From a bacterium (GTDB lineage: Bacteria; Bacteroidota; Ignavibacteria; Kapaibacteriales; UBA2268), in assembly GCA_043804925.1 (NCBI GenBank), contig JAZDIP010000104.1, forward strand, positions 63,538 through 127,537: a stretch of 64,000 nucleotides of DNA. Direction: 5' to 3'. This document shows, piece after piece, positions 1-64,000 of this stretch (positions are counted from its first letter, which is position 1; the number at the start of each line of letters is the position of its first letter). The notes beneath the pieces are model-generated. The model saw nothing but the letters and a program-made list of their open reading frames with translations, did not search any database and had not been told where the DNA came from. The position numbers and the translations under genes are program-made.

Positions 1-530
1 GAACCGCCTCGGATATATAGTCCGCTCGAAATTTGAGAAGACGTCAATACTCCCGGAAGATACTGCAAAGACCTGAAAACATCTGCTTCCCCTCCTATCC
101 TGATTTCCTTAAGTTGTTGAACGGGTATATTGACTTTGCTAATGGATATTTCTCGTTTTTCATTTTCTCTTTCAACTTCTACAACAACTTCGTCTGTCAT
201 AACCAATGAGGATGTTAACTGAAAATCCTGACGGACAGAATGACCTTTAGGAAATTCTATTGTATCCTTTTTTTTGTCATAACCTATCGAAGAAATTTCA
301 ACAATATATTTGCCGGGTTTTATATTCATAATCGAGAAGAAACCCAATTTGTTTGTATATGCACCTTTCCTGACATCTTTGACATAGACTGACACACCAA
401 TTAATGTTTCTTTTGTTTTGGAATCCACTACATAACCGCTCAGTCCCGAAAGATTGGCATCTACAGGATTTGACTTACCTATGTAAAAAACAAAATATAA
501 CAGTAAATATATATAAAATATTTTTTTCAA
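1..530 (-). CDS. TonB-dependent receptor, N-terminal part (signal peptide, carboxypeptidase-regulatory-like domain and the start of the plug). Partial: continues beyond the left edge of the window.
   Basis: Minus-strand translation from the TTG at 530 reads MKKIFYIYLLLYFVFY...GYVVDSKTKETLIGVSVYVKD...GYDKKKDTIEF...IRIGGEADVFRSLQYLPGV...GLYIRGG. This is the typical N-terminus of a CarbopepD_reg-type TonB-dependent receptor. It is absent from the ORF track because it is open at the window edge. Confidence 0.7.
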   Translation of the reverse strand, partial: MKKIFYIYLLLYFVFYIGKSNPVDANLSGLSGYVVDSKTKETLIGVSVYVKDVRKGAYTNKLGFFSIMNIKPGKYIVEISSIGYDKKKDTIEFPKGHSVRQDFQLTSSLVMTDEVVVEVERENEKREISISKVNIPVQQLKEIRIGGEADVFRSLQYLPGVLTSSQISSGLYIRGG

Positions 531-672
531 ACAATTTTCTTAGATTAATTTTCAATAAATTGAATTGACAAGATTTATATACGGTAAAAATGATAAAATG
601 TTTTAATAAGTATAAAAATGCAGTTTATTTTTTTTAATCAGTACTCCAAGAAAATATAAGTAATGTAACATT

Positions 673-699
673 TGTCATTCCGAACGTAGTGAGGAATCC
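673..699. repeat. Copy of the dispersed short hairpin repeat family TGTCATTCC-N13-GGAATCC (REP-like).
   Basis: The sequence is tgtcattccgaacgtagtgaggaatcc, with inverted arms ATTCC/GGAAT. Related copies lie at 11237, 16800, 25009 and 48039, with a partial copy at 44795. Confidence 0.6.
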
Positions 700-789
700 A
701 GTATTCATACGGTTCCTGTTATTCTTTACTTTTCTTCCTTTCGCTCCGAGTGTCATTTCTATAGTTTCAATAAGTTTAAAAAATCCAGT

Positions 790-830
790 TACACAGAGTT
801 CCACGGAGGATTCACGGAGTTCCACAGAGA
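790..830. repeat. CACAGAG-type tandem word repeat (tacacagagttccacggaggattcacggagttccacagagaag).
   Basis: Repeated CACAGAG/CACGGAG words. The same repeat class flanks the GxxExxY gene at 28299-28843 and occurs in the 44861-45220 repeat island. Confidence 0.6.
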
Positions 831-865
831 AGAATTTGAAGGGAAGAATAATGTATTATTCCAAT

Positions 866-1078
866 TTATACCTTATCTTTCTTTTGCATTTCGGAAAAAA
901 TCTCGATTACCTTTTCCTTGAATTCAATCTCCATATCCATTCGGTTAAGCATTTTTTCCAATTCTTTAATTCGTTTAAGAAGTTCTTCTTCGGTAGAATC
1001 ATTATTCAATTCCATTTCATCAACCATCATATTTATATTTGTATTTTCTCTCATCATTCTACATTTTTCACTATTCAT
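866..1078 (-). CDS. Hypothetical small acidic coiled-coil protein (70 aa); may be spurious.
   Basis: ORF in an otherwise repeat-filled intergenic stretch with a charged, heptad-like sequence (EELLKRIKELEKMLNRMDMEIEFKEKVIEIF). No recognisable family. Confidence 0.2.
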   Translation of the reverse strand: MNSEKCRMMRENTNINMMVDEMELNNDSTEEELLKRIKELEKMLNRMDMEIEFKEKVIEIFSEMQKKDKV

Positions 1079-1251
1079 TTTTCATTATTCACTAAACCTC
1101 CCGCTTGTGCTTGCGTTGCGAACAGCAGAAGGGCTATGAATAAGAACGTTAATTTTGTTACTGTGTTCATTGTTGACTCCTTGTTTATTTTGAAATATTT
1201 TTGTTTTCATATTAATAATTTATAATGGTTATCAATTTTTCTAATTAAATT

Positions 1252-2310
1252 TTACCAGAAACCATATTCAAACATTACTAATTTCTTAGAAATATTATCT
1301 CCCATTTTAGTATCTTCTTCAATTATGTATAGTGGTAATTTTCCATTATACAATATTTGAATGTTTTCCCAATACCTTGCTTTATCATCGTTTTGTAATA
1401 TAATCTCAACATCTTCATAAAATTCACATGTTGTCCAATTTATTTGAACCAATCTATTATCTTGATCATATATGAATTTTCTAATTTCGTATCGTTGACC
1501 GAGATAATCATCTTCATTGTTAAACAATATTCTGTAAATCTTTCGCCCAGAAGAATCATAATGATTATATGCTATTCTTTCACCTTTCGGATGAAAAAGA
1601 AAATCAAAAATATTATTTTCGTGGAAATAAACAGAAACAATATCCATATTCTGATTTAATTCATAAGTATATGTGTAATCATCAGAAATTTCTCTGATTA
1701 AGTAAAATTTCGAATTATTTGAATAAAATTCATTTGTTTCAGAACTTGCATTCCAATAAAAGGAAGAATCATTTGAAGTTGAAAATTCAGAGTCATAGTA
1801 ATTAAAATTTCTTGTTTTGATAATTATTGGATCTCCAACTTTAGAATCTATACGTTTAATAATTATATAATGTTTAAAATTATCATCATATTTTTCCCAA
1901 ATTTCATCAATTGAGTCTAAAATTTTAATATCAATACGTTTTGTAATTCTATTATCTTTAAAATCATAATCAAATCTTTTCCAAAATTCATTATCGGATT
2001 CGCCACCAATTTTTGATAAACATCCCTCCGAATTGAAATATAATATTGATGATGGATATTTAATAGTATCTTCTATGGTTGGATATACTGAAACACGAGT
2101 ATATTTAATCCATTTAATTTTTAATTCATTCATTTCATTAAAAATTGAAAAAGGAACAAGTCCATAACTATCTAATAAATAGTAAATATCTGAATTATAA
2201 TAATAACATAATTTATAATTATTTTGATTTCCTTCTGACGCGATAATTTTGTCTGTATTGAGAATAAATACAAACAAAATTAATACAGATATTGTAAAAT
2301 ATAATTTCAT
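1252..2310 (-). CDS. Secreted hypothetical protein with YD-repeat-like beta-rich repeats. Sits 10 bp downstream of the RHS core/CT gene, where an immunity or partner gene would be expected.
   Basis: N-terminal signal peptide MKLYFTISVLILFVFILNTDKIIASEG. Repeats of the form Y.YD..G..I (YNHYDSSGRKIYRILF, FIYDQDNRLVQINW). Paralogous in style to 25141..25908 and 54265..55632. Confidence 0.6.
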   Translation of the reverse strand: MKLYFTISVLILFVFILNTDKIIASEGNQNNYKLCYYYNSDIYYLLDSYGLVPFSIFNEMNELKIKWIKYTRVSVYPTIEDTIKYPSSILYFNSEGCLSKIGGESDNEFWKRFDYDFKDNRITKRIDIKILDSIDEIWEKYDDNFKHYIIIKRIDSKVGDPIIIKTRNFNYYDSEFSTSNDSSFYWNASSETNEFYSNNSKFYLIREISDDYTYTYELNQNMDIVSVYFHENNIFDFLFHPKGERIAYNHYDSSGRKIYRILFNNEDDYLGQRYEIRKFIYDQDNRLVQINWTTCEFYEDVEIILQNDDKARYWENIQILYNGKLPLYIIEEDTKMGDNISKKLVMFEYGFW

Positions 2311-2319
2311 CGTTAATAA

Positions 2320-3843
2320 CTATTCGTTTGGTGGTATAATTGGCTGATAAATTGTTCCATTTTTATAATTTTGATTTTGTCTAACTCCTCTTATATAATC
2401 AATAGTCTTATCAGATACACCTGGACTTGAATTTGTAGGATTATTATTTTCAATTGCTGTTTCAAAAATATTATTATTAGTTTCGAAAGCATTATGATGT
2501 TCATCTGCCGAATTAATTTTTTTCGGATCAATTATATACCCTGAATATGGAATTTTGGATTGTATTGGTCCATAGCTATGGTAATGAAATTCATGAATAA
2601 CATTTGCAGCATTTCTACGAACATCACTGATTGAACTCAATTCATTAGCTGGATCATATATTTGGTCAAAGAAAAAATCACCTATAAAAGTTTGTGCTCC
2701 AGTGCCAGTACTAAAAATTACTACATCGTGTGTCTTTCCAGGTGCCAAAGCGACAGGTTGAGTATAACTTATTGTTGATGGCACTCTTTCGTATTGAGAA
2801 CTATTATACTTTGTAAGATCAAAAGTATTTGTATTTGGATCGTAAACTCGATAACCAGGTAATTTAACATTAGTCATGGTTCCTCCTGCAATTCCTGGAC
2901 CTAAATCTGCGGTAAAAACATATAAATGATTGTCGGGATTATTAATATAATAAGATATTGGATTTGCTGTTTGTATTTGAATATCAATATAATTTGCAAC
3001 ATCTAATGCCATATAAACATTTTGATTATTATTATACATAAATATATACTCTCCATTTTTATCTACAGCCCATATTGGTGAATTTCCAGCAAATTGATAT
3101 GGAGATAGCATAGGATAACTCTTAGTAAGAGGGTCAATACTCAAAAACCTCCCTACACGTGAATCATACATTCTTGCACCGAAGTCGAGCGAGTTTCCTT
3201 CTCCCTTTAATTTGTCGTCTTTTTCCATACCGTTGAATCCGAATCGGTAGCTTTCGCCGCTGTAAAACAATCCGGGTTGCAACATTCCGAAAGGATAATA
3301 ATTGCTGATTGCTACAAGGTCTGCATCGAATGGCTTCTTTGTTGCTCTTGGAGTGTCGTTGTCGTTGAATAGGTAATAATCCGAGAGCGGGTCAAATACA
3401 TTCGACAGCTTTAAGTCGGTGAACACTACCCTGACATTGCCCAAATGGTCTTTTAGCTCGTAATTTTTGAATCTCAATCTTCTTTCCTCAATATCGCTGT
3501 AAAGCTGGATTTGAGGATTCAAGTAATATACGGTATTCTGCGATTTACGTATGCAAAAACGTCCATGGCTTCCCGAACCGTAAATATGCCACTCACTCAA
3601 AGAAGGCATCCTTGCAGCACCTCCACCGTTAAGCCAATCCATCAGGTCGTCCAAATCATCGCCTTCGGGTAAAGTCCAAGTCATATATGGTCCCGTTTCG
3701 GAACTGGAATGAGTAGAAAAAATATTGTCTATTGAAGCAACAGCCGTATTAATATTATCATCAGGAACGGGTTTATCCGGTTGATTCCACTGGTACCATC
3801 CGTCATCCAAAATATTTTCCCTATACAATTCATAAATCGCCAT
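2320..3843 (-). CDS. RHS repeat-associated core domain protein with a ~270-aa C-terminal domain of unknown family (putative polymorphic-toxin CT). An orphan module lacking the long YD-repeat shell.
   Basis: One terminal YD repeat, then the Rhs core block ELKDHLGNVRVVF..YYPFGM..YRFGFNGMEKDDKLKGEGNSLDFGARMYDSRVGRFLSIDPL..YQFAGNSPIWAVDKNGE, then a C-terminal region with no known motif. The gene upstream is a dCMP deaminase, not an rhs body. Confidence 0.7.
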   Translation of the reverse strand: MAIYELYRENILDDGWYQWNQPDKPVPDDNINTAVASIDNIFSTHSSSETGPYMTWTLPEGDDLDDLMDWLNGGGAARMPSLSEWHIYGSGSHGRFCIRKSQNTVYYLNPQIQLYSDIEERRLRFKNYELKDHLGNVRVVFTDLKLSNVFDPLSDYYLFNDNDTPRATKKPFDADLVAISNYYPFGMLQPGLFYSGESYRFGFNGMEKDDKLKGEGNSLDFGARMYDSRVGRFLSIDPLTKSYPMLSPYQFAGNSPIWAVDKNGEYIFMYNNNQNVYMALDVANYIDIQIQTANPISYYINNPDNHLYVFTADLGPGIAGGTMTNVKLPGYRVYDPNTNTFDLTKYNSSQYERVPSTISYTQPVALAPGKTHDVVIFSTGTGAQTFIGDFFFDQIYDPANELSSISDVRRNAANVIHEFHYHSYGPIQSKIPYSGYIIDPKKINSADEHHNAFETNNNIFETAIENNNPTNSSPGVSDKTIDYIRGVRQNQNYKNGTIYQPIIPPNE

Positions 3844-3880
3844 AATTTTCCCGTTAGCATCTCTTGAATAATAAGTAATT

Positions 3881-3943
3881 TTACATTCTACATTTTACAT
3901 TATTTCCAAAACCCTATACCCAATACCCTAAACCCTATTCAAA
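3881..3943. repeat. Heptamer word-repeat spacer: the reverse complement of (AATGTAR)n followed by CCCTAWA-like words.
   Basis: The sequence is ttacattctacattttacattatttcc aaaaccctatacccaatacccta aaccctatt. It belongs to the same word family as 14198-14326 and 45121-45163. Confidence 0.6.
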
Positions 3944-4482
3944 GAAACCGCTCCTGCTTCATGTATAATCCCATTCATATAAATTTCGGGAATGACAATC
4001 TCACAGGTAATGAAATTAAGTGTAATACCTGCTTCAACAAACATTTCCTTTGTCCGGTTGTAAGATTCAAGCCATTTACCATTTGTATGCTTGTCGTAAA
4101 AATCCTGTCCGTCTTGATGGATTACCACTTCCGAAATTCCGCATTGGATAATAGCCCTGGCACAATCGGTGCAGGGCATCCATGGTACATATAGTTTGCA
4201 TTCTTTGAGCATGATTCCACGTCTTGCAGCATTGTATATGGCATTTCTTTCGGCATGTTCCATCCAAAAGTATTTTTCTCCACCTTCACGCGAAAGCCGC
4301 TTTTGCTCGTCATCAATTTCAATTCCTCTCGGCAAAGAATTATATCCAGTCGAAACGAGTATATTATCGTGGTCAACAATAACGGAGCCTACATGTGTGT
4401 GTCCGTCCTTGCTTCTCATTCCAACGAGGTAGCACATAGTAATATATAGTTGGTCCCAGTCCGGTCTTTTTATTTCGTTCAT
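3928..4482 (-). CDS. dCMP (deoxycytidylate) deaminase, zinc-dependent cytidine/deoxycytidylate deaminase family.
   Basis: HAERNAI and PCTDCARAI zinc-binding motifs (H-A-E ... P-C-x2-C), length 184 aa. Confidence 0.8.
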   Translation of the reverse strand: MNEIKRPDWDQLYITMCYLVGMRSKDGHTHVGSVIVDHDNILVSTGYNSLPRGIEIDDEQKRLSREGGEKYFWMEHAERNAIYNAARRGIMLKECKLYVPWMPCTDCARAIIQCGISEVVIHQDGQDFYDKHTNGKWLESYNRTKEMFVEAGITLNFITCEIVIPEIYMNGIIHEAGAVSLNRV

Positions 4483-4554
4483 ATTAAAAAATTAATAATT
4501 GAAACATACGTCAAAATCAAAAATAACTATTATTTAAATATATGGATTGTAAAT

Positions 4555-5430
4555 ATGAAAAAAATTATCCTGATTTTATCTTTTGCAATTTCTGCATTGC
4601 TTATTTCATGCGTGTCAGCAGGAAAATATGATGAAATGGTTTACAGCCGTGATTCCTTGCAGATTCTTTACGATTCTGCCGAAAAAGTCATTGAACAAAA
4701 TAATATCCGTATTGACCAGCAAGAAAAATTGATTGCCGACCTTGAAAAACGATTACGTGATATGGAAGTGGATTTATTTAACACAAAAGATAATTATGCC
4801 AAATTAAAAGAAAATAGCTCAACAAATACCCGCGATATGATGGATAACATCGAAAAACTTCAAAGAACCATTGCCGACAAGCAAAGAGAAATGCTGGAGT
4901 TTCAGGACAAGTATAACCAAATCCAAAGCAAACTCAAAGCCCGTGAAGAAGCAATGGATAAGCTACGCAATAAGCTTCAAAAAGCATTACTTGGCTTCGC
5001 AGACAAAGGTATGACAGTATCTATTCAAAATGGGAAAGTTTATGTCTCGCTGTCTAATCAGTTGCTTTTTAGCACCGGCTCAACGGATATTGACCAAAAA
5101 GGCAAGGAAGCACTTCTCGAACTTGCAAAAGTGCTGAATGAACAACCGGATATTAATATTTTAGTCGAAGGGCATACTGATAACCAGCAGATTCGTCCCG
5201 GAGGCAGATTTAAAGACAATTGGGATTTAAGCGTTATGCGTTCTACGGAAGTCATTCGCTATCTTACTCAAGAAGGACAGGTTGACCCATTGAGAATAAC
5301 ATCTTCAGGCAAAGGCGAATACTATCCAATCGAAAAAGGTGATACTCCTGAAATTCGTGCTGTTAACAGAAGAACTGAAATAATATTAAGTCCTAAACTT
5401 GAAGAATTGCTTGATATAATTAATGAATAA
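4555..5430 (+). CDS. OmpA-family lipoprotein with a central coiled-coil region and a C-terminal OmpA/MotB peptidoglycan-binding domain.
   Basis: Lipoprotein signal MKKIILILSFAISALLISC. Long coiled coil, then C-terminal NILVEGHTDNQ...NWDLSVMRSTEVIRYL...NRRTEIIL. The ATG at 4555 is preferred over the ORF-track alternative start at 4450. Confidence 0.8.
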   Translation: MKKIILILSFAISALLISCVSAGKYDEMVYSRDSLQILYDSAEKVIEQNNIRIDQQEKLIADLEKRLRDMEVDLFNTKDNYAKLKENSSTNTRDMMDNIEKLQRTIADKQREMLEFQDKYNQIQSKLKAREEAMDKLRNKLQKALLGFADKGMTVSIQNGKVYVSLSNQLLFSTGSTDIDQKGKEALLELAKVLNEQPDINILVEGHTDNQQIRPGGRFKDNWDLSVMRSTEVIRYLTQEGQVDPLRITSSGKGEYYPIEKGDTPEIRAVNRRTEIILSPKLEELLDIINE

Positions 5431-5691
5431 AAAACCAAGAACTTACTTCGATGTGATAACCAAAATTGCCGCTAGTTTTTTTGAGCTCAATTAATAATAA
5501 TGTTATTAATAAAAGATTCTCCCGGGAAAAAACACAATTTATACAATTCTTTAAAGATTATTGTTGATTGTCTTAAATTTATTTTAATTAATTGCTTTTT
5601 TGTTTTAAAATATGTAATTTGATTTTATGAACAATTGCAATTTGTGTATGAATTAAATAGGTTTTATTCAATTATATTTTCGAGGTAATAT

Positions 5692-6102
5692 ATGATACTT
5701 TCTAATCGTATAGGTTTTTTTTCAAAATTATTTGCAATTATTATATCTTTATTGATTTTTATTCAACCGTTAGCGGCACAAGAGCCGGATACCGATAAAG
5801 ATAAAAAAGTGGACTATTCCCAGGTTTGCGACCAAGCTAAAAAAGATGCCGCAGATGACGAAGGTTCGGCTTTGGGCTATGGAGCCGGTGGTTTTCTTTG
5901 TGGTATTTTTGGTTGGTTGTTTGCTGAATTAAGTAGCCCCAGAGCTCCCAGTGCAAAATTTATCGGGAAAGATGCAACTTATGCCAAGGCATATAGTTCT
6001 TGTTACGAGAAAAAAGCTAAAAGCATAAGACGTACTTCTGCTTGTGTCGGATGGGCAATAGGTTCAACTCTGTCACTTGTTCTCATCTATGGAGGTCAAT
6101 AG
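5692..6102 (+). CDS. Small secreted/membrane protein with a glycine-zipper transmembrane segment and conserved cysteines. First gene of the 5-gene envelope operon.
   Basis: Signal peptide; GYGAGGFLCGIFGWLF GxxxG-rich helix; an RBS-like gaggtaatat precedes the ATG. Confidence 0.5.
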   Translation: MILSNRIGFFSKLFAIIISLLIFIQPLAAQEPDTDKDKKVDYSQVCDQAKKDAADDEGSALGYGAGGFLCGIFGWLFAELSSPRAPSAKFIGKDATYAKAYSSCYEKKAKSIRRTSACVGWAIGSTLSLVLIYGGQ

Positions 6103-6142
6103 TTAGTTGCTTAATTCAAAAACAATTAACTTTAATATTATA

Positions 6143-6883
6143 ATGGCACTGAAAGTTAAAACACTAAAGATAATAACAATTCTATTGTTTTTTAGTGTTT
6201 TAACTTTTAAAGTTTTTTCCGAAAGCAATCAATTTGTTCCTTTTCAAACCTTTTCAGCGGATTTCCAACGGGAGACTATTGAAAATGGCGAATTACTTTT
6301 TACAACAGGAAAAATTTTTTTTTACAAGCCGTACAATGTCTTTATAGATGTGAGTGAACCGCTTAATCAAAAGATGCTCATTGATAGTAACCTTATGCTG
6401 ATTTACTACCCTGATGAAAATAAGGGTTTAAAAATCTCCTCCCAGGAGCCGCTTGCATTACCTATACTTTCTCCTTTTTTTTCGTCAACAAAAAGTGATT
6501 TCGGATTATCAATAATTGGATATTCTATTAAAGATTATTCTATGAATTCAGATACATTATCAACTAAGTGGTCAATTCCTGATCAAATTGATGATAATTC
6601 TTACTTCTTTGAAATAAAAACCGTAAATAATAGGATTATTGAAGTTCTTGTCTCAAAAGCAAAAAAAAACCTTTTAATTAAAAGGATGATTTTTAGTACT
6701 TATGTAGAATTGAGTAAAGAACTTTGGATTCCACAGGAACTGGTGATTTATGATAATGAAAATGCTGGGCAGATTGTTGAAAGCATAGCTTTAAAAAATA
6801 TTATGCTCGATATTGAATTGCCTGATTCGATATTGAAATTCATTATTCCTGAAAATGCCGAAACCGAGGAAATTCAATGGTAA
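6143..6883 (+). CDS. LolA-like (outer-membrane lipoprotein carrier/sorting fold) secreted protein.
   Basis: Signal peptide MALKVKTLKIITILLFFSVLTF. FQTFSADFQRETIENGELLFTTGKIFFYKPYNVFIDV..LMLIYYPDENKGL resembles the LolA/LppX-like half-barrel signature. The ORF-track start at 6107 is a TTG; the ATG at 6143 is more likely. Confidence 0.5.
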   Translation: MALKVKTLKIITILLFFSVLTFKVFSESNQFVPFQTFSADFQRETIENGELLFTTGKIFFYKPYNVFIDVSEPLNQKMLIDSNLMLIYYPDENKGLKISSQEPLALPILSPFFSSTKSDFGLSIIGYSIKDYSMNSDTLSTKWSIPDQIDDNSYFFEIKTVNNRIIEVLVSKAKKNLLIKRMIFSTYVELSKELWIPQELVIYDNENAGQIVESIALKNIMLDIELPDSILKFIIPENAETEEIQW

Positions 6884-7332
6884 CGAAAATATTATATTAC
6901 CCAAAATTTTATGCCGGCTATTTATCAATATTTATCACCATTTTGATACTTTTATTTTTTTCTTCTCATCTTAAAGCAGATGACAATTTAGATTTTTTAT
7001 TAAGATGCTATGATAGTAGTGCTGTTAATTTGTCAATAAATGATACATCACAAAAATTGTATGCATACAATCCTCTTAGCTTTTTAGGATTGGGATTAAT
7101 ACGATTCTACCAGAATTTTTTGTCAACTCAGGATGAGCCGGTTTGTAATTTTACTCTTAGTTGTTCTGCTTTTGGAGTAGAAGCTATTAAAAATAGGGGA
7201 TTCTTCTACGGTATTCTATTAACTGCCGACAGATTAACTCGTTGTAATAGTTTGACTAAATACGAATATCATATTGATAGGTACAGCGATAGAGCCATTG
7301 ATAATGTTCCAATATACTATTTTAACAAATGA
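6877..7332 (+). CDS. YidD-like (PF01809 haemolytic domain / membrane protein insertion efficiency factor family) paralog with an extra ~60-aa N-terminal signal/TM extension.
   Basis: GLGLIRFYQNFLSTQDEPVCNFTLSCSAFGVEAIKNRGFFYGILLTADRLTRCN matches the YidD core LIRFYQ.FIS...C.F.P.CS.Y..EAI...G...G..L...R..RC. It overlaps the upstream gene by 7 bp and has a GAGGA RBS. Confidence 0.65.
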   Translation: MVTKILYYPKFYAGYLSIFITILILLFFSSHLKADDNLDFLLRCYDSSAVNLSINDTSQKLYAYNPLSFLGLGLIRFYQNFLSTQDEPVCNFTLSCSAFGVEAIKNRGFFYGILLTADRLTRCNSLTKYEYHIDRYSDRAIDNVPIYYFNK

Positions 7333-8216
7333 ATCATCTGCAAAATATTGTCATCTGGTTTTTCGTGCTTGTTTTAGGATATAATTTAACAGCTCAGGAA
7401 AAAGATATTGATTTTAACTCTGATGAAAATATATTAAAGTTTGCAAACTTTTTATTTGATTCCGGAGAGTTCTACCGTGCAGCAAATGAATACGAAAGGT
7501 TTCTTTTTATAAAGGATAATAGGATTGACAGTATCGAGTACCGAATCGGTCTTTGTAATTTTTTCGATGACAAATTGGAAAAATCAATATCCAATTTTAA
7601 AAATACTATTGATAAGTCAGACGATTTTTCGATTAAAGTTCTTGCATTATTTCATAGTGTTTATGCATTAAACAAATTAAATCTGATTGATCAATCGGTT
7701 CTTTTTTATAATAACAACAGGGCAACAATATTTAAAGAAAGAAAACCGGACACAAGATTTGATATTTTGCTTGCATCAAATAATTTACTATTAAAAAACT
7801 GGGACCTAAGCAGAATTTTGATAAATAACTTTCCCGATAAAGGTGATTACTCAAAAGAAAAAGTTATCCTAAATAAGTTACTTGAAAAGGGTATTGATTT
7901 AAAGGAAAAAAATCCTTATCTGGCTGCAGGGCTGTCAACTATTATACCCGGATTAGGAAAAGTATATACAGGAAAAACTATTGACGGACTTTTTACTTTT
8001 CTGCTTCTCGGTTTCACGACCTGGCAGGCGTATGACGGATTTGCCGATGACGGAACAGCTTCAATTAAAGGGTGGCTTTTTTCAGGGATTGGTACTGTAT
8101 TTTATTTAGGAAATATTTATGGTTCATATATTGCGGTAAAAATAAAGAATAAAGAAATGTTTGATGAGTATAATACACAAATACATATTGAGCTTCGTAA
8201 GATTTTCGGCTATTAG
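7329..8216 (+). CDS. Secreted TPR-like protein with a C-terminal membrane segment carrying a PGLGKVYTG motif (DUF5683-like by recollection).
   Basis: Signal peptide; TPR-like helical repeats; C-terminal LSTIIPGLGKVYTGKTIDGLFTFLLLGF. 4-bp overlap with the upstream gene. Confidence 0.6.
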   Translation: MNHLQNIVIWFFVLVLGYNLTAQEKDIDFNSDENILKFANFLFDSGEFYRAANEYERFLFIKDNRIDSIEYRIGLCNFFDDKLEKSISNFKNTIDKSDDFSIKVLALFHSVYALNKLNLIDQSVLFYNNNRATIFKERKPDTRFDILLASNNLLLKNWDLSRILINNFPDKGDYSKEKVILNKLLEKGIDLKEKNPYLAAGLSTIIPGLGKVYTGKTIDGLFTFLLLGFTTWQAYDGFADDGTASIKGWLFSGIGTVFYLGNIYGSYIAVKIKNKEMFDEYNTQIHIELRKIFGY

Positions 8217-9075
8217 TCTAATTTTCACAATTCCGCTAATTTCCCAGAATGAGACAAAAAACAATCTCGATAAGATTTGGAGCTTTACCAAATCACTTGA
8301 AGAAAAATCTGATTTTGACCATGCAATTACCGAATACTTAAAGATTATTTGCTTTGCGGACAAAAAAGAAACTAGGGCTGAAGCATATTTTAGAATAGGA
8401 ATATGTTCAAGAGAATTGGGTTTGTGGAATAAAACTCATGAAGCATTCCAAAAAACACTTTTACTTTCTGAGTCGGATAGTTTAAAAATATTATGTAAAT
8501 TAACTGATGCGACAATTTTGATAGCTGAAGGACAATACGACAAGGCACAAATAAATATTCTTATGATGATGTATTTAATACCAGCTGCCTTCAAAGAACA
8601 GGCAGTAATGATACTTATAACATCGTCCATCGTTCAGTATGACTTCAAAAAAACTAAAAAGTTTCTTGACGATTTCGGTTCTTCCATTGATAATAAAGTA
8701 TTATTAAAAAAGATGGATTCAATACTGATAATAATTAATCAGCATGAGACCAAGTCAGCATCGACTGCAAAATGGTTTTCCACTTTCTTGCCCGGTTTAG
8801 GTCAATTTTATGCGGGGGATTACCGAAATTCCGCTAATGCTTTTCTTTTGAATGCCATGAACTTTTCTGCAACTTGTCTTTATATTTATTATGGTGAATA
8901 TGGTAATGCACTGCTATACTTCGCATTTTTAACCGAAAGGTATTACTCAGGGAACCGCTTTCAGGCAGAACAATCGGTGATTAAATTTGAAAATTCATTT
9001 GCTAAAGAGAATGCAAAAAAGTTGTTGGAAATTATTAGAATTGAAAATACTAAGGTACAACCTTTGAATTTCTAA
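8161..9075 (+). CDS. Paralog of 7329..8216: TPR-like protein with C-terminal WFSTFLPGLGQFYAGDYRNSANAFLLNA membrane motif.
   Basis: Same architecture as the preceding gene. The ATG at 8161 overlaps the upstream gene by 56 bp; an in-frame TTG at 8191 giving MSFVRFSAISLIFTIPLISQ is an alternative start. Confidence 0.6.
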   Translation: MMSIIHKYILSFVRFSAISLIFTIPLISQNETKNNLDKIWSFTKSLEEKSDFDHAITEYLKIICFADKKETRAEAYFRIGICSRELGLWNKTHEAFQKTLLLSESDSLKILCKLTDATILIAEGQYDKAQINILMMMYLIPAAFKEQAVMILITSSIVQYDFKKTKKFLDDFGSSIDNKVLLKKMDSILIIINQHETKSASTAKWFSTFLPGLGQFYAGDYRNSANAFLLNAMNFSATCLYIYYGEYGNALLYFAFLTERYYSGNRFQAEQSVIKFENSFAKENAKKLLEIIRIENTKVQPLNF

Positions 9076-9192
9076 ATAAAAAATAATTTGAATAAATCCT
9101 AATAAAAACTTAACTTAATAACTTTCATATTTACTAATTGGAAATAATTTATTGTATAATTTTTTAAGCTAAAATAAAACAAGGAGTGTTAC

Positions 9193-11232
9193 ATGGCAGA
9201 TGAGAAAAAGTTTATGCCTTTCGTTCCGGCAGAATCGAATATGGCAGAGTTTACGATTAAGGCGCTTCTGATAGGGCTAATATTGGCAGTTATACTTGGT
9301 GCCGCTAATGCATATCTTGGTCTTAAAGCGGGTATGACTATCGCCGCTACATATCCGGCGGCAGTCATCGGTATGGCTTTACTCAAGATTTTCAAAGGCT
9401 CGATATTAGAAGAGAACATGACAAGAACAGTTGGTTCCATCGGTGAATCTGTCGCCGCAGGAGCCATTTTTACAATCCCGGCATTTTACATTGCAGGACT
9501 TTGGGACCCATTCCTGACTTCCGAAACTTATATAACTGCAACATTGATACTCGTTTTCGGTGGTATTTTGGGTATCATGTTTGTTGCATTATTGCGAAGA
9601 GTTATGGTTGAAGATACCGACCTTCCATTTCCTGAATCTGTTGCTGCAGCAGAAATACACAAGACAGGACGTTCCGGCGGGAGCAGGTCAAAATTCCTTT
9701 TTGGTGCAATGATTGGCGGTGGAGTCGTCAAAGTTTTAACCCAATTACATATTGTCCCTCAGATATGGGAAAAATTCGTTATTTTTTCAAAACAGGTGGT
9801 TACAGGAACACCAATAGCAGGACAGGGCGGAATGCTTTTAAGTTCTCCCGGTATTAGCCCTGCATACATGGGTGTTGGGTATATAATCGGTCCACAACTT
9901 GCATCACTTAACTTTTCCGGTGGAATGTTGGCTTGGGGTTTATTGGCTCCAATAATTTTATATTTCCTTGCACCAAATCTCGATTTCGTCGAATGGGCAA
10001 ATATGCTTGTACTAAACAAAGGATTTTCGGAAGCCGAAGCTTGGGCTAAAGTTAACGACCCGCAATTTCAGATTATAGAAGTCTGGAAATATATCGTTCG
10101 TCCTATTGCAATAGGTGGTATGTTGGTTGGTGCTTCATTTACATTATTCAGAATGAGAAAAAGCTTAATTGCAGGTATTGTCCGCTCAGTCAACGATGTC
10201 AAAAAAGCCGCATCAGGAACGAGTGTTACTACAGATAGAACGGAAAAAGATATGCCTTTTACATGGATTATGTTCGGTATTCTGATTGTAGCTATTGCAA
10301 CATTTTTAATTACTTTTATGATTTTCAACACCACATTCCTGATTGCATTTGTTGCTTCAACTGTGATGATTATATTGGCATTTTTCTTTGCGGCAGTTTC
10401 AGGTTATTTAGTTGGTATAATGGGCTCGAGCAATAATCCAATCAGCGGATTGACCTTAACTGCACTTGTAGTAACGGCATTAATTTTGGTTATTTTGGGT
10501 GTAACTGCGGATTCCGGAGGTGTTGCGGCTGTATTGGGAGTTGCTGCTATTGTTTGTGTTTCTGCCGCAGTAGCAGGTGAAATGCTCCAGGATTTGAAAG
10601 CAGGACATATATTGGGTGGTACACCATGGAAAATGCAGATGGGCGATATCATCGGTGTCGTTCTTTCCGGTGTAGTTATGTTTGGAGTTTTGGCTTTTCT
10701 TAACGATGGCGATATTGCTATGGGACAAAAATTCGGTTATGACGGTGGTTTCGGCAGCAGGACACTTTCCGCTCCGCAAGCAGGATTAATGGCAATCCTA
10801 TCCAATGGAATTGTTGGCGGTCAAATGGCTTGGCCCCTAATTATTGTCGGTATGCTTATGGGAATCGGATTTATATTAATGCAGGTTAAAAGTCCTATGT
10901 TGGTTTCTGTCGGCATGTACTTGCCTTTGGAAACAACATTTGCAATTTTTGTAGGCGGCTTAATTAAAGGCATAGTTGACATGATGACTAAGAATAAGGG
11001 TTTTGCACCAAATCAACTTGCTAATATCGAAAACGTGGGAGTGCTGCTTGCCTCGGGCTTCATAGCCGGTGAAGCACTAATGGGATTAATCTTTGCCGGA
11101 CTTGCAGTCGGTGATATTATTCCTGATGCTGTCTGGCCCGGCTCACCGTTCTACCTTAGTTTGGTTGTTCTTGTAATAATCGGATATGTTTTAGTTCGGT
11201 TACCATTAAAGAATGCCGGAGCAAAAGAATAG
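9193..11232 (+). CDS. OPT-family oligopeptide transporter (about 16 predicted TM helices).
   Basis: 679 aa polytopic protein. The N-terminus FTIKALLIGLILAVILGAANAYLGLKAGMTIAATYPAAVIGMALLK is typical of bacterial OPT transporters. Confidence 0.75.
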   Translation: MADEKKFMPFVPAESNMAEFTIKALLIGLILAVILGAANAYLGLKAGMTIAATYPAAVIGMALLKIFKGSILEENMTRTVGSIGESVAAGAIFTIPAFYIAGLWDPFLTSETYITATLILVFGGILGIMFVALLRRVMVEDTDLPFPESVAAAEIHKTGRSGGSRSKFLFGAMIGGGVVKVLTQLHIVPQIWEKFVIFSKQVVTGTPIAGQGGMLLSSPGISPAYMGVGYIIGPQLASLNFSGGMLAWGLLAPIILYFLAPNLDFVEWANMLVLNKGFSEAEAWAKVNDPQFQIIEVWKYIVRPIAIGGMLVGASFTLFRMRKSLIAGIVRSVNDVKKAASGTSVTTDRTEKDMPFTWIMFGILIVAIATFLITFMIFNTTFLIAFVASTVMIILAFFFAAVSGYLVGIMGSSNNPISGLTLTALVVTALILVILGVTADSGGVAAVLGVAAIVCVSAAVAGEMLQDLKAGHILGGTPWKMQMGDIIGVVLSGVVMFGVLAFLNDGDIAMGQKFGYDGGFGSRTLSAPQAGLMAILSNGIVGGQMAWPLIIVGMLMGIGFILMQVKSPMLVSVGMYLPLETTFAIFVGGLIKGIVDMMTKNKGFAPNQLANIENVGVLLASGFIAGEALMGLIFAGLAVGDIIPDAVWPGSPFYLSLVVLVIIGYVLVRLPLKNAGAKE

Positions 11233-11236
11233 AAAA

Positions 11237-11262
11237 GTCATCCTGAGCTTGTCGAAGGATGC
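11237..11262. repeat. Hairpin repeat family copy (agtcatcctgagcttgtcgaaggatgc).
   Basis: CATCC/GGATG inverted arms. Same family as 673, 16800, 25009 and 48039 (reverse orientation). Confidence 0.6.
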
Positions 11263-11265
11263 ATT

Positions 11266-11345
11266 AAAATTCGGAAAAAGGAGAACGGAAAAAGGAAAAG
11301 GGAGAATGCAGAAGGACGGCAGACGGAAAGACTATAGAACAATAG
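11266..11345. repeat. Purine-rich word-repeat spacer (GGAAAAG / GACGGCA / AACAATAG words).
   Basis: aaaaggagaacggaaaaaggaaaagggagaatgcagaaggacggcagacggaaagactatagaacaatagaacaatagaac. Confidence 0.55.
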
Positions 11346-11370
11346 AACAATAGAACTAAAATACTAAAAA

Positions 11371-11410
11371 GAAGTGAAGAAACTCAAAAGGTTCTTCACT
11401 TCTTTTTTGT
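11371..11410. terminator. Bidirectional rho-independent terminator between the convergent OPT transporter and Rrf2 genes.
   Basis: gaagtgaagaa-actcaaaagg-ttcttcacttc forms an 11-bp stem. TTTTTT follows on the plus strand and AAAAA precedes it (a T-run for the minus strand). Confidence 0.7.
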
Positions 11411-11513
11411 CAATGTAATTACTGACTACTATTAAACTAATTTGTTTTTCACTTCTTACAATTTTTTAATGCTTTCCTTTTTCAAGCTAAACGGGTTCAA
11501 GATGACAAGAAAA

Positions 11514-11957
11514 TCATATCTTGGTGTTTAGATTTTTTATTTTTTTTATGGTTACCTCGCGGATTTCTTCGAGATTGGATTCGCTGAGCATCCGGTATGT
11601 TTCGTCCCGGAGCTTACCCCATTTCTCGTGAACAGGGCAAGGATTGTCAGGAGAACATCCCGGAAATCCTAAGACACAATTGTGGAATATTTCGAGTCCG
11701 TCAATTGCCAAAACGATTTCGATTAATTTAATCTGGTTTGCAGGTTTGCCAAGGAAGAAACCGCCGTTCTTGCCTTTGCGTGAAGCAACAATACCATTGA
11801 GCGTAAGTGTTTGAAGCACTTTGGAAACAAACTCTTTCGGAACGTTGATTTCTTCCGAAATTTCTTTAGCACTCTTCATTGTGTTTTTATCCAGCGAGGA
11901 CAAAAACAGCACTGATTGAAGAGCAAGCTCGCATTTTTTTGAAAATATTACTGTCAT
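11514..11957 (-). CDS. Rrf2-family transcriptional regulator (IscR/NsrR-like, Fe-S cluster-binding type).
   Basis: N-terminal wHTH (ELALQSVLFLS...KEISEEINVPKEFVSKVLQTL). Three clustered Cys in CVLGFPGCSPDNPCPVH, typical of cluster-ligating Rrf2 proteins. Confidence 0.75.
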   Translation of the reverse strand: MTVIFSKKCELALQSVLFLSSLDKNTMKSAKEISEEINVPKEFVSKVLQTLTLNGIVASRKGKNGGFFLGKPANQIKLIEIVLAIDGLEIFHNCVLGFPGCSPDNPCPVHEKWGKLRDETYRMLSESNLEEIREVTIKKIKNLNTKI

Positions 11958-12008
11958 TTTTTTTCCTTTCTTTAGGTGTTGAAGCTATTAGGCATTTGGG
12001 TTTTTTTG

Positions 12009-12263
12009 TTAATGTTTTTTTAAGGAGCGGAAAAGGTCAGTGAGGATTTTTTTTATTTCCTCAAGTTTTATTTCACAGTCTTTCAAATCACCTTCCTTTA
12101 TGTATCCTAAGCTATCGGCTAATAAAATCTGATAATGCAATTCTTTGAGAGAAGCATAAATTATATCAAGGAATCGGAGATATTCTGATGAACTTTCTCT
12201 TACACAACCCTCAACTATATTTGAAGGAACCGAAACAGCAGACTTCTTCATTTGCGATGTCAA
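12009..12263 (-). pseudogene. N-terminally truncated four-helix-bundle protein (23S rRNA intervening-sequence protein family, PF05635-like). About 35 N-terminal residues are missing and the start is a TTG.
   Basis: KKSAVSVPSNIVEGCVRESSSEYLRFLDIIYASLKELHYQILLADSLGYI matches the family core (...SIPSNIAEG..R.S..EF..FL.IA.GS..EL.TQL.LA..LGY). An in-frame TGA lies immediately upstream of the TTG. Confidence 0.5.
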
Positions 12264-12538
12264 TCAATATATTTCATTTTTTGGAAAATTCCTTGTTATT
12301 TTTTATATAATAAGAGTTAAATCATCGGCTAGTTCAAATGCCCTCAGTTTTGTATTGTCTCTCATAAATACCCTAAATTTCTTTCTTCCTAATAGTCTAA
12401 ATTCCTAAACTCTTAATCTCCTAAGAACAAAATTAAAAAAAATTTTGGAAATAAGATAAAAAAGTCTTAATTTTGAAACGGACTTTAAAGTCTGATTATA
12501 AAATATGTGTTAAAATATACAATTTAGGAGATACAGAA

Positions 12539-12853
12539 ATGGCTGAAAAAATGAATTTTAAAAAAGATTTGGGTTATACTGACGGTTCAATAATCAGTAA
12601 GATGATAATTAAAAAAGAAGCCGGCAACGTTACTTTGTTTTCTTTTGATAAGGGACAATCATTGAGCGAGCATACGGCTCCATTTGATGCTTTAGTCCAA
12701 ATTGTTGATGGAAAAGCCGAAATACATATTGATAAAGTACCTTATGTATTAAATGAGGGAGAGTCAATTGTAATGCCTGCTGACCATCCTCATGCGGTAG
12801 TTGCCCTTGAGAAATTTAAGATGTTGTTGACAATGATTAAGAGTAAGGTTTAA
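12539..12853 (+). CDS. Cupin-domain protein (small single-domain cupin).
   Basis: GxxxxH...E...G core in FSFDKGQSLSEHTAPFDALVQIVDGKAEIHIDK...MPADHPHAV. AGGAG RBS before the ATG at 12539; the ORF-track TTG at 12473 is less likely. Confidence 0.6.
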   Translation: MAEKMNFKKDLGYTDGSIISKMIIKKEAGNVTLFSFDKGQSLSEHTAPFDALVQIVDGKAEIHIDKVPYVLNEGESIVMPADHPHAVVALEKFKMLLTMIKSKV

Positions 12854-12915
12854 TCAATTGTCAATTGTTAATTGTTAATTGTTAATGAAGACAGAAGACA
12901 GAAGACAGAAGGGAG
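12852..12915. repeat. Word-repeat spacer: (CAATTGTTAATTGTTAA)n followed by (GAAGACA)3.
   Basis: tcaattgtcaattgttaattgttaattgttaatgaagacagaagacagaagacagaagggag. Confidence 0.7.
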
Positions 12916-12952
12916 AAATAAATAATATTAAAAATGTAGAAAAGGTGAGAAA

Positions 12953-14197
12953 ATGAGTGAACTAATAAATAATTCGGAAAACAGAAAAAAGTTATTAAAG
13001 CATTTGATTTTGCAATTGCATGAAGGAACTGCTCCGGAGCAGGTTAGAAAACAACTAATGGATTTGATGCAAAAAATTCCTTATGGAGAAATTGTAGAAG
13101 TCGAACAGGAACTGATTAATGAAGGTTTACCTGAAGCAGAAGTAATCAAATTATGCGATATTCACGGAAAAGTTCTTGAAGGCAATATTGACCATACTGC
13201 GGCAAAGGAAGTTCCTGAAGGTCATCCGGTTGATACATTCAAAAAAGAGAATATTGAACTATCCAAAGTTGTTGATTCATTAAATAATTTCCTTAACGAG
13301 ATAACAGCAGATGGTAAACAGATAACGGCAGATAGTTTAGTTTCATCATTGAATAAAATCAAAGGAATGTTCAATGCTTTGATGGATGTTGACAAGCACT
13401 ATCAAAGAAAGGAAAATTTGTTATTCCCGTTTTTAGAAAAAAAGAATATCACAGGACCTCCCAAAGTTATGTGGGCAAAGCACGACGAAACAAGAGAGAA
13501 ACTGAAAGCCGCTATTGAGGCATGCAATCCCGAAGCTATTGCCGATAATGATGATTTCCAATCCGCTGTTGAGTTCTTATTCAAGCCGGCGGCTGAAGCG
13601 GTTACTGATATGATAATGAAGGAAGATGAAATTTTGTTTCCGATGGCGATGGATTTATTGACTGATTTGGAATGGTATGAAATTTATCAACAGACATTAG
13701 AGATAGGATTTTGCCTTTACGATCCGCAAGTTGAATGGCATCCCATTGGTGTTGAAGATGAACTGGTACATTCTAAAAGCGATGAAAATTTGATTCAATT
13801 ACCTTCAGGTAGCTTCACACCTCATGAATTGAATGCTCTTTTGAATACACTACCATTCGATTTGACTTTTGTTGATAAAGATGATAAGGTTAGATATTTT
13901 ACTCAGGGAGAGGAAAGGATTTTTGCAAGAAACAGAGCAATTTTAAAACGTGATGTTCGGTTGTGTCATCCACCTTCAAGTGTGCATATTGTTGACCAAA
14001 TAATCAATGACTTCAAGACAGGCAAGCAAGACAGGGCTCCTTTTTGGATTAATATGCACGAACAATTTATTCACATAGAATATTTTGCAGTCAGGGATGA
14101 AAATGGTGAGTATCTTGGTACATTGGAAGTGAGCCAGAATGCTACCGGATTGAGGAATCTTGAAGGTGAGCAAAGACTTCTGTCTTATAGTAAGTGA
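12953..14197 (+). CDS. DUF438-type protein with a hemerythrin-like cation-binding region and a C-terminal PAS-like domain.
   Basis: 414 aa. N-terminal helical DUF438-like region; H/E-rich hemerythrin-like motifs (KHYQRKENLLFP..WAKHDETRE). Architecture recognised from memory of DUF438 family proteins. Confidence 0.5.
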   Translation: MSELINNSENRKKLLKHLILQLHEGTAPEQVRKQLMDLMQKIPYGEIVEVEQELINEGLPEAEVIKLCDIHGKVLEGNIDHTAAKEVPEGHPVDTFKKENIELSKVVDSLNNFLNEITADGKQITADSLVSSLNKIKGMFNALMDVDKHYQRKENLLFPFLEKKNITGPPKVMWAKHDETREKLKAAIEACNPEAIADNDDFQSAVEFLFKPAAEAVTDMIMKEDEILFPMAMDLLTDLEWYEIYQQTLEIGFCLYDPQVEWHPIGVEDELVHSKSDENLIQLPSGSFTPHELNALLNTLPFDLTFVDKDDKVRYFTQGEERIFARNRAILKRDVRLCHPPSSVHIVDQIINDFKTGKQDRAPFWINMHEQFIHIEYFAVRDENGEYLGTLEVSQNATGLRNLEGEQRLLSYSK

Positions 14198-14326
14198 GGG
14201 AAAAGGGAAAAGGGAAAAGGGAGAAGGGAAAAAGGAGAAATAGAAATTAGAATGTAGAATGTAGAATGTAGAATGTAAAATGTAAAATGTAGAATGTAGA
14301 ATGTAAAATGAAAATCGAACTAAGAT
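14198..14326. repeat. Word-repeat spacer: (GGGAAAA)4-5 followed by (AATGTAGA/AATGTAAA)~10.
   Basis: gggaaaagggaaaagggaaaagggagaagggaaaaaggag...agaatgtagaatgtagaatgtagaatgtaaaatgtaaaatgtagaatgtagaatgtaaaatg. Confidence 0.8.
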
Positions 14327-14866
14327 ATGGAAAATAAATTGATTATAACACCTGAAACAAAGGTGTATGAATTGCTGAAGGAATATCCTCAACTCGAGGA
14401 TGTTTTAATAGAAATAACACCGGTTTTCAAGAAATTGAAGAATCCGGTTCTGAGAAAAACAATTGCAAGAGTTACCAATTTGAAGCAGGCGGCGGCTGTT
14501 GGTAATATTTCTTTAGGTGAAATAATAAACAAATTAAGAGAGGAAGTTGGTCAGGACACTATGGAAAATATTAAAGAAGAAAAGCGATACAAAGACTCAC
14601 CGGCATGGTTTGACAGTTCAAAAGTTACGGATAGTCTCGATGCAATGCCGATTATCAATTCCGGTGGTCACCCATTGGACACAGTAATAAAAGCAGTTAA
14701 AAGTTTAGAGAATGGGAATATCTTTGAGCTGATTACACCATTTTTACCAATGCCGTTGATTGATAAAGTAGAAGAATTGGGCTTTGAATCATGGTCAACT
14801 CAAATTGATGCTAATGTTTTCAAAACGTATTTTATTAGTCGACAGTCTACAGTCGACAGTCATTAG
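14327..14866 (+). CDS. DUF1858-domain protein (N-terminal DUF1858-like redox-associated domain plus a C-terminal extension).
   Basis: ITPETKVYELLKEYPQLEDVLIEITPVFKKLKNPVLRKTIARVTNLKQAA resembles DUF1858, a domain often found with hybrid-cluster/ferredoxin proteins. Confidence 0.45.
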   Translation: MENKLIITPETKVYELLKEYPQLEDVLIEITPVFKKLKNPVLRKTIARVTNLKQAAAVGNISLGEIINKLREEVGQDTMENIKEEKRYKDSPAWFDSSKVTDSLDAMPIINSGGHPLDTVIKAVKSLENGNIFELITPFLPMPLIDKVEELGFESWSTQIDANVFKTYFISRQSTVDSH

Positions 14867-14896
14867 TCGTTAGTTGATATAATTACTAATTACTAA
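14861..14896. repeat. Word-repeat spacer (AGTCGAC/AGTCTAC words, then ATTACTA words).
   Basis: tagtcgacagtctacagtcgacagtcattagtcgttagttgatataattactaattactaatt. Confidence 0.6.
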
Positions 14897-14961
14897 TTTA
14901 AATTGATAAATGATATTGAAAAACGGGAAATTTATTAAATTGATTAAAATATGGAAAGAAT

Positions 14962-15807
14962 ATGTTAAGACAAATAATTGAAATATATGAAGAAAAATGT
15001 GATGGATGCGGACTTTGTGTTCCCGAATGTCACGAGGGTGCATTGCAAATTATTGAGGGCAAGGCAAGATTGATAAGCGACTTATTCTGTGACGGACTTG
15101 GTGCTTGTATAGGTCATTGTCCTTTGGATGCGATAAATATTATTGAGCGTGAAGCTGAACCTTATGATGAAATAAAAGTATTGAAACAGATACTGAATCA
15201 ACCTCGTTCGGTTTTAAAAGCTCACATGAAGCATTTGCTTGACCACCAGGCATTTGAGCATCTTGATACCGCGGTAAATTATTTGAAAGCGGATGGCATC
15301 AATAATCCACTTGATGAAATTGAAAATGAAAAACCGGATAAAAGTGTCCTTGGGTGTCCGGGCTCTATGATGAAGCAATTTGAATCACCTGAAACAGACC
15401 TTGATTCAGACAGTCCGGATATTCCTTCAGAGTTAAGGCAGTGGCCTGTTCAGCTGCATCTTGTAAATCCAAATGCACCATATTTTAAAGACAGTGAGCT
15501 TGTAGTAATGGCTACCTGTGGGCCCATTGCCAGTGCAAATGTTCACAGAGATTACATTAAGGGAAAATCAATAGTAGTTGCATGCCCCAAGCTTGACTAT
15601 ACCGCCCCTTATACTGAAAAGCTGGCGGAGATATTTAATTTTGGAAATATAAAAAAAGTAAATGTAGTGATAATGCAGGTTCCCTGCTGCAGTGGACTTT
15701 TGAAAATCGCTACAGATGCTAAAAAGCTATCAGGAAGGGAAGACATGACAATTGTTGAGAATGTTCTTGATTTACGTGGGAATATAATTAAGGTAGTAAA
15801 AGCATAG
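14962..15807 (+). CDS. 4Fe-4S dicluster ferredoxin-domain protein with a ~200-aa C-terminal region of unknown function.
   Basis: CDGCGLCVPECHEG and CDGLGACIGHCPLDA (two CxxCxxCxxxCP-type cluster motifs). Confidence 0.65.
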   Translation: MLRQIIEIYEEKCDGCGLCVPECHEGALQIIEGKARLISDLFCDGLGACIGHCPLDAINIIEREAEPYDEIKVLKQILNQPRSVLKAHMKHLLDHQAFEHLDTAVNYLKADGINNPLDEIENEKPDKSVLGCPGSMMKQFESPETDLDSDSPDIPSELRQWPVQLHLVNPNAPYFKDSELVVMATCGPIASANVHRDYIKGKSIVVACPKLDYTAPYTEKLAEIFNFGNIKKVNVVIMQVPCCSGLLKIATDAKKLSGREDMTIVENVLDLRGNIIKVVKA

Positions 15808-15903
15808 TTTTTTTTAAAATAATATTTTATTATTAGCTTTTATTTTCTTGAAACAGCGAAACAGTATACTTTGCTTCAGTATAGGAAAACAGAGACAATT
15901 ACT

Positions 15904-16674
15904 TTAAAAAGAGCTTATATATTCAAGGCAAATTGCTCTGTTGAATTCTTTATTATTCGTTAAATTCCCAAGTAAATCTCTTGCTTGAAGTTCGAGAGTT
16001 ACACCTTTGGCTAATGACCATCTTAAAGATGTGTTTAAAAGACTTTTTGCTGTCATGTACTCTTTGTTCCCATCATTTAAAGTAGGATTAAATTCAATAT
16101 TTAGAGCAACAGAATTGCCTATTGAATGTTCTGCTCCAATATAAAAATTAGGCGAGTTATCTTTTGAAGGCGGTTCGAATGAATAATTAATCCCACCATG
16201 GATTGCGACAGTACCAAGTGCCCATTTATAATTTTTACTTAATGCGAGAAAAACTCCCGGTGAATAAGTTTCGAATCTTTTATCTGTTTTGTCAAAGTCA
16301 CCTCTGCCTTGTGTATTTACACCGAACAAAAAAGCAGGTAATGATAAAGTTTCATCAATAAAACGATAGCGAAGATGTACCCCCGGAATTTTCTGCCAGT
16401 TGACTTCTCCTGAACCGATAATATTTGTTCCGCTGTAACTTAATCCCATTACAAAATCGGAGAATGGAGATACGTCGAGTTGAAGCATTATGCCACCCCT
16501 ACTAAAAGCATTGGAATATACAGTATATGCACCTTTTTCGAGTACTCCGGCAGTGGGCATATCCACAATATATCTTGATTCATACATTGCTTTTTCACCG
16601 GCAGTTCCTTGTGCCGACAAAGAATTTAAGCATAAAAATAGAAAAATACTCGCCAATAAATAAATTTTATACAT
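15904..16674 (-). CDS. Outer-membrane beta-barrel protein (hypothetical).
   Basis: Signal peptide; alternating-hydrophobic beta-strand pattern; C-terminal ...ICLEYISSF ending in Phe. Confidence 0.55.
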   Translation of the reverse strand: MYKIYLLASIFLFLCLNSLSAQGTAGEKAMYESRYIVDMPTAGVLEKGAYTVYSNAFSRGGIMLQLDVSPFSDFVMGLSYSGTNIIGSGEVNWQKIPGVHLRYRFIDETLSLPAFLFGVNTQGRGDFDKTDKRFETYSPGVFLALSKNYKWALGTVAIHGGINYSFEPPSKDNSPNFYIGAEHSIGNSVALNIEFNPTLNDGNKEYMTAKSLLNTSLRWSLAKGVTLELQARDLLGNLTNNKEFNRAICLEYISSF

Positions 16675-16799
16675 TTCTTTTACCCCCCTAAATATTTATA
16701 GATACCAAGTTAGCTAAAATTATTTAATTTAACAAAATTTGTTGAAGTACAAAGTTCATGTTCTTTGTCAAAAGTCGAATATTGTGTATCAACGATAAT

Positions 16800-16824
16800 T
16801 GTCATTACAGCGAAAGCAGAATTC
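16800..16824. repeat. Hairpin repeat family copy (tgtcattacagcgaaagcagaattc), degenerate.
   Basis: Same TGTCATT..GAATTC frame as 673 and 25009. Confidence 0.45.
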
Positions 16825-16876
16825 TAAAATTCCAAGGTTTGAGTTTATAATGTTTTTTCGATGTAACTTATTTTTA

Positions 16877-17323
16877 TTAATCAAAAACCGGATTTTGTCC
16901 TCCATGAATTCTGACATTTTCTCTCCACTTTGGTATATTCAAAACAGGTTTTTCTAAATACACTTTATTGTTTTCTTCAAAGATTTCGTATCTGCTTAGT
17001 TTCTTGATTCCCTGATGGGCTTTTTTATTTTCTCCTGTTAAGAGTGAAAATGTCCAACCATGTAGGGGACAAGTAACGGTCAGGCCTTTTAGAATACCTT
17101 CAAAAATCTTAGTAGCATGGCGATGGGGACATATATTGGAAACACAATATAACCTATTTTGAATTCTAAAAACAGCAAATTGCAAATCTATATCCTCCTC
17201 AAAAGCAATTCTCTTTCCTTTGCCTTCTTTTAGCTCTTCCGAACTACAAATAAGGATAAAAGTTTTACCATCTTTTATAATCTCAGAGAAAATTCCTTCT
17301 GATGATTCTGTCTTTTTTGACAT
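16877..17323 (-). CDS. Rieske [2Fe-2S] domain protein.
   Basis: CPHRHATKIFEG...CPLHGWTF (CxH...CxxH Rieske motifs). Confidence 0.75.
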   Translation of the reverse strand: MSKKTESSEGIFSEIIKDGKTFILICSSEELKEGKGKRIAFEEDIDLQFAVFRIQNRLYCVSNICPHRHATKIFEGILKGLTVTCPLHGWTFSLLTGENKKAHQGIKKLSRYEIFEENNKVYLEKPVLNIPKWRENVRIHGGQNPVFD

Positions 17324-17330
17324 TATGATT

Positions 17331-18188
17331 TCAAATATTTTTAGTAATAATTACATCTTCACCGGCAGAAAAAGTATTGTCTTTATTGAGTATTTTGGAA
17401 GCCTGCCTAAAGACATCATGTTCGTAAACAAGTATTGTTTCTTCTTCGTAAGCCCTAGGCAAAATCACCTTTTTTTCTTCGATAGTCTTCAAAGGTTCAT
17501 TATCGTATCCCATAACGAAGGGTAAGGGTATATGAGCGGCAGTTGGACACAAATCAGCACAAAACAGAATGCTTTTTCCTTCATCATGTAACTTTGTTAA
17601 TTGCATGGATTTTGTGTGACCGCTAACTTTAATCACAGAAATTCCCGGGAAAATTTCTCCATCACCATCTATCAGTTCAAGCATCCCCATATCTTTTAAA
17701 GGAACATAGTTTTCGGGGAAAAAGGAAGCCCTGTCTTTTTCCGTAGGATTTATTCCCCATTTGTATTGTTCTTTTTGAACATAGTATTTGGCATTTGGGA
17801 ATGTCGGGATAATCTTGCCATTCTCAACCATGGTTGCACCACCTGAATGGTCAAAGTGTAAATGGGTAAGAATTACATCTGTAACATGTTCCGGTTTAAT
17901 ATTAAATTGTCTTAAATGTAATTCAACAGCAGATTTGGTTAAATCAATACCATATCGAGCAGCTATTTTTGGATTAAGTTTCGTTCCGTTACCGGTGTCA
18001 ACCAAAACAATTTTTTCTTCCCACCTGATAAGCAGAAGCCGTGCTTCGAGAGGAATTCGGTTTAATTCATCACCACTGTGATAAGATTTACTCCAGAGAG
18101 CTTTTGGAATAACACCGAACATAGCGCCACCATCAAGATGAAAAATACCGGTTTCTATAACATCTATTTGAAATTTGCCTATTTGCAT
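17331..18188 (-). CDS. MBL-fold metallo-hydrolase.
   Basis: THLHFDHSGG (HxHxDH) motif; 7 bp upstream of the Rieske gene, so probably co-transcribed. Confidence 0.75.
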   Translation of the reverse strand: MQIGKFQIDVIETGIFHLDGGAMFGVIPKALWSKSYHSGDELNRIPLEARLLLIRWEEKIVLVDTGNGTKLNPKIAARYGIDLTKSAVELHLRQFNIKPEHVTDVILTHLHFDHSGGATMVENGKIIPTFPNAKYYVQKEQYKWGINPTEKDRASFFPENYVPLKDMGMLELIDGDGEIFPGISVIKVSGHTKSMQLTKLHDEGKSILFCADLCPTAAHIPLPFVMGYDNEPLKTIEEKKVILPRAYEEETILVYEHDVFRQASKILNKDNTFSAGEDVIITKNI

Positions 18189-18368
18189 TTTAGTTCCTGA
18201 AAAATAAATAAGGATATAAACGTTTTAACGTGTTGAAAAATTAAATATTTTGTAATAATTCAAATAAGAGTTAAAAAGAATTGGAATTTTGCTTAAAGAG
18301 TAATATTTTTGTAATTCTGTAATTTAATAAGATAGAAACAATTAAAAATATTGGGAGTCTAAGAACTA

Positions 18369-20546
18369 ATGGGAACAATGGAGAGAATTAGGAAAACTTC
18401 GCCTTATGCATTGGCGTTGTTTGCTGTAATATTCATCGGATTTATGGTTATTTCGGATGCAGATTTTAGCAGTATGATGAGTAAAGGTAAAAACATGCAG
18501 ACTGCAGTGATAGTCACCATCAATGGGGATGATATACTTTATAAAGACTTCAATGCTTTAGTACAAGAGAGAATTGAACAGATGCGTACTAATTCTCAAG
18601 ATGAGGAACAACAAATTGATGAAAAACAAATCAGGACCGATATCTGGAACGAAATGATTGATAAAACGCTGTTAAACCAGGAAGCCGAAAGAGCAGGCAT
18701 CTATGTATCTAACGCTGAAATTTTGGATATAATGATTGATAATCCACCGGATTTTTTACGCCGGACTTTTCCGGACTCTGCCGGTAATTTCAACCGAACG
18801 GCATATTTGGATATTATCACCAATCCCAACAACCTTGCTAATTATTTGCCATCTTCTTATTCTCCTGAGCAAATACAGGAGCAAATATTCAAGTTCAAAA
18901 AAGACATTGTTAACGTAGAGACATATTTAAAGGAGCAAAAATTATCGGAATCAATGACATTCTTGGTTAGTACAAGCGAATCTATTTTATCTCCTGATTT
19001 TGTTAATGAAAGATATACTGCTGAGAACTCTACTGTTTCGGCTGATTTTATATTTTTTGATGTTAACAGCATTAAAAATGAGGATATTAAAGTTACCGAT
19101 AAGGAACTGATGGATTATTATAATGATAATAAGAAATATTACGAACAAAAACCGATGAGGCGTGTAAAATATGTCCGTTTTCCTATTCAACCCTCTTATG
19201 ACGATACTGTTAGAGCAATTAAACGAATAACAAAAATTGAAGAAGATTTACAATTGGCGACAACCACCGAACAGAGAGATAGTGTTTTTGATGTGAAGTT
19301 GAGTGAATTTGGCGGAAATACCAGTGACTATATTATGTCAGCCGACCTTGAGCCGGCAAAAGCACCATATTTGGATTCAATGAAAGCTATGCAGGTTATC
19401 GGTCCCATATCTATGGGACCTGATGGAGCATATTTCTTTCGTTTGGACGATAGACGTTCGGGTGAAAATGAAATGGTTAAAGCTAGTCATATACTCGTGA
19501 AATTTAATGATAACAAGGATAGTGCCAAAGCAGAAGCCGTTAAAATTTTGAATCGTGCTAAAAAAGGTGAAGACTTTGCAAAAATGGCAATCGAACTTTC
19601 CGAGGATAAAGGCAGTGCCGAAAAAGGCGGTGATTTGGGTTTTTTTGGAAAAGGCAGGATGATAAAGGAATTTGAAGAAGCTGCATTTGCCGCTAAAGCC
19701 GGCGAAGTTGTTGGTCCTGTCGAAACCCAGTTCGGGTATCATATTATAAAAGTTATTGACAAAAAATCTGAGGAAATTAAATATAGCGAGATAAATATAA
19801 AACCTACTATTTCCACATCAACAACAAATAAATTATTCAGAGAAGCATTCTCGATTCAAAGGCAGGTCGAAGAGGGTACTTCCTTTGATAATTTGATTAA
19901 AAAATTAAATTTGGTTGCTTCAATGTCGAACTTTGTTACAAGCCAGCAACCTATTTTGGGCTCAAATTATTTGACATATCTTGCTTTTGAGAACTCTGTA
20001 GGTACTGTTTTTGAACCAATGGAACTTGACCAGTATGGAATAGTAGTCGTTCAGGTTACTGATGCTAAGCAAGGAGGAGTAAAAGAATTTGAAGAAGTGA
20101 AAGCTCAATTGCAGAGTGAGCTTGTGCATAAAAAGAAGCTCGATGCTTTGGAAAAAATTGCAAATGCACAGTATTCGAAAATTAAAGACGCTCAACATTT
20201 AAGGCAAGCGGCAAGTTTTGACCCATCAATACAAATCAGAACTGTTGAAGCTTTTAAGATTGATGAGAACATTCCCGGAATTGGAATTGATTATGGTTTT
20301 GCTGCCGAAGTTTTTAGGCAATCTGTTGGAAAAATCTCCAAGCCGATTCGTGGGGGAAGAGGTTATTATATTATCGAACCTTATAACAGGACCTTAGCTA
20401 ATACTAAAAACATGGCTGAGATATATTCATATAAGACCCAATTACAAAGGGATTTGAGAAAGAGAGCTTTTTATACTTGGTTTGGTAAGCTGAAAGAAGA
20501 TGCAATTATAGAAGATTTTAGGCATGAATTTTATAGAGATTATTAA
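18369..20546 (+). CDS. PpiD/SurA-like periplasmic chaperone with an N-terminal membrane anchor and a parvulin-type PPIase domain.
   Basis: N-terminal TM helix (ALALFAVIFIGFMVI). Parvulin motif ASHILVKF...GGDLGFF...FGYHIIKV. Long SurA_N-like region. Confidence 0.75.
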   Translation: MGTMERIRKTSPYALALFAVIFIGFMVISDADFSSMMSKGKNMQTAVIVTINGDDILYKDFNALVQERIEQMRTNSQDEEQQIDEKQIRTDIWNEMIDKTLLNQEAERAGIYVSNAEILDIMIDNPPDFLRRTFPDSAGNFNRTAYLDIITNPNNLANYLPSSYSPEQIQEQIFKFKKDIVNVETYLKEQKLSESMTFLVSTSESILSPDFVNERYTAENSTVSADFIFFDVNSIKNEDIKVTDKELMDYYNDNKKYYEQKPMRRVKYVRFPIQPSYDDTVRAIKRITKIEEDLQLATTTEQRDSVFDVKLSEFGGNTSDYIMSADLEPAKAPYLDSMKAMQVIGPISMGPDGAYFFRLDDRRSGENEMVKASHILVKFNDNKDSAKAEAVKILNRAKKGEDFAKMAIELSEDKGSAEKGGDLGFFGKGRMIKEFEEAAFAAKAGEVVGPVETQFGYHIIKVIDKKSEEIKYSEINIKPTISTSTTNKLFREAFSIQRQVEEGTSFDNLIKKLNLVASMSNFVTSQQPILGSNYLTYLAFENSVGTVFEPMELDQYGIVVVQVTDAKQGGVKEFEEVKAQLQSELVHKKKLDALEKIANAQYSKIKDAQHLRQAASFDPSIQIRTVEAFKIDENIPGIGIDYGFAAEVFRQSVGKISKPIRGGRGYYIIEPYNRTLANTKNMAEIYSYKTQLQRDLRKRAFYTWFGKLKEDAIIEDFRHEFYRDY

Positions 20547-20625
20547 TATAATCAGATAAATATCTTAAGGGGCTTTATTGATTTTTTTGCTCGATAAAGC
20601 CCTTAATTATATATAGAACAAAATC

Positions 20626-21564
20626 ATGAAATTGATAAAACCGGATGAACTTGCAGATTTAACTACTTTATCAGGAGGAAGGTTTTCCGTTGATTCAATC
20701 GAATCGGCATTTTCCTTTTGTAAGAGTCTTACCACAAGTCATTATGAGAATTTTCCTGTTGGTTCTATTTTGATTCCAAAAAAATTCAGGAAACATTTTT
20801 ATAGTGTATATTCATTTGCCCGAATAGCCGATGATATTGCCGATGAATCTGATGAAAATTCTGAAAAAAGGATTCAATATCTGGATAATCTTCAAAAACT
20901 AATTTTGAACATCGATTTAAATAAGAATAATAATCCTATGAATTCAAAAAATGAAGTTCCATCTAATCCGGTTATTTTAGCTCTGGCTCAAACCATGAAA
21001 GAAAGAAATATTCCTTCTGAACCTTTTTTGAAACTTCTGATTGCTTTCAAACGTGATATTTACTTCAAACAACCTGAAAATTTTGACGAACTGGAAGATT
21101 ACTGTCATTATTCAGCTAATCCAATCGGTGAACTAGTTCTTAGAATTTTCGGATTATACAATGATACCACAAAACCTTATTCTGATGCTGTTTGTACGGG
21201 TTTACAGTTAGTTAACTTTTGGCAGGATTTATCAATTGATTTAGCAAAAGGACGCTGTTATATACCACACAGTTTGCTACAAAAATATGGTCTAACAAAT
21301 GAAAATTTGCATCTCTCGGAAAATAAACTTATATTAACTCAATGTTTAAATGAAATATATGAATATACTAATTCGTTCTTCATAAAAGGCAGGAAGTTAT
21401 TTAAATACTTAAAATTTTATAGATTAAAAATTGAAATAATAGTTACGGTTAAAGGAGGAGAAAAATTACTTGGCAGGATTAGGAAAATGAATGCACAAAT
21501 TTTTGTGAAAAGACCTGAACTTACTAAATTTGATTTTTTCAAAATTTTAATTAGTTCATTTTAA
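20626..21564 (+). CDS. hpnC: Squalene/phytoene synthase family enzyme, HpnC-like (hydroxysqualene synthase).
   Basis: HYENFPVGSILIPKKFRKHFYSVYSFARIADDIADE and YCHYSANPIGELVLRIFG match isoprenoid-synthase aspartate-rich regions. The N-terminal pattern resembles HpnC. Confidence 0.6.
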   Translation: MKLIKPDELADLTTLSGGRFSVDSIESAFSFCKSLTTSHYENFPVGSILIPKKFRKHFYSVYSFARIADDIADESDENSEKRIQYLDNLQKLILNIDLNKNNNPMNSKNEVPSNPVILALAQTMKERNIPSEPFLKLLIAFKRDIYFKQPENFDELEDYCHYSANPIGELVLRIFGLYNDTTKPYSDAVCTGLQLVNFWQDLSIDLAKGRCYIPHSLLQKYGLTNENLHLSENKLILTQCLNEIYEYTNSFFIKGRKLFKYLKFYRLKIEIIVTVKGGEKLLGRIRKMNAQIFVKRPELTKFDFFKILISSF

Positions 21565-21567
21565 TAT

Positions 21568-22479
21568 TTGTTGATGGAAACTTTAAGCCATATTGAATTA
21601 GCAAACTACGAGAAAGTTGAACTTCCCGAAACGGAAAGGTCGAATTTTACTTATTCATTTTCTTTTTTACCAAAAGATGAAAGACATGCAATTAGTTCGA
21701 TTTATACTTTTTGCAGTTATATAGATAATATCGTAGATAGCACTCCAAACAATGATGATAAAATCAAACAGATAAAACTAAACAGATTGCAATGGTGGGA
21801 AAACGTAATTGAAGAGATATACAGCGGTAGAAATAAAAATCCACTTTTAATGACCTTAATACTTGTTATAAATAGATTTTCCATTCCTAAACAATATTTT
21901 CTTACACTGATCGACGGTTGTCGTCGGGACCTTGTTAAGACAAGATACGAAACTTTCGAGGAACTGAAGGAATATTGCTATGGAGTTGCAGGGATTGTCG
22001 GACTGATTAGCATCGAAATATTCGGGCATAAATATGAAGAGACAAAAAAATATGCTATTAATCTTGGATATGCTCTTCAACTTACAAATATTTTAAGGGA
22101 TATAAAAACCGACAAGGATAGAGGATACATTTATCTCCCACATGAAGATTTGGAAAAGTTCGGGTATAGCGAAGAAGAATTAATGAACGACACTTACAAT
22201 GACAAGTTTGTAGCACTCATGCAGTTTGAGGCAGCCCGTGCCCGTGAATTCTTTCATAAAGCGAGGACTTGTCTTCGCCCTGATGAACGTATTACTATAT
22301 TTGCCGCAGAGATAATGGATGCCATTTATTTCAGGTTATTGGAAAAAATTGAACTTAATCATTATAACATCTTTGAAAAGAAAATAAAAGTATCGAACAT
22401 TCATAAAATAATGATTGCTTTGAAGCACCGGCTTTCAATAAGGGTGTTTATATCGAGACTGAAAAAAACAGACGGATAG
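21568..22479 (+). CDS. hpnD: Squalene/phytoene synthase family enzyme, HpnD-like (presqualene diphosphate synthase).
   Basis: SNFTYSFSFLPKDERHAISSIYTFCSYIDNIVD ... YCYGVAGIVGLISIEIFG. Tandem with hpnC, 3 bp apart. Confidence 0.6.
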   Translation: MLMETLSHIELANYEKVELPETERSNFTYSFSFLPKDERHAISSIYTFCSYIDNIVDSTPNNDDKIKQIKLNRLQWWENVIEEIYSGRNKNPLLMTLILVINRFSIPKQYFLTLIDGCRRDLVKTRYETFEELKEYCYGVAGIVGLISIEIFGHKYEETKKYAINLGYALQLTNILRDIKTDKDRGYIYLPHEDLEKFGYSEEELMNDTYNDKFVALMQFEAARAREFFHKARTCLRPDERITIFAAEIMDAIYFRLLEKIELNHYNIFEKKIKVSNIHKIMIALKHRLSIRVFISRLKKTDG

Positions 22480-22697
22480 ATATTTTTTTTCCCTATTTTT
22501 ATGCCAATTTGATTTATAATAAAATTAAAAAATATTTTGTTAGGATAAAACCTAATTTTATTATAAATTAGCTGTACAGCATATTATTAAAAATCAGATA
22601 TTTTGTTAAATCAAGAGAAATTCTATTGAATTAACCGGAATTTTCTCTGCGTATTTTATTTGATTGAAAATATATTTCTAATTTTTTGGGGGAACAA

Positions 22698-23126
22698 ATG
22701 GAAATAAAAGAAATCTATACTATCGAACCGGCAACCGGTGTTAAGATACCAATCTATTCAATGTCTGTTTCCGCAGGAATTCCTGTAGTAGTTGAAAGTA
22801 GGGTAGAGGATATGATAGACATTAATGAATACCTGATTGAACATCCTGCAACTTCTTTTTTTGCGAGGGTTCAGGGTGAATCATTTTCTCAGATAGGTAT
22901 TATGGATAATGATATTATTGTGTTCGATACTTCTCTTAATCCGAAGGATGGTATGGTTATTATTGCCCTTGGTAATGATGGTATGACTATTAAAATATAC
23001 CGTAATCTCGATGGTACAATTTATTTGCAATCATCTAATCACCAGTTTCTCCCTCTGGAAATTCCGCCATATCTGGAGTTTAAAATTTTGGGTGTCGTTA
23101 CAAAAGTAATTCATTCATTTGATTAA
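22698..23126 (+). CDS. UmuD-like S24 (LexA-type) self-cleaving peptidase, copy 1.
   Basis: IDINEYLIEHPATSFFARVQGESFSQIGIMDNDIIVFD...GMVIIALGNDGMTIKIY aligns with the E. coli UmuD catalytic domain (Ser in GESF, Lys in TIK). Putative Ala-Gly cleavage site at SVSAGIPV. Confidence 0.65.
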   Translation: MEIKEIYTIEPATGVKIPIYSMSVSAGIPVVVESRVEDMIDINEYLIEHPATSFFARVQGESFSQIGIMDNDIIVFDTSLNPKDGMVIIALGNDGMTIKIYRNLDGTIYLQSSNHQFLPLEIPPYLEFKILGVVTKVIHSFD

Positions 23127-23141
23127 TCTAAATCTATTTAT

Positions 23142-23564
23142 TTGAAAGTCGAGAAAAAATATAGCTTGAAGTCAAACTACAGCTTCGAAGCACCGCTTTA
23201 CAAAGTTGCTTCTTCTCTTGGGCTTGCTGAAAAAAAGAATATTGAATTAGATTCATTTAACCTCAGCAAATTTTTAATAAGCAATCCCCAAAGCACATAC
23301 CTGGTTCGAGTTGTCGGAGACAGCATGATAGATGAAAATATTTACGAGGGAGATATTCTTGTTGTAAATAAAGACGAAAAACCAACTGACGGTAAAGTCG
23401 TAATTGCCGCCCTCAATGGTGAAATGACTGTCAAAACATTAAGAGTAATTGAAAGTAAAGTTTACCTTTTTTCAGCTAACAAACGTTTTCTGCCTATGGA
23501 AATTCTCCCTTTCTGGGAATTTGAAATACAGGGTGTTGTCAAGCATGTTATCAAAAGCTTGTAA
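23142..23564 (+). CDS. UmuD-like S24 peptidase, copy 2. Starts at a TTG and lacks an obvious Ala/Cys-Gly cleavage site.
   Basis: IELDSFNLSKFLISNPQSTYLVRVVGDSMIDENIYEGDILVVNKDEKPTDGKVVIAALNGEMTVKTLRV is almost co-linear with E. coli UmuD (GDSM Ser, TVK Lys). Confidence 0.65.
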   Translation: MKVEKKYSLKSNYSFEAPLYKVASSLGLAEKKNIELDSFNLSKFLISNPQSTYLVRVVGDSMIDENIYEGDILVVNKDEKPTDGKVVIAALNGEMTVKTLRVIESKVYLFSANKRFLPMEILPFWEFEIQGVVKHVIKSL

Positions 23565-24857
23565 TTAAATTAATTTCCCCAACATATTCTTCCCATTAAA
23601 TCCCTCTATCTTTACTTTCTTCGGCTCTTCCGAATGTGATTTAACCTGATATTTCACTCTCACATAATTATCCGTAAAACCTTCTTCATAAAGAATCCCA
23701 TTGTTCTCATATTCCTTTTCCGGTATGACTGTCTGAATTTTTCCTGATTGTGAATTATAAAATTCTTTCCGTTTACTTTCCGATAGCTCTCTCAGGATTT
23801 TTGTTCTTTCTTTTCTGATAGCAACCGGTACTTTATTCTCATATTTTGAGGCAGGAGTTATATCTCTTTCAGAGTATGTAAAGACATGGAGATAGGAGAC
23901 AGGCAAACTTTCAATAAGTTTATAGGTCTCTTGAAAATGCTCTTCAGTTTCACCCGGGAAACCTACTATTACATCAACTCCAATGCAAAAATCCTCATTT
24001 GCAGATTTTATCTTATAAACAAGATTCTCAAAATCAGAAACTTTATATCTTCTTTTCATAAGTTTTAAAATTTTCTGTGAACCGCTTTGCAAAGGAATAT
24101 GAAAGTGCTTGCAAAGTTTTTCGGAACTGTTAACCAAACTTATTATTTCATCGCTAACAAGATTTGGCTCAACCGAAGAAATCCTTGCCCTGAATTTATA
24201 ATCCGAATTTGCTATTAACTTCACAACATCAGCAAATCGTTCTCCATTTTGGGATTTATATTCTCCGAGGTTTATACCTGATAGCACAACTTCGTAAAAA
24301 TCCTTTTTATTAAGTTCAGAAAACTTATTTTTAAGCTCGCTGAAATCCATAGACCTGCTTTTTCCCCTTGCATAAGGAACAGCACAATACGTACAGACAT
24401 AATCACATCCATCCTGAATTTTGATAACTATCCTTGTTCTGCTTTCATTATCAACCGATGATGCAAAGTGGAAAGGAACTTCTTCCAGATTCGGAATGAA
24501 GATATCAGTTTTATTCTTTTTTTCAAATTTCCCGATTAATTCCTTAATATCGAATTTATTATTCGTTCCGAAAACCGCATCAACACCTTCGATATTTATT
24601 ACTTCATCCGGCTTCAATTGCGAGTAACAACCCATAACACCAATATAAGCACCCGGATTATTTCTTATCGCTTTTCGTATATATTTTCGGCTGTCAGCAT
24701 CTGCATTGTTGGTTACTGTACATGTATTAATTAAAACCACATCAGCTTTATCTTTGAATTCAACTACCTCAAAGCCGGCTTCATCAAATTGCTTTTGAAT
24801 TTCCGACATTTCCGCAAAATTCAACTTGCAACCAATATTTAAAAAAGATATTTTCAT
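23565..24857 (-). CDS. MiaB/RimO-family radical-SAM methylthiotransferase (MtaB-like) with a C-terminal TRAM domain.
   Basis: N-terminal MTTase domain (NIGCKLNFAEMS...VLINTCTVT), radical-SAM CDYVCTYC motif, 430 aa. Confidence 0.75.
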   Translation of the reverse strand: MKISFLNIGCKLNFAEMSEIQKQFDEAGFEVVEFKDKADVVLINTCTVTNNADADSRKYIRKAIRNNPGAYIGVMGCYSQLKPDEVINIEGVDAVFGTNNKFDIKELIGKFEKKNKTDIFIPNLEEVPFHFASSVDNESRTRIVIKIQDGCDYVCTYCAVPYARGKSRSMDFSELKNKFSELNKKDFYEVVLSGINLGEYKSQNGERFADVVKLIANSDYKFRARISSVEPNLVSDEIISLVNSSEKLCKHFHIPLQSGSQKILKLMKRRYKVSDFENLVYKIKSANEDFCIGVDVIVGFPGETEEHFQETYKLIESLPVSYLHVFTYSERDITPASKYENKVPVAIRKERTKILRELSESKRKEFYNSQSGKIQTVIPEKEYENNGILYEEGFTDNYVRVKYQVKSHSEEPKKVKIEGFNGKNMLGKLI

Positions 24858-25008
24858 TTACAAAATTGTTCATCATTAATATTCAAAAGACGAATAGGTC
24901 GGATTTTGTTATTCAAATATGAAAATTACTTTTTTTTATAGATATGACTTTAAAATAAATTATGAAATTAATATATAATTTAATTGAAACATCTGAAAAA
25001 TTAAATTT

Positions 25009-25035
25009 AATTGTCATTCCAGCGAAAGCTGGAAT
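25009..25035. repeat. Hairpin repeat family copy (ttgtcattccagcgaaagctggaatcc); near-perfect 9-bp stem.
   Basis: ATTCCAGC/GCTGGAAT inverted arms around a gaaa loop. Confidence 0.6.
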
Positions 25036-25140
25036 CCATCAAACCTCTACAGTATTGAATTCTGACTTTCGTCAGAATAAATAAAGAAAGTATTTTTGGC
25101 ATTTTTCAGAAGTTTCTAATTATTACTTTATACTTCATTG

Positions 25141-25908
25141 TTAATAAATATATTCATAAACAAATTTACCGGTAATCTCTCCATCTTGATAATGAATTTT
25201 TTCTATTAGTAAGCCCGATGAGTTATAAGAGTTAACTTCTTTTACAACATCACCCATATTTGTTTTTAATATAAATTCAATAAGTTGGTTTTTACTGTTG
25301 TATATGAATTCATTAATTTCAAATGGTTCCTCTCCGGCATCCCAAAACTCCTTTTTAATTAAATTTCCAGATGTATCATAAAAATATATTATAGAATCTT
25401 CTTTCATGATACCCCAATAAGCGGTATAAAGTTCAGTAATAATTTTATTTTGTTCATTATAAATATATTCGGATTCTTCCCATTTTTTATTTTTATCGTT
25501 GAAACGTGTTTTATAGATTAATCTACTACCTTCATAAGTATATGTAATATAATAATCATCATAAAGATTATCTTCATAAACAACAGATATTTTTGTGAGA
25601 TAATTATCATCATCATACTCGTAAGTTTCGGCACCAACTATATCACCAAACATATTGTACAAATCACATTGTACGATTAAGTTATTTGAATAATGTTCAA
25701 CCTTGGCAAGTATTTTATTTCCATAAGAGCCATTTTCATAGAAATAACCCCACCATTTCACCATCCTATAATTTTTACCTGTATTATCAGGTGTTGTTGA
25801 TTCGTTACAGCCAATTAAAGTAATTAAGCTGATTAGAAATAAAATTGTCTTTTTCATAATTTCACCATTTAAAATTTTGTAAAATATATAATATATTATT
25901 TTGTTCAT
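25141..25908 (-). CDS. YD-repeat lipoprotein (small, 255 aa).
   Basis: Lipobox LITLIGC. YD repeats YEYDDDNYLTKI, FYDTSGNLIKKEF, NSYNSSGLLIEKIHY, FVYEY. Confidence 0.65.
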   Translation of the reverse strand: MNKIIYYIFYKILNGEIMKKTILFLISLITLIGCNESTTPDNTGKNYRMVKWWGYFYENGSYGNKILAKVEHYSNNLIVQCDLYNMFGDIVGAETYEYDDDNYLTKISVVYEDNLYDDYYITYTYEGSRLIYKTRFNDKNKKWEESEYIYNEQNKIITELYTAYWGIMKEDSIIYFYDTSGNLIKKEFWDAGEEPFEINEFIYNSKNQLIEFILKTNMGDVVKEVNSYNSSGLLIEKIHYQDGEITGKFVYEYIY

Positions 25909-25928
25909 AAATATTAAACATCTTGTTA

Positions 25929-26525
25929 TTAATACCTTAAAGAAACCATTAGTAATGTTGACTTATCAGGATGAGCTTGTGTTGGACCAGCTATGTTCAT
26001 ACCAAAATCTGAACGATAAATATAAGCCAAAGATATCTGCAAATAAAACATTTCTGACATTTTGTAATCTAATCCTAAACCTACAATATTATCTAGTGGT
26101 AGCAAGTTAATGAACCCAAGAAATATTTTTGGACGAATCCTGCTCCCATATGGTTGAGAGTAATAATTCAATATTGAAGTAAATAACAAAGCACCTTCAT
26201 CAAATAAAAAATTTGTAGGAAAATGATGGCTAATCAACTCCTTTTCACTATGCTTCCAAAGCAAAATGCCAAATTCGGCACCGAGTCTGCCATTGTTCCA
26301 TATTGGAAATTCTGTTGACAGATATCCAGTGATATTTCTTCCCTGAAAAGTTTCTTTCAAATTGATAACTCCAAGTCCCTGAATACCAAGACCAAGTGAG
26401 TAAATAACAGTTGGTGTATGAATTTGAACAGCAGAATCTTTTTTGAAATTTTCGATTGTGTCCTGTTCATTTGCTAAACAGGAAAATGTGTAAATGAAGA
26501 AGAAGAACAGAATAAGTTTTTTCAT
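25929..26525 (-). CDS. Outer-membrane beta-barrel protein (hypothetical), directly upstream of the YD-repeat lipoprotein on the same strand.
   Basis: Signal peptide MKKLILFFFFIYTFSCLA (ATG at 26525 preferred over the ORF-track TTG at 26546). Beta-strand pattern ending in an aromatic residue (SLRY). Confidence 0.5.
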   Translation of the reverse strand: MKKLILFFFFIYTFSCLANEQDTIENFKKDSAVQIHTPTVIYSLGLGIQGLGVINLKETFQGRNITGYLSTEFPIWNNGRLGAEFGILLWKHSEKELISHHFPTNFLFDEGALLFTSILNYYSQPYGSRIRPKIFLGFINLLPLDNIVGLGLDYKMSEMFYLQISLAYIYRSDFGMNIAGPTQAHPDKSTLLMVSLRY

Positions 26526-26667
26526 AACAATTAATAAAAATTGCAAATAATTACTTCTTACATTAAATCAATTGTCTAACTTACAAAAAAAAACTTATGC
26601 AAATATTTTATTTTTTCTAACTATATTGCTTTTCAGTAATATAGTTTAAGCATATTATTAAACTCTA

Positions 26668-26823
26668 TCAGATTTCATTAGGATTAACTTCTTCGATTTT
26701 ACCATTTCGTGAAATAATCATTTTTTCATTTTTTTGAATTTTCTCTTTTATCAGCTTTTTAATTGCCCTTCTGAATCCCCTCAACACCTTATTGCGGATT
26801 TCATTATGTTCATACTTATCCAT
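26668..26823 (-). CDS. Small basic protein (about 51 aa) translationally coupled to the upstream zeta-like kinase gene; candidate cognate antitoxin or partner.
   Basis: The ATG at 26823 overlaps the kinase stop in tataATGGATAAgt. Sequence MDKYEHNEIRNKVLRGFRRAIKKLIKEKIQKNEKMIISRNGKIEEV. The longer ORF-track version (start 26889) would lie inside the kinase gene. Confidence 0.35.
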   Translation of the reverse strand: MDKYEHNEIRNKVLRGFRRAIKKLIKEKIQKNEKMIISRNGKIEEVNPNEI

Positions 26824-27391
26824 TATACATCTCCATAATTTGTTTGTATTTTTTTGAGTTATTATATTTGGTATGTAGGTTTTTACCACCTTCAGCTAAA
26901 AGAATTGGTGAATTTGTGGAATTATCAATAAATAACCATGAATCAACTATCTCTTTGTAGATTAAGAAAAAATTTTTCAATCCTCTTTCATAGCGTCTTA
27001 TTAATACTTCCTTATCAATTCCATGACCGCCATTTTTAACTCTTTCCATTACACGTTTATAAGCTAAATTGTGGGAGTCAAGATACAGAAAAATCAATGT
27101 ACTTATATAGCCAGCAGAATTTATTTGTTTAATAAAATTAATAAGGTAATGTGATGATAATGTTGTTTCAACAGCAAAATCAATTTTTTTAGAAGAAAGC
27201 TCCTTTATCCTGTTTAGCATAATTTTACCTGCACTAATAGCAACTGACTCAGGTTGAAAAGGTGACAGACCCTTGGCTATTTCATCAGCATTTACAAATT
27301 CCTTACAATTTAAGTTATCCGGTAAAAAAGTATTTGAGGCAGTTGTTTTACCTGCCCCATTACATCCTGCTATTATGTACAAATTTGGCAT
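26816..27391 (-). CDS. Zeta-toxin-like / AAA-type P-loop kinase (191 aa).
   Basis: Walker A LYIIAGCNGAGKTT; FVNADEIAKGL resembles the zeta/PezT-family substrate-binding region. Confidence 0.5.
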   Translation of the reverse strand: MPNLYIIAGCNGAGKTTASNTFLPDNLNCKEFVNADEIAKGLSPFQPESVAISAGKIMLNRIKELSSKKIDFAVETTLSSHYLINFIKQINSAGYISTLIFLYLDSHNLAYKRVMERVKNGGHGIDKEVLIRRYERGLKNFFLIYKEIVDSWLFIDNSTNSPILLAEGGKNLHTKYNNSKKYKQIMEMYNG

Positions 27392-27488
27392 ATAATCCTT
27401 AATTAATTTTTCACAAAGTTAATAATGTTTATTTGATTAACAAAATACAATTAAACTATTACTGCTTTTTAACATTTGTTATAGTTAA

Positions 27489-28250
27489 TTAATCATCAAG
27501 ACTCATATCTTCAGGATAATATATCTTCTCCAAAACAAGCCCCTGCGGAGGAGCTATCGGTGATATTAATTCACGGTTCTCTTGCTCTAATGATTCCCGA
27601 ATGTCTTTAATGCTTCTTTTCCCACGTGCAACATCGAGCATTGCTCCAACCAACGAACGAACCATGCCGTAAACAAACCTGTCCGCTTTAATGTGAAGGA
27701 TATATTGATTGTCTGAAATCCGTTCCCATTCACACTTCTCCACAGTGCAAATATAGTTTTTAGTATCCGAATTCAATTTTGAAAATGTCGTGAAGTTGTG
27801 TTTCCCAAGAAATACTTTAGCAGATGCGAATAATTTTTCAATATCAAGTTTATATCTTATATAAGTTGAATAGCGGTTCAAAAAAGGAGTTTCTTTCAAA
27901 TGTATCGAATACGAATACTCCCTTGAAATAGCATCAAACCTTGCATTGAATTTTTTGTCGGTAAGAACGGCATCAGTGATTCTGATATCAAGCGGCAAAT
28001 TTCCATTAATTGCTTTTACAATTTTCTTCTGTGGTATTTTTAACTCATTTTCCAAAACAGCGTGAGCGACCATACCTCTGGCATGCACACCTGCATCAGT
28101 TCTGCCGGCACCAACCAAATTGATTTGTTCACCTGTTAGTGAAAAATATGCTTTCTGAATTTCTTCCTGAACAGTAGGGGCATTTGGCTGGATTTGCCAT
28201 CCGCCGTAGTTAGTTCCATCATACTCTATTTTCAGGATTAGTGTCTGCAA
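27489..28250 (-). CDS. truA: tRNA pseudouridine(38-40) synthase TruA.
   Basis: GAGRTDAGVHARGMVAH catalytic-Asp motif, 253 aa. Confidence 0.8.
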   Translation of the reverse strand: MQTLILKIEYDGTNYGGWQIQPNAPTVQEEIQKAYFSLTGEQINLVGAGRTDAGVHARGMVAHAVLENELKIPQKKIVKAINGNLPLDIRITDAVLTDKKFNARFDAISREYSYSIHLKETPFLNRYSTYIRYKLDIEKLFASAKVFLGKHNFTTFSKLNSDTKNYICTVEKCEWERISDNQYILHIKADRFVYGMVRSLVGAMLDVARGKRSIKDIRESLEQENRELISPIAPPQGLVLEKIYYPEDMSLDD

Positions 28251-28298
28251 TTGATATAAATGAAATATTATATTTAAATCAACATTAATTATGCCAAA

Positions 28299-28320
28299 TT
28301 ACACAGAGTTTCACAGAGAA
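28299..28320. repeat. CACAGAG word repeat (left flank of the GxxExxY gene).
   Basis: ttacacagagtttcacagagaa. The inverted counterpart lies at 28703-28738, with a second tandem copy at 28801-28843. Confidence 0.6.
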
Positions 28321-28692
28321 TTATAGAATAAATCTCCTGATACCATTTTTTAACATTGTAACATTAAAATTGATTAAAAGTCCGATCTTTTTATTTGAAA
28401 ATTTCAAATATGTAAGAATTTGAGCTTCATGCACCGGATTAAATTCATCAACAGTTTTTAGTTCAACAACAACCAGGTCTTCAATCAATAAATCAATTCG
28501 ATAACCACATTCTAATTTCTTATCTTTATATACTACAGGAACAGGTTTTTGCCTTTCGTATGATAGCCCTGCTTTCTGTAACTCATACGACAAACATTCC
28601 TCATATGCGGATTCTAATAATCCGGGACCTAAATTCCTGTGAACTTCTATTGCACGGCCAATTATTAGCTCAGTTATTTTATTTAAATCCAT
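28321..28692 (-). CDS. GxxExxY-family protein (PD-(D/E)XK nuclease-like small protein).
   Basis: ELIIGRAIEVHRNLGPGLLESAYEECL...RIDLLIEDLVVVELKTV... contains the GxxExxY motif (GLLESAY) and D...E.K nuclease-like residues. The ATG at 28692 is preferred; the ORF-track TTG at 28713 lies inside the CACAGAG repeat. Confidence 0.75.
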   Translation of the reverse strand: MDLNKITELIIGRAIEVHRNLGPGLLESAYEECLSYELQKAGLSYERQKPVPVVYKDKKLECGYRIDLLIEDLVVVELKTVDEFNPVHEAQILTYLKFSNKKIGLLINFNVTMLKNGIRRFIL

Positions 28693-28702
28693 AAAAATTC
28701 TT

Positions 28703-28843
28703 CCTCTGTGCAACTCTGTGAATTCTCAGTGCAACTACAATACTAAATTTATTAAATACTATTATAAAAAATTACAAAGCAATAGTTCTACAAATTCTTT
28801 CTCTGTGGAACTCTGTGAATTCTCAGTGCAACTCTGTGTAACT
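28703..28843. repeat. Two tandem copies (28703-28738 and 28801-28843) of CTCTGTG-word repeats, the reverse complement of the CACAGAG repeat on the other side of the GxxExxY gene.
   Basis: cctctgtgcaactctgtgaattctcagtgcaactac / ctctgtggaactctgtgaattctcagtgcaactctgtgtaact. Confidence 0.65.
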
Positions 28844-28869
28844 ATATTTTTTAAAATTTATAAAAAAAA

Positions 28870-30270
<1,401 letters not shown>

Positions 30271-30509
30271 TTATATTTATAAAAATCAAATTTTCTATAA
30301 TTTAACATATATGACTGCAAAATGCAGTCTGCATACTAGGAAATCTCAAATTTAGCTAATCTGTTAATATTAACAAAATTGCTCAACCATATTTTACTAA
30401 CATAGTGTTGTCTATAGAGATGTAGAATATTTCAAATCGAATTTCCAATCCCTTTTGAGATTGTAGAGTGGCTATTCTCAAAAATCCAAACTTAAAAATT
30501 AGCAATAAA

Positions 30510-31400
30510 TTATTTTTTATTCATAATATCGCAATTTGCTTTCCAGATTAAATTATCTCCATTTGTATTGATTTTAACAGCAGAGAAATTAATATTATGA
30601 GGGATATAATCGAATTCTCCGGTTTTCTTTTTTTTCGACGGAATCGGCAAATCAATTACAGTTGCCAAACTTATTGGAACAGGTATCGGACTTAAAATAT
30701 CCGTAAATTCAAGTTCTATTTCTTCTCTCCAAGGGATATTCCATTTCAAAAAGGCAATCGAGAATTTTGTTTTTAGCTTTAATTTTTTTGGAACCGGCTT
30801 TAATAAAATATCTCCATTTCCTGCATTCTCGATTTTAAATTCTACATTATCCTTGAGATATAAATTAACTCCGCTTGTTACAGATGCCGAAATTCCTGTG
30901 TTTTTTCCCGACAAAGATATTTCACCATCACCTTCGATTTCAATCAATGATTCAATTCTGTTATTATTCAGCTTCAAAAATTTTAATGATTTCAAATCCA
31001 CTTTAACAGTACCTTTGTCTATATCAACATAGTTGGTATATTGAATACCCAAAACATTTTTATCGTCTTTAATCAGATTTTTTGTTTTTGGAAAATCTAT
31101 AGTTATATCTTGATTTCTGTTATTTGCAACTACAGCAAGAACTCTGTTTATCATTGCCTTTTGAATTGTCAAATCTAAATTATAACCCGAAGGCAGATTG
31201 CCGGTTTTTGAATTTATATAGTTATTTACAACATCAAGCTTGATTCTGGAATCCTCAATTTTCTTATTTGACTCCTCAATTGTTGGCAGTTCAATAGTCG
31301 AACATGAAATTATTATAAAAGCAAAAATAAAAAATAGATATTTTATATATTTCAAATTATTAGTAATTAGTAATTGGCAATTAGTAATTAATGAACTCAT
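30510..31400 (-). CDS. Hypothetical lipoprotein (296 aa). Its N-terminus is encoded by a TTAGTAA word repeat.
   Basis: Lipobox IISCST. ATGA overlap with the upstream gene. The first codons (MSSLITNCQLLITNN) are read from (attacta)n. An alternative TTG start (MKYIKYLFF..) lies at about 31355. Confidence 0.5.
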   Translation of the reverse strand: MSSLITNCQLLITNNLKYIKYLFFIFAFIIISCSTIELPTIEESNKKIEDSRIKLDVVNNYINSKTGNLPSGYNLDLTIQKAMINRVLAVVANNRNQDITIDFPKTKNLIKDDKNVLGIQYTNYVDIDKGTVKVDLKSLKFLKLNNNRIESLIEIEGDGEISLSGKNTGISASVTSGVNLYLKDNVEFKIENAGNGDILLKPVPKKLKLKTKFSIAFLKWNIPWREEIELEFTDILSPIPVPISLATVIDLPIPSKKKKTGEFDYIPHNINFSAVKINTNGDNLIWKANCDIMNKK

Positions 31401-32152
31401 GATTTCACCTCAATTTTATCAAGATTCAAACCAATTAGAATTTTCTCATTAAAAAACAATATGTCATTAATTTTCAATATAAATTTCACATTTCTATCTG
31501 GATTGATTATCGTAAGATTAATATTAGATTTAACATCTGTTTTACTCCCCGCTATTTGAATTTCATTTTCAATATTTAGAGGAATTTTTAAAGGAGGTAA
31601 GCTCTTGTTCAAATTTGCCAGATTTAATTTTATAAGTTTTTTGATTAATTCTTCTGCCGATGAATAAATCCCTCTCGTTGTAAGTATCGGGGAAATATTA
31701 AAAGGTTCTACTTTTAACAGCAAATCCTTTCCTTTAGTTTCAATCATTATTAAACAGTCAAGCAATAGGTTAACATCTATATTATGAGTTTCATTATGTG
31801 CCAAAAGTTCAAATGAAGCAATTGCCGAGCCATTGACAAGTTTTGCTTCAACGCCTTTAATCACATAATCCGTGGCATCGTCAAGCATTCCCGTAGCAGA
31901 TTCATAATTATCAAGAAGATTATTCATAAACTTCTCATCAAGAACGACTGTTAAGTCATAGTCGCTTATCCCTGAACCTGCTTCAAGTCTTTTTTCTAAT
32001 GCCTGTGCCGATTTCAACTGTAATTCCAATATCTTTGCTTGCCGAGCTTTTTCAAATTGTCCATTATCAAAACCAACACCTGCTATATGCTCGACGATTC
32101 CGCAAGCAGACAACAATGTAACTGATAATAACAAAATTAATAATTTTCTCAT
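31397..32152 (-). CDS. Hypothetical lipoprotein (251 aa).
   Basis: Lipobox LLSACG. 4-bp overlaps with both neighbouring genes. Confidence 0.55.
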   Translation of the reverse strand: MRKLLILLLSVTLLSACGIVEHIAGVGFDNGQFEKARQAKILELQLKSAQALEKRLEAGSGISDYDLTVVLDEKFMNNLLDNYESATGMLDDATDYVIKGVEAKLVNGSAIASFELLAHNETHNIDVNLLLDCLIMIETKGKDLLLKVEPFNISPILTTRGIYSSAEELIKKLIKLNLANLNKSLPPLKIPLNIENEIQIAGSKTDVKSNINLTIINPDRNVKFILKINDILFFNEKILIGLNLDKIEVKS

Positions 32153-32784
32153 TTCAATATCTCACCTGTTTCATAACTCCAAAATAATAAATCCAATTCA
32201 TCTATTGGTATTCCTGTCGATTTAGCAAATTCCTGAAATTTCTTTTCAACTTCAAAGTATTGTTTTGCAGAACTCACTTTCGGAATTTCTTTATAAACCT
32301 TGCAAATTACAAGATGCTTCAAAATGTGCCTGTCCAAAATTGCTAAATCTCTGTATCCGATATTCCTCAAAAAATGAGATGCTTCTTTATAACCGAAACC
32401 ATCCACCGTATCTTTAATTTTATTCCGTTTATCGAATGCCTGTAAATCCGAATTTATTGTCTCAATAACTTTTGGATAATTTTCAACTAATTTAACAAGT
32501 CTAATTGCTTTTTGATTATGAAATCTGACATAATGCTCCTTATCTTCTAATATCTTAACCGGATTAAACGGCTTATTAAAAAAATCAGCTTTCTTCAACT
32601 TTTCAATAACCTGAAAAGCATTCTTTGCTCTCGATTGAGGAGTGCATATACAAAACGCTAACTCATAGAAATACTCGGATTCCGAAACCAAAGAAAATTC
32701 CCTCAGTCTTTTCCTAATCGGTTTTTCCAATTCTTTGTATTTTTCTGATATATACTTCGGTAACTTATTCTTTATATTAATCAA
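32149..32784 (-). CDS. Ogg2-type N-glycosylase/DNA lyase (8-oxoguanine DNA glycosylase, archaeal/Thermotoga type).
   Basis: ELAFCICTPQSRA...GFGYKEASHFLRNIGYRDLAILDRHI...LDLLFW matches the Ogg2 HhH-GPD signature, including the catalytic Lys (YKEAS) and Asp (ILDRH). Confidence 0.7.
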   Translation of the reverse strand: MINIKNKLPKYISEKYKELEKPIRKRLREFSLVSESEYFYELAFCICTPQSRAKNAFQVIEKLKKADFFNKPFNPVKILEDKEHYVRFHNQKAIRLVKLVENYPKVIETINSDLQAFDKRNKIKDTVDGFGYKEASHFLRNIGYRDLAILDRHILKHLVICKVYKEIPKVSSAKQYFEVEKKFQEFAKSTGIPIDELDLLFWSYETGEILK

Positions 32785-32818
32785 AGTAATCTTGAAATCC
32801 GTATTTAGTAATCAGTAA

Positions 32819-34021
32819 TTATTTGCAACACCCAACTTCTTTCATGCACTTTTTGATTCTTTCCAAAGTTCTTTCAATATCATCATCCAATCCCATCGAA
32901 AAACGAATCAATCCGGGAGTCATTCCCATTTCCTTTTGCTCTTCTTCGGGTATTTCAGACGAAGTGCTTCTCCCCGGTGAACTGAACAATGTTTTGTAGT
33001 AACCCAAGCTGACAGCAAAGTATCCTACTTTTTCTTCCTGCATTTTAACTAAAAGATTATTTGCATTTTCAGTAGTCTCTGCATCAATTGTAATCATACC
33101 GCTGTAACCAAAATTCTGATTAAATAATTTTGATGCAAACTCGTATTGTGGATGGCTCGCCAATCCCGGATATATTACCTTTATTCCCATCTTCTCAAGA
33201 TTAGTTGCAATAAACAAAGCATTTTTACTATGCTGTCTCATCCTGATATGTAATGTCCTTAAATTCTTCAAAATACTCGAAGACCTAATGCTGTCAAGGA
33301 CCGGACCAATCAACATTGCAGCCCCGTCATTCACGCTTTTCATTGAACTTATAAATTCATGAGGTCCGCAAACACATCCTCCCAATGCATCACTTGCTCC
33401 GTTGATAAACTTTGTTAAGCTATGAACGACTATATGAGCACCTAATTTATATGGATTGATACAATAAGGTGTAAATGTATTATCAACAATCAATTTTAAG
33501 TTATATTTATCTGCTAATTTCCTCAACTCTGCCAAATCAGGCAGTTCAAGCATCGGATTACTCAAAGATTCACAATATATTACCTTTGTTTTCTTATTGA
33601 TTTTTTCCTCGACTGCATTCAAATCCAGTATATTCACAAAATGAGTATTAATACCTATGCGTGGAAAGAAATTCTTTAAAAGAGCATAAGTCCCTCCGTA
33701 AGTTACGCGGTGAGATATTATTTCATCACCCATTTTACATAATTGCAATAGTGTCGTACTTATCGCTCCCATTCCCGAACCTGTTACCAAAGCATCTTCA
33801 GTACCTTCCAACAAAGCCAGAGCTTTTGAAAGATTTTCATTTGCCGGGTTCAGGTGCCGTGAATAAAGAAAACATCCCTGCATCTCCTCCTGAAACAGTT
33901 TTTCCATTGTTGCCGGGTGCATAAATGTAAAAGTTGATGAATCAGTTATTGATGGATTAATACCTCCATATTCACCAAAAACCTGAAAATCCTGAAAAGC
34001 ATTTGCATAATCACTTGACAT
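32819..34021 (-). CDS. Cys/Met-metabolism PLP-dependent enzyme (methionine gamma-lyase / O-acetylhomoserine sulfhydrylase family).
   Basis: SLTKFINGASD PLP-lysine motif; NPANENL...GSGMGAI family pattern. The ATG at 34021 with a GAGGA RBS is preferred over the ORF-track TTG at 34069. Confidence 0.7.
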   Translation of the reverse strand: MSSDYANAFQDFQVFGEYGGINPSITDSSTFTFMHPATMEKLFQEEMQGCFLYSRHLNPANENLSKALALLEGTEDALVTGSGMGAISTTLLQLCKMGDEIISHRVTYGGTYALLKNFFPRIGINTHFVNILDLNAVEEKINKKTKVIYCESLSNPMLELPDLAELRKLADKYNLKLIVDNTFTPYCINPYKLGAHIVVHSLTKFINGASDALGGCVCGPHEFISSMKSVNDGAAMLIGPVLDSIRSSSILKNLRTLHIRMRQHSKNALFIATNLEKMGIKVIYPGLASHPQYEFASKLFNQNFGYSGMITIDAETTENANNLLVKMQEEKVGYFAVSLGYYKTLFSSPGRSTSSEIPEEEQKEMGMTPGLIRFSMGLDDDIERTLERIKKCMKEVGCCK

Positions 34022-34230
34022 TTTATTTTCCTCAATAATAAATTTAAAATTACAAGAACAAATATGCAAAAAAATGCTAAGTCAAACAAGAAGGTTTTTA
34101 ATTATTACAAAATAAATAATAAATTTAATAAATATGCCCGTTTTTATTTACTTCAATTTTAGTAAATTAGTAAATATTCTCTTTTGATTAATTTAAATTT
34201 AATGATAAGGTGCTGAAAGAAAGTATTCAA

Positions 34231-36873
34231 ATGAAAAATATTATTTTAATTCTTATACAATTTATTTTCTCTTATGTTTCCTTGACATCAGAGGAAAATA
34301 TCAGTACGGATAATTCTGAAAAAAGTATTCAGAATATTATGCTCCAACTTATTACTTTAGATAATAAAGCCGACAGTTTAAAGCAGTATATTGATAAGTT
34401 TTTCATTCCGATGGATTCTTTAATATACAATCCTATTCCTAAAGCACAAAGGAAAGTAATAAAAGACCTTTGGGCACAGTTCAATGACTTATATTTTTCA
34501 GTCGAAAACATAAACAATAACTGCCAAATTAAACTAAAATCAAAACAGTATAAGAAAATCAGGGAAATCCTGATATTTTATTCTTATGCCATCAGCTATG
34601 ATATTGGACTTTTCATTATCGAAAGAACCCTGAACAAACCACACTATGAGATATTGCTCGATGAATCACAACCGGAATACTCTATTCCCTCAGGTCGTTA
34701 TGCAGACTTGAAATTTCAGGTTCTCCATTCAAATTATTTAATCGGATTTACAAAAAATTGCACTAAAACTATCAAAGACATTGACAAATTAAAAAGTAAC
34801 GACTCTTTATTTCAAAAAATTAAAGCCAGTCTCGAAAGAAAATTTCCTTATATAAGTAAAATGAGACATTCTCTCGGGAAAATATATTTTCTTAGGAATT
34901 TTGCAGATTTCATGACCGATTTTCAGCAAAGATTATTAATGCCATTGCAAAAAGTTGTCCTCGACTTCTTCGGTGACACACGATTAACATCAAGGCACAC
35001 AGGAATAATCAACAATAGTCAGTGCGACACATTAAAGACCATACTGCAGCCCGGTGATTTATTATTCGAAAGAAAGGAATGGTATCTTTCCAATATTGGC
35101 ATCCCTGGTTTTTGGCCCCATTCAGCTTTATATATTGGCAATTATTTACAATTGGAAAAATGGTCTGATGACCCGGGTATTGAGGAATACTACAGGACAT
35201 TCAATCCGGAATTCAGTGATTTTCCGTTTTATTTAAAAAATAAATATCCAGCTGTTTGGGAGAAATATATTGAACCTGATAGCACCGGAGAGTTAAATTG
35301 TATCATGGAAGCAATTGGAGAAGGAGTTGTTTTACACAACATATATGAATCTATCGGTGCTTCTGATTATATTGCAGCATTAAGACCTAAACTTAGCAAA
35401 AAAGACATCGCACAGGCAATTGAGCAGGCATTTCAGTATCACGGAAGAGATTATGATTTTAATTTTGATTTTTTTTCAGACAATGAACTTGTTTGCTCCG
35501 AACTTGTCTTCAAAGCTTACGAGAAAGATAAAAATAAAGACGGTCTGGATTTTGACCTCGCTTATGTCATGGGAAAACTTACTCTTGCTCCAAATTCAAT
35601 GATAGCTCAGTATTGCAAAGATACATCTTCTTCAAAACTGTCATTTGTTACATTCTATGATGCTGATGAAGAAAAAGGTATTGCTTTCCCAAGTAATTTT
35701 GATGAATTTAAATACTCATATTTTAGACCCAGATGGGGATATGCCCCTGTAACTTTTAAAGAAGATATTGAAGAAGGCGATATTGAACTGACTTATAATC
35801 AAGACAGAAAAACAAAATACTATTATATGCCTGTCAATGTTTCACTGACTTTAAGCAATAGTTTAGGAATTATGTTCAGTGATGGTAAGGAAATAATCAA
35901 TTATCTATCACTTAATATTTTTTCCGGCAAAGCCGCTAAGCTCAGAGGATTTGAGTTAGGGACAATATGGAACTACAATTCTGAATATATGAATGGAGTT
36001 CAGATTTGCGGAATAATGAATACAGTCATTGAAGATTCTTACGGTGTCCAGATTGCCGGTTTGCTGAATGTAAATGCTTCGGAATTTTATGGTTTTCAGT
36101 TATCCGGTCTGGCTAACTTCACAGGAAGTATTGTCGGTGTACAGGCATCATTACTTACTAACTCCTGCGAAAAATTATATGGTTTCCAAATAGCTCCTCT
36201 GCTGAATACAGCCCTCGATAAATCGAATGGAGTACAATTAGGATTAATGAACATATCAAAAAATATGAGAAATTCTCAATTCGGTTTTATCAATACTGCT
36301 GGAGAAATGCAGGGAGTTCAAATTGGATTTGCAAATGGTTCTTTAAATGTCAAGCAGGGAGTTCAGCTTGGTCTATTCAATATAACAAAAGAAAACCATG
36401 CTGTCCCAATTGCTTTGTTCTCATATGTTGATGATGTTCCCGTCCAATACCGGCTTTGGTTTGATGAAATTCCTTCTGTGAATATCGGAGTTGTCTCAGG
36501 AAACAAGTTAATTACTAACAGATTATTTTTCAGTGAATTCATGAATTCTTCCGAAAGTCATGCCATCGGTTGGGGAGCCGGATTGGTTGCTGGGGACTGG
36601 GAATTTGGGACTGTTGACTTGGGATTTAACATAAGACATCTTTTCAGGTCGGGTGATAAATTTTTACAATTAAATGATATTTTCCAGTTAAGTGTTACAA
36701 CAAAAATTAATCTTTGGAACAAATTTGCTTTGTTGATAGGACCAACATTTAATTATTATTATTCCGAAAAATATGATTTCGTAGATGTCAAATATTTTGA
36801 GTTGAACACAGGAAGACATAGTGACAACATTTTTAAATCCTGGATTGGTCTAAATTTGGGCTTTAGTTACTAA
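34231..36873 (+). CDS. Large secreted protein: N-terminal helical region, a YiiX/YaeF-like permuted-papain (DUF830-type) amidase domain, and a C-terminal array of ~20-aa GVQ[IL]GxxN repeats.
   Basis: Signal peptide MKNIILILIQFIFS. GDLLFERKEWYLSNIGIPGFWPHSALYIGN ... YDFNFDFFSDNELVCSELVFKAY (the permuted papain Cys in CSELV). Nine or more repeats such as GVQICGIMN, GVQIAGLLN, GFQLSGLAN, GVQLGLMN, GVQIGFAN, GVQLGLFN. Confidence 0.6.
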   Translation: MKNIILILIQFIFSYVSLTSEENISTDNSEKSIQNIMLQLITLDNKADSLKQYIDKFFIPMDSLIYNPIPKAQRKVIKDLWAQFNDLYFSVENINNNCQIKLKSKQYKKIREILIFYSYAISYDIGLFIIERTLNKPHYEILLDESQPEYSIPSGRYADLKFQVLHSNYLIGFTKNCTKTIKDIDKLKSNDSLFQKIKASLERKFPYISKMRHSLGKIYFLRNFADFMTDFQQRLLMPLQKVVLDFFGDTRLTSRHTGIINNSQCDTLKTILQPGDLLFERKEWYLSNIGIPGFWPHSALYIGNYLQLEKWSDDPGIEEYYRTFNPEFSDFPFYLKNKYPAVWEKYIEPDSTGELNCIMEAIGEGVVLHNIYESIGASDYIAALRPKLSKKDIAQAIEQAFQYHGRDYDFNFDFFSDNELVCSELVFKAYEKDKNKDGLDFDLAYVMGKLTLAPNSMIAQYCKDTSSSKLSFVTFYDADEEKGIAFPSNFDEFKYSYFRPRWGYAPVTFKEDIEEGDIELTYNQDRKTKYYYMPVNVSLTLSNSLGIMFSDGKEIINYLSLNIFSGKAAKLRGFELGTIWNYNSEYMNGVQICGIMNTVIEDSYGVQIAGLLNVNASEFYGFQLSGLANFTGSIVGVQASLLTNSCEKLYGFQIAPLLNTALDKSNGVQLGLMNISKNMRNSQFGFINTAGEMQGVQIGFANGSLNVKQGVQLGLFNITKENHAVPIALFSYVDDVPVQYRLWFDEIPSVNIGVVSGNKLITNRLFFSEFMNSSESHAIGWGAGLVAGDWEFGTVDLGFNIRHLFRSGDKFLQLNDIFQLSVTTKINLWNKFALLIGPTFNYYYSEKYDFVDVKYFELNTGRHSDNIFKSWIGLNLGFSY

Positions 36874-36877
36874 TGTA

Positions 36878-36960
36878 GAGACAGGTTACAAACCTGTCTC
36901 GAAAATATTAATAGTTTACGTTACAAACGTAAAATAGTTTACGCTATAAACGTAAAGTTT
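36878..36960. repeat. Three consecutive hairpins: a perfect 10-bp palindrome, then two tttacg-loop-cgtaaa hairpins.
   Basis: gagacaggtt-aca-aacctgtctc, agtttacgttacaaacgtaaa and agtttacgctataaacgtaaag. No T-run follows. Confidence 0.55.
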
Positions 36961-36998
36961 GTTATATTTGTATATTATTAAAATTCAAATGTATAGAA

Positions 36999-38195
36999 AT
37001 GGTATTAAAATCTGAAATAGAATTAGCTTACACGTTGCAACAAAAAATGCAACCTAATAAATCTTTTATTAAAAGATTGTATCTCGATAATATAAGATAC
37101 AAAGACCCTCATATTGAAGTTATATCCGGTATTCGCCGATGTGGTAAAAGCACTCTGTTAAACCAGATAATGAAGAAGTTCGAAAAAACTGCATTTTTTA
37201 ATTTTGAAGACCCGCGAATTTTTGGTTTTGATTTGGGTGACTTCCAAAAGCTTGATGAAATAATGGGTGATAATATAGATGCTTATTTTTTCGATGAAGT
37301 GCAAAGTGTCGATAAATGGGAAATCTTTGTCAGGCAAATTCATAACAAAAACAAAAAAGTTTTTATTACAGGTTCAAATGCAACCATGCTTAGCAAAGAT
37401 TTAGGAACAAGACTGACAGGAAGACATATTCGACATGAATTGTTTCCTTTTTCCTATAAAGAATATTTGAAATATAAAAAATTACCGGATAACTCCAAAT
37501 CTTATGAGTTGTACATAAAAGAAGGAGGTATGCCGGAATTTTTAAGGGATGCAAATCCCGAGATATTACAAACGCTTTTACGTGATATTGTCTTTAGGGA
37601 TATTTCAGTTAGATATAATATCAAAAATACAAAAACTTTAATGGATTTGACATTGTATTTGTTATCCAACATCGGTAAGGAGTTTTCTTTTAACAGCTTG
37701 AAAAAACAATTTTCGGTCGGTTCGGCATCAACAATTTCCGATTATTTGTCATGGCTCGAAGATGCATACTTGTTCTTTTATCTGCCTCGTTTTAGCTGGT
37801 CTTCAAAAAATATGTCAGTAAACCCGCGTAAAGTTTACGCTATAGATACCGGCTTGGTTCAATCCAATTCCCTGAGCTTTACTGAAGACAAAGGAAGATT
37901 GCTCGAAAATGCCATTTTCTTATATCTAAAGCAAAAGTCATATAAGATTTTTTACTTCAGGGAAAAAGTTGAATGTGATTTTGTTATTTTTGATAATGAC
38001 AAATTAAAAATGCTTGTTCAGGTTTGCAATGAATTGCATCCCGATAATAAAGACAGAGAAATAAATGGATTATTAAATGCAATGAATTTCTTTGATTCCA
38101 AGGAAGGATATATCATAACATTGAAGACAAAAGATAAATTGAAATTTGATAATAAAATAATACATATTCTCCCTGCAAATGAATTTTGTAAATAA
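36999..38195 (+). CDS. AAA+ ATPase of the AAA_14/DUF4143 family (stand-alone predicted ATPase).
   Basis: Walker A GIRRCGKST; Walker B FFDEVQ; C-terminal DUF4143-like region (YFREKVECDFVIFDNDKL...). Confidence 0.7.
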   Translation: MVLKSEIELAYTLQQKMQPNKSFIKRLYLDNIRYKDPHIEVISGIRRCGKSTLLNQIMKKFEKTAFFNFEDPRIFGFDLGDFQKLDEIMGDNIDAYFFDEVQSVDKWEIFVRQIHNKNKKVFITGSNATMLSKDLGTRLTGRHIRHELFPFSYKEYLKYKKLPDNSKSYELYIKEGGMPEFLRDANPEILQTLLRDIVFRDISVRYNIKNTKTLMDLTLYLLSNIGKEFSFNSLKKQFSVGSASTISDYLSWLEDAYLFFYLPRFSWSSKNMSVNPRKVYAIDTGLVQSNSLSFTEDKGRLLENAIFLYLKQKSYKIFYFREKVECDFVIFDNDKLKMLVQVCNELHPDNKDREINGLLNAMNFFDSKEGYIITLKTKDKLKFDNKIIHILPANEFCK

Positions 38196-38211
38196 ATAAT
38201 TGGTGTTCGTT

Positions 38212-39489
38212 ATGAAAGCTAAAATATTAATATTATTCGTAATACTTGTAGGGACACATTGCAATGTGTCCCTACAGGCACAGGAACCGCTTCCTGATAC
38301 AGTTTGGACAAAGACCTTTCAAAATCCAATAACTATTAACTGTGTAAAATTCAGTCCTGATGGGCAGTATATATTTGCAGGAACAAATAATATTATTTTG
38401 CAAATAGAAACTTCTACCGGTAACATTTTCAGAACTTTGCAGTGGCACGATTGGAAGGTTTTCAATATCGATTTTTCTCCAACAGGTGATACCATATTAA
38501 GCTCCGGTGCTGATTATACTATTCGCCTATGGGATTATATAAGTGGTGATACAATACATTCTTTGAAATATGAACGACCGGATTCTTTAGATATTCAATT
38601 AGGTGAAATAGCTTATATTACACCTGATGGAAAGAGAATTATATCTTTGACAAATTGTTATGGAGATAATTATGACAATGTATATGTTTTTGATATTTCG
38701 TCAAAAGAATTAATTGGAAGAGCTGGAAATTATTACGGTGCAAATAAATTAAATATTTCACTAATTGGAAAATATTTTGCGATTGTGGGGTATCCTACAA
38801 TGGTAGCGTTATACGATTTAAACACATATCAATTAATAAAAGTACTTGGTTCGCATGAATCTCAAGTCAATGACATAGCATTTTCACCGGATGGTAAAAT
38901 GGTTGCAAGCTGTGGTGAAGATTGGAGAATATATGTATGGGATACTGAAACAAGAGAGTTAATACATGAATTTGGTATGGATGGTGCAGTTGTCTCTGTT
39001 AAGTTCTCAAATGATAATAAATTTTTAATTACAGGAGGTGGTGGATTTGAAAATTTGCACACAAGTGTATTTAATTTAACTATAGATGAAATACATTATA
39101 ATTATCCTATTCCATATGGAAGGCAAAGTATGGATATTTCCAGTGCAAATAATTTTCTCGTGGTTGGAGGTGGATATGATTTATTTTTACTAAATCCAAA
39201 ATGGGATATAACAGGTTTACAAGAAACTAATAAGTATGAAACAATAATATACCCGAATCCTGTTGATATGAAAGTTAATATTGATTTTAATGTTATTAAT
39301 CCCGGACTATTTAATATTGAATTATTAAATATAACAGGAAATTTTATTGAAAATATATTTTCAGGTTTTCTTGAACCCGGCAATCAAACGATTCAATTTA
39401 ATTGTAAAAATATTGCAAATGGAACTTACTTTATAAGGATAACAAGTCCCTCATTTACTAAAACAATCAAGCTGGTAAAGGAGAGCTGA
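38212..39489 (+). CDS. WD40/beta-propeller repeat protein with a T9SS C-terminal sorting domain.
   Basis: Signal peptide. Repeated ..FSPDG....G..D..I.LWD.. blades. C-terminal NGTYFIRITSPSFTKTIKLVKES is a Por-secretion-tail-like beta-sandwich. Confidence 0.65.
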   Translation: MKAKILILFVILVGTHCNVSLQAQEPLPDTVWTKTFQNPITINCVKFSPDGQYIFAGTNNIILQIETSTGNIFRTLQWHDWKVFNIDFSPTGDTILSSGADYTIRLWDYISGDTIHSLKYERPDSLDIQLGEIAYITPDGKRIISLTNCYGDNYDNVYVFDISSKELIGRAGNYYGANKLNISLIGKYFAIVGYPTMVALYDLNTYQLIKVLGSHESQVNDIAFSPDGKMVASCGEDWRIYVWDTETRELIHEFGMDGAVVSVKFSNDNKFLITGGGGFENLHTSVFNLTIDEIHYNYPIPYGRQSMDISSANNFLVVGGGYDLFLLNPKWDITGLQETNKYETIIYPNPVDMKVNIDFNVINPGLFNIELLNITGNFIENIFSGFLEPGNQTIQFNCKNIANGTYFIRITSPSFTKTIKLVKES

Positions 39490-39530
39490 AAGATGAAAAA
39501 ACCTATTTTATTATATTACCTAAAGCAATT

Positions 39531-40319
39531 ATGCAAATAAATCTTAACAACAAAACAGCCCTTGTTTGCGGTAGCAGTCAGGGAATAGGAAAAGCAATTG
39601 CAATCCAATTTGCAAATTCTGGTGCAAATGTAGTAATGATGGCGAGAAGTGAAGAACTCTTAAAAGATAATTTGAAAGAACTTGCGAATAATGGCTCACA
39701 AAAGCATTCATACATTTGCGCTGATTTTTCGGAACCTGAAAAAGCTGTCAGCAAAATCGGGGAATTCCTTGTAATGAATGGGAGTATTGATATTCTTGTC
39801 AACAATAGCGGAGGACCTGCCCCCGGGAAAATCAGCGATGCCGGTCAGGAAAGCTTACTTGACGCATTTAATCAACATGTTATCGCCTCTCAGTTGATAA
39901 CAAAAAAATTAATTCCGGGTATGATTGCCAATAATTTCGGTAGGATTATAAATATTATCTCAGTTGGGCTTAAGCAACCCATTGAAAACTTAGGTGTATC
40001 GAATGTTATAAGGGGTGCAATGGCAAGCTGGGCAAAAACTTTGTCAAGAGAATTGGCTCCACACGGAATAACAGTAAATAATATATTACCCGGATATACA
40101 TTAACATCCAGGTTAACGTCATTATTTGAAAACAGAGCCAAACAACAAGGTAAAACTTTTCAGGAAATATCAGACGGAATAAAAGCGAATGTCCCATCAG
40201 GCAGATTCGCAGAACCTGAAGAGCTGGCTTACGCGGCTTGTTTTTTAGCATCAGATTTTGCTTCCTATATCACTGGTATTAACTTACCTGTTGATGGGGG
40301 ATTCTTAAGCTGTCTTTAA
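39531..40319 (+). CDS. SDR-family NAD(P)-dependent oxidoreductase.
   Basis: TALVCGSSQGIGKAIA (TGxxxGxG) and NNSG motifs; 262 aa; C-terminal catalytic region. Confidence 0.75.
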   Translation: MQINLNNKTALVCGSSQGIGKAIAIQFANSGANVVMMARSEELLKDNLKELANNGSQKHSYICADFSEPEKAVSKIGEFLVMNGSIDILVNNSGGPAPGKISDAGQESLLDAFNQHVIASQLITKKLIPGMIANNFGRIINIISVGLKQPIENLGVSNVIRGAMASWAKTLSRELAPHGITVNNILPGYTLTSRLTSLFENRAKQQGKTFQEISDGIKANVPSGRFAEPEELAYAACFLASDFASYITGINLPVDGGFLSCL

Positions 40320-40696
40320 TAAGAAATTTGATTTCAGATTATTTTTTATTAATTTTTCCTTGTTTTAATTAAATTTTTCAACTATATTGCATTCAGATAA
40401 TTACTGATTTTTGAAAATAATTGAAAAAAAATTTTGTAATTAGCTAAAAGTTTTGCATTTTTGGATTTAGACGATTCTCCTCAGCAGCATGATGGGAATT
40501 ATGGACATGAGAAAAATTCATTTAAAAGTGAATTTTACAAACAATTATTAAATAAAAAGATAGCTATGCGGCCTGTATGGTTGTGTATAGTTGTATTTAT
40601 TTGTGTATAAGCCGAGCAGTGTGAATAAAGCAGCAAATTCGCACAATAAGCCATTTTTTATTAGTTTATTAAATTTAAAAAATTTAAAATTATTTA

Positions 40697-41494
40697 ATGC
40701 AGAAAAGAATTTTAAATAGAATTTTAAGAAAAATCTTCAAAAAGGAAAACCGCCTGTTTTTATATTTATCATTAGTTATTATATCAATACTTTTTCTTTC
40801 TGCGTATGCGAATAAATGGTCGTCGGGACAAACAATCGAAAGTTTTGTTATTACCGGAAATAAATTCATTCCTACCGATGAGTTACTTGGTAATGTTGAT
40901 TCATCTTTAATTGAATGTCTCAGGAACGATGTCGAACTCCTTGAACTCAAGGATGAAATTGTCAAACATCCATATATTTTAACTTCTTACGTGATGCAAA
41001 AAAATTCATCGGTTATCGAAATTGAAGTTACCGAAAGGATTCCTATTGCCTTGTTAGTCAAAAACGACGGAAATCTTTGTTATTGTGATGCAATGGGATA
41101 TATCCTGCCTTACAGATTATCACTACAATTTCATGAACTTCCGATATTGAGAAATTTATTTATATATGATAAGGTTGATACGAATGCTTTATTGGATGCT
41201 GTAAGTATTTTAAAGCGATTAGATAAACCTGAATTTTCAAGATTCGAGAGGATTGTTTCCGAGTTGGAATATGACAGAAAACGTAAATCTTTTATAATAA
41301 CAACAGGGGACAATGCTTATAAGGTTATTTTCGGTAATGCAAAAGATATTAATAAAAAGCTTGATTTAATTTGTGATTTTTTTGAAAATTCTTTACAGGA
41401 AATAAAAACATCCGACATCAAGTATATTGATACCCGTTGGGATGAGCGGATAATTGTACAAATGAACGATATTAATGAGCAGCCCAGTATGTAA
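40697..41494 (+). CDS. ftsQ: Cell division protein FtsQ/DivIB.
   Basis: N-terminal TM helix, POTRA-like region, position immediately before ftsA-ftsZ. Confidence 0.65.
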   Translation: MQKRILNRILRKIFKKENRLFLYLSLVIISILFLSAYANKWSSGQTIESFVITGNKFIPTDELLGNVDSSLIECLRNDVELLELKDEIVKHPYILTSYVMQKNSSVIEIEVTERIPIALLVKNDGNLCYCDAMGYILPYRLSLQFHELPILRNLFIYDKVDTNALLDAVSILKRLDKPEFSRFERIVSELEYDRKRKSFIITTGDNAYKVIFGNAKDINKKLDLICDFFENSLQEIKTSDIKYIDTRWDERIIVQMNDINEQPSM

Positions 41495-41653
41495 CAATTA
41501 ACGGATAGAATCAGAGAAATACCGTATTATTAGGAAAACGGTGAAAGTAGAGCAAGGAATGATGGGTGGCATGTTTTGAAATTTGGAACATATAATAAAT
41601 AGTGATTATAAGTGGAATAATAAATTTAAAAAAATAAATGGAAGATAGTAATT

Positions 41654-42943
41654 ATGAGTAAAAAACCAACTCCGAAAAATGGGACTCCGGTCAAACAGCA
41701 AATATCTGTTGGTTTGGACATTGGTACATCGAAAGTATGTGCTTTGGTGGCTTCACCCGGAGACAGACTAAATACTCTAAATATTCTGGGTATCGGTATA
41801 ACAGACAGTGATGGCTTAAACAGGGGCGTTGTTGTTAATATAGATAGAACCGTAAGGACTATTAAAACAGTAGTCGACCAGGCAGAACAACAATCCGGAT
41901 GTGAAATAAGGGAAGTAATTGTTGGGATTGCCGGAGACCACATTGAATCATTTCAATCGAGGGGTATTATTGGGATTTCTAATCCGACGAAAGAAATTCG
42001 TAAAAGCGATGTTGATAGAATAATAGAAGAATGCAGGAATATCAAGATTCCATCAGAACGTCAGATTTTACATGTCATACCTCAAGAATTTATTATTGAC
42101 GGACAAGACGGAATAATTGACCCTGTTGGAATAAACGGAGTTCGGTTAGAAGCGAATGTGCATGTCGTTACAGGATTGCAAACAGCCATTCAGAATTTAT
42201 ACAAGTGTGTCGAAAGAAACAATATTTCCGTCAAAGCTGTTGTTCTGGAACCCTTGGCGAGCAGCTATGCAGTTCTGGATTCAGAGGAGAAAGAAGTTGG
42301 TGTCGCTTTGATAGATATTGGTGGAGGCACTACCGATATAGCAATATTTGAAGAAAACATCATCAGATTTACTTCGGTTTTCGGGATTGCAGGTAAGCAG
42401 GTAACTGATGATATAAGAAAAGGACTTGGGATTATTGCTCATCAAGCAGAAAAACTGAAAAGAGATTATGGGCATTCTTTTATGGATTCAATTCATAAAG
42501 ATGATGTTTTCATGATACCGGGTATTGGTGGCAGAAAACCAACTGAAATTACAAAAAGCCAGTTCGCTAGAATAATTCAACCAAGAATGGAGGAAATATT
42601 TGAATTTGCCCTTGCTGAAATCAGAAGGAGCGGTTATGCAGGAAGCTTGGGAGCAGGAGTAGTGATTACCGGTGGTACTTCGCTGTTAAGAGGTACTGAA
42701 GGATTGGCTCATGAAATTTTTGGAATGCCTGTGAAAATTGGGAAACCATCCGGTATAACATATTCTGGTTTGGGGCCTGAAGTCGAAAATCCAATTTATT
42801 CAACAGCAGTTGGATTAGCTCTTTATGGTTTAAAAGACAGAAAGACTCAAACAGTAATCGAGCAAACAAAAAAAGATAAAGAGGAGCAAAAAGGCAGAAA
42901 AACCATATTTCAAAAAGTACATGAATTTTTAGAAGAACTGTAA
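41654..42943 (+). CDS. ftsA: Cell division protein FtsA.
   Basis: Actin-fold motifs VGLDIGTSKVCALV ... DIGGGTTDIAIF ... VITGGTSLL. Confidence 0.85.
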   Translation: MSKKPTPKNGTPVKQQISVGLDIGTSKVCALVASPGDRLNTLNILGIGITDSDGLNRGVVVNIDRTVRTIKTVVDQAEQQSGCEIREVIVGIAGDHIESFQSRGIIGISNPTKEIRKSDVDRIIEECRNIKIPSERQILHVIPQEFIIDGQDGIIDPVGINGVRLEANVHVVTGLQTAIQNLYKCVERNNISVKAVVLEPLASSYAVLDSEEKEVGVALIDIGGGTTDIAIFEENIIRFTSVFGIAGKQVTDDIRKGLGIIAHQAEKLKRDYGHSFMDSIHKDDVFMIPGIGGRKPTEITKSQFARIIQPRMEEIFEFALAEIRRSGYAGSLGAGVVITGGTSLLRGTEGLAHEIFGMPVKIGKPSGITYSGLGPEVENPIYSTAVGLALYGLKDRKTQTVIEQTKKDKEEQKGRKTIFQKVHEFLEEL

Positions 42944-43022
42944 TTAACGATTAATAGATAACGATGAAAAAGAATCTTTTGGGAATAAATGAATTGTTAA
43001 TATTTTTTTGGGGGGAAGCATA

Positions 43023-44342
43023 ATGATAGGACTGGACAACCAGGTATTAAACAGTGCAAAGATACGTGTTATCGGAGTTGGTGGCTGCGGGGGAAATGCC
43101 ATCAACAACATGATTGAAAAAAACCTAACCGGCGTAAGTTTTATTTCAGCAAACACGGACAAACAGGTGCTGGATACTAATTTGGCACAAATGAAACTTC
43201 AGATAGGGAAGGAAACCACACGTGGTCTGGGTGCAGGAGGCGATCCTGAAGTCGGCAGAATTTCTGCTGAAGAGAATATCGAGGAAATAAAGGAATCTTT
43301 GCTAAACAGCGATATGGTTTTTGTTACTGCAGGGATGGGCGGCGGAACTGGAACCGGAGCCGCTCCAATTATTGCTAAGGCAGCAAGAGATATGGATGCA
43401 TTAGTAGTGGCAGTTGTTACCAAACCTTTTTCGTGGGAAGGCAAAAGAGCTAAAATCGCCGAAGATGGAATTAATGAATTGAAGCAATTTGTTGATGCTT
43501 TGATAACAATCCCAAATCAAAAGCTTTTGGAAATAACAGATAAAAAGGTAACTTTTAAACAATCATATATGATTGTTGATGATGTTTTGTATAATGCTAC
43601 GAGAGGTATTTCCGACATAATCACCAAGCCGGGTCTGGTTAATGTGGATTTTGCCGATGTACGCAGTGTGATGAAAGGACAGGGCGATGCTTTGATGGGT
43701 ATTGGTATTGCTTCGGGAGAAAACCGGGCGATTGAAGCAACTAAAAATGCTTTGAATTCTCCGCTTTTGGAGAACGTATCAATAGCCGGAGCCCAGGGAG
43801 TTCTTGTCAATATTACGGGTAACGAAGAAATAACAGGTTTACACGAGATTGCCCAGGCAATAGCAATGATTGAAGAATGTGCCGGTCCTGAGGTTAATTT
43901 AATCCATGGTGTTGTTCTTGTTAGCGAACCGATGGAAGAACTGATGGTTACCGTTGTAGCTACCGGGTTTAATAATAAAGCCGAGAGGCCAAAAATGCAA
44001 AGACCCGCATTGAATCTTGGTTTTAAGGAAAAAGACATGTTCAACTTAAAACCAAAACAAGTTAGCGATATTTCTTTTGACAGAAAAGTTGAAACGATAC
44101 CCGAAAAGGTTGCAATACCGATGGGACGGCAGGTCAGCCCAAGAGGCGAAGATGAATTAAAAAAGCTCGATGTTCCGACTTTTATTCGAAGACTTGGAAA
44201 TCCTGAAGAACAAAATTCCTTAAATACTGACCAAGCTGTGCAGAACAGCGCTGAAAAAGTTCCTGCAGGATTGGGATTTGACAAAGCCGCTTCCTTAAAA
44301 AACTATGACCAGCCGGCGTTTTTAAGGAAGATTATGGACTAA
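43023..44342 (+). CDS. ftsZ: Cell division protein FtsZ.
   Basis: Tubulin signature GVGGCGGNAINNMI and GGGTGTGAAPIIA. The ATG at 43023 is preferred over the ORF-track TTG at 43008. Confidence 0.85.
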   Translation: MIGLDNQVLNSAKIRVIGVGGCGGNAINNMIEKNLTGVSFISANTDKQVLDTNLAQMKLQIGKETTRGLGAGGDPEVGRISAEENIEEIKESLLNSDMVFVTAGMGGGTGTGAAPIIAKAARDMDALVVAVVTKPFSWEGKRAKIAEDGINELKQFVDALITIPNQKLLEITDKKVTFKQSYMIVDDVLYNATRGISDIITKPGLVNVDFADVRSVMKGQGDALMGIGIASGENRAIEATKNALNSPLLENVSIAGAQGVLVNITGNEEITGLHEIAQAIAMIEECAGPEVNLIHGVVLVSEPMEELMVTVVATGFNNKAERPKMQRPALNLGFKEKDMFNLKPKQVSDISFDRKVETIPEKVAIPMGRQVSPRGEDELKKLDVPTFIRRLGNPEEQNSLNTDQAVQNSAEKVPAGLGFDKAASLKNYDQPAFLRKIMD

Positions 44343-44435
44343 TGAAATTGTTATATCAGCGTAATTATTTCTGTTGGTTGAAATTACTGACAGATTTAAA
44401 TATTGTATTTTGATTTCTCCCAAGGAATGAAAATT

Positions 44436-44467
44436 AACCGTCTTGGCTTGCTGAGACGGTTTTTTTA
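44436..44467 (+). terminator. Rho-independent terminator downstream of ftsZ.
   Basis: aaccgtct-tggcttgctg-agacggtt followed by TTTTTTT. Confidence 0.7.
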
Positions 44468-44860
44468 AATGAAATAAAATTTTTTTAGTTGTTTGTCAAA
44501 GAACGATGCAATAGTTAAAGTTGCGGTGCAATTCATGGGCTTTGTATCTCTTTTATTTCCTTGGCATTAGGAGCATCAGCGGAAAAAGTTGCATCAATTT
44601 CACCGATTTTTTCAGTTTTATTATCTGTTATCTGTAATCCATTTTTCGTTATTTTATAAAACCGAAATCAATTTACAAAGAACATGCTGGACAAATTTAG
44701 TTGTTAGGTATTAAACGTAATGGAAATTATTTTAAAAGGACTATTATTTTGTTCTCGGTTGTCAGTTATCGGTATCGGTTGAAAACGAAACAGTATCCTT
44801 CGACAAGCTCTGGAAGACCGCAGACAGCAGACAGCAGGCGGGAGGAAGAGAATACAGTTA

Positions 44861-45516
44861 CAGACAGATTCACTGAGGAGGCATGGAGGGACACAGAGAA
44901 GAAGTCTGAACCGTTGATTGTAGCTGATTGAACTGATTTTGGTGATTATTAACAGCGTAGCTGTGGTATCTATTATGTCGCCACTACGTGGCTTTGAGCG
45001 TTGTTGGTTGTCGTGTGCTACAAAGGTGATACCACTACGTGGTTAAGAATTTCTGTCGGAACTGGGATTTTTAGGATTTATGGGATGGACAGGAAAATTG
45101 CTGTCAGATGTAACAAAGACAGAACGAAATTAAAATGTAAAATGTAGAATGTAGAATGTAGAATTGAAGGCAGTTACACGGAGCTACACAGAGGAGGCAC
45201 AGAGGGACACAGAGAAAATGTCTGAACCGTTGATTGTAGCTGATTGAAATGATTTCGCTGATTTTTTTAACAGCGTAGCTGTGGTATCTTGGTAGAAAAA
45301 GTGAACCAATAGCGGTTTGAACAGCGTAGCTGTGGCATTTTTATATAATCGTAATTAGTAATCGTTAATTCGTAATTGAATCAATGCCGCCACTACGTGG
45401 CTTTGGTCGTTGTTGGTTGTCGTGTGCTACAAAGGTGATACCACTACGTGGTTAAGAATTTTTGTCGGAACTGGGATTTTTAGGATTTTTGGGATGGACA
45501 GGAAAATTGCTGTCAG
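44861..45516. repeat. Two tandem copies (about 44861-45107 and 45174-45516) of a composite repeat unit.
   Basis: The unit contains CACAGAG words, tctgaaccgttgattgtagctgattgaa, aacagcgtagctgtggtatct (x3), ccactacgtggc hairpins, gtcggaactgggatttttaggattt and a ctgtcag hairpin. AATGTAR heptamers (45121-45163) lie between the two copies. Confidence 0.7.
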
Positions 45517-45748
45517 TTGTAAAAAGTGACAGGACGGGAAAGCCACAGAGCCACACACCCCCTACCCCCCTCTTGATAGGGGGGACAAGAGACCCCACCC
45601 CTGCTCTCCCCGAATCAGGGAGGGAGAAGAAAGATGTAATCTTTAGGCGATATTTTTTTCCTCATCGCTTTTTGCTGTCAGGTGTAGGAACTGACAGAAC
45701 GGAATATTACCTCAATTTATTGATTCGAATGAGTAATTATATATACTA

Positions 45749-46327
45749 CTAAGGAGCTTCTTTTATTTTTAATATATTTTTTAATTCATCAATTACTTTT
45801 TTTAAATCATCAATTTCTTTTCTAAGTTCAATTTCCTTTAATCCTTTAACTAGTTTATCAGTTAATACAGCCAGGAGACTAGAAAAAGCATTAGTTATTG
45901 AATGTAAAGTTTGCGGTAAAAAACCACTTAATCCTAAGAAAGCAAAAACAAATAAAAACAAATCCGACCAATCTAGAACTATTTGGTTACCACATTCCAC
46001 AATGTTCAAATTTTTTCTTGCAAAAATATACAAGCAAATCCACCCAAAAAATCCACCCATGAAATTAAAAACGAATTGTAAACCACCATGAACAATATGA
46101 TGATATAAAAAAACACTATTAAATGATTTCCAAGGTTTTTCAAAATTCTTTTTTAATTCAATTTGATTTTTTGTATCATTTTCATATTTTTCATGATTAA
46201 ATATATAATTTGCCTTGTTTGATCTAGTGTCATGCCAATAGTATCGAAGACCAAAATATAAACCAAAAATTGTTGCAAAATAAATCCAAGAATCAGCTAT
46301 AAATTCAAGAAATTTTTCGAGATTCAT
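45749..46327 (-). CDS. Hypothetical membrane protein (192 aa; about 3 TM helices plus a C-terminal coiled coil). Second gene of an unknown two-gene cassette.
   Basis: TM segments WIYFATIFGLYFGL, VFLYHHIVHGGLQFVFNFMGGFFGWICLYIF, LFLFVFAFLGLSGFL. C-terminal KEIELRKEIDDLKKVIDELKNILKIK. No recognisable family. Confidence 0.5.
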   Translation of the reverse strand: MNLEKFLEFIADSWIYFATIFGLYFGLRYYWHDTRSNKANYIFNHEKYENDTKNQIELKKNFEKPWKSFNSVFLYHHIVHGGLQFVFNFMGGFFGWICLYIFARKNLNIVECGNQIVLDWSDLFLFVFAFLGLSGFLPQTLHSITNAFSSLLAVLTDKLVKGLKEIELRKEIDDLKKVIDELKNILKIKEAP

Positions 46328-46354
46328 ATTATCTCCTTTCTGTAAATTATTTAA

Positions 46355-46993
46355 TTAATACAACGACAATGATCTTTGTCTAAAAATATAAAAGTAATTC
46401 AAAGTTGGATTTTTGGTAAGTTCATCACCATTAGCGAGTGAATACTCAAAATCCACATCAAATTTTAAAATTTCATCATCTCCATAATTATTTTTTTTAT
46501 TGTAGTAAATGTCTTTATAACTTTCACCTGCTAATTTTAAATATCTATCGATATCAATCCATCCATTAAAGATCCCAAATGGTTGAATTGTACGGTATTC
46601 TTTACCTCCATAAAAATCATTTGTTTCATACAGTTTACCAAAAACTACAGATTTTATAATACATCTACATTTTAAAGGATATTTTGTGAAATTTTGCATA
46701 ATAACCCTAAACTCATGATTTTCATGTACTGTACCTAGAGGTTCATATTTCTTTTGATCTTCCGCTGAAATTAACTTTACACTTGCACTTAAAATTAAAT
46801 CCTGTCGATAAATTTTGTAGTTATAATAAGTATAATAAATCAAAGCTATAAAGGTAATGAATAAAATGAAATCATTGTTACTTAGATTCATATGAAAACA
46901 AAATCTTAGTAATAAATAAAAAATGAACCATAACAAAATAATTAGGAAAATTGATTTAAATTTTTGAAAAAATTTTATACTTTTATTTTTCAT
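46355..46993 (-). CDS. Hypothetical membrane protein (about 212 aa; 2 N-terminal TM helices plus a ~150-aa soluble C-terminal domain). First gene of the unknown two-gene cassette.
   Basis: The ATG at 46993 with an AAGAGGTG RBS is preferred over the ORF-track start at 47020. TM helices IFLIILLWFIFYLLL and FILFITFIALIYYTYY. The C-terminal domain has no known motif. Confidence 0.5.
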   Translation of the reverse strand: MKNKSIKFFQKFKSIFLIILLWFIFYLLLRFCFHMNLSNNDFILFITFIALIYYTYYNYKIYRQDLILSASVKLISAEDQKKYEPLGTVHENHEFRVIMQNFTKYPLKCRCIIKSVVFGKLYETNDFYGGKEYRTIQPFGIFNGWIDIDRYLKLAGESYKDIYYNKKNNYGDDEILKFDVDFEYSLANGDELTKNPTLNYFYIFRQRSLSLY

Positions 46994-47013
46994 ATAACAC
47001 CTCTTAATTATTT

Positions 47014-47110
47014 TATTCATAAAACATATTTATTTCTTCTTCAGGTGTATCTATTCTTTTCACACTCTTTGTCGGAACTGTGATTTTTGTGATTTGTGTG
47101 ATTTTTATGA
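47014..47110. repeat. Left direct repeat of a ~55-bp pair flanking the GxxExxY gene, plus a GTCGGAACTGTGATTTTTGTGATT word repeat.
   Basis: attattttattcataaaacatatttatttcttcttcaggtgtatctattctttt closely matches 47644-47700. gtcggaactgtgatttttgtgatttgtgtgattttt is related to 45055, 45465, 47558 and 47611. Confidence 0.65.
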
Positions 47111-47153
47111 TAAAACAAAATCATGTTTTCATATTAATCATATAAATCATAGT

Positions 47154-47552
47154 TCAGACAATTTGTTTGTATTTCTTATTTTCAAATCTTTTGAACTCAA
47201 GACTTTGAGCTCCAAAATTAATCAACAATCCGATTTCCAGATTGTATGCTTCCAAATAATTGATTGCCTGTGCTAAATGAACTTTCTCCAATTCAATCAA
47301 TGCTTTCAACTCAACTGAAATTTTATCTTCAACAAGAAAATCAACTCGTCTTTCACCAACTTCAACGTGTTTGTAATGAACTTTTATTGGTTGTTCTCTT
47401 ATGAATTTTATCTTTCTTAGCCGGAATTCTTCTGCTAATGCTCTTTGATAAATCAACTCCTGAAAACCATTGCCTAATGCTTTGTGTACTTCTAAAGCAG
47501 CACCAATAATTTTTGATGTCAATTCCGAATATTTATATTTTTCATTTATCAT
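47154..47552 (-). CDS. GxxExxY-family protein (PD-(D/E)XK nuclease-like), second copy.
   Basis: SKIIGAALEVHKALGNGFQELIYQRAL (GxxExxY) ... RVDFLVEDKISVELKAL. 132 aa. Flanked on both sides by direct repeats. Confidence 0.75.
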   Translation of the reverse strand: MINEKYKYSELTSKIIGAALEVHKALGNGFQELIYQRALAEEFRLRKIKFIREQPIKVHYKHVEVGERRVDFLVEDKISVELKALIELEKVHLAQAINYLEAYNLEIGLLINFGAQSLEFKRFENKKYKQIV

Positions 47553-47557
47553 AATTT

Positions 47558-47700
47558 TTTGTCTGAACTATGATTTTTGTGATTAATATGATTGCTGAGA
47601 TTATATTTGTCAGAACTGTGATTCATATGATTTTTATGATTGCCATGATTATTTATTATTCAAACATATTTATTTCTTCTTCTGGGGCATCTATTCTTTT
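47558..47700. repeat. Right-hand repeats flanking the GxxExxY gene: two GTCTGAACTATGATTTTTGTGATT-type words and the right copy of the ~55-bp direct repeat.
   Basis: tgtctgaactatgatttttgtgatt..tgtcagaactgtgattcatatgatttttatgatt..gattatttattattcaaacatatttatttcttcttctggggcatctattctttt. Confidence 0.65.
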
Positions 47701-47810
47701 GCTTGATTTCTTAAACGTTGTTTGCAATCCTTTGCCGGGGATTTGGACGGATTTGTGCATCTCCTTAAGCACATCGAGGCAGTTGCCGTAGTAGAGTTCG
47801 TTCATTACCT
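47664..47810 (-). pseudogene. Remnant of a DNA methyltransferase N-terminus (49-codon ORF); its 3' end forms the right direct repeat.
   Basis: The minus-strand ORF reads MNELYYGNCLDVLKEMHKSVQIPGKGLQTTFKKSSKRIDAPEEEINMFE. MNELYYGNCLDVLKEM is the classic N-terminus of N6/N4 DNA methylases (MNKLYYGDCLEVLK...), but the sequence diverges after ~16 aa and stops. A decayed copy of the same tail (KRIDTPEEEINMFYE*) sits at 47020-47068. Confidence 0.4.
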
Positions 47811-47820
47811 TAGTTCATAA

Positions 47821-47940
47821 AGTTTATAAAGTATAAAGTTTAAAAGTTTAAAAGTCCCAAAAGGAAAATTACGAAAGATTTGAGAGAAAAGCAAGAAGTC
47901 TGAAGACAGAAGTCAGAAGTCTGAATTCTCGTGAACCGAA
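47821..47940. repeat. Word-repeat spacer: (AAAGTTTAWAAG)n, then (GAAGTCWGAAGAC)n.
   Basis: ttagttcataaagtttataaagtataaagtttaaaagtttaaaag ... aagcaagaagtctgaagacagaagtcagaagtctgaa. Confidence 0.6.
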
Positions 47941-48038
47941 AACCGAAAAAATCACTTATGAAAAGGACATCTTATTATTCGTTGTGTTACCATAGTACAA
48001 TCCCTATCGGGATAGGCAATTGTTAATTGTTAATGATA

Positions 48039-48062
48039 TCCTTCGACAAGCTCAGGATGATA
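48039..48062. repeat. Hairpin repeat family copy in reverse orientation (atccttcgacaagctcaggatgat), preceded by (TTGTTAA) words.
   Basis: Reverse complement of the 11237 copy (atcatcctgagcttgtcgaaggat). Confidence 0.6.
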
Positions 48063-48390
48063 GGAGAAGGGGAGACGGCAGACGGCAGTCAAAAAGACAG
48101 AAAAATAAAAGATTTACAGGCAGGTGAAAGCCCAATTGTTTACATACTTTGCCCTGACAGGTTTTGTACTTCCGGCTTTGCCGTTGAACAATTCTCTTGA
48201 AATTGATGCGAGGTATTTAAAACTGTTGTTGGATTTAGAAAATTCCCCCTTTTCGTTTTCTCTATCATTTTTTAAATTTGAGAAAGCGAAAGAATAGTTG
48301 TATAATTCTATACCGTATCTGAATTCTGAGTGTATTCCCATTGTATTACCCAATCTATTTTATATATTAATTTAAAAAATTTGTGCGGAG

Positions 48391-48437
48391 CTATTAAGTA
48401 ACTATCTATAAATTGATAGCCCCGCACGCATTTATGA
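48391..48437. other. Strong isolated hairpin (12-bp stem with one mismatch, 21-nt loop) in non-coding DNA.
   Basis: gtgcggagctat-taagtaactatctataaattg-atagccccgcac. Confidence 0.5.
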
Positions 48438-49001
48438 AAACAAAATTCCCTTAAGCCGTCCAAATGTTCAGACATCTGTGCCAAATCCTTAATGCCCGAA
48501 GTTATGTGGGATTACTTGAGGTTCAACTATGATAAAAATCTTTTAATATCAATCAAACTTCCGACATTAATTTACTAATCCAAAAACCCTATCTATATTT
48601 ACCGAAAATGGCTGATTGCTCAAGAGAAAATAATATTTAAAAAATTATTTGGTCAATAAGCTAATCAAAAATTCTCCATCATATTGAAAAAATCTGTCCG
48701 GGAATTTTAAAACGGTTTCTATGAGGTTCAACTATGAATTACAAACTGGGCTTGCAAATCCCGGACAAATAATTTTTCTATAAGGAAATATTCTGTTTTC
48801 AAATAACAATCATAAAAGTACAAATAACTACATACAAAAAAACGAAATAGTATAAGCTTTAAATATAACTGTTTATATGATTTTATTGTAGAATAACAAA
48901 ACAATTATATGTAGTAAAAATTACTACATTTATTTTAAATTATTTTGTTATTATTTCGATAATCGTCTTAAGAAAGTCGTCCCAGAGTAATTACCGGGAA
49001 T

Positions 49002-49043
49002 ATGAAACCTGAGTTTATTATGTGTTTCAGGTTTCATTTTTTG
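49002..49043 (+). terminator. Strong plus-strand rho-independent terminator with no upstream plus-strand CDS; implies an unannotated plus-strand transcript (candidate sRNA).
   Basis: atgaaacctga-gtttattatgtgt-tcaggtttcat (11-bp perfect stem) followed by TTTTTT. There is no U-run in the minus orientation, so it does not serve the convergent minus-strand gene. Confidence 0.65.
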
Positions 49044-49086
49044 AGATTTTTAGTTTACGGTGATATAATTATCTTGGAACTTTTCA

Positions 49087-49869
49087 TTATTTGCTTTTAA
49101 TGCAGGGGCAAATTTTTTCTTTAATGGAATTATCAATGGTAATGTCTTCAAAGGGTACAAAATTCTTCACTAATTTCTTAACATTTTCGTAACCTTTGTT
49201 GACTCCGTCTGTGTTATCGAGCCAATATTGGTATGCTTGCCCGTTGGTCAATCTGCAGAATTGCATTAAAATAGCCGCAGAAATATAACCCGATTGATGC
49301 CAGCCGTTCCAGCAATGAAAATATATGGGACCTTTTTCGGGATTATTAATAACATCTTTAACCATCAGCATAATCCTTCTCAACTCTTTTTTGTTATTTC
49401 CGCCAATCTGAAAATAATTCAATGTATCGTTTGTACTCTCACTGATAGCAAATTTTTGTGCAATTGAAAAATTTGTCCCATAAAGATAAACAGCCGATGA
49501 AAATCCCTGATTAGATAAATTTTTCAAACCATCTTCCGGTAGGGGATTATGATTATCTCTTTTATGGTTTTTATGATAAAAGTTATTTGCACCGCCACGG
49601 TATGCTATTCCATGTAATATTGTCCTTAAATTACGTGTTCCATAAAGCGAGTCATAGCCATTTCCGAAATTATCGGTTATTTTTTCATTAGCACATTTAT
49701 TCCCAAATTTATTTTTGAAATATTCGACCTTATCAATAGCAAGTAATTTGATAGACGAACCTGTTACAAAAAAGCAACACAACAGGTAAGTAAAAAAAAA
49801 TGCCGTAATTATTTTTTTGTTTTTAACAATACCCTTCAAACTAATCATAAATCTTTTATTAAGTTTCAT
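49087..49869 (-). CDS. Secreted PTP/DSP-fold phosphatase-like protein with a degenerate P-loop.
   Basis: Signal/TM N-terminus. GPIYFHCWNGWHQSGYISAAILMQF resembles the HCxxGxxRS/T phosphatase P-loop, but has Gln in place of the usual Arg (CWNGWHQS). Confidence 0.4.
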   Translation of the reverse strand: MKLNKRFMISLKGIVKNKKIITAFFFTYLLCCFFVTGSSIKLLAIDKVEYFKNKFGNKCANEKITDNFGNGYDSLYGTRNLRTILHGIAYRGGANNFYHKNHKRDNHNPLPEDGLKNLSNQGFSSAVYLYGTNFSIAQKFAISESTNDTLNYFQIGGNNKKELRRIMLMVKDVINNPEKGPIYFHCWNGWHQSGYISAAILMQFCRLTNGQAYQYWLDNTDGVNKGYENVKKLVKNFVPFEDITIDNSIKEKICPCIKSK

Positions 49870-49905
49870 ATTAATTTTATCCTATTTAAGTCCAATACCC
49901 AAAGT

Positions 49906-51099
49906 TCAAATTACTCCCGAATCTTTTAATAATTGGATTTCCGTTTCTGAAAATCCCATTTCGGTCAATATCTCATTTGTATGTTCAGACAGTAACGGTG
50001 GGGGAGAATCCACAGTCCCGGGAGTTTTCTCAAATTTTGCTGTCATATTAAAAAGTTTTACAGTTCCAATTCCTTCGACATCAACAGAAGTAAAAGTATT
50101 TCTATGCTCGATTTGCGGAGATGTCAATGCATCAAATAAAGATAAAATCTCACCAGAAGGAACGCCTGCTTTATTTAATACTTCCGACCAATAAGAAGTT
50201 TCTTCCTCCACTAATTTTGCTTCTAATAAAGGTGTTAGCTTAAAGCGGTTTTTCTTTCGTGTATCTCTTTCCTTGAATCTCGTGTCTTCCTTTAATTCAG
50301 GAACCCCAAGCAAATCAGCAACGGCTTCCCATTGCTCCTGCTTGTTCGCCGCTATATTGATATAACCGTCTTTTGTTTTGAAAGTTCCCGAAGGTGCAGC
50401 AGTGAAATTATCATTTCCAAGTAGTTGCGGATGTTGACCACCAATTAATAAATTTGCCGCTACCCAACCCATCAAAGGCATTGTGGAATCAATCAAAGCA
50501 ACATCTATGAATTGACCTTCTCCGCTTTTTTCCCTGTGGTATAATGCTGACATAATAGCAAATGCTGCGTTTAATCCACCGACAGTATCGCAAAGCGGAA
50601 AACCTGCACGAAGCGGATTCAATCTCTCATCGCCATTGACAGCCATCACACCGCTCAAGCCCTGAATTATCTGGTCATAAGCCGGTTTCTTAGCATCAGG
50701 TCCGGTTTGCCCGAAGCCCGATATTGCACAGTAAATCAAATGGGGATTTATTTCAGATAATGCTTTGTAACCCAATCCCAATCGTTCCAAAACATCCGGT
50801 CTGAAGTTTTCGACTAAGACATCTGCAGTCGAAACAAGTTTTCTGAAAATCTCTTTAGCTTTATCTTCTTTCAGATTTAGAGTCATTGATTTTTTATTAG
50901 CATTTTGTGCAAGAAAGCTTGTACCCATCAGCTTTTTGTTATATTCAGGGACACAGCCGAGCTTACGTGCCAGGTCGCCTCCATCAGGATTTTCAACCTT
51001 AATAACTTCAGCACCCAACCAAGCCAAGTGCAATGTTGCAAATGGTCCCGACAAAACATTCGTCAAATCTAATACTCTAATTCCTTCAAGCAATTTCAT
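49906..51099 (-). CDS. CoA-transferase family III enzyme (CaiB/BaiF/formyl-CoA transferase-like).
   Basis: MKLLEGIRVLDLTNVLSGPFATLHLAWLGAEVIKVENPDGGDLAR is the hallmark N-terminus of family III CoA-transferases. 397 aa. Confidence 0.8.
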   Translation of the reverse strand: MKLLEGIRVLDLTNVLSGPFATLHLAWLGAEVIKVENPDGGDLARKLGCVPEYNKKLMGTSFLAQNANKKSMTLNLKEDKAKEIFRKLVSTADVLVENFRPDVLERLGLGYKALSEINPHLIYCAISGFGQTGPDAKKPAYDQIIQGLSGVMAVNGDERLNPLRAGFPLCDTVGGLNAAFAIMSALYHREKSGEGQFIDVALIDSTMPLMGWVAANLLIGGQHPQLLGNDNFTAAPSGTFKTKDGYINIAANKQEQWEAVADLLGVPELKEDTRFKERDTRKKNRFKLTPLLEAKLVEEETSYWSEVLNKAGVPSGEILSLFDALTSPQIEHRNTFTSVDVEGIGTVKLFNMTAKFEKTPGTVDSPPPLLSEHTNEILTEMGFSETEIQLLKDSGVI

Positions 51100-51204
51100 A
51101 TTTTCATCCGGTTTGTTAAATTAAAATTCAAAAATAATATAATTCCTTTATTTTCAATTTTCGACAAATTTAAAAAGAGCAATTTAAAAAACAAAATTTT
51201 AAAA

Positions 51205-51337
51205 CCATAATTCAATCCCTCCGGGATTGTGAAAACAAAAATAATTATCGTTTTCTACATATATTCAATCTCTCCGGGATTGTGAAATCCTTGGTTTACC
51301 ACTGCTACCATAGTTCAATCCCTCCGGGATTGTTCTT
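51205..51337. repeat. Mini-array of three palindromic direct repeats (a 24-30 bp core TTCAATCCCTCCGGGATTGTGAAA) separated by unrelated 20-29 bp spacers. CRISPR-like geometry, but no cas genes nearby; alternatively a REP/terminator hairpin cluster.
   Basis: Copies at 51211-51234, 51264-51287 and 51314-51334 (the last is degenerate at its distal end). The core forms the hairpin ttcaatccc-tcc-gggattg(t)gaa. Spacers are acaaaaataattatcgttttctacatata and tccttggtttaccactgctaccatag. Confidence 0.55.
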
Positions 51338-51388
51338 GCACCCTTCTCCCTTTTCCTTTCTCCTCCAATGGTTTCGCTTTTTCGTGTT

Positions 51389-51721
51389 TCAATAAGTTAA
51401 AACTTCATAAAGATTTTTCTTTATTTCATTTAACTGAAAATCTGTGATTTCTCCTATTTTATTGATTAATCTGTCCTTGCTGATAGTCCTGATTTGAAAT
51501 GTAATAATCTCGGAATCATTCTTTAAATTATTGTTGCTGTCAGCTTTTAACTGTACACATCCTGCATAACCTTTGAGTGCCGAACTTAATGGGCAAACGA
51601 TGCAGACATCAAGATTATCATTCATTGCATTACCGCTTATAATAACAACCGGTCTGATTCCCTGTTGTTCGGAACCTTTTGAAGGATTCAAATTAGCAAA
51701 AAATATTTCTTTTTGTTTCAT
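51389..51721 (-). CDS. MazF/PemK-family type II toxin (mRNA interferase).
   Basis: SKGSEQQGIRPVVIISGNAMN...VCIVCPLSS...ITFQIRTISKDRL matches the PemK/MazF fold signature. 4-bp overlap with the upstream antitoxin gene. Confidence 0.75.
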   Translation of the reverse strand: MKQKEIFFANLNPSKGSEQQGIRPVVIISGNAMNDNLDVCIVCPLSSALKGYAGCVQLKADSNNNLKNDSEIITFQIRTISKDRLINKIGEITDFQLNEIKKNLYEVLTY

Positions 51722-51960
51722 TTGTCCAATATCTCTAAAAAGTCCTCGATACCATCTTCTGTCAAGTTTTTAATCTCAATATCATTCTTGGCTTTTTGAA
51801 ATGATTTTGTGTATTCTTCCTTTTTCAGTTCATTAATGTAGTTTTTAACAGCTATACTAATTAATCTGCTTTTCGGAGTTTTCATTTTTTTAGAATAATC
51901 ATTAAGCAATGAAATTAATTCCGGTGATATTGTGCTCGTAAAAGTAACAGAGTTTCTCAT
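51718..51960 (-). CDS. Antitoxin partner of the MazF-like toxin (ribbon-helix-helix/CopG-like, 80 aa).
   Basis: VTFTSTISPELISLLNDYSKKMKTPKSRLISIAVKNYI is a typical RHH N-terminus. Position and overlap are typical of a type II TA pair. Confidence 0.6.
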   Translation of the reverse strand: MRNSVTFTSTISPELISLLNDYSKKMKTPKSRLISIAVKNYINELKKEEYTKSFQKAKNDIEIKNLTEDGIEDFLEILDK

Positions 51961-52205
51961 AAGATATTTACTATTTATATTTACAATAATATTTACATTT
52001 TACAAATATAACGAATATTTATATTTTATATTGTTAAATTACACTTTATTTCTCCTCTCTTCTCTCTTTTTCTTTCTTCCATTTTCCATTGTCGAACAAC
52101 GACTGACGACTACTTATCCATAAACTCATATACTCCATTCCATTCCTTGAGCAGTCCGACACATTTTCGCATCTGCAGATTCTTACAACGTTCTATGAAA
52201 AATGT

Positions 52206-52355
52206 CTACACCGGAACTTGTAGGTGCGAACGGCCGTTCCCCCCTACGTTTTCATATATTCGCTTTGCATTGTTGAAATCACCTTTTTGATACAAAGCAA
52301 ACGCTTCCTGCAATGTTTTTTCGTTTCTCTGTCTCGTTTCTTTCAAAAAACTCAA
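52206..52355 (-). pseudogene. N-terminal fragment (about 49 codons) of a TPR-repeat protein. The reading frame is broken at an inserted perfect palindrome GAACGGCCGTTC.
   Basis: The minus-strand frame reads (L)SFLKETRQRNEKTLQEAFALYQKGDFNNAKRIYENVGGNGRSHLQVPV*. LQEAFALYQKGDFNNAKRIYENV is a canonical TPR N-terminus. No continuation exists in any frame. The local GC is higher than the surroundings. Confidence 0.35.
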
Positions 52356-52370
52356 AGATAAAATAATATT

Positions 52371-53051
52371 TTACTTTACTTTATAAATTCCGTCTCGTTC
52401 GATATCTATTGAACCACCTTCGTAACCGCATTCTCCCATCCTCGGTGAATTAACTACAGGCATATTACCGTATTCTGCAAAATCAGCGCATGTCTCTTCA
52501 TGTTTTTTAGCACATTCTTCACAAAAAAACGAATAGTCATCATAATTGCATGTTGTACAAATAAACGCAGCCGGTTTTATTTTGCAAGTAACACACATCA
52601 GTTTCAAAGGTTGGTTACGTGATAAAAGGACAATATCATCTTTCAATCTTAACTGATAATTTTTTAGTCCCTTTAAATATGTTCTTGTTGTCGTACCAAA
52701 GTCATAATCATGATAAATTTTTATTCGGTCTACAAAAATGTCTTCAACAATATCTTTATTACTAATTTTGAAATTTTTATGTCCGAAACAACTCAAGTGT
52801 CCGCAGCAGTCAAGCCAAATATCTCTTAGAAAATTGTCAATTAATTTCATTTTTGCAGTTCCGTTTACGAGCAAATGTAAAAACATTTCACCCGCATCCA
52901 CAACAACATGGCAATAGTTTTTTGTACCATTACCACCATCATTTTTTTCCATTTCGGAAAGATGCATACCTAAGTGTTTACCCATCTCCCTCTGTGATAT
53001 CATCTTTTCACAAAAAAGACAGCTGCCTTCCGATTTTAATTCTTCTTCCAT
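52371..53051 (-). CDS. Cysteine-rich zinc-finger/zinc-ribbon protein of unknown function (226 aa).
   Basis: C2H2-like CLFCEKMISQREMGKHLGMH (C-x2-C-x12-H-x3-H); further CxxC pairs CVTC...CTTC and CEEC...C. Confidence 0.5.
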   Translation of the reverse strand: MEEELKSEGSCLFCEKMISQREMGKHLGMHLSEMEKNDGGNGTKNYCHVVVDAGEMFLHLLVNGTAKMKLIDNFLRDIWLDCCGHLSCFGHKNFKISNKDIVEDIFVDRIKIYHDYDFGTTTRTYLKGLKNYQLRLKDDIVLLSRNQPLKLMCVTCKIKPAAFICTTCNYDDYSFFCEECAKKHEETCADFAEYGNMPVVNSPRMGECGYEGGSIDIERDGIYKVK

Positions 53052-53137
53052 ATTACTTTTTCCCTTTTATCAATTAATAAGATATTTTCTTCATAAACCT
53101 TTATTCTTTTCCTTTCTCCCTTTTGCTTTCTCCTCTT

Positions 53138-54049
53138 TTAATGCTTAATCACATCCAATTTATACGAAAGTCCCGGCAGGTCTTTAATTAAAAATCCGGA
53201 AGCATATTTCGGAATTCCTTTTAATCTTTTTATATCAATATCCTTCCTGAATCCCATTTCCTGAAACATGGTAACAATATCTTCCGTAGCGACATTGCCA
53301 GCGGCTACTTTTGTAAATGGACAGCCACCTAAGCCACCAAATGCAGTTTCAAATATTTTCACACCAGTTTTATATGCGGCATAAACATTTGCCAATCCCA
53401 TTCCGAAAGTATTGTGGAAATGACATGCCGTAACAACGGAATTGTCCATTTCTTGAATAGTACTGAACATTCTTTCTACTTTTGCCGGATTTGCATATCC
53501 CGCAGTATCAGCCAAACTGATTGTAGTAATACCTGCATTTAGATATTCTTTGATAATTGAATAAACTTTTTCTTCGTCAATATCACCATCGAAACCGCAA
53601 CCGAAAGCTGATTGAACAGATGCCTGAACTTTTTTCCCTGCAGACATCGCCTCTTTTGCCATTTTGATGATTGTCTTTTGAGCTTCAGATGGCGTCATTC
53701 CCGTATTTTTCATGCTGTGGGTTTTGCTTGCGGAGACTCCCATACAGAACAGAGCAACACCACAAGCCATACCTCTTTCTAAACCTTTTTCATTCAAAAC
53801 CAATCCCGACAAAACCGCTTTTGCAGGTTTGTTTTCAGGTTGATTATAATACTCAAAAAGGTCATCTGTATCAGCCATTTGAAACACCTTTTTGGGATTC
53901 ACAAAAGAGCCGAGCTGTATAATATCAATGTTGGAGCCAATCATATCATCAGCCCATTGAATTTTTGTTATTGTCGGTACCGGTTCCGGCTCAATTTGAA
54001 GACCGTCACGCAATCCAACTTCGTGTATAAATATTTCCTGAATATCCAT
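53138..54049 (-). CDS. Hydroxymethylglutaryl-CoA lyase-like enzyme (DRE-TIM/pyruvate carboxyltransferase fold).
   Basis: HEVGLRDGLQIE..., ...HFHNTFGMGLANVYAAYKTGVKIFETAFGGLGGCPF... match HMG-CoA lyase signatures. Confidence 0.75.
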   Translation of the reverse strand: MDIQEIFIHEVGLRDGLQIEPEPVPTITKIQWADDMIGSNIDIIQLGSFVNPKKVFQMADTDDLFEYYNQPENKPAKAVLSGLVLNEKGLERGMACGVALFCMGVSASKTHSMKNTGMTPSEAQKTIIKMAKEAMSAGKKVQASVQSAFGCGFDGDIDEEKVYSIIKEYLNAGITTISLADTAGYANPAKVERMFSTIQEMDNSVVTACHFHNTFGMGLANVYAAYKTGVKIFETAFGGLGGCPFTKVAAGNVATEDIVTMFQEMGFRKDIDIKRLKGIPKYASGFLIKDLPGLSYKLDVIKH

Positions 54050-54264
54050 AATAGATTAAATATTGTAAAGAAACCAGTTGTTTTGTCAGTTGATACAACT
54101 GACATGAAAAAAAATACAATTTAAGAATTTGTCTGTATATAAAAAAAATGAAATTGTTGATATTCGATTTTGTAGGATAATATATTCTGAAGTGTATTGT
54201 TATACTGAATCCTGATTTATCGGGATTCAGTATAACAAAATAAACACATTTACATCTATCAAAT

Positions 54265-55632
54265 CTATTTAGTGATTACAAAGGAGTTAAAGTATTGTTC
54301 ACTACCTATATCTATGCGGTATAAATATATTCCGGATGGTAAATTACCGGAATTGAATCTGTATTGTTGTTCACCGGAAGAAAGCCCTGTTAATTTTTTA
54401 CTTGTTACAGGTTTTCCGTTAATATCATAAATAGTGATATTTACATTTCCAGCTTCTTCCAAGGCAAATTGAATTGTTGTTTCATCAGAAAAAGGATTTG
54501 GGTAATTGATAGTTTGGGTATTGCTACTTGTAAAATCATCAATCCCAACAGCTGCATGTTCATATGTGAACCTCACATTTCTTAACCAATCGTCAATTAC
54601 CCAGATGTAGTAAGCATATTCAGTTAGTTGATTGTATGTATCATATGTCAAATTACTGATTTCTTTATTTAACCAGGCATTATTTCTAAACTGCATTTTA
54701 TGTCTTTCAGTTACATTGCCTGCTTCGTCATAAGTAAATGTTGTTTTTGCAGGGTCCGCCCAATCTATAGCTTCCCAATTCTGATAAACTTCCTCAATAA
54801 TTCTATCATTTTCGTCATAGGTCCAAATATAGCGAAAATCATTATTATATTCACCATCATAAAACTTGTAATGAATTCTCGATGTTCTTTTACCAAATTC
54901 GTCATAAAACAAGGAATCCATAAAATCAGAATAAAGTTCTGTTCCGTACCAGAATTTATTTTCCTGAAATATTATATTTGAATTTTCATAGGCAAATACT
55001 GTAATATTTTGATTTTTCCACTCTCCATTTTGGAATTTTTGGTTAAGAAGCTCAATCAAATTTCCATCAACATCGTATGTATAAATTGATTTTGAAGTGT
55101 CTGCCATATATCCCTGATTTCTATAAACTATAATTTCAGAAACACGACCGGATTCATTATAAGAAGTGGATGTTTCTGAAGCATTCAGCCATTCTCCTTC
55201 ATCGTTTTTATAATAATTGGAATTTAAAATAATCCTTTGTTCGTCATCATAAACAAATTCGCTTCTTCCCGAATCTTGCCTACCATCTTCACCCCAAGAA
55301 AGAGTGTTTAAAGTTGTCAATAAATTACCGGTATAATCATAAGTCCACATCATTTCGTCCTGCCAATCAATTGAATCCCATTTCATTTGAAAAAAAAGTT
55401 CTATCTGATTTGATTCATTAAATACCCTTGTTCTTTTGTTTAAATTTATCCATGCGGAATCAGAACCGCCAAAAGATTCGGAATAGATGTATCTTTCTAT
55501 TTTTGGTTCAAGCCCAAGACTTCTCTCCGTTTGGTTAATTGGTTGTGCTATGATTTTGCCTGTTGGAACAACAGACAAAGTAAGATTAGCAAAAAGTATT
55601 ATTGCTAAATAGAATAAATATTTCATGTTCAT
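54265..55632 (-). CDS. YD-repeat protein with a T9SS C-terminal sorting domain (secreted).
   Basis: Signal peptide. YD repeats (WTYDYTGNLLTTL, YTYDVDGNLIELL, WTYDENDRIIEEV, FTYDEAGNVTERH). C-terminal ...SGIYLYRIDIGSEQYFNSFVITK Por-tail. Confidence 0.7.
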   Translation of the reverse strand: MNMKYLFYLAIILFANLTLSVVPTGKIIAQPINQTERSLGLEPKIERYIYSESFGGSDSAWINLNKRTRVFNESNQIELFFQMKWDSIDWQDEMMWTYDYTGNLLTTLNTLSWGEDGRQDSGRSEFVYDDEQRIILNSNYYKNDEGEWLNASETSTSYNESGRVSEIIVYRNQGYMADTSKSIYTYDVDGNLIELLNQKFQNGEWKNQNITVFAYENSNIIFQENKFWYGTELYSDFMDSLFYDEFGKRTSRIHYKFYDGEYNNDFRYIWTYDENDRIIEEVYQNWEAIDWADPAKTTFTYDEAGNVTERHKMQFRNNAWLNKEISNLTYDTYNQLTEYAYYIWVIDDWLRNVRFTYEHAAVGIDDFTSSNTQTINYPNPFSDETTIQFALEEAGNVNITIYDINGKPVTSKKLTGLSSGEQQYRFNSGNLPSGIYLYRIDIGSEQYFNSFVITK

Positions 55633-55868
55633 CTCCTTTTTTTTTAATTATTGACATATTATATCTATACGATATGCCGATAGAATTTGTTTCAAGTAAT
55701 TAATAAATTGTTTCCTTTGTAGTAAGATTTATAGCTCTGTTCCAAAAAGCAATATGGTTTTTGGTTCCTGTTTTGCATGAGTGGCAGAAGCTGGAACCGT
55801 TTTGAATTTTAATTATCAAATTAAAATAAATTACAAAGAAAATTATAAAGTTTAAAATTTTATATCGT

Positions 55869-56807
55869 CTAATTTCCCAATTTTCCTTCTTTAGCATCAT
55901 CCCAAAGAGTTGAGTTCCGAGGGTCAGTGTATTTTAAATTGTCAAAAACATTATTATCTTCGTGAGCATTGAAAATGGTTGCGATTTCCTGGGCTTTTGA
56001 ATCGAAGAAAAGGTCAAGCAGAACACTTGACTCAACTAACTTGTCTTTTTTGAATAATGCAAGTTTATAAATAATATCCTTTAAATTTGTCATTGCCTGG
56101 CTTTTTGAGGTCTCCATCATATCCAAACCATCAACATAATAAGCGAAAATCAATTTACGGAAATCGTAAAAACGCATATTCGTTAATTCTGATGTGATGT
56201 TATATTTTGTGAATTCACCCGGATTGGAATAAGTTGCAAAACCTTCGGCATTATATGATGCTCCAAGTTCTACTATTCTTCTTGCATCTCCAAATGCCGT
56301 ATTTCCGCCAAGTTCTTCCCAGGTGTCTAGTTCAAATCCGATAATCAATAGCATATAGTAATCAATAACACTTGTGAAAGCATCAAATCTCAAGGGATTG
56401 AATGATAAATTAGCCCCCAAAGCATAGTCGAATGCCCATTTGTCTTCATATAATTTTAAATTAACCGATTGCCTGTTGCCTGGTCCATCAATTATCCTTG
56501 TGGAAACGAGAAACATTTTAGCAGAATACCTGTTGTTGTGGCCACCTGAAAGATATATTGTCATCTGCACATTAATAGGGTCACCTTCCCAATCATCCTG
56601 TAAAAAACGTTGATTATTGATGTAATTTTCAATATCCCTTTTCATTGTTGCAACATTATTTCGTGCTTCAAATTCCAGTTGTTCAACATTAACCATGACT
56701 GCAGCTTTTATTTCTTGTGATTTAATCACAAAAGTATTTCCAATTGAAAGAAAAATACTAAGTATGACAAAAAAAGTTAAGCGATTCATAATTCCACCTT
56801 TTTTCAT
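55869..56807 (-). CDS. Secreted hypothetical protein (about 310 aa). Possibly DUF4835-like by recollection.
   Basis: Signal peptide MNRLTFFVILSIFLSIGNTFV. No catalytic motif recognised. Confidence 0.45.
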   Translation of the reverse strand: MKKGGIMNRLTFFVILSIFLSIGNTFVIKSQEIKAAVMVNVEQLEFEARNNVATMKRDIENYINNQRFLQDDWEGDPINVQMTIYLSGGHNNRYSAKMFLVSTRIIDGPGNRQSVNLKLYEDKWAFDYALGANLSFNPLRFDAFTSVIDYYMLLIIGFELDTWEELGGNTAFGDARRIVELGASYNAEGFATYSNPGEFTKYNITSELTNMRFYDFRKLIFAYYVDGLDMMETSKSQAMTNLKDIIYKLALFKKDKLVESSVLLDLFFDSKAQEIATIFNAHEDNNVFDNLKYTDPRNSTLWDDAKEGKLGN

Positions 56808-56955
56808 TAATTATTTGATAATAATCATACAAATTAAACATTTTTTTTTATAACGTAAAAAATTCCTTTAAATTGCTATTATATTTTTAGTTATTAAGCT
56901 AATAATCAAAGATTTTCGGATAGAGTAAGTAGGTTTTTTATTAAAATATGGAAAG

Positions 56956-58173
56956 ATGAAAAGAAGAAATTTTATAAAACTGGCTATTGTCGCTCCTTTG
57001 ATTTTAAAAATGGGATGCTCAAAGGAAGAAGAAAAAAAATTATTACTCGAGGATATTCCAAAATCATTCGATTTTTTGGAAGCAAAAGGTACTTATAGAG
57101 AAATAGGGCTTCAAATCGGCAGAAAAACTGCAGGTACTATTAAATTGATTTTGGAAGAAAGAAAAGAATGGTTCAACAATTTAATGCAGATAGCCGATTC
57201 ATCCGAAGGTGAAAAATATGCTAAGGACTTACTTGATAACACCCGGAATCTCTTTCCGCAATATGCACAAGAGGTTGAGGGAATGGCAATAGGTGCGGGA
57301 GTGGATTTTAAAATAATGTGGGCTTTAACAATTAAAAACGAACTTTCATCTTTTGCTAATCTGGAAGCCGGCTGTTCAACAATTTATTATAAAGAAGATG
57401 GTAAAACATGGCTGTTTCACAATGAGGATGGGGACAAAGCATATTTTAACCGCATGCTGATGCTGAAAGCAATTACTCCTTCAGGTGTGAATTTCTATTC
57501 CTTAGCTTATCCCGGAATTATAGCAGGGGTTGGTCCCTCAATCAACAGTCAGGGCATTTGCCAGACTACCAACTATATCAGTTGTATTAATCCTAAAGTT
57601 GGTATTCCGAGGTATATTATAGGCAGGGCTGTTTTGGAGTCAAAGAACATGGCTGAAGCCATTGAAACTATTACCGTCGAACCAAGAGCATATCCCTGGC
57701 ATCATAATATATTGTCATTAAATAATTCGACTTTTGCTTCTATCGAAACATTACCTAATGGGAAGATAGACGTAAACTATCCCGAAAGTGGTATCTTTGT
57801 TCATACAAATCACGCTATTGGCAGAAATACCGAAAACTATTATTATCAAAATAAAGATTACATTCAGATATCATCGAAACCGAGGTTACAATCGCTTCAG
57901 AAATTAATATCCAATGCAGATTTTCCGGCAAGCAATCCTGAAAAATTCATTAGATTTTTATCATCTCACCAAGGAGAACCTTATTCCCTTTGCAGGCATC
58001 CGGTGATATTTAATAAAAAAGAAACCGTTAATGGGAGTGAAGAAAAAAAAGAAGTCAGGGGGCAAACTCTTGCTACTGCGTTTTTCGATTGCGGTACAAA
58101 GAAAATGAGGATATACAAAGGTAATCCATGCAAAGCAACCATGAAAGAAAATTACAATGAATACTCGTTTTGA
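56956..58173 (+). CDS. Peptidase C45 family (acyl-CoA:6-APA acyltransferase-like Ntn hydrolase) lipoprotein with a Tat-like signal.
   Basis: MKRRNFIKLAIVAPLILKMGCS (RR motif plus lipobox). LEAGCSTIYY (Gly-Cys autoprocessing site) and WLFHNEDG are characteristic of C45/choloylglycine-hydrolase-like proteins. Confidence 0.65.
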   Translation: MKRRNFIKLAIVAPLILKMGCSKEEEKKLLLEDIPKSFDFLEAKGTYREIGLQIGRKTAGTIKLILEERKEWFNNLMQIADSSEGEKYAKDLLDNTRNLFPQYAQEVEGMAIGAGVDFKIMWALTIKNELSSFANLEAGCSTIYYKEDGKTWLFHNEDGDKAYFNRMLMLKAITPSGVNFYSLAYPGIIAGVGPSINSQGICQTTNYISCINPKVGIPRYIIGRAVLESKNMAEAIETITVEPRAYPWHHNILSLNNSTFASIETLPNGKIDVNYPESGIFVHTNHAIGRNTENYYYQNKDYIQISSKPRLQSLQKLISNADFPASNPEKFIRFLSSHQGEPYSLCRHPVIFNKKETVNGSEEKKEVRGQTLATAFFDCGTKKMRIYKGNPCKATMKENYNEYSF

Positions 58174-59873
58174 TTTTCGAGTTCATCTTCAAATACGAAA
58201 CCTCTAACTGTTGATGTAAGCTCATTCAGAATTTCATTCTCATCTTTATTTTCTAGATGTAAAATAGTACAGTTCCCATTCTGACGGTGTACCCAATTAG
58301 AGACAATCCTAATTTCATCAACATCCTCTTTTGTAAAAACAGATAAATTCGATTGTCCGTTATAATACAAAGTATGGATTAATGTTTTTACATGTGATAA
58401 ATCAGCTTTTCTCCCGACAGTACCATGATAATTCAACAAACCAGTCTTAACCATGAACATATCAATTGTCTTTTCCTGAACTGAAGCGGGCAACATAATA
58501 ATAAAATTACTTTTATTCAATGAAGTTGGACTTTTCTCATCCTTAGCAAAAATCTTTCTCAAACCAATAATATCCTGCTTTATTTTCTCTGCTTTTTCAA
58601 ACTCCAGATTTTCGGAATAATACTCCATCTGACTTTCAAGCTGTGCAAGAAGTCCATCAGGAACTCCTGATAGATAAATTCTTATTCTTTCAATCTCCTT
58701 CTTATATTCCTCGGAAGTTATTTGACCAGAACATGGGGACCAGCATTGCTCTAAATGATAATAAAAGCTTGGTTTCTTATCCGGTGACGGCTTTAATTTC
58801 CCGTCGCATTTTCGAATCTTAAATCTCTTATGAATATTATGAACTATTTCCTCAGCTAATGCAGTACTCCGAATCGGTCCATAATATTCCGAACCGTCAG
58901 CTTCTATTGAATTGCATGTTTGAATAGTCGGGAAATCATCAGCTAAAGACAGCTTAATAAAAGGATACGATTTGTATTTTTTATCAACCGTATTGTAATG
59001 CGGCTTATGCTTCTTGATTAATTTAGATTCGAGGAGTAAAGCTTCCAGTTCCGAATCAGTAGATTCCCATTGAATCTTATGTATTAGGCGAAACATTTGT
59101 GCAATTTTTTTTGAAGTAAAAGTATCTACATGAAAATATGACTTTACTCTTTCTTTCAGCGATTTTGCTTTCCCAATATATAGAATTTTATTTCGGCTGT
59201 CAAAGAACTCATATATTCCGGGTGAGTCGGGAAGTAATTCTAATTGGCTGCCAACTCTTTTTAATGTATCGGATGGGGCAACAAAATGCCGGATTGATTT
59301 ATTTTGGAACTTGAGTAAATCTTCGATATTTGCAATACCATGCTCTGCTTCGGCTATTTCGAGTAGCTGAATTAGAAATTTTGCCGTTGCAGAAGCATCA
59401 CCCATAGCCCTGTGCCTGTTATGTACAGGAATACCGAAATACTCAGCAAGAGAACCGACATTTTTCTTTTGTTTTGTTGGTATTAACCGTCTTGCAAGTT
59501 TCAAAGTACAAAGCAAGGGAGATTTTAGCTCATTTAATCCGACACGTTCAAGGGTGTTATTCACAAAACCAAAATCAAATCTTGCATTGTGCGCAGTAAA
59601 TACGGCATTGTTATCGGCGAATAAACCGGATATTTCTTTCAATACACTAAAATCTTCAGGTGCATTGATTACCATATCATAGGTGATACCTGTCATTTGT
59701 GCAATGAAAGGTGGAATGGATTGATGAGGGTTTACAAGTGATTCAAATTCCGATACGATTTCACCGCTTTTGACTGTAACACATGCAATATCGGTAATCC
59801 GGTTCTTTTTGGAATCCGAACCGGTTGTTTCCACGTCAACAACAATGAATGGTATTTCCCAGATTGAGTTCAT
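58152..59873 (-). CDS. Fusion of a DnaQ-like (DEDDh) 3'-5' exonuclease to a GIY-YIG (UvrC/Cho-like) nuclease domain, plus a C-terminal extension.
   Basis: Exo motifs VVDVETTG, HNARFDFGF, HRAMGDA. GIY-YIG domain GIYEFFDSRNKILYIGKAKSLKERVKSYF. Confidence 0.7.
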   Translation of the reverse strand: MNSIWEIPFIVVDVETTGSDSKKNRITDIACVTVKSGEIVSEFESLVNPHQSIPPFIAQMTGITYDMVINAPEDFSVLKEISGLFADNNAVFTAHNARFDFGFVNNTLERVGLNELKSPLLCTLKLARRLIPTKQKKNVGSLAEYFGIPVHNRHRAMGDASATAKFLIQLLEIAEAEHGIANIEDLLKFQNKSIRHFVAPSDTLKRVGSQLELLPDSPGIYEFFDSRNKILYIGKAKSLKERVKSYFHVDTFTSKKIAQMFRLIHKIQWESTDSELEALLLESKLIKKHKPHYNTVDKKYKSYPFIKLSLADDFPTIQTCNSIEADGSEYYGPIRSTALAEEIVHNIHKRFKIRKCDGKLKPSPDKKPSFYYHLEQCWSPCSGQITSEEYKKEIERIRIYLSGVPDGLLAQLESQMEYYSENLEFEKAEKIKQDIIGLRKIFAKDEKSPTSLNKSNFIIMLPASVQEKTIDMFMVKTGLLNYHGTVGRKADLSHVKTLIHTLYYNGQSNLSVFTKEDVDEIRIVSNWVHRQNGNCTILHLENKDENEILNELTSTVRGFVFEDELENQNEYSL

Positions 59874-60101
59874 TTACCTCTATGCTACTTTTAAATCTTT
59901 ACAAAATTAAGTTTTTTATTATTTGAGACGATTTTTAATTATAAACAATTTATGATAAGTTCTTAAGGAAATAAAATGGTTTATCAATAAGTATTAATTC
60001 AGAATAGTATAATAGCTTGTAAATAATAAACTTAGTTGTAACTAAGAGTTAATTCATCTTGCAACTATGTGGATAAATATATACTATTAAAAATTGTTTA
60101 T

Positions 60102-60302
60102 TTATACAACAGCTAATTGTTGATATGATAAATCATTAATGTTAGCATAATTTTTTGCATGCTCAAGAGTCATACTAACTATGTTGCCATTTTTGTCAAG
60201 CTCGACAAGCATATTCTCATTAATATCTTTTGTCTCTTGAATTTCATTATCATTGAAATTCACAAGTAGTGTATCCGTGTCTTGAAAATATTTAATTTGC
60301 AT
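60102..60302 (-). CDS. DUF2283-family protein (putative antitoxin partner of DUF4258).
   Basis: MQIKYFQDTDTLLVNFNDNE...MLVELDKNGNIVSMTLEHA matches the DUF2283 pattern (MKI.YD.E.D.LYI.L....V.LD.DGN.VGIEIL). Confidence 0.6.
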   Translation of the reverse strand: MQIKYFQDTDTLLVNFNDNEIQETKDINENMLVELDKNGNIVSMTLEHAKNYANINDLSYQQLAVV

Positions 60303-60544
60303 TACAATTTCTCCTTAAATGAACGATCAAAAAAAGCGTTATGGATGGTTTCCATATCATCAAGAACAATAACCCTCAAGTATCTCACATCAGCTTCATC
60401 AATTTTTACCCATCTGCGAATTCTACCATCATTTTGAATTTCTTCGTGAATAGGATTGAAGATTGCTTTAACAATCCATTCATCTTTAATATTAACTCTG
60501 TCAGGTCTCTGCCTTGTAAATTCAAAATATTTAGTAAATTTCAT
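60302..60544 (-). CDS. DUF4258-family protein (putative toxin of a DUF4258/DUF2283 pair).
   Basis: ...DGRIRRWVKIDEADVRYLRVIVLDDMETIHNAFF... matches the DUF4258 core. 1-bp overlap with the downstream DUF2283 gene. Confidence 0.55.
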   Translation of the reverse strand: MKFTKYFEFTRQRPDRVNIKDEWIVKAIFNPIHEEIQNDGRIRRWVKIDEADVRYLRVIVLDDMETIHNAFFDRSFKEKL

Positions 60545-60689
60545 TTTTTCCTTATATAAAATATAATTAATAAACGAGAAAAAGAAATTTATATTTTTAT
60601 ATGTTTTCTAATAAGATAAATTTTGAATGTAATCAAAAGGTTAGTCAATATTAAAACATCGTAGCTGTGAAATCTTTGGGTGAAAAAAT

Positions 60690-60732
60690 AATAATAAAAA
60701 ATCCCTAAAACCTGTCAAATTGTTTTAGGGAT
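60690..60732 (-). terminator. Rho-independent terminator of the OMP gene (minus strand).
   Basis: atccctaaaac-ctgtcaaatt-gttttagggat forms an 11-bp stem. In the minus orientation it is followed by a U-rich run (the complement of aaaaaataataataaaaa). Confidence 0.65.
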
Positions 60733-60752
60733 TAAAAATTCATGTTTTCAAA

Positions 60753-61289
60753 TTAGAAATAGAATATCGCTCCAACACCGGAACCTCCTAATGATATCGT
60801 AGTATAAGTAGGTTTAACTTCATTGGTCTCATCTGTTTCAGAATAATACCCTAAAGAGACATACCCATAAACGTGTAAATTTTTAGCTATAGCTGCTTGA
60901 CCGCCAAACATAGCTGCAAAACCCAATCCGCCTTTTCCTTTTTCCGCTCCAATTTGAGTAAGAGTATTATATTCAAGCATCCCACCAATAAAAGGAGAAA
61001 CATCTCTACCTTTAGATAAAAAATACTTAAACATCGCTGTAAAGTTAATGGAAGAGCCTGCATCGGGGGCATAGTCGCTTTCATCGTCATAGCTTGTTGT
61101 GGCATATCCCAATCCAACGCCAACTTCCATATTATCGTTAAGAGCGTAAAAGCAATTAGCAGTTGGTGAACCACTGACAAAACTGGCACCAATACCAATA
61201 GAACCTGCTTCCAACTGAGCATAAGAACTCATCGAAAGCCCAATAAACATTGCTATTGCAGCAATGAAAAATTTTGTCCCTTTTTTCAT
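60753..61289 (-). CDS. Small outer-membrane beta-barrel protein (OmpW/OmpA-like porin family).
   Basis: Signal peptide. Gly/aromatic-rich amphipathic strands. C-terminal ...GVGAIFYF ending in Phe. Confidence 0.65.
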   Translation of the reverse strand: MKKGTKFFIAAIAMFIGLSMSSYAQLEAGSIGIGASFVSGSPTANCFYALNDNMEVGVGLGYATTSYDDESDYAPDAGSSINFTAMFKYFLSKGRDVSPFIGGMLEYNTLTQIGAEKGKGGLGFAAMFGGQAAIAKNLHVYGYVSLGYYSETDETNEVKPTYTTISLGGSGVGAIFYF

Positions 61290-61412
61290 ATTAAAACCTC
61301 CTTATTGTGAAATAAAATATGTTAAAAAAGCAATATAAGAATTTTTATTAAAATAAAAAACAAATTTGGGTAATGAAATTTATCAAACAAACAATTTGAT
61401 AAAATTTAAGAC

Positions 61413-61448
61413 AAAAAAAACCACCCCCTTTTTTGGAGTGTGGTTTTT
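61413..61448. terminator. A-run/hairpin/T-run element (bidirectional terminator-like). A near-identical copy lies at 61856-61897 on the other side of the MNT gene.
   Basis: aaaaaaaaccaccccc-ttttttggagtg-tggtttttcc versus aaaaaaaaccacaccc-tttttcagaatg-tggctttttatttt. Confidence 0.5.
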
Positions 61449-61458
61449 CCTATACAAA

Positions 61459-61785
61459 CTAATTTATTTTAATATCAATTCCCGTTCTAAGGATATGGTT
61501 ATAAATACTTGCCGGCTCATTTGGGTCGTAATCCTCACTGAAAAAAATCTTAGGTTCAATTCTGATGTCAATTTTTGCAGCAATATTCCAAAGTTTTATT
61601 CCAATTTCAAGTATATTTCCATGATTTTTTGAAGACATTTGAACGGCAATATCAATGTCACTCAATTCTGTTGCTGTACCATTAGCATATGAGCCAAAGA
61701 GTACGATTTTGTCTATATCGAATGTTTTTTTAGCTTCTCTACTGAATCTGATAACAATATCTTTAATATCTTCCGGAATAACCAA
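61459..61785 (-). CDS. Minimal nucleotidyltransferase (MNT-type, PF01909) with no adjacent HEPN partner.
   Basis: GSYANGTATELSDIDIAV (GS...DxD nucleotidyltransferase motif). Confidence 0.65.
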   Translation of the reverse strand: MVIPEDIKDIVIRFSREAKKTFDIDKIVLFGSYANGTATELSDIDIAVQMSSKNHGNILEIGIKLWNIAAKIDIRIEPKIFFSEDYDPNEPASIYNHILRTGIDIKIN

Positions 61786-61964
61786 TTTTAAAATTCTTAT
61801 TATTTATGATAAATATAGTTGTCATACTTCATATCTTAAATTTAACAATTTATTTTAAAAAAAACCACACCCTTTTTCAGAATGTGGCTTTTTATTTTAT
61901 CTTGTATCAAATACATATCACCGATTTGTCTTTACATTAAGAATCTTATAATGATCATTAAACA

Positions 61965-63990
61965 TTACATTTTTACAAATCTCGATATTTTACTTCCTGA
62001 TTGAATGAAATATAAACCAACCGGAAAACTGCTAATGTCAATTTTTCCATTGTATAAAGATTCGTAAATTATATTTCCGGTTATGGTATAAACAATAACC
62101 TTCTTCCCATTAATTCCGGATATTGAAATATAATCCATTGCAGGATTGGGTATTATATTGAATTCTACTTCCGGTATTGGATTATCTTTTACTGATATTA
62201 TTTCTCTAACGTCAAATATTCCTAATGAACCATCTTTGGTGCAATATGCAAGGTAATCCTCATCAGATGACAAATTAAGAGATTTAAACGAAGAAAATTG
62301 TTTAAATTTAAAGTCATCTTTCATCCATAATTCATCACCGGTATTTACATCAAAAATCCTGAGTGATGGAGCAACCGCGTCAGCTACAAATAATATTTTA
62401 TTGTTTGACGGTAAAGCTGCCGAGGCAGTTGAATTTGATGACTTACCTGATTTGGCTCTATATGAATTTATTGGGTTATAACTAGCCCCATCATAAATAT
62501 ATGTTCTCCAATCGCTGGCACAAATGATAATGTACTTATCATCTTTCGAAAAACCGACATAACTTATTCCACTACTAGTACTACCCTGACTCGAGTCTGA
62601 ATTAATTGTCTTAATCCTAATATATTCATCTGTATTGCCATTATATTCCATGACTCCAAAAAACTTTTCTTTGGTGCCAAATATTAACTTAGTGCCATCG
62701 GAATTTATAGCCATTGTTTGAAAATCTATTCCATTTGTATCAAATTGCCTGACTTCATCAGATTCTAAATTAATATATTGAATACCTGAATTTCTACCGC
62801 AAGCTAAAATTCTTTTATTATCGTTTGATAAAATAACTGAGCTTAAACTCATTTTGGGAAGTGTATAAGTTTTCTCTATTATCATATTATTTGGATTCTC
62901 GATATCAATTAAATAAATATCTCCGTAATATCCGCAAGCAGCAATTTTCTTTCCGTCTTTTGAGAGATACATATTCATTATCGCTCCCGGGGATATGGAA
63001 TAAGTGTTTTCAAGATTACCCGATAATACATCATAAACTTTTATCTTGCCGCTGTTATAAGATTGTGGATTAATGCTCCCGCTTGCATATATCTTTTGAT
63101 TATCAGGAGAAAAAATGACATTTGAGCAAGAATAGAAATTTTCCCTATTAGCCGCATCTATGGTCAATACCGATTCAAGAGTATTTGTATTGTAAATATT
63201 CGTGATATGAGCATAATCACTTCCTGCCAAATAATTGTCTGAAGGTGAGTAAACCATATCAGGACCATAAATATCAATATCCGTATTTGTTATCTGATTT
63301 GTTTCGATATCCCAAATTTCCAGTTTCCCAATTGGAAAAGTTGAAGTAAAAACCTTTTTATTATCATTTGAAAAAATTGAATATGGATATCGGAAACTGC
63401 TCTTTCTTGAATTTATCAACCCCCCTGTTTCAATAGAATATAATTGGATTGCTTCATTGTGCTTTGTGGTATCATGATTAACAATCAGGAATTTGTTGTC
63501 TTTTGATATGGTAGTGCCGACAGCTGCAGTATTGTTAAACTTTCTTTTGAAAATTTCCGTTTGGGATTTTACATTCCAAACAGAAACCGTTGTATCCCAA
63601 TTTACTGAGCTAATGAATTGCCCGTCATCAGAAAAATTTATCCATTTTAAATTTCCAAAATCCAAATCACCTTCTTTTACAAATTTTTGAGTGTTAAATT
63701 TTTGCAATTTCACAAAAGAACCTTCATACACATAAATTGAACTATCATCTGCAGAAAAAGCAACAGCATTAATCCCCGGGAACATAAGATTGTTTGAAGA
63801 AACATTTGTTATCAATGTTGTATTAGAATCGTCTATATTCACAACTTCCACCGATAAATTATCTACTCTTTTTGCCCCGACAACTAATTTATTATCGTTA
63901 GAAATATCCATTTCATCAAAGATGATTTTACAGGGGATTTCCTTTACCAGACTTTTTTCTTTAACATCCCACATCTGTACGGATTTGCTT
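61965..63990 (-). CDS. Beta-propeller (WD40/PQQ-like) repeat protein with a T9SS C-terminal sorting domain. The N-terminus probably extends beyond the right edge of the window.
   Basis: Many repeated ..S.D...I.....D....I.D.. blades. C-terminal FNIIPNPAMDYISISGINGKKVIVYTITGNIIYESLY...GLYFIQSGSKISRFVKM Por-tail. The ORF is open at the window edge. Confidence 0.65.
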
Positions 63991-64000
63991 TCACCCGCTC

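Follow-up and report, generated by a model that had tools for sequence, protein, structure and literature searches.

Two rare membrane-protein families side by side in a variable spacer downstream of ftsZ: probably separate accessory genes

Two adjacent minus-strand genes, A and B, were analysed in a 64,000-nucleotide stretch of DNA (the window) from a metagenome-assembled genome (MAG). Judged by sequence comparison, they represent two unrelated, rare and hitherto unnamed protein families. The locus is probably best explained by two independently moving accessory genes that ended up as neighbours in a variable spacer, each being mobile as a single gene and their adjacency here a local accident rather than a conserved system. 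The initial annotation had proposed a two-gene cassette, but when 35 loci were scanned with family HMMs over six-frame ORFs, the two families occurred together only in the window. A and B are neighbours in this genome alone and are therefore better read as two separate accessory genes than as a two-gene defence system.

The pair occupies a variable, repeat-rich spacer that has ftsZ on one side and a CoA-transferase gene on the other, and it begins about 1.4 kb downstream from ftsA-ftsZ. Its neighbours in the window encode FtsA/FtsZ, a GxxExxY protein, a DSP-like protein and the CoA-transferase. The repeat TTGTCGGAACTGKGATTTTT is present in six copies, all within 45053-47626 (chance expectation 0.03). 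Two of them bracket the A-B segment in the same orientation (plus strand), one at 45462-45481 beyond gene B and the other at 47069-47088 just upstream of gene A. Directly upstream of A there is also a 49-nt direct repeat (47012-47060, plus strand), 88 % identical to its copy at 47652-47700, which constitutes the 3' end of a 49-aa ORF (47656-47805) lying beyond the GxxExxY unit. The GxxExxY / PD-(D/E)XK gene itself (47154-47552, minus strand), considered here for context only, matches TIGR04256 (E 2.3e-39) and PDDEXK_3 (E 1e-37) and is flanked by 33-nt inverted repeats (47129-47161 and 47559-47591), so the repeat island and the repeat-flanked GxxExxY neighbour described earlier were both recovered on mapping. 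The 49-aa ORF had been taken for a decayed DNA-methyltransferase N-terminus; it gave no match in Pfam, NCBIfam or PDB and its methyltransferase identity is therefore unconfirmed. Neither an integrase nor an attC site was found near the pair in the window.

As initially annotated, the genes are co-oriented and separated by 27 nt, the ORFs being 46355-47020 (A) and 45749-46327 (B), both on the minus strand. The spacer (46328-46354, minus strand) carries AAGGAG, a strong Shine-Dalgarno sequence of gene B, and no terminator was found in it. Given the short gap, the Shine-Dalgarno sequence of each gene and the lack of an intervening terminator, A and B are probably co-transcribed in this genome. 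The higher AT content noticed earlier was confirmed, with a GC content of 0.245 for the pair vs 0.333 for the window, and the segment 46001-47000 is the lowest-GC 1-kb bin of the window. The GC3 values of A and B (0.18 and 0.155, respectively) compare with 0.289 +/- 0.047 for 24 long ORFs, and the closest homolog of A, in locus L001, demonstrates a GC3 of 0.13 vs 0.31 for the murD gene of that locus. Both genes are compositionally atypical and of foreign composition. The tight spacing, the co-orientation and the common extreme AT bias would also fit a single acquired operon and to that extent count against accidental neighbours.

The reading frame of gene A stays open upstream to position 47020 (221 aa), and translation most likely starts at Met10 (46993), giving a gene at 46355-46993 on the minus strand and a protein of 212 aa. 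This start is preceded at a distance of 6 nt by the strong Shine-Dalgarno sequence AAGAGGTG, the alignment with homolog P0004 begins there, and NCBI annotates a protein of 212 aa. A is a real gene under purifying selection, with a dN/dS of 0.15 against a 78 %-identical homolog and of 0.10 in the soluble domain. Hydropathy analysis of the protein revealed a strong hydrophobic segment and a second, weaker one. In the AlphaFold2 (AF2) model (pLDDT 89) these form a two-helix transmembrane (TM) hairpin (residues 5-65 of the 212-aa form, 46799-46981, minus strand) whose helices span residues 5-32 and 39-65; a beta domain of about 145 aa comes next, in agreement with the earlier description of a 2-TM protein with a soluble C-terminal domain. 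The domain was confidently modelled as an Ig-like beta-sandwich (residues 70-211, 46361-46786, minus strand). It bears the family motifs, i.e. the conserved Cys C109 of the 212-aa form, NxS/T-K, CxC, (G)FYGG, QP and F-x-Y, and has NPxQxYYFDF at its C-terminus. The N-termini of the A family contain 65 K+R vs 13 D+E residues, and the loops 31 K+R vs 39 D+E. From this family-wide charge bias the hairpin is predicted to be N-in with the short loop outside, which would place the sandwich in the cytoplasm. Matches of A to membrane-anchored Ig-like, ApaG-like and TMEM106B-like sandwiches shared 4-12 % identity and no common motif; they reflect a generic sandwich and imply no function. The predicted cytoplasmic location of the A domain is a further difference from these proteins.

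Gene B (45749-46327, minus strand, 192 aa) is likewise a real gene, having about 45 homologs. Its protein has two strong hydrophobic segments and a weaker N-terminal one, and the all-helical AF2 model (pLDDT 84) ends in a long C-terminal helix reaching KEIELRKEIDDLKKVIDELKNILKIK, which matches the earlier view of a protein with about three TM helices and a charged coiled-coil end. The charge bias across the family predicts the N-out/C-in orientation for this 3-TM protein. Most family matches span only a conserved core (residues 79-160, 45848-46093, minus strand) composed of TM2 (QFxFNFxGSxxGW), TM3 (LGLTG(H/F)LPQ) and an amphipathic helix, with N88, G91, G95, W96, G132, G135, L137 and P138 as invariant or near-invariant columns. 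The charged coiled-coil tail (45752-45850, minus strand) is specific to this lineage: it is missing from the remainder of the family, and among the homologs only the fragment P0002 has it. Within the tail, a 21-nt tandem duplication (45777-45821) encodes the heptads IDDLKKV/IDELKNI, and it is probably by this duplication that the amphipathic helix was lengthened to a coiled coil.

The claim that neither protein belongs to a described family held up, no Pfam, NCBIfam, PADLOC or PHROG model being found for either of them; at E <= 0.01 none of 43 members of the B family (0/43) matched any Pfam family. Word-index searches, in which the profile search covered up to 8000 candidates, gave for each protein the protein itself and one homolog. 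An exhaustive phmmer search with an A-X-linker-B concatenate against 1.84 billion representatives gave 82 matches. These fell into two distinct groups, full-length A-like proteins of about 200 aa and B-like proteins of 100-165 aa, and A-like and B-like sequences were never found on one protein or contig. Counted as cluster representatives, the A family comprises about 35 full-length homologs and the B family about 45, and all representatives of both come from metagenomes or MAGs. Among the 185,579 genomes of the GTDB species representatives, the patterns used detected the A family in none and the B family in 4. The pattern-derived search of IMG/VR was also negative for the A family. For the B family, 15 metagenome contigs and 4 MAGs contained a member, the IMG/VR search yielded no viral contig, and tblastn of A and B against phage and plasmid collections gave no match.

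The gene contexts of the homologs indicate that the two families travel separately. The downstream DNA could be read in five A contexts (L001, L018, L023, L030 and L033), all of them lacking a B neighbour, and the upstream DNA in about 15 B contexts, none of which had an A neighbour. An all-vs-all BLAST of the neighbours in the first 15 B-family loci did not disclose a conserved partner of any other kind. Thus no conserved pair of homologs was found outside the window, the outcome that the initial annotation had itself named as counting against a module. In L001, blastn aligned positions 9985-10626 with window positions 46994-46353 at 82 % nucleotide identity; this segment comprises gene A only, the DNA homology breaks off 2 nt beyond the stop codon, and no other gene is common to the two loci. 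For the B family, the homolog in L003 is the only ORF in an integron cassette, which lies between attC sites (1607-1662 and 2094-2150) and adjacent to an integron integrase (TIGR02249, 476 bits). The contigs compared were mostly 1.4-12 kb long and the sampling of the families was thin, with close relatives represented by a single A homolog for which flanking DNA is available (L001) and by a single B fragment, which is chimeric (L002); the A-B pairing may be specific to a clade of close relatives of this MAG.

The same data bear on a different explanation, according to which A and B form a true, lineage-specific two-gene operon, newly assembled from two free-standing parts, in which A senses or regulates and an oligomerising B permeabilises the membrane with an abortive-infection or toxin/antidote logic. 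The one-strand arrangement with a 27-nt gap, own Shine-Dalgarno sequences and no terminator between the genes would suit such an operon, as would the equally low GC3 of A and B, the direct TTGTCGGAACTGKGATTTTT copies around the segment, the lineage-specific tail of B and the defence-rich contexts of family members. It is nevertheless rather unlikely, as the pairing was confined to the window among the loci compared, the closest homolog of A is a lone gene whose similarity to the window stops at the gene boundary, and the searches of phage, plasmid and viral collections yielded no member of either family. Moreover, A is without a PADLOC model, and B has only a match to 2TM_IV (E 0.004), a retron lead that failed family-wide.

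Two fusion proteins bear on whether the families are related in function. P0047 carries a full A and P0066 a full B, each joined to an N-terminal extension designated X, a TM-periplasmic-TM domain, so A and B could be alternative output modules of a wider membrane system, fusable to a common X domain, and their adjacency in the window would then reflect a common function. The two extensions are co-linear over 175 aa with 21 % identity (BLASTP E 1e-6), and their full-length Smith-Waterman score is 74 vs 29 +/- 4 for shuffles. Much of this score, however, is contributed by the hydrophobic ends, and the soluble core alone was equalled by 7 of 1000 shuffles. The explanation is improbable: each family contributes a single fusion, no Pfam family matches X, and X was not found in the window or in the other fetched loci up to L029. 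The similarity between the P0047 and P0066 extensions is nonetheless a hint of functional kinship of the families and as such counts against accidental neighbours.

The genes that adjoin family members often belong to restriction-modification, GmrSD, TIR, AriA-like, toxin-antitoxin, IS or prophage classes. Homologs of A were found next to GmrSD_N and HNH (L001), with a YafQ-type toxin-antitoxin pair, a terminase and a Mu-type portal (L018) and with HsdS of a type I restriction-modification system and PIN (L030). Other loci contained a TIR-pentapeptide protein and an AriA/OLD-like AAA_15 ATPase (L005), a homolog of that ATPase (L007), Type_ISP_C (L025) and Fic (L006), as well as, by eye from ORF translations, an IS4-like transposase (L014 and L016) and a Phd-like antitoxin (L013); the mobile or defence settings also include an integron cassette and a prophage edge. 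These recurrent neighbours support the status of A and B as accessory or variable-island genes, as the initial annotation had suspected from the neighbourhood of the pair, but do not support a two-gene module. A conflict-related role may be proposed by guilt by association, from a raw tally over about 20 loci. A bolder version, in which A and B are two new families of stand-alone membrane anti-phage or exclusion effectors, acting alone or fused to X as a periplasmic sensor, and the window holds a two-effector defence islet next to ftsZ, has a small chance of being correct.

The position of the pair about 1.4 kb downstream of ftsA-ftsZ, together with an A homolog divergent from murD-ftsW in L001, could alternatively point to housekeeping proteins of the envelope or cell division linked to the dcw genes. 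This reading is disfavoured and seems very improbable: in L001 the location and orientation with respect to the dcw genes are not the same as in the window, dcw genes are absent from the other A contexts (L018, L023, L030, L031 and L033) and from all B contexts, and both the extreme sparsity of the families among species-representative genomes and the atypical composition of A and B speak against it.

Known membrane systems were also compared with the two proteins. Cap15, an effector of CBASS, consists of two TM helices and, at the C-terminus, a small beta domain with a cyclic nucleotide as its ligand. A resembles it in its size of about 200 aa, its N-terminal 2-TM hairpin and its all-beta C-terminal domain of about 145 aa but, unlike Cap15, matches no PADLOC family at E <= 1, and no CD-NTase, nucleotidyltransferase or cyclase was found beside A in the window or in six A-family contexts. 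B is a small membrane protein, as is the 2TM effector of type IV (Ec48) retrons (NF038235; PADLOC 2TM_IV). Ec48-type membrane effectors reportedly kill by membrane permeabilisation. The N-terminal 85 residues of B matched both models weakly (NF038235, 18.9 bits, E 8.9e-4; 2TM_IV, E 4e-3). This candidate was rejected, the score being far below the 65-bit cut-off and the match being limited to one of 43 family members, the window protein, in its non-conserved N-terminal part. There was no retron reverse transcriptase among the neighbours of the pair, and an Rfam search of 43500-49500 at E <= 0.1 detected no RNA family and no retron RNA. With no significant PADLOC match and a retron-2TM match confined to a single sequence, the analogy to an abortive-infection layout drawn initially found no support.

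Bacterial TM-STING was rejected for B as well: a single-sequence match to 6wt5 (E 4e-4) covered TM3 and the lineage-specific coiled coil, and the B family profile gave no STING match at E <= 10. For SLATT and other 2TM-4TM defence effectors, no Pfam or PADLOC model matched B apart from the weak 2TM_IV hit. Class I holins have three TM helices in the N-out/C-in orientation and a charged cytoplasmic C-terminus. B, with its highly charged C-terminal tail, is of matching size and would resemble them in the topology and charge bias predicted for it; unlike holins, it has no PHROG or Pfam holin match, and no endolysin or lysis cassette was found beside about 18 B-family genes. An Sso10a-like gene upstream of the B homolog P0009 brought PANGU/NAP defence into consideration, a candidate that was rejected: PANGU uses YejK-like NAPs, and the A and B families are not listed among its components. 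Both families are sparse, unannotated and context-independent in the manner of ORFan integron cassettes, although, unlike such cassettes, the pair in the window is flanked by AT-rich direct repeats and the GxxExxY unit.

If A and B are indeed two separate accessory genes, each protein would act alone at the membrane, in a conflict-related or niche-specific role. A would be a membrane-tethered binding module whose N-in two-helix anchor holds the Ig-like beta-sandwich at the cytoplasmic face. B, an N-out/C-in three-helix protein with a conserved TM2/TM3 core studded with polar residues and an amphipathic helix in the cytoplasm, may be a small membrane protein that associates with itself and can perturb or gate the membrane.

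Should this explanation be true, A and B would be ordinary ORFan accessory membrane genes like those that make up integron cassettes and genomic islets, and the finding opens no long-standing question. Its value is descriptive, in that it delineates two families outside every public profile library, the A family with a confident fold combining a 2-TM anchor with a predicted cytoplasmic Ig-like sandwich, and the B family with a sharp TM motif, FNFxGSxxGW ... LGLTGHLPQ. Since both recur beside restriction, TIR, AriA/OLD-like and toxin-antitoxin genes, they may serve as low-priority candidates in single-gene screens for defence or exclusion functions.

The two membrane-protein genes lie on the minus strand of the window, in the same frame and separated by 27 nt: the upstream ORF A (46355..47020) encodes 221 aa and the downstream ORF B (45749..46327) 192 aa. 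The true start of A is most likely Met10 (46993), since AAGAGGTG is located 6 nt upstream of it, P0004, a homolog 78 % identical to A, can be aligned only from this residue and the NCBI record for the MAG annotates a 212-aa protein. B is preceded by AAGGAG, and no terminator-like site was found between the genes. A sigma-70-type promoter scan gave results at the level of shuffled sequence; the model is probably inappropriate for this host, a carrier of T9SS sorting domains. The pair forms the most AT-rich kilobase in the window, its GC content being 0.245 in comparison to 0.333 for the window as a whole, and the GC3 values of A (0.18) and B (0.155) compare with 0.289 ± 0.047 for 24 long ORFs. 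Two co-oriented genes 27 nt apart and richer in AT than their surroundings, as described in the initial annotation, are borne out. The dN/dS ratio between A and P0004 was 0.15 overall and 0.10 for the soluble domain; as judged from these alignments, A is under purifying selection.

No model in Pfam, NCBIfam, PADLOC or PHROG convincingly matched A or B, in agreement with the earlier statement that neither protein is assignable to a known system. A word-indexed search found for each protein only itself and one relative. An exhaustive phmmer search of 1.84 billion cluster representatives (E <= 1e-3) with the A-X-linker-B concatenate as the query yielded 82 matches, cleanly separable into an A-like set of approximately 35 full-length proteins of roughly 200 aa and a B-like set of approximately 45 proteins of 100–165 aa. 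The source metagenomes and MAGs of the two families differ widely in GC content. The B family was detected in 4 of the 185,579 species-representative genomes (two unclassified 'bacterium' MAGs, one Ca. Auribacterota MAG and one Nitrospiraceae MAG) and the A family, with the patterns used, in none of them; neither was found in the phage, plasmid and IMG/VR collections. A and B are real genes representing two undescribed families.

Two weak leads on B were followed and rejected. B scored 18.9 bits against the retron-Ec48 2TM model (cut-off 65 bits) and was also matched by PADLOC 2TM_IV; of 43 family members B is the only one to match, in the non-conserved N-terminal part, and no reverse transcriptase or retron RNA was found near B. 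The similarity to bacterial STING (6wt5, E 4e-4) covers TM3 and a lineage-specific tail and disappears when the family profile is used.

To assess the conservation of the pair, all 35 loci fetched were translated into six-frame ORFs and scanned with HMMs of both families. Both families occurred together only in the window: no B-like neighbour was present in the five informative A-family contexts (L001, L018, L023, L030 and L033) and no A-like gene in the approximately 15 B-family contexts whose upstream DNA could be read. All-versus-all BLAST of the neighbours in the first 15 B-family loci revealed no other recurrent partner. The only close B homolog is on a 582-nt contig of 0.9x coverage (L002, 1-582), in which an EF-G-like peptide (DWMPQERERGITIVSAATT) passes directly into B-like sequence; this contig is chimeric or frameshifted and hence unusable for the synteny test. 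In L003 a B homolog is the sole ORF of an integron cassette, adjoined by the integron integrase (476 bits versus TIGR02249) and flanked on either side by a canonical attC (GCCTAAC...GTTAGGT at 1607-1662 and ACCTAAC...GTTAGAC at 2094-2150). Positions 158-2907 of this locus represent a complete integron start with the integrase, an attI-like GTTAGGC at 1326-1332 and three cassettes, the second being the B-family gene, each terminating in an attC with near-identical cores. In blastn, L001, the locus of a related MAG with the closest A homolog, showed 82 % identity to the window across exactly gene A (46994-46353), the homology ending 2 nt beyond the stop codon. Since the L001 homology is confined to gene A and B constitutes a single-ORF cassette in L003, each gene is mobile singly; A and B each travel alone. 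The two-gene cassette or defence module proposed earlier is not supported: among these loci the families are paired only in the window, and the lack of a conserved pair is an outcome that the initial annotation itself named as refuting the idea.

The spacer between ftsZ (end at 44342) and the CoA-transferase gene (start at 49906) is 5.5 kb long and holds, amid repeats, only A, B, a GxxExxY gene (47154-47552, minus strand), a 49-aa ORF (47656-47805) and a gene for a 260-aa DSP-like protein with an N-terminal hydrophobic anchor (49087-49869, minus strand). The latter protein gave only weak dual-specificity-phosphatase matches (DSPc, E 0.003), and in its P-loop, HCWNGWHQS, Gln replaces the canonical Arg of CX5R. 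The 49-aa ORF had no match in Pfam, NCBIfam or PDB, and its earlier label as a decayed DNA-methyltransferase N-terminus was thus not confirmed. The six copies of TTGTCGGAACTGKGATTTTT in the 64 kb (0.03 expected by chance) are all within 45053-47626, and direct copies at 45462 and 47069 flank the A-B segment. TTGTCGGAACTGKGATTTTT is absent from L001; a tract resembling it, GGGATTAGG/GGATTTTTGG, occurs there just upstream of the A homolog. The GxxExxY gene is surrounded by a 33-nt inverted repeat (47129-47161 and 47559-47591, 94 %) and a 49-nt direct repeat (47012-47060 and 47652-47700, 88 %). The direct repeat is the duplicated 3' end of the 49-aa ORF ('KRIDxPEEEINMF(Y)E*'), and its proximal copy abuts the ribosome-binding site of A. 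From this arrangement the GxxExxY unit looks like an insertion between the 49-aa ORF and gene A, and the whole spacer resembles a hot spot of recombination or insertion in which unrelated cargo has accumulated. Another dispersed repeat, TCCTTCGACAAGCTCWGGA, has three copies in the window (11241, 44796 and 48039); in L001 (approximately 9091-9154) it lies inside the murD frame, MurD having an odd in-frame insert 'LRQAQDDRKKEKGEGRREKGED', perhaps a case of a core gene that tolerates a repeat element.

In L001 the A homolog has murD-ftsW on one side and a convergently oriented GmrSD_N+HNH gene on the other; in L018 it precedes a toxin-antitoxin pair of the YafQ type and genes for a terminase and a Mu-type portal, and in L030 it is located between type I HsdS and PIN genes. 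A defence-island-like stretch of L005 (632-5568) encodes a pentapeptide-TIR-DUF2188 protein, an unknown 221-aa protein, the B homolog and an AriA/OLD-like AAA_15 ATPase (PADLOC AriA, 2.5e-59), a BLAST homolog of which adjoins another B homolog in L007 (1-1302). Type_ISP_C and Fic are encoded near B-family genes in L025 and L006, respectively. Inspection of ORF translations by eye added a zeta-like ATPase (L006), a Phd-like antitoxin with a putative PIN partner (L013/L027) and an IS4-like transposase (L014/L016); the contexts in L026, L028 and L029 were unremarkable, the L028 gene lying beside a trpD-like gene (by eye). In the window an AAA_14 + DUF4143 ATPase is encoded approximately 8 kb upstream of the pair (36999-38195, plus strand), and a similar ATPase and a DUF3800-like gene, both recognized only by eye from a short motif, may be present near the B homolog of L010. 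Defence or mobile neighbours are frequent, but enrichment cannot be claimed from a sample of this size with no background set. These contexts support the weaker claim of accessory genes in variable, often defence-rich regions.

One residual link between the families was noticed. P0047 (A family, 411 aa) and P0066 (B family, 348 aa; L025 3132-4178) each carry an N-terminal TM-soluble-TM extension, residues 1-205 and 1-220, respectively. The extensions are co-linear, 21 % identical over 175 aa (BLASTP E 1e-6), and share a D/E-RGFP motif; over their full length they score far higher than shuffled sequences, but for the soluble core alone the score is only marginal, 7 of 1000 shuffles reaching it. 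In L025 the fused gene follows genes for the Type_ISP_C protein and a 289-aa unknown protein with gaps of 4 nt. Neither the window nor any other locus up to L029 contained the extension. Functional kinship of the families through this extension is a minority hypothesis, and it is rather improbable that A and B are two new stand-alone membrane defence effectors with a common sensor domain in their fused forms. We favour, with reasonable though not high confidence, independent single-gene accessory membrane proteins that are neighbours by chance and probably co-transcribed here.

The AlphaFold2 model of A (pLDDT 89, 33-sequence alignment) comprises long helices 5-32 and 39-65 followed by residues 70-211 as a compact all-beta domain that also includes two short helices. 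The K+R versus D+E counts in the family are 65/13 before TM1, 31/39 in the loop and 44/35 after TM2, so both termini are predicted inside and the beta-sandwich on the cytoplasmic side. Conserved columns include an invariant Cys (in CxC), N101, F127-Y128, Q137-P138 and F182/Y184. The B-family core consists of TM2 (QFxFNFxGSxxGW), TM3 (LGLTG(H/F)LPQ) and an amphipathic helix. The charged coiled coil reported at the end of B is present, though as a lineage-specific extension common only to the fragment P0002 and not as a family trait; it includes a 21-nt tandem duplication (45777-45821). Charge bias predicts for B an outside N-terminus, loop 1 inside, loop 2 outside and an inside C-terminus, a topology like that of class I holins. 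In biochemical terms, A would act as a cytoplasmic beta-sandwich tethered to the membrane and B as a small membrane protein that associates with itself.

Follow-up and report, generated by a model that had tools for sequence, protein, structure and literature searches.

The repeats analysed here are located in a 289-nt spacer within a string of minus-strand genes, in the 64-kb stretch of DNA that was analysed as a whole (hereafter referred to as the window). On one side of the spacer lies a MazEF-like module, in which a ribbon-helix-helix (RHH) antitoxin gene precedes a MazF/PemK toxin gene, and on the other side a gene for a family III CoA-transferase, whose nearest homologues are found in Ignavibacteria/Kapaibacteria-like metagenome-assembled genomes (MAGs). 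The array is downstream of the MazEF-like module, as the initial annotation had stated. Read in the sense direction of the CoA-transferase gene, the hairpins have the sequence ACAATCCCGGAGGGATTGAA and lie upstream of that gene. The features of the region are the following.

49906 to 51099, minus strand: family III CoA-transferase gene; 111 nt separate its start codon from unit 1.
51147 to 51203, plus strand: AT-rich segment with TTTTCAATTTT and AATTTAAAA motifs, missing, together with the three units, from the spacer of the syntenic locus L081.
51204 to 51234, plus strand: hairpin unit 1, ACCATAA-TT-(CAATCCC TCC GGGATTG)-T-GAAA, without the full CTAC tag; stem 51213-51219 / 51223-51229, loop 51220-51222; 36.1 bits in the covariance model.
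51231 to 51255, plus strand: linker 1, with a weak AT-rich hairpin GAAAAC...GTTTTC immediately before the CTAC tag of unit 2.
51255 to 51287, plus strand: hairpin unit 2, CTAC tag at 51255-51258, then ATATA-TT-(CAATCTC TCC GGGATTG)-T-GAAA; stem 51266-51272 / 51276-51282, with a C-to-T change at 51271 that gives a T-G mispair (dG -3.2); 34.9 bits.
51305 to 51333, plus strand: hairpin unit 3, CTAC tag at 51305-51308, then CATAG-TT-(CAATCCC TCC GGGATTG)-T; stem 51316-51322 / 51326-51332, 3' flank TCTT instead of GAAA; 39.1 bits.
51341 to 51366, plus strand: polypyrimidine heptamer-like tract CCCTTCTCCCTTTTCCTTTCTCCTCC, starting 7 nt past unit 3.
51389 to 51721, minus strand: MazF/PemK toxin gene (PF02452, E=8e-27), its stop codon 55 nt from unit 3.
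51718 to 51960, minus strand: RHH antitoxin gene (PF12651, E=6e-7).

The pattern TTCAATC[C/T]CTCCGGGATTGT occurs three times in the 64 kb, on the plus strand at 51211, 51264 and 51314, and nowhere else. A scan of both strands for TTCAATCCCTCCGGGATTG with up to three mismatches returned the same plus-strand sites as sole matches (51264 with one C-to-T change), where 0.01 matches are expected by chance, and three matches were reached in 0 of 100 shuffles. An unfiltered search of the 64 kb with a covariance model built for the wider hairpin family found the same three sites and no others (35-39 bits; next best 13 bits). The mismatch scan, the shuffles and the model confirm the three copies where they had been annotated, with start-to-start spacings of 53 and 50 nt.

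Each copy forms a 7-bp stem, CAATCCC/GGGATTG, around the 3-nt loop TCC, which replaces the 11-bp hairpin of the initial annotation. The core TTCAATCCCTCCGGGATTGT is intact at 51211 and 51314 and carries one C-to-T change at 51264, so that the substituted core is that of the middle copy; the distal copy, previously described as degenerate, has a perfect core and differs in its 3' flank only (TCTT and not GAAA). Folded as DNA, the intact core has a dG of -5.8 kcal/mol (z about -4.6) and the middle copy one of -3.2. The conserved unit extends over about 31 nt and consists of a CTAC-type tag (absent in copy 1), 5 nt, TT, the hairpin and T(GAAA). CTAC with 5 nt precedes two of the three window copies, GAAA follows two of the three, and all units are in direct orientation. 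The spacing behind the earlier spacer lengths of 29 and 26 nt stands, but the truly variable linkers are only about 17-20 nt long once the tag and GAAA are counted; their sequences are unrelated to each other. The polypyrimidine tract CCCTTCTCCCTTTTCCTTTCTCCTCC recurs in the window at 52044-52090 and 53105-53137. A tRNA-derived fragment, considered for the T-loop-like TTCAATCC, was rejected: ARAGORN found no tRNA in the window, Rfam gave nothing at gathering level, and the hairpin pairs 'T-loop' with 'acceptor' bases. Rfam in E-value mode returned noise only over 51050-51450.

The arrangement had been described as a CRISPR-like mini-array, and a minimal or degenerate CRISPR array with three repeats, two spacers and the cas genes elsewhere in the genome would account for a palindromic repeat of 20-24 nt, the near-constant spacing of 53/50, two unrelated linkers and an AT-rich flank. 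Rfam also gives a very weak match to CRISPR-DR25 (E=5.9), but its 14.8 bits compare with a gathering score of 36, and no Rfam CRISPR family reaches threshold. Against repeats of 23-47 nt and spacers of about 26-72 nt, used as a criterion for CRISPR, the window has a core of 20 nt (24 nt in two copies) with one substitution, and linkers of 17-20 nt after the conserved tag and GAAA are counted. PADLOC, applied to those ORFs of the window that reach 100 aa (58 ORFs, a size class that a Cas2 gene could fall below), reported a generic DEDDh exonuclease model only and no core Cas protein; the Pfam overview agrees, and the earlier statement that no cas gene is within reach holds for these ORFs. The proposed comparison of the spacers with phage and plasmid collections gave no match for the linkers or the array in 50,697 phage records, 72,556 plasmids and IMG/VR, at the limited sensitivity that such searches have for 20-30 nt.

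The repeats might instead be RNA hairpins selected by the host, stacked as terminators or mRNA stabilisers at the 3' end of mazEF and insulating the CoA-transferase gene. The array, 55 nt downstream of the mazF stop codon in a unidirectional gene string, is suitably placed for this, and a terminator scan flags 51229-51213 (minus strand), the hairpin nearest the CoA-transferase gene. However, the tail of the flagged hairpin is poor (AATTATGGTT), two of the three hairpins have no T-run, and the single flagged site compares with 0.4 expected by chance. The T-rich run that had been noted after the last hairpin on the minus strand is present, but starts 8 nt past the stem and not directly behind it. 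The RNA of the whole intergenic region folds no better than shuffles (z=-0.24).

A close relative offers a view of the spacer in another state. In L081, which encodes a CoA-transferase 89% identical to that of the window, the order is an HMGL-like gene, an 82-nt spacer and the CoA-transferase gene. The spacer consists of the polypyrimidine tract joined directly to the promoter-proximal 48 nt, both of which are also present in the window, and the locus has neither the hairpin block (about 51147-51340) nor the RHH-MazF pair nor ORF226. Because they are absent from L081, the hairpin block, the mazEF module and ORF226 represent extra DNA in the window. The polypyrimidine tract at 51341-51366 marks the border of the inserted block and may have served as an insertion target; the block lies precisely at the junction of the tract with the conserved promoter-proximal segment, as would be expected of an insertion. 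An integron attC-like site, suggested by the adjoining toxin-antitoxin cassette, was considered and rejected, as the units are too short, lie at one side of the inserted genes only and have as their recurrent partner in other genomes a Y1 transposase and not an integrase.

Outside the window, the exact 20-mer TTCAATCYCTCCGGGATTGT was identified in 35 stretches of species-representative genomes and in 39 of metagenome contigs, and had 0 matches in viral contigs. The hosts of the hairpin include Bacteroidales, Cytophagia, Saprospiraceae, Ignavibacteria/Melioribacteraceae, Marinimicrobia and two Planctomycetota MAGs. Nearly all the 20-mer loci, which span several phyla, are intergenic; two matches of the CTC variant inside coding regions, one in an archaeon and one in a poribacterium, were treated as chance. 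The aligned flanks show no conservation 3' of the 20-mer and, on the 5' side, that of a YTAY-N5 tag alone. This tag, with the family consensus YTAY at 7 nt from the stem, is often preceded by a GC-rich hairpin, the stem of which varies by locus and covaries. The exact 20-mer is present at just one locus in six chromosomes or contigs of 2.6-5.2 Mb, and two to three hairpin loci per contig or MAG are found in the relatives L052, L073 and JAIOZI01; the family appears to be low-copy, unlike classical REPs. A 396-aa ORF by the motif in Bacteroidales, suspected to be the same CoA-transferase and to indicate a cis-regulatory link, is actually an unrelated aminotransferase.

At 72 other loci, the repeat stands alone or in arrays of no more than five units. 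Tandem units with periods of 98, 167, about 350 or 62-64 nt, in which the intervening sequence is repeated too, occur in L024, L034, L035/L014, L077 and L080, and near-identical duplicate 'spacers' are present in L073, L024, L034, L035, L077 and L080. Arrays with a period of 50-55 nt were observed in L073 (five units), L060, L069, L006 and L052. L006, labelled Ignavibacterium album, has the array spacing of the window, while L073, L060, L069 and L052 contain AT-rich, heptamer-repeat intergenic DNA like that of the window, a similarity of composition from which their kinship to the window organism is a guess. The AT-rich contigs share the layout of the window, with an opposite-strand gene start, AT-rich AATTTTC-type repeats, the hairpins and a polypyrimidine heptamer-like tract. 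AT-rich heptamer runs like that at 51147-51203 precede the arrays in L073, L060 and L052, the polypyrimidine tract adjoins those in L060, L069 and L073, and the hairpin in this AT-rich lineage lies 43-111 nt upstream of start codons, in a single orientation.

These loci bear on the CRISPR reading as well. The window shares with CRISPR arrays short palindromic direct repeats at regular distances, unrelated linkers and an AT-rich flank, but it has no cas gene among its ORFs of at least 100 aa and only three units with linkers of 17-20 nt. Elsewhere the repeat is single or forms arrays with near-identical 'spacers', the reverse of what CRISPR spacers show, neighbouring repeats differ by compensatory stem changes, which is not a trait of CRISPR repeats, and the recurrent neighbour is a Y1 transposase. 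A CRISPR origin of the three repeats is consequently considered extremely improbable.

The stems of the family vary in a coordinated manner. A sequence-only fuzzy search yielded nearby variants with compensatory stem changes, TTCAATCGCTCTGCGATTGT and TTCAATTCCTACGGAATTGT, and the surroundings of the 20-mer, out to 300 nt, show a 19-fold enrichment of hairpins with the same foot and other stems (TTCAACCCC..GGGGTTG, TTCAACTCC..GGAGTTG, TTCAACCAC..GTGGTTG). The covariance model R1 recovered 129 sites across the loci, which form the covariation alignment. In this alignment, which is fitted to the structure model from seeds picked for pairing and so leans towards structure, 99.7% of cells are paired, double (compensatory) changes occur at six of the seven stem pairs, and the double-change cells number 51, compared with 8.9 in shuffles and 0-2 with the partner slid. 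Because only one of the 798 cells is a G-U pair, the constraint would seem to act at the level of DNA or on both strands, and not on one RNA strand.

This pattern weighs on the readings in which the host makes use of the hairpins. The RNA hairpins proposed above gain from the tendency of the family to lie antisense at gene 3' ends (right-hand gene on the minus strand in 37 loci and on the plus strand in 15), a preference likewise reported for published REPs (PMC3733652). The near-absence of G-U is, however, unexpected under constraint on RNA, no sequence 3' of the hairpin is conserved across the family, and both the association with the Y1 gene and the identity of 20 out of 20 positions across phyla would be left unexplained. 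Terminator or stabiliser hairpins selected by the host are regarded as unlikely, and the terminator function suggested in the initial annotation is poorly supported; a terminating or stabilising role as a side effect is possible. A structured small RNA or a cis-regulatory leader from the intergenic region would agree with a hairpin that is conserved, covaries and lies 43-111 nt upstream of starts, in one orientation, in the AT-rich lineage. Yet no Rfam family matches, only 20-30 nt are conserved with nothing larger common to the loci, G-U pairs are almost lacking, the copies per locus range from 1 to 5, and the hairpin is tied to a transposase and to MITE-like derivatives, which together make such an RNA very unlikely.

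A duplex palindrome would likewise agree with covariation that is confined to Watson-Crick pairs, and the three copies have the form of double-stranded-DNA operators for a dimeric regulator, such as MazE-MazF or a regulator of the CoA-transferase gene, with 7-bp inverted half-sites, a 3-bp centre, three sites about 5 helical turns apart and a location 110-230 nt upstream of the CoA-transferase start. The sites are, however, downstream and not upstream of mazEF, and the syntenic L081 has the same gene pair without them. The stem changes from CCC/GGG to CGC/GCG, TCC/GGA and ACC/GGT preserve pairing and not a fixed sequence, the same sequence stands by unrelated genes in different phyla, and its sole recurrent protein partner is the Y1 transposase. 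Operators are thus judged to be highly improbable.

All-vs-all clustering of the flanking ORFs identified a Y1_Tnp protein as the single family that recurs by the hairpin in otherwise unrelated loci; the other multi-locus clusters trace to syntenic Bacteroidales loci or to overlapping reading frames. The proteins match Pfam Y1_Tnp with E=1e-14 to 1e-26 and are 150-174 aa long as called (five of the six called ORFs 150-153 aa, the sixth 172 aa), and tblastn located the protein or a remnant of it in 19 motif-selected loci. The motifs read in six sequences are HuH (N/D-H-I/L-H), WQ and Y..[NK]Q..HH. The NCBIfam IS200 model scores 42-67 bits on them, with a cut-off of 55, and the RayT model 18-24 bits, with a cut-off of 80. 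Hairpins of the form TCAA-N4-loop-N4'-TTG are antisense upstream and sense downstream of the Y1 gene in most loci, while L035 and L053 have antisense copies downstream too; in L077 and L080 the core AATCCC-GGA-GGGATT is tandemly repeated upstream of the gene.

The association was also examined in reverse, with four independent Y1 loci chosen by protein similarity alone and blind to the motif. All four have the same mirrored composite arms, with an identical AATCCC-GGA-GGGATT core in two of them and compensatory variants in the other two. Inverted hairpin copies flank the Y1 gene in 18 motif-selected and 4/4 protein-selected loci. Each arm combines three hairpins, of which the inner one is TTCAA...TTG, the second a GC hairpin with CTATTGG after it, and the third of the GACGCC-TCC-GGCGTC type. 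Judged by its position, the weak hairpin of linker 1 in the window would occupy the place of the GC-rich 'hairpin + CTATTGG' module of other family members.

A copy of about 990 bp from peat metagenomes (L040, 33-1025) includes the 20-mer as well as the Y1 gene and is bounded by a 15-bp inverted repeat, CTACCCTTTATACAC ... GTGTATAAAGGGTAG. It abuts at least 10 different right-hand flanks, and internal-deletion derivatives that retain the two arms only are found in L072, L065, L049 and L063. The unit behaves as an insertion sequence with MITE/REPIN-like offspring, and the termini of the complete element are CTAC...GTAG. The window holds no Y1 gene in its 64 kb and no match to the 15-bp terminal repeat at up to three mismatches, and its units do not have the GC-rich second hairpin of complete elements. 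As separate observations, the peat element has palindromic polypyrimidine/polypurine flanks, and a possible 9-bp target duplication, TAATTCTTA, is seen in L072.

The family has the form TT-CAAYNNC-loop-GNNRTTG-T, usually with a YTAY tag ahead, and in its complete form a gene for a Y1 (HUH) single-strand-DNA transposase of about 150 aa lies between inverted composite arms with a hairpin in each. The three repeats of the window are probably an orphan, non-autonomous BIME-like cluster of this Y1-associated, REP-type family of DNA hairpins, a reading to which we assign a probability of about 0.78. A REP-type function had been held at least as likely as a CRISPR array in the initial annotation, and it is the reading that the evidence favours.

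By analogy with known Y1 systems, the hairpins are presumably mobilised by the Y1 enzyme. As for the TnpA proteins of IS608/IS200/IS605 and the RAYT of E. coli, a Y1 dimer would bind the folded hairpin on single-stranded DNA, for instance at a replication fork, and might cut and rejoin at a short site near it, for which the CTAC/GTAG tags and the termini are candidates. Segments bearing the hairpin could in this manner be moved or multiplied, and local tandem duplication may build arrays that repeat about every 50 nt. At the present locus, an inserted hairpin block would have come to lie with the promoter region of the CoA-transferase gene on one side and a pre-existing polypyrimidine tract on the other, and the transcripts of mazEF or of the CoA-transferase gene would be affected, if at all, in a secondary way. 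For the annotation of the window, a false CRISPR lead is removed, and the spacer between mazEF and the CoA-transferase gene is marked as recently rearranged DNA.

Several known systems resemble the family in part. The IS200/IS605 elements, too, encode a Y1 HUH transposase about 150 aa in size and have subterminal hairpins as likely recognition elements. Their ends carry these hairpins on the same strand and have no terminal inverted repeats, whereas the complete relatives described here have inverted arms that terminate in a 15-bp inverted repeat; the window, in addition, has no transposase gene. The likeness to REPs, BIMEs and REPtrons (Nunvar 2010, Ton-Hoang 2012, Bertels & Rainey 2011, Di Nocera 2013) includes short hairpins outside genes, conserved at the foot and covarying in the upper stem, a tetranucleotide tag nearby (CTAC/CTAT being the reverse complement of GTAG/ATAG; in the window, CTAC at two of the three copies), regularly spaced clusters and a preference for gene 3' ends, and, in other genomes though not in the window, a Y1 HUH gene between inverted copies and REPIN/MITE-like derivatives with two inverted arms. 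The differences are that the Y1 protein belongs to class 1 (IS200-like, Y..Q..HH) and RAYT to class 2 (Y...NP), that the copy number per genome appears low, several Mb-scale chromosomes carrying the exact 20-mer at a single locus, and that the tag is 7 nt from the stem and not adjacent to it. Further, the units of the window are all direct and not alternating, and the 20-mer does not differ between phyla, whereas a REP is usually confined to one species. The TIRtrons/TIRYT (Di Nocera 2013) similarly have a Y1 gene bracketed by long terminal inverted repeats, which are found as moderately abundant repeat families too, but TIRYTs are described as RAYT-like (class 2), and the arms here are REP-like hairpin modules. 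The REP/REPtron kind of element is well known, while this hairpin family appears to be undescribed; no paper containing the hairpin sequence was found.

The Y1 neighbour fits, in its sequence, the signature of subclass 1.2 of Quentin et al. 2018 (PMC6006769), whose TnpA-Y1 proteins are about 148 aa long with HuH [DN]H[IV]H, WQ and Y---Q--HH and occur in low copy number. The neighbour resembles them in its length of about 148-150 aa, in [DN]H[IL]H, WQ and Y..[NK]Q..HH, in a short conserved C-terminal tail and in the small number of contigs (mostly 1-2) per protein cluster. Quentin et al., whose account of subclass 1.2 is the only one, reported no REPs for it, and the 2018 classification (PMC6006769) gives it neither REPs nor IS-type ends, whereas the genes studied here are flanked by composite inverted hairpin arms, and the elements of one lineage end in 15-bp inverted repeats, occupy many insertion sites and have deletion derivatives.

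It is somewhat more probable than the converse that the subclass-1.2 Y1 transposases have TT-CAAYNNC-loop-GNNRTTG-T as their cognate DNA site, one that had gone unrecognised. Subclass 1.2 would then constitute a distinct REPtron/IS family with composite three-hairpin inverted arms, CTAC...GTAG termini and MITE-like derivatives, and its short direct arrays would be seeded beside polypyrimidine/heptamer tracts in those Ignavibacteria-like genomes that are AT-rich; a conserved, horizontally spreading enzyme that recognises the sequence specifically would account for a hairpin identical at 20/20 positions in different phyla. The family offers a candidate DNA partner for the small subclass-1.2 Y1 HUH enzymes, which are common in Bacteroidota. 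With one Y1 protein as query, 2,952 clusters of homologues were obtained at E<=1e-10, mostly on 1-2 contigs, and many of them carry the JGI label 'REP element-mobilizing transposase RayT'.

Comparison of the window with the relative L081, a MAG whose CoA-transferase is 89% identical to that of the window, placed approximately 2 kb of additional DNA (window 51147-53104 versus L081 3920-4000) between the HMGL-like and the CoA-transferase genes. This additional DNA comprises the hairpin block, the RHH-MazF module and ORF226, the last having no Pfam match. The features of the window considered here are the following.

Features of the window
51341-51366, 52044-52090 and 53105-53137: polypyrimidine tract CCCTTCTCCCTTTTCC...
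52371-53051: ORF226, Cys-rich
14248-14310: heptamer run TAGAATG x9, intergenic
14197-14236: heptamer run AGGGAAA x5.7, intergenic
12856-12911, 31359-31390, 45127-45164 and 47894-47925: further examples from the many intergenic sites with heptamer repeats
47154-47552 (-): PD-(D/E)XK_3 nuclease-family ORF

The polypyrimidine tract, which is heptamer-like and leaves the coding strand purine-rich, is also present in L081 (3925-3960) and in L060, L069 and L073, three AT-rich contigs with arrays of the same hairpin. The CoA-transferase gene of L081 and ORF226 each start some 45-55 nt downstream of it, and mazE starts about 85-130 nt downstream. The hairpin arrays of the window, L060 and L069 are directly abutted by the tract, which in L073 is found about 95 nt past the last hairpin. 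The tract could be a promoter-associated element or a hotspot for insertion.

In the IS-like Y1 element of peat metagenomes (L040 33-1025; also L037, L038, L049, L053, L056, L059, L063 and L070-L072), the left flank is polypyrimidine and the right flank polypurine (...CCCCTCTTTGCAA / element / TTGCAAAGAGGGG...). One MITE copy, that of L072, carries the 9-bp direct repeat TAATTCTTA on both sides; a target duplication would be unusual for a Y1 transposase. These flanks, together with the direct repeat, suggest either that the element inserted into a palindromic target, at its loop, or that the terminal repeats are longer and have diverged.

In the comparison locus L057, composite units of approximately 210 nt are densely repeated in tandem across positions 1650-2660. 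The units contain TTCAAT..ATTG hairpins in both orientations, along with TTCAACTCC..GGAGTTG and TATTCCC..GGGAATA hairpins, and the array, a REPIN-like layout of the hairpin family found in the window, adjoins a gene of DUF3800-like appearance by eye.

A second complex repeat region, non-coding, is present at 44840-45700 of the window. It is built from two composite units, each about 410 nt long and with parts that are 95% and 83% identical. Besides heptamer runs and a CTACAAAGG tag, these units include the short triloop hairpins GCCACTACGTGGC, ACCACTACGTGGT and ACAGCGTAGCTGT (x3). The region resembles the Y1-associated composite arms in grammar, and comparison with the fetched loci showed no sequence homology.

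In the window genome and its relatives (L082/L083 and L084), the intergenic regions are filled with tandem repeats of heptanucleotides, similar to the STRR repeats of heterocystous cyanobacteria. Between the contigs L082 and L083, the CoA-transferase is identical and the gene order the same, with TTCACTC/TTCACTA units arranged differently. Subclass-1.2 Y1 genes have been reported from Cyanobacteria and Bacteroidetes, and any tie between these genes and the STRR-like heptamers is speculative.

Other ORFs of the window encode two PD-(D/E)XK_3 nuclease-family proteins (47154-47552 on the minus strand and one further ORF), two WD40 beta-propellers and two S24 peptidases.
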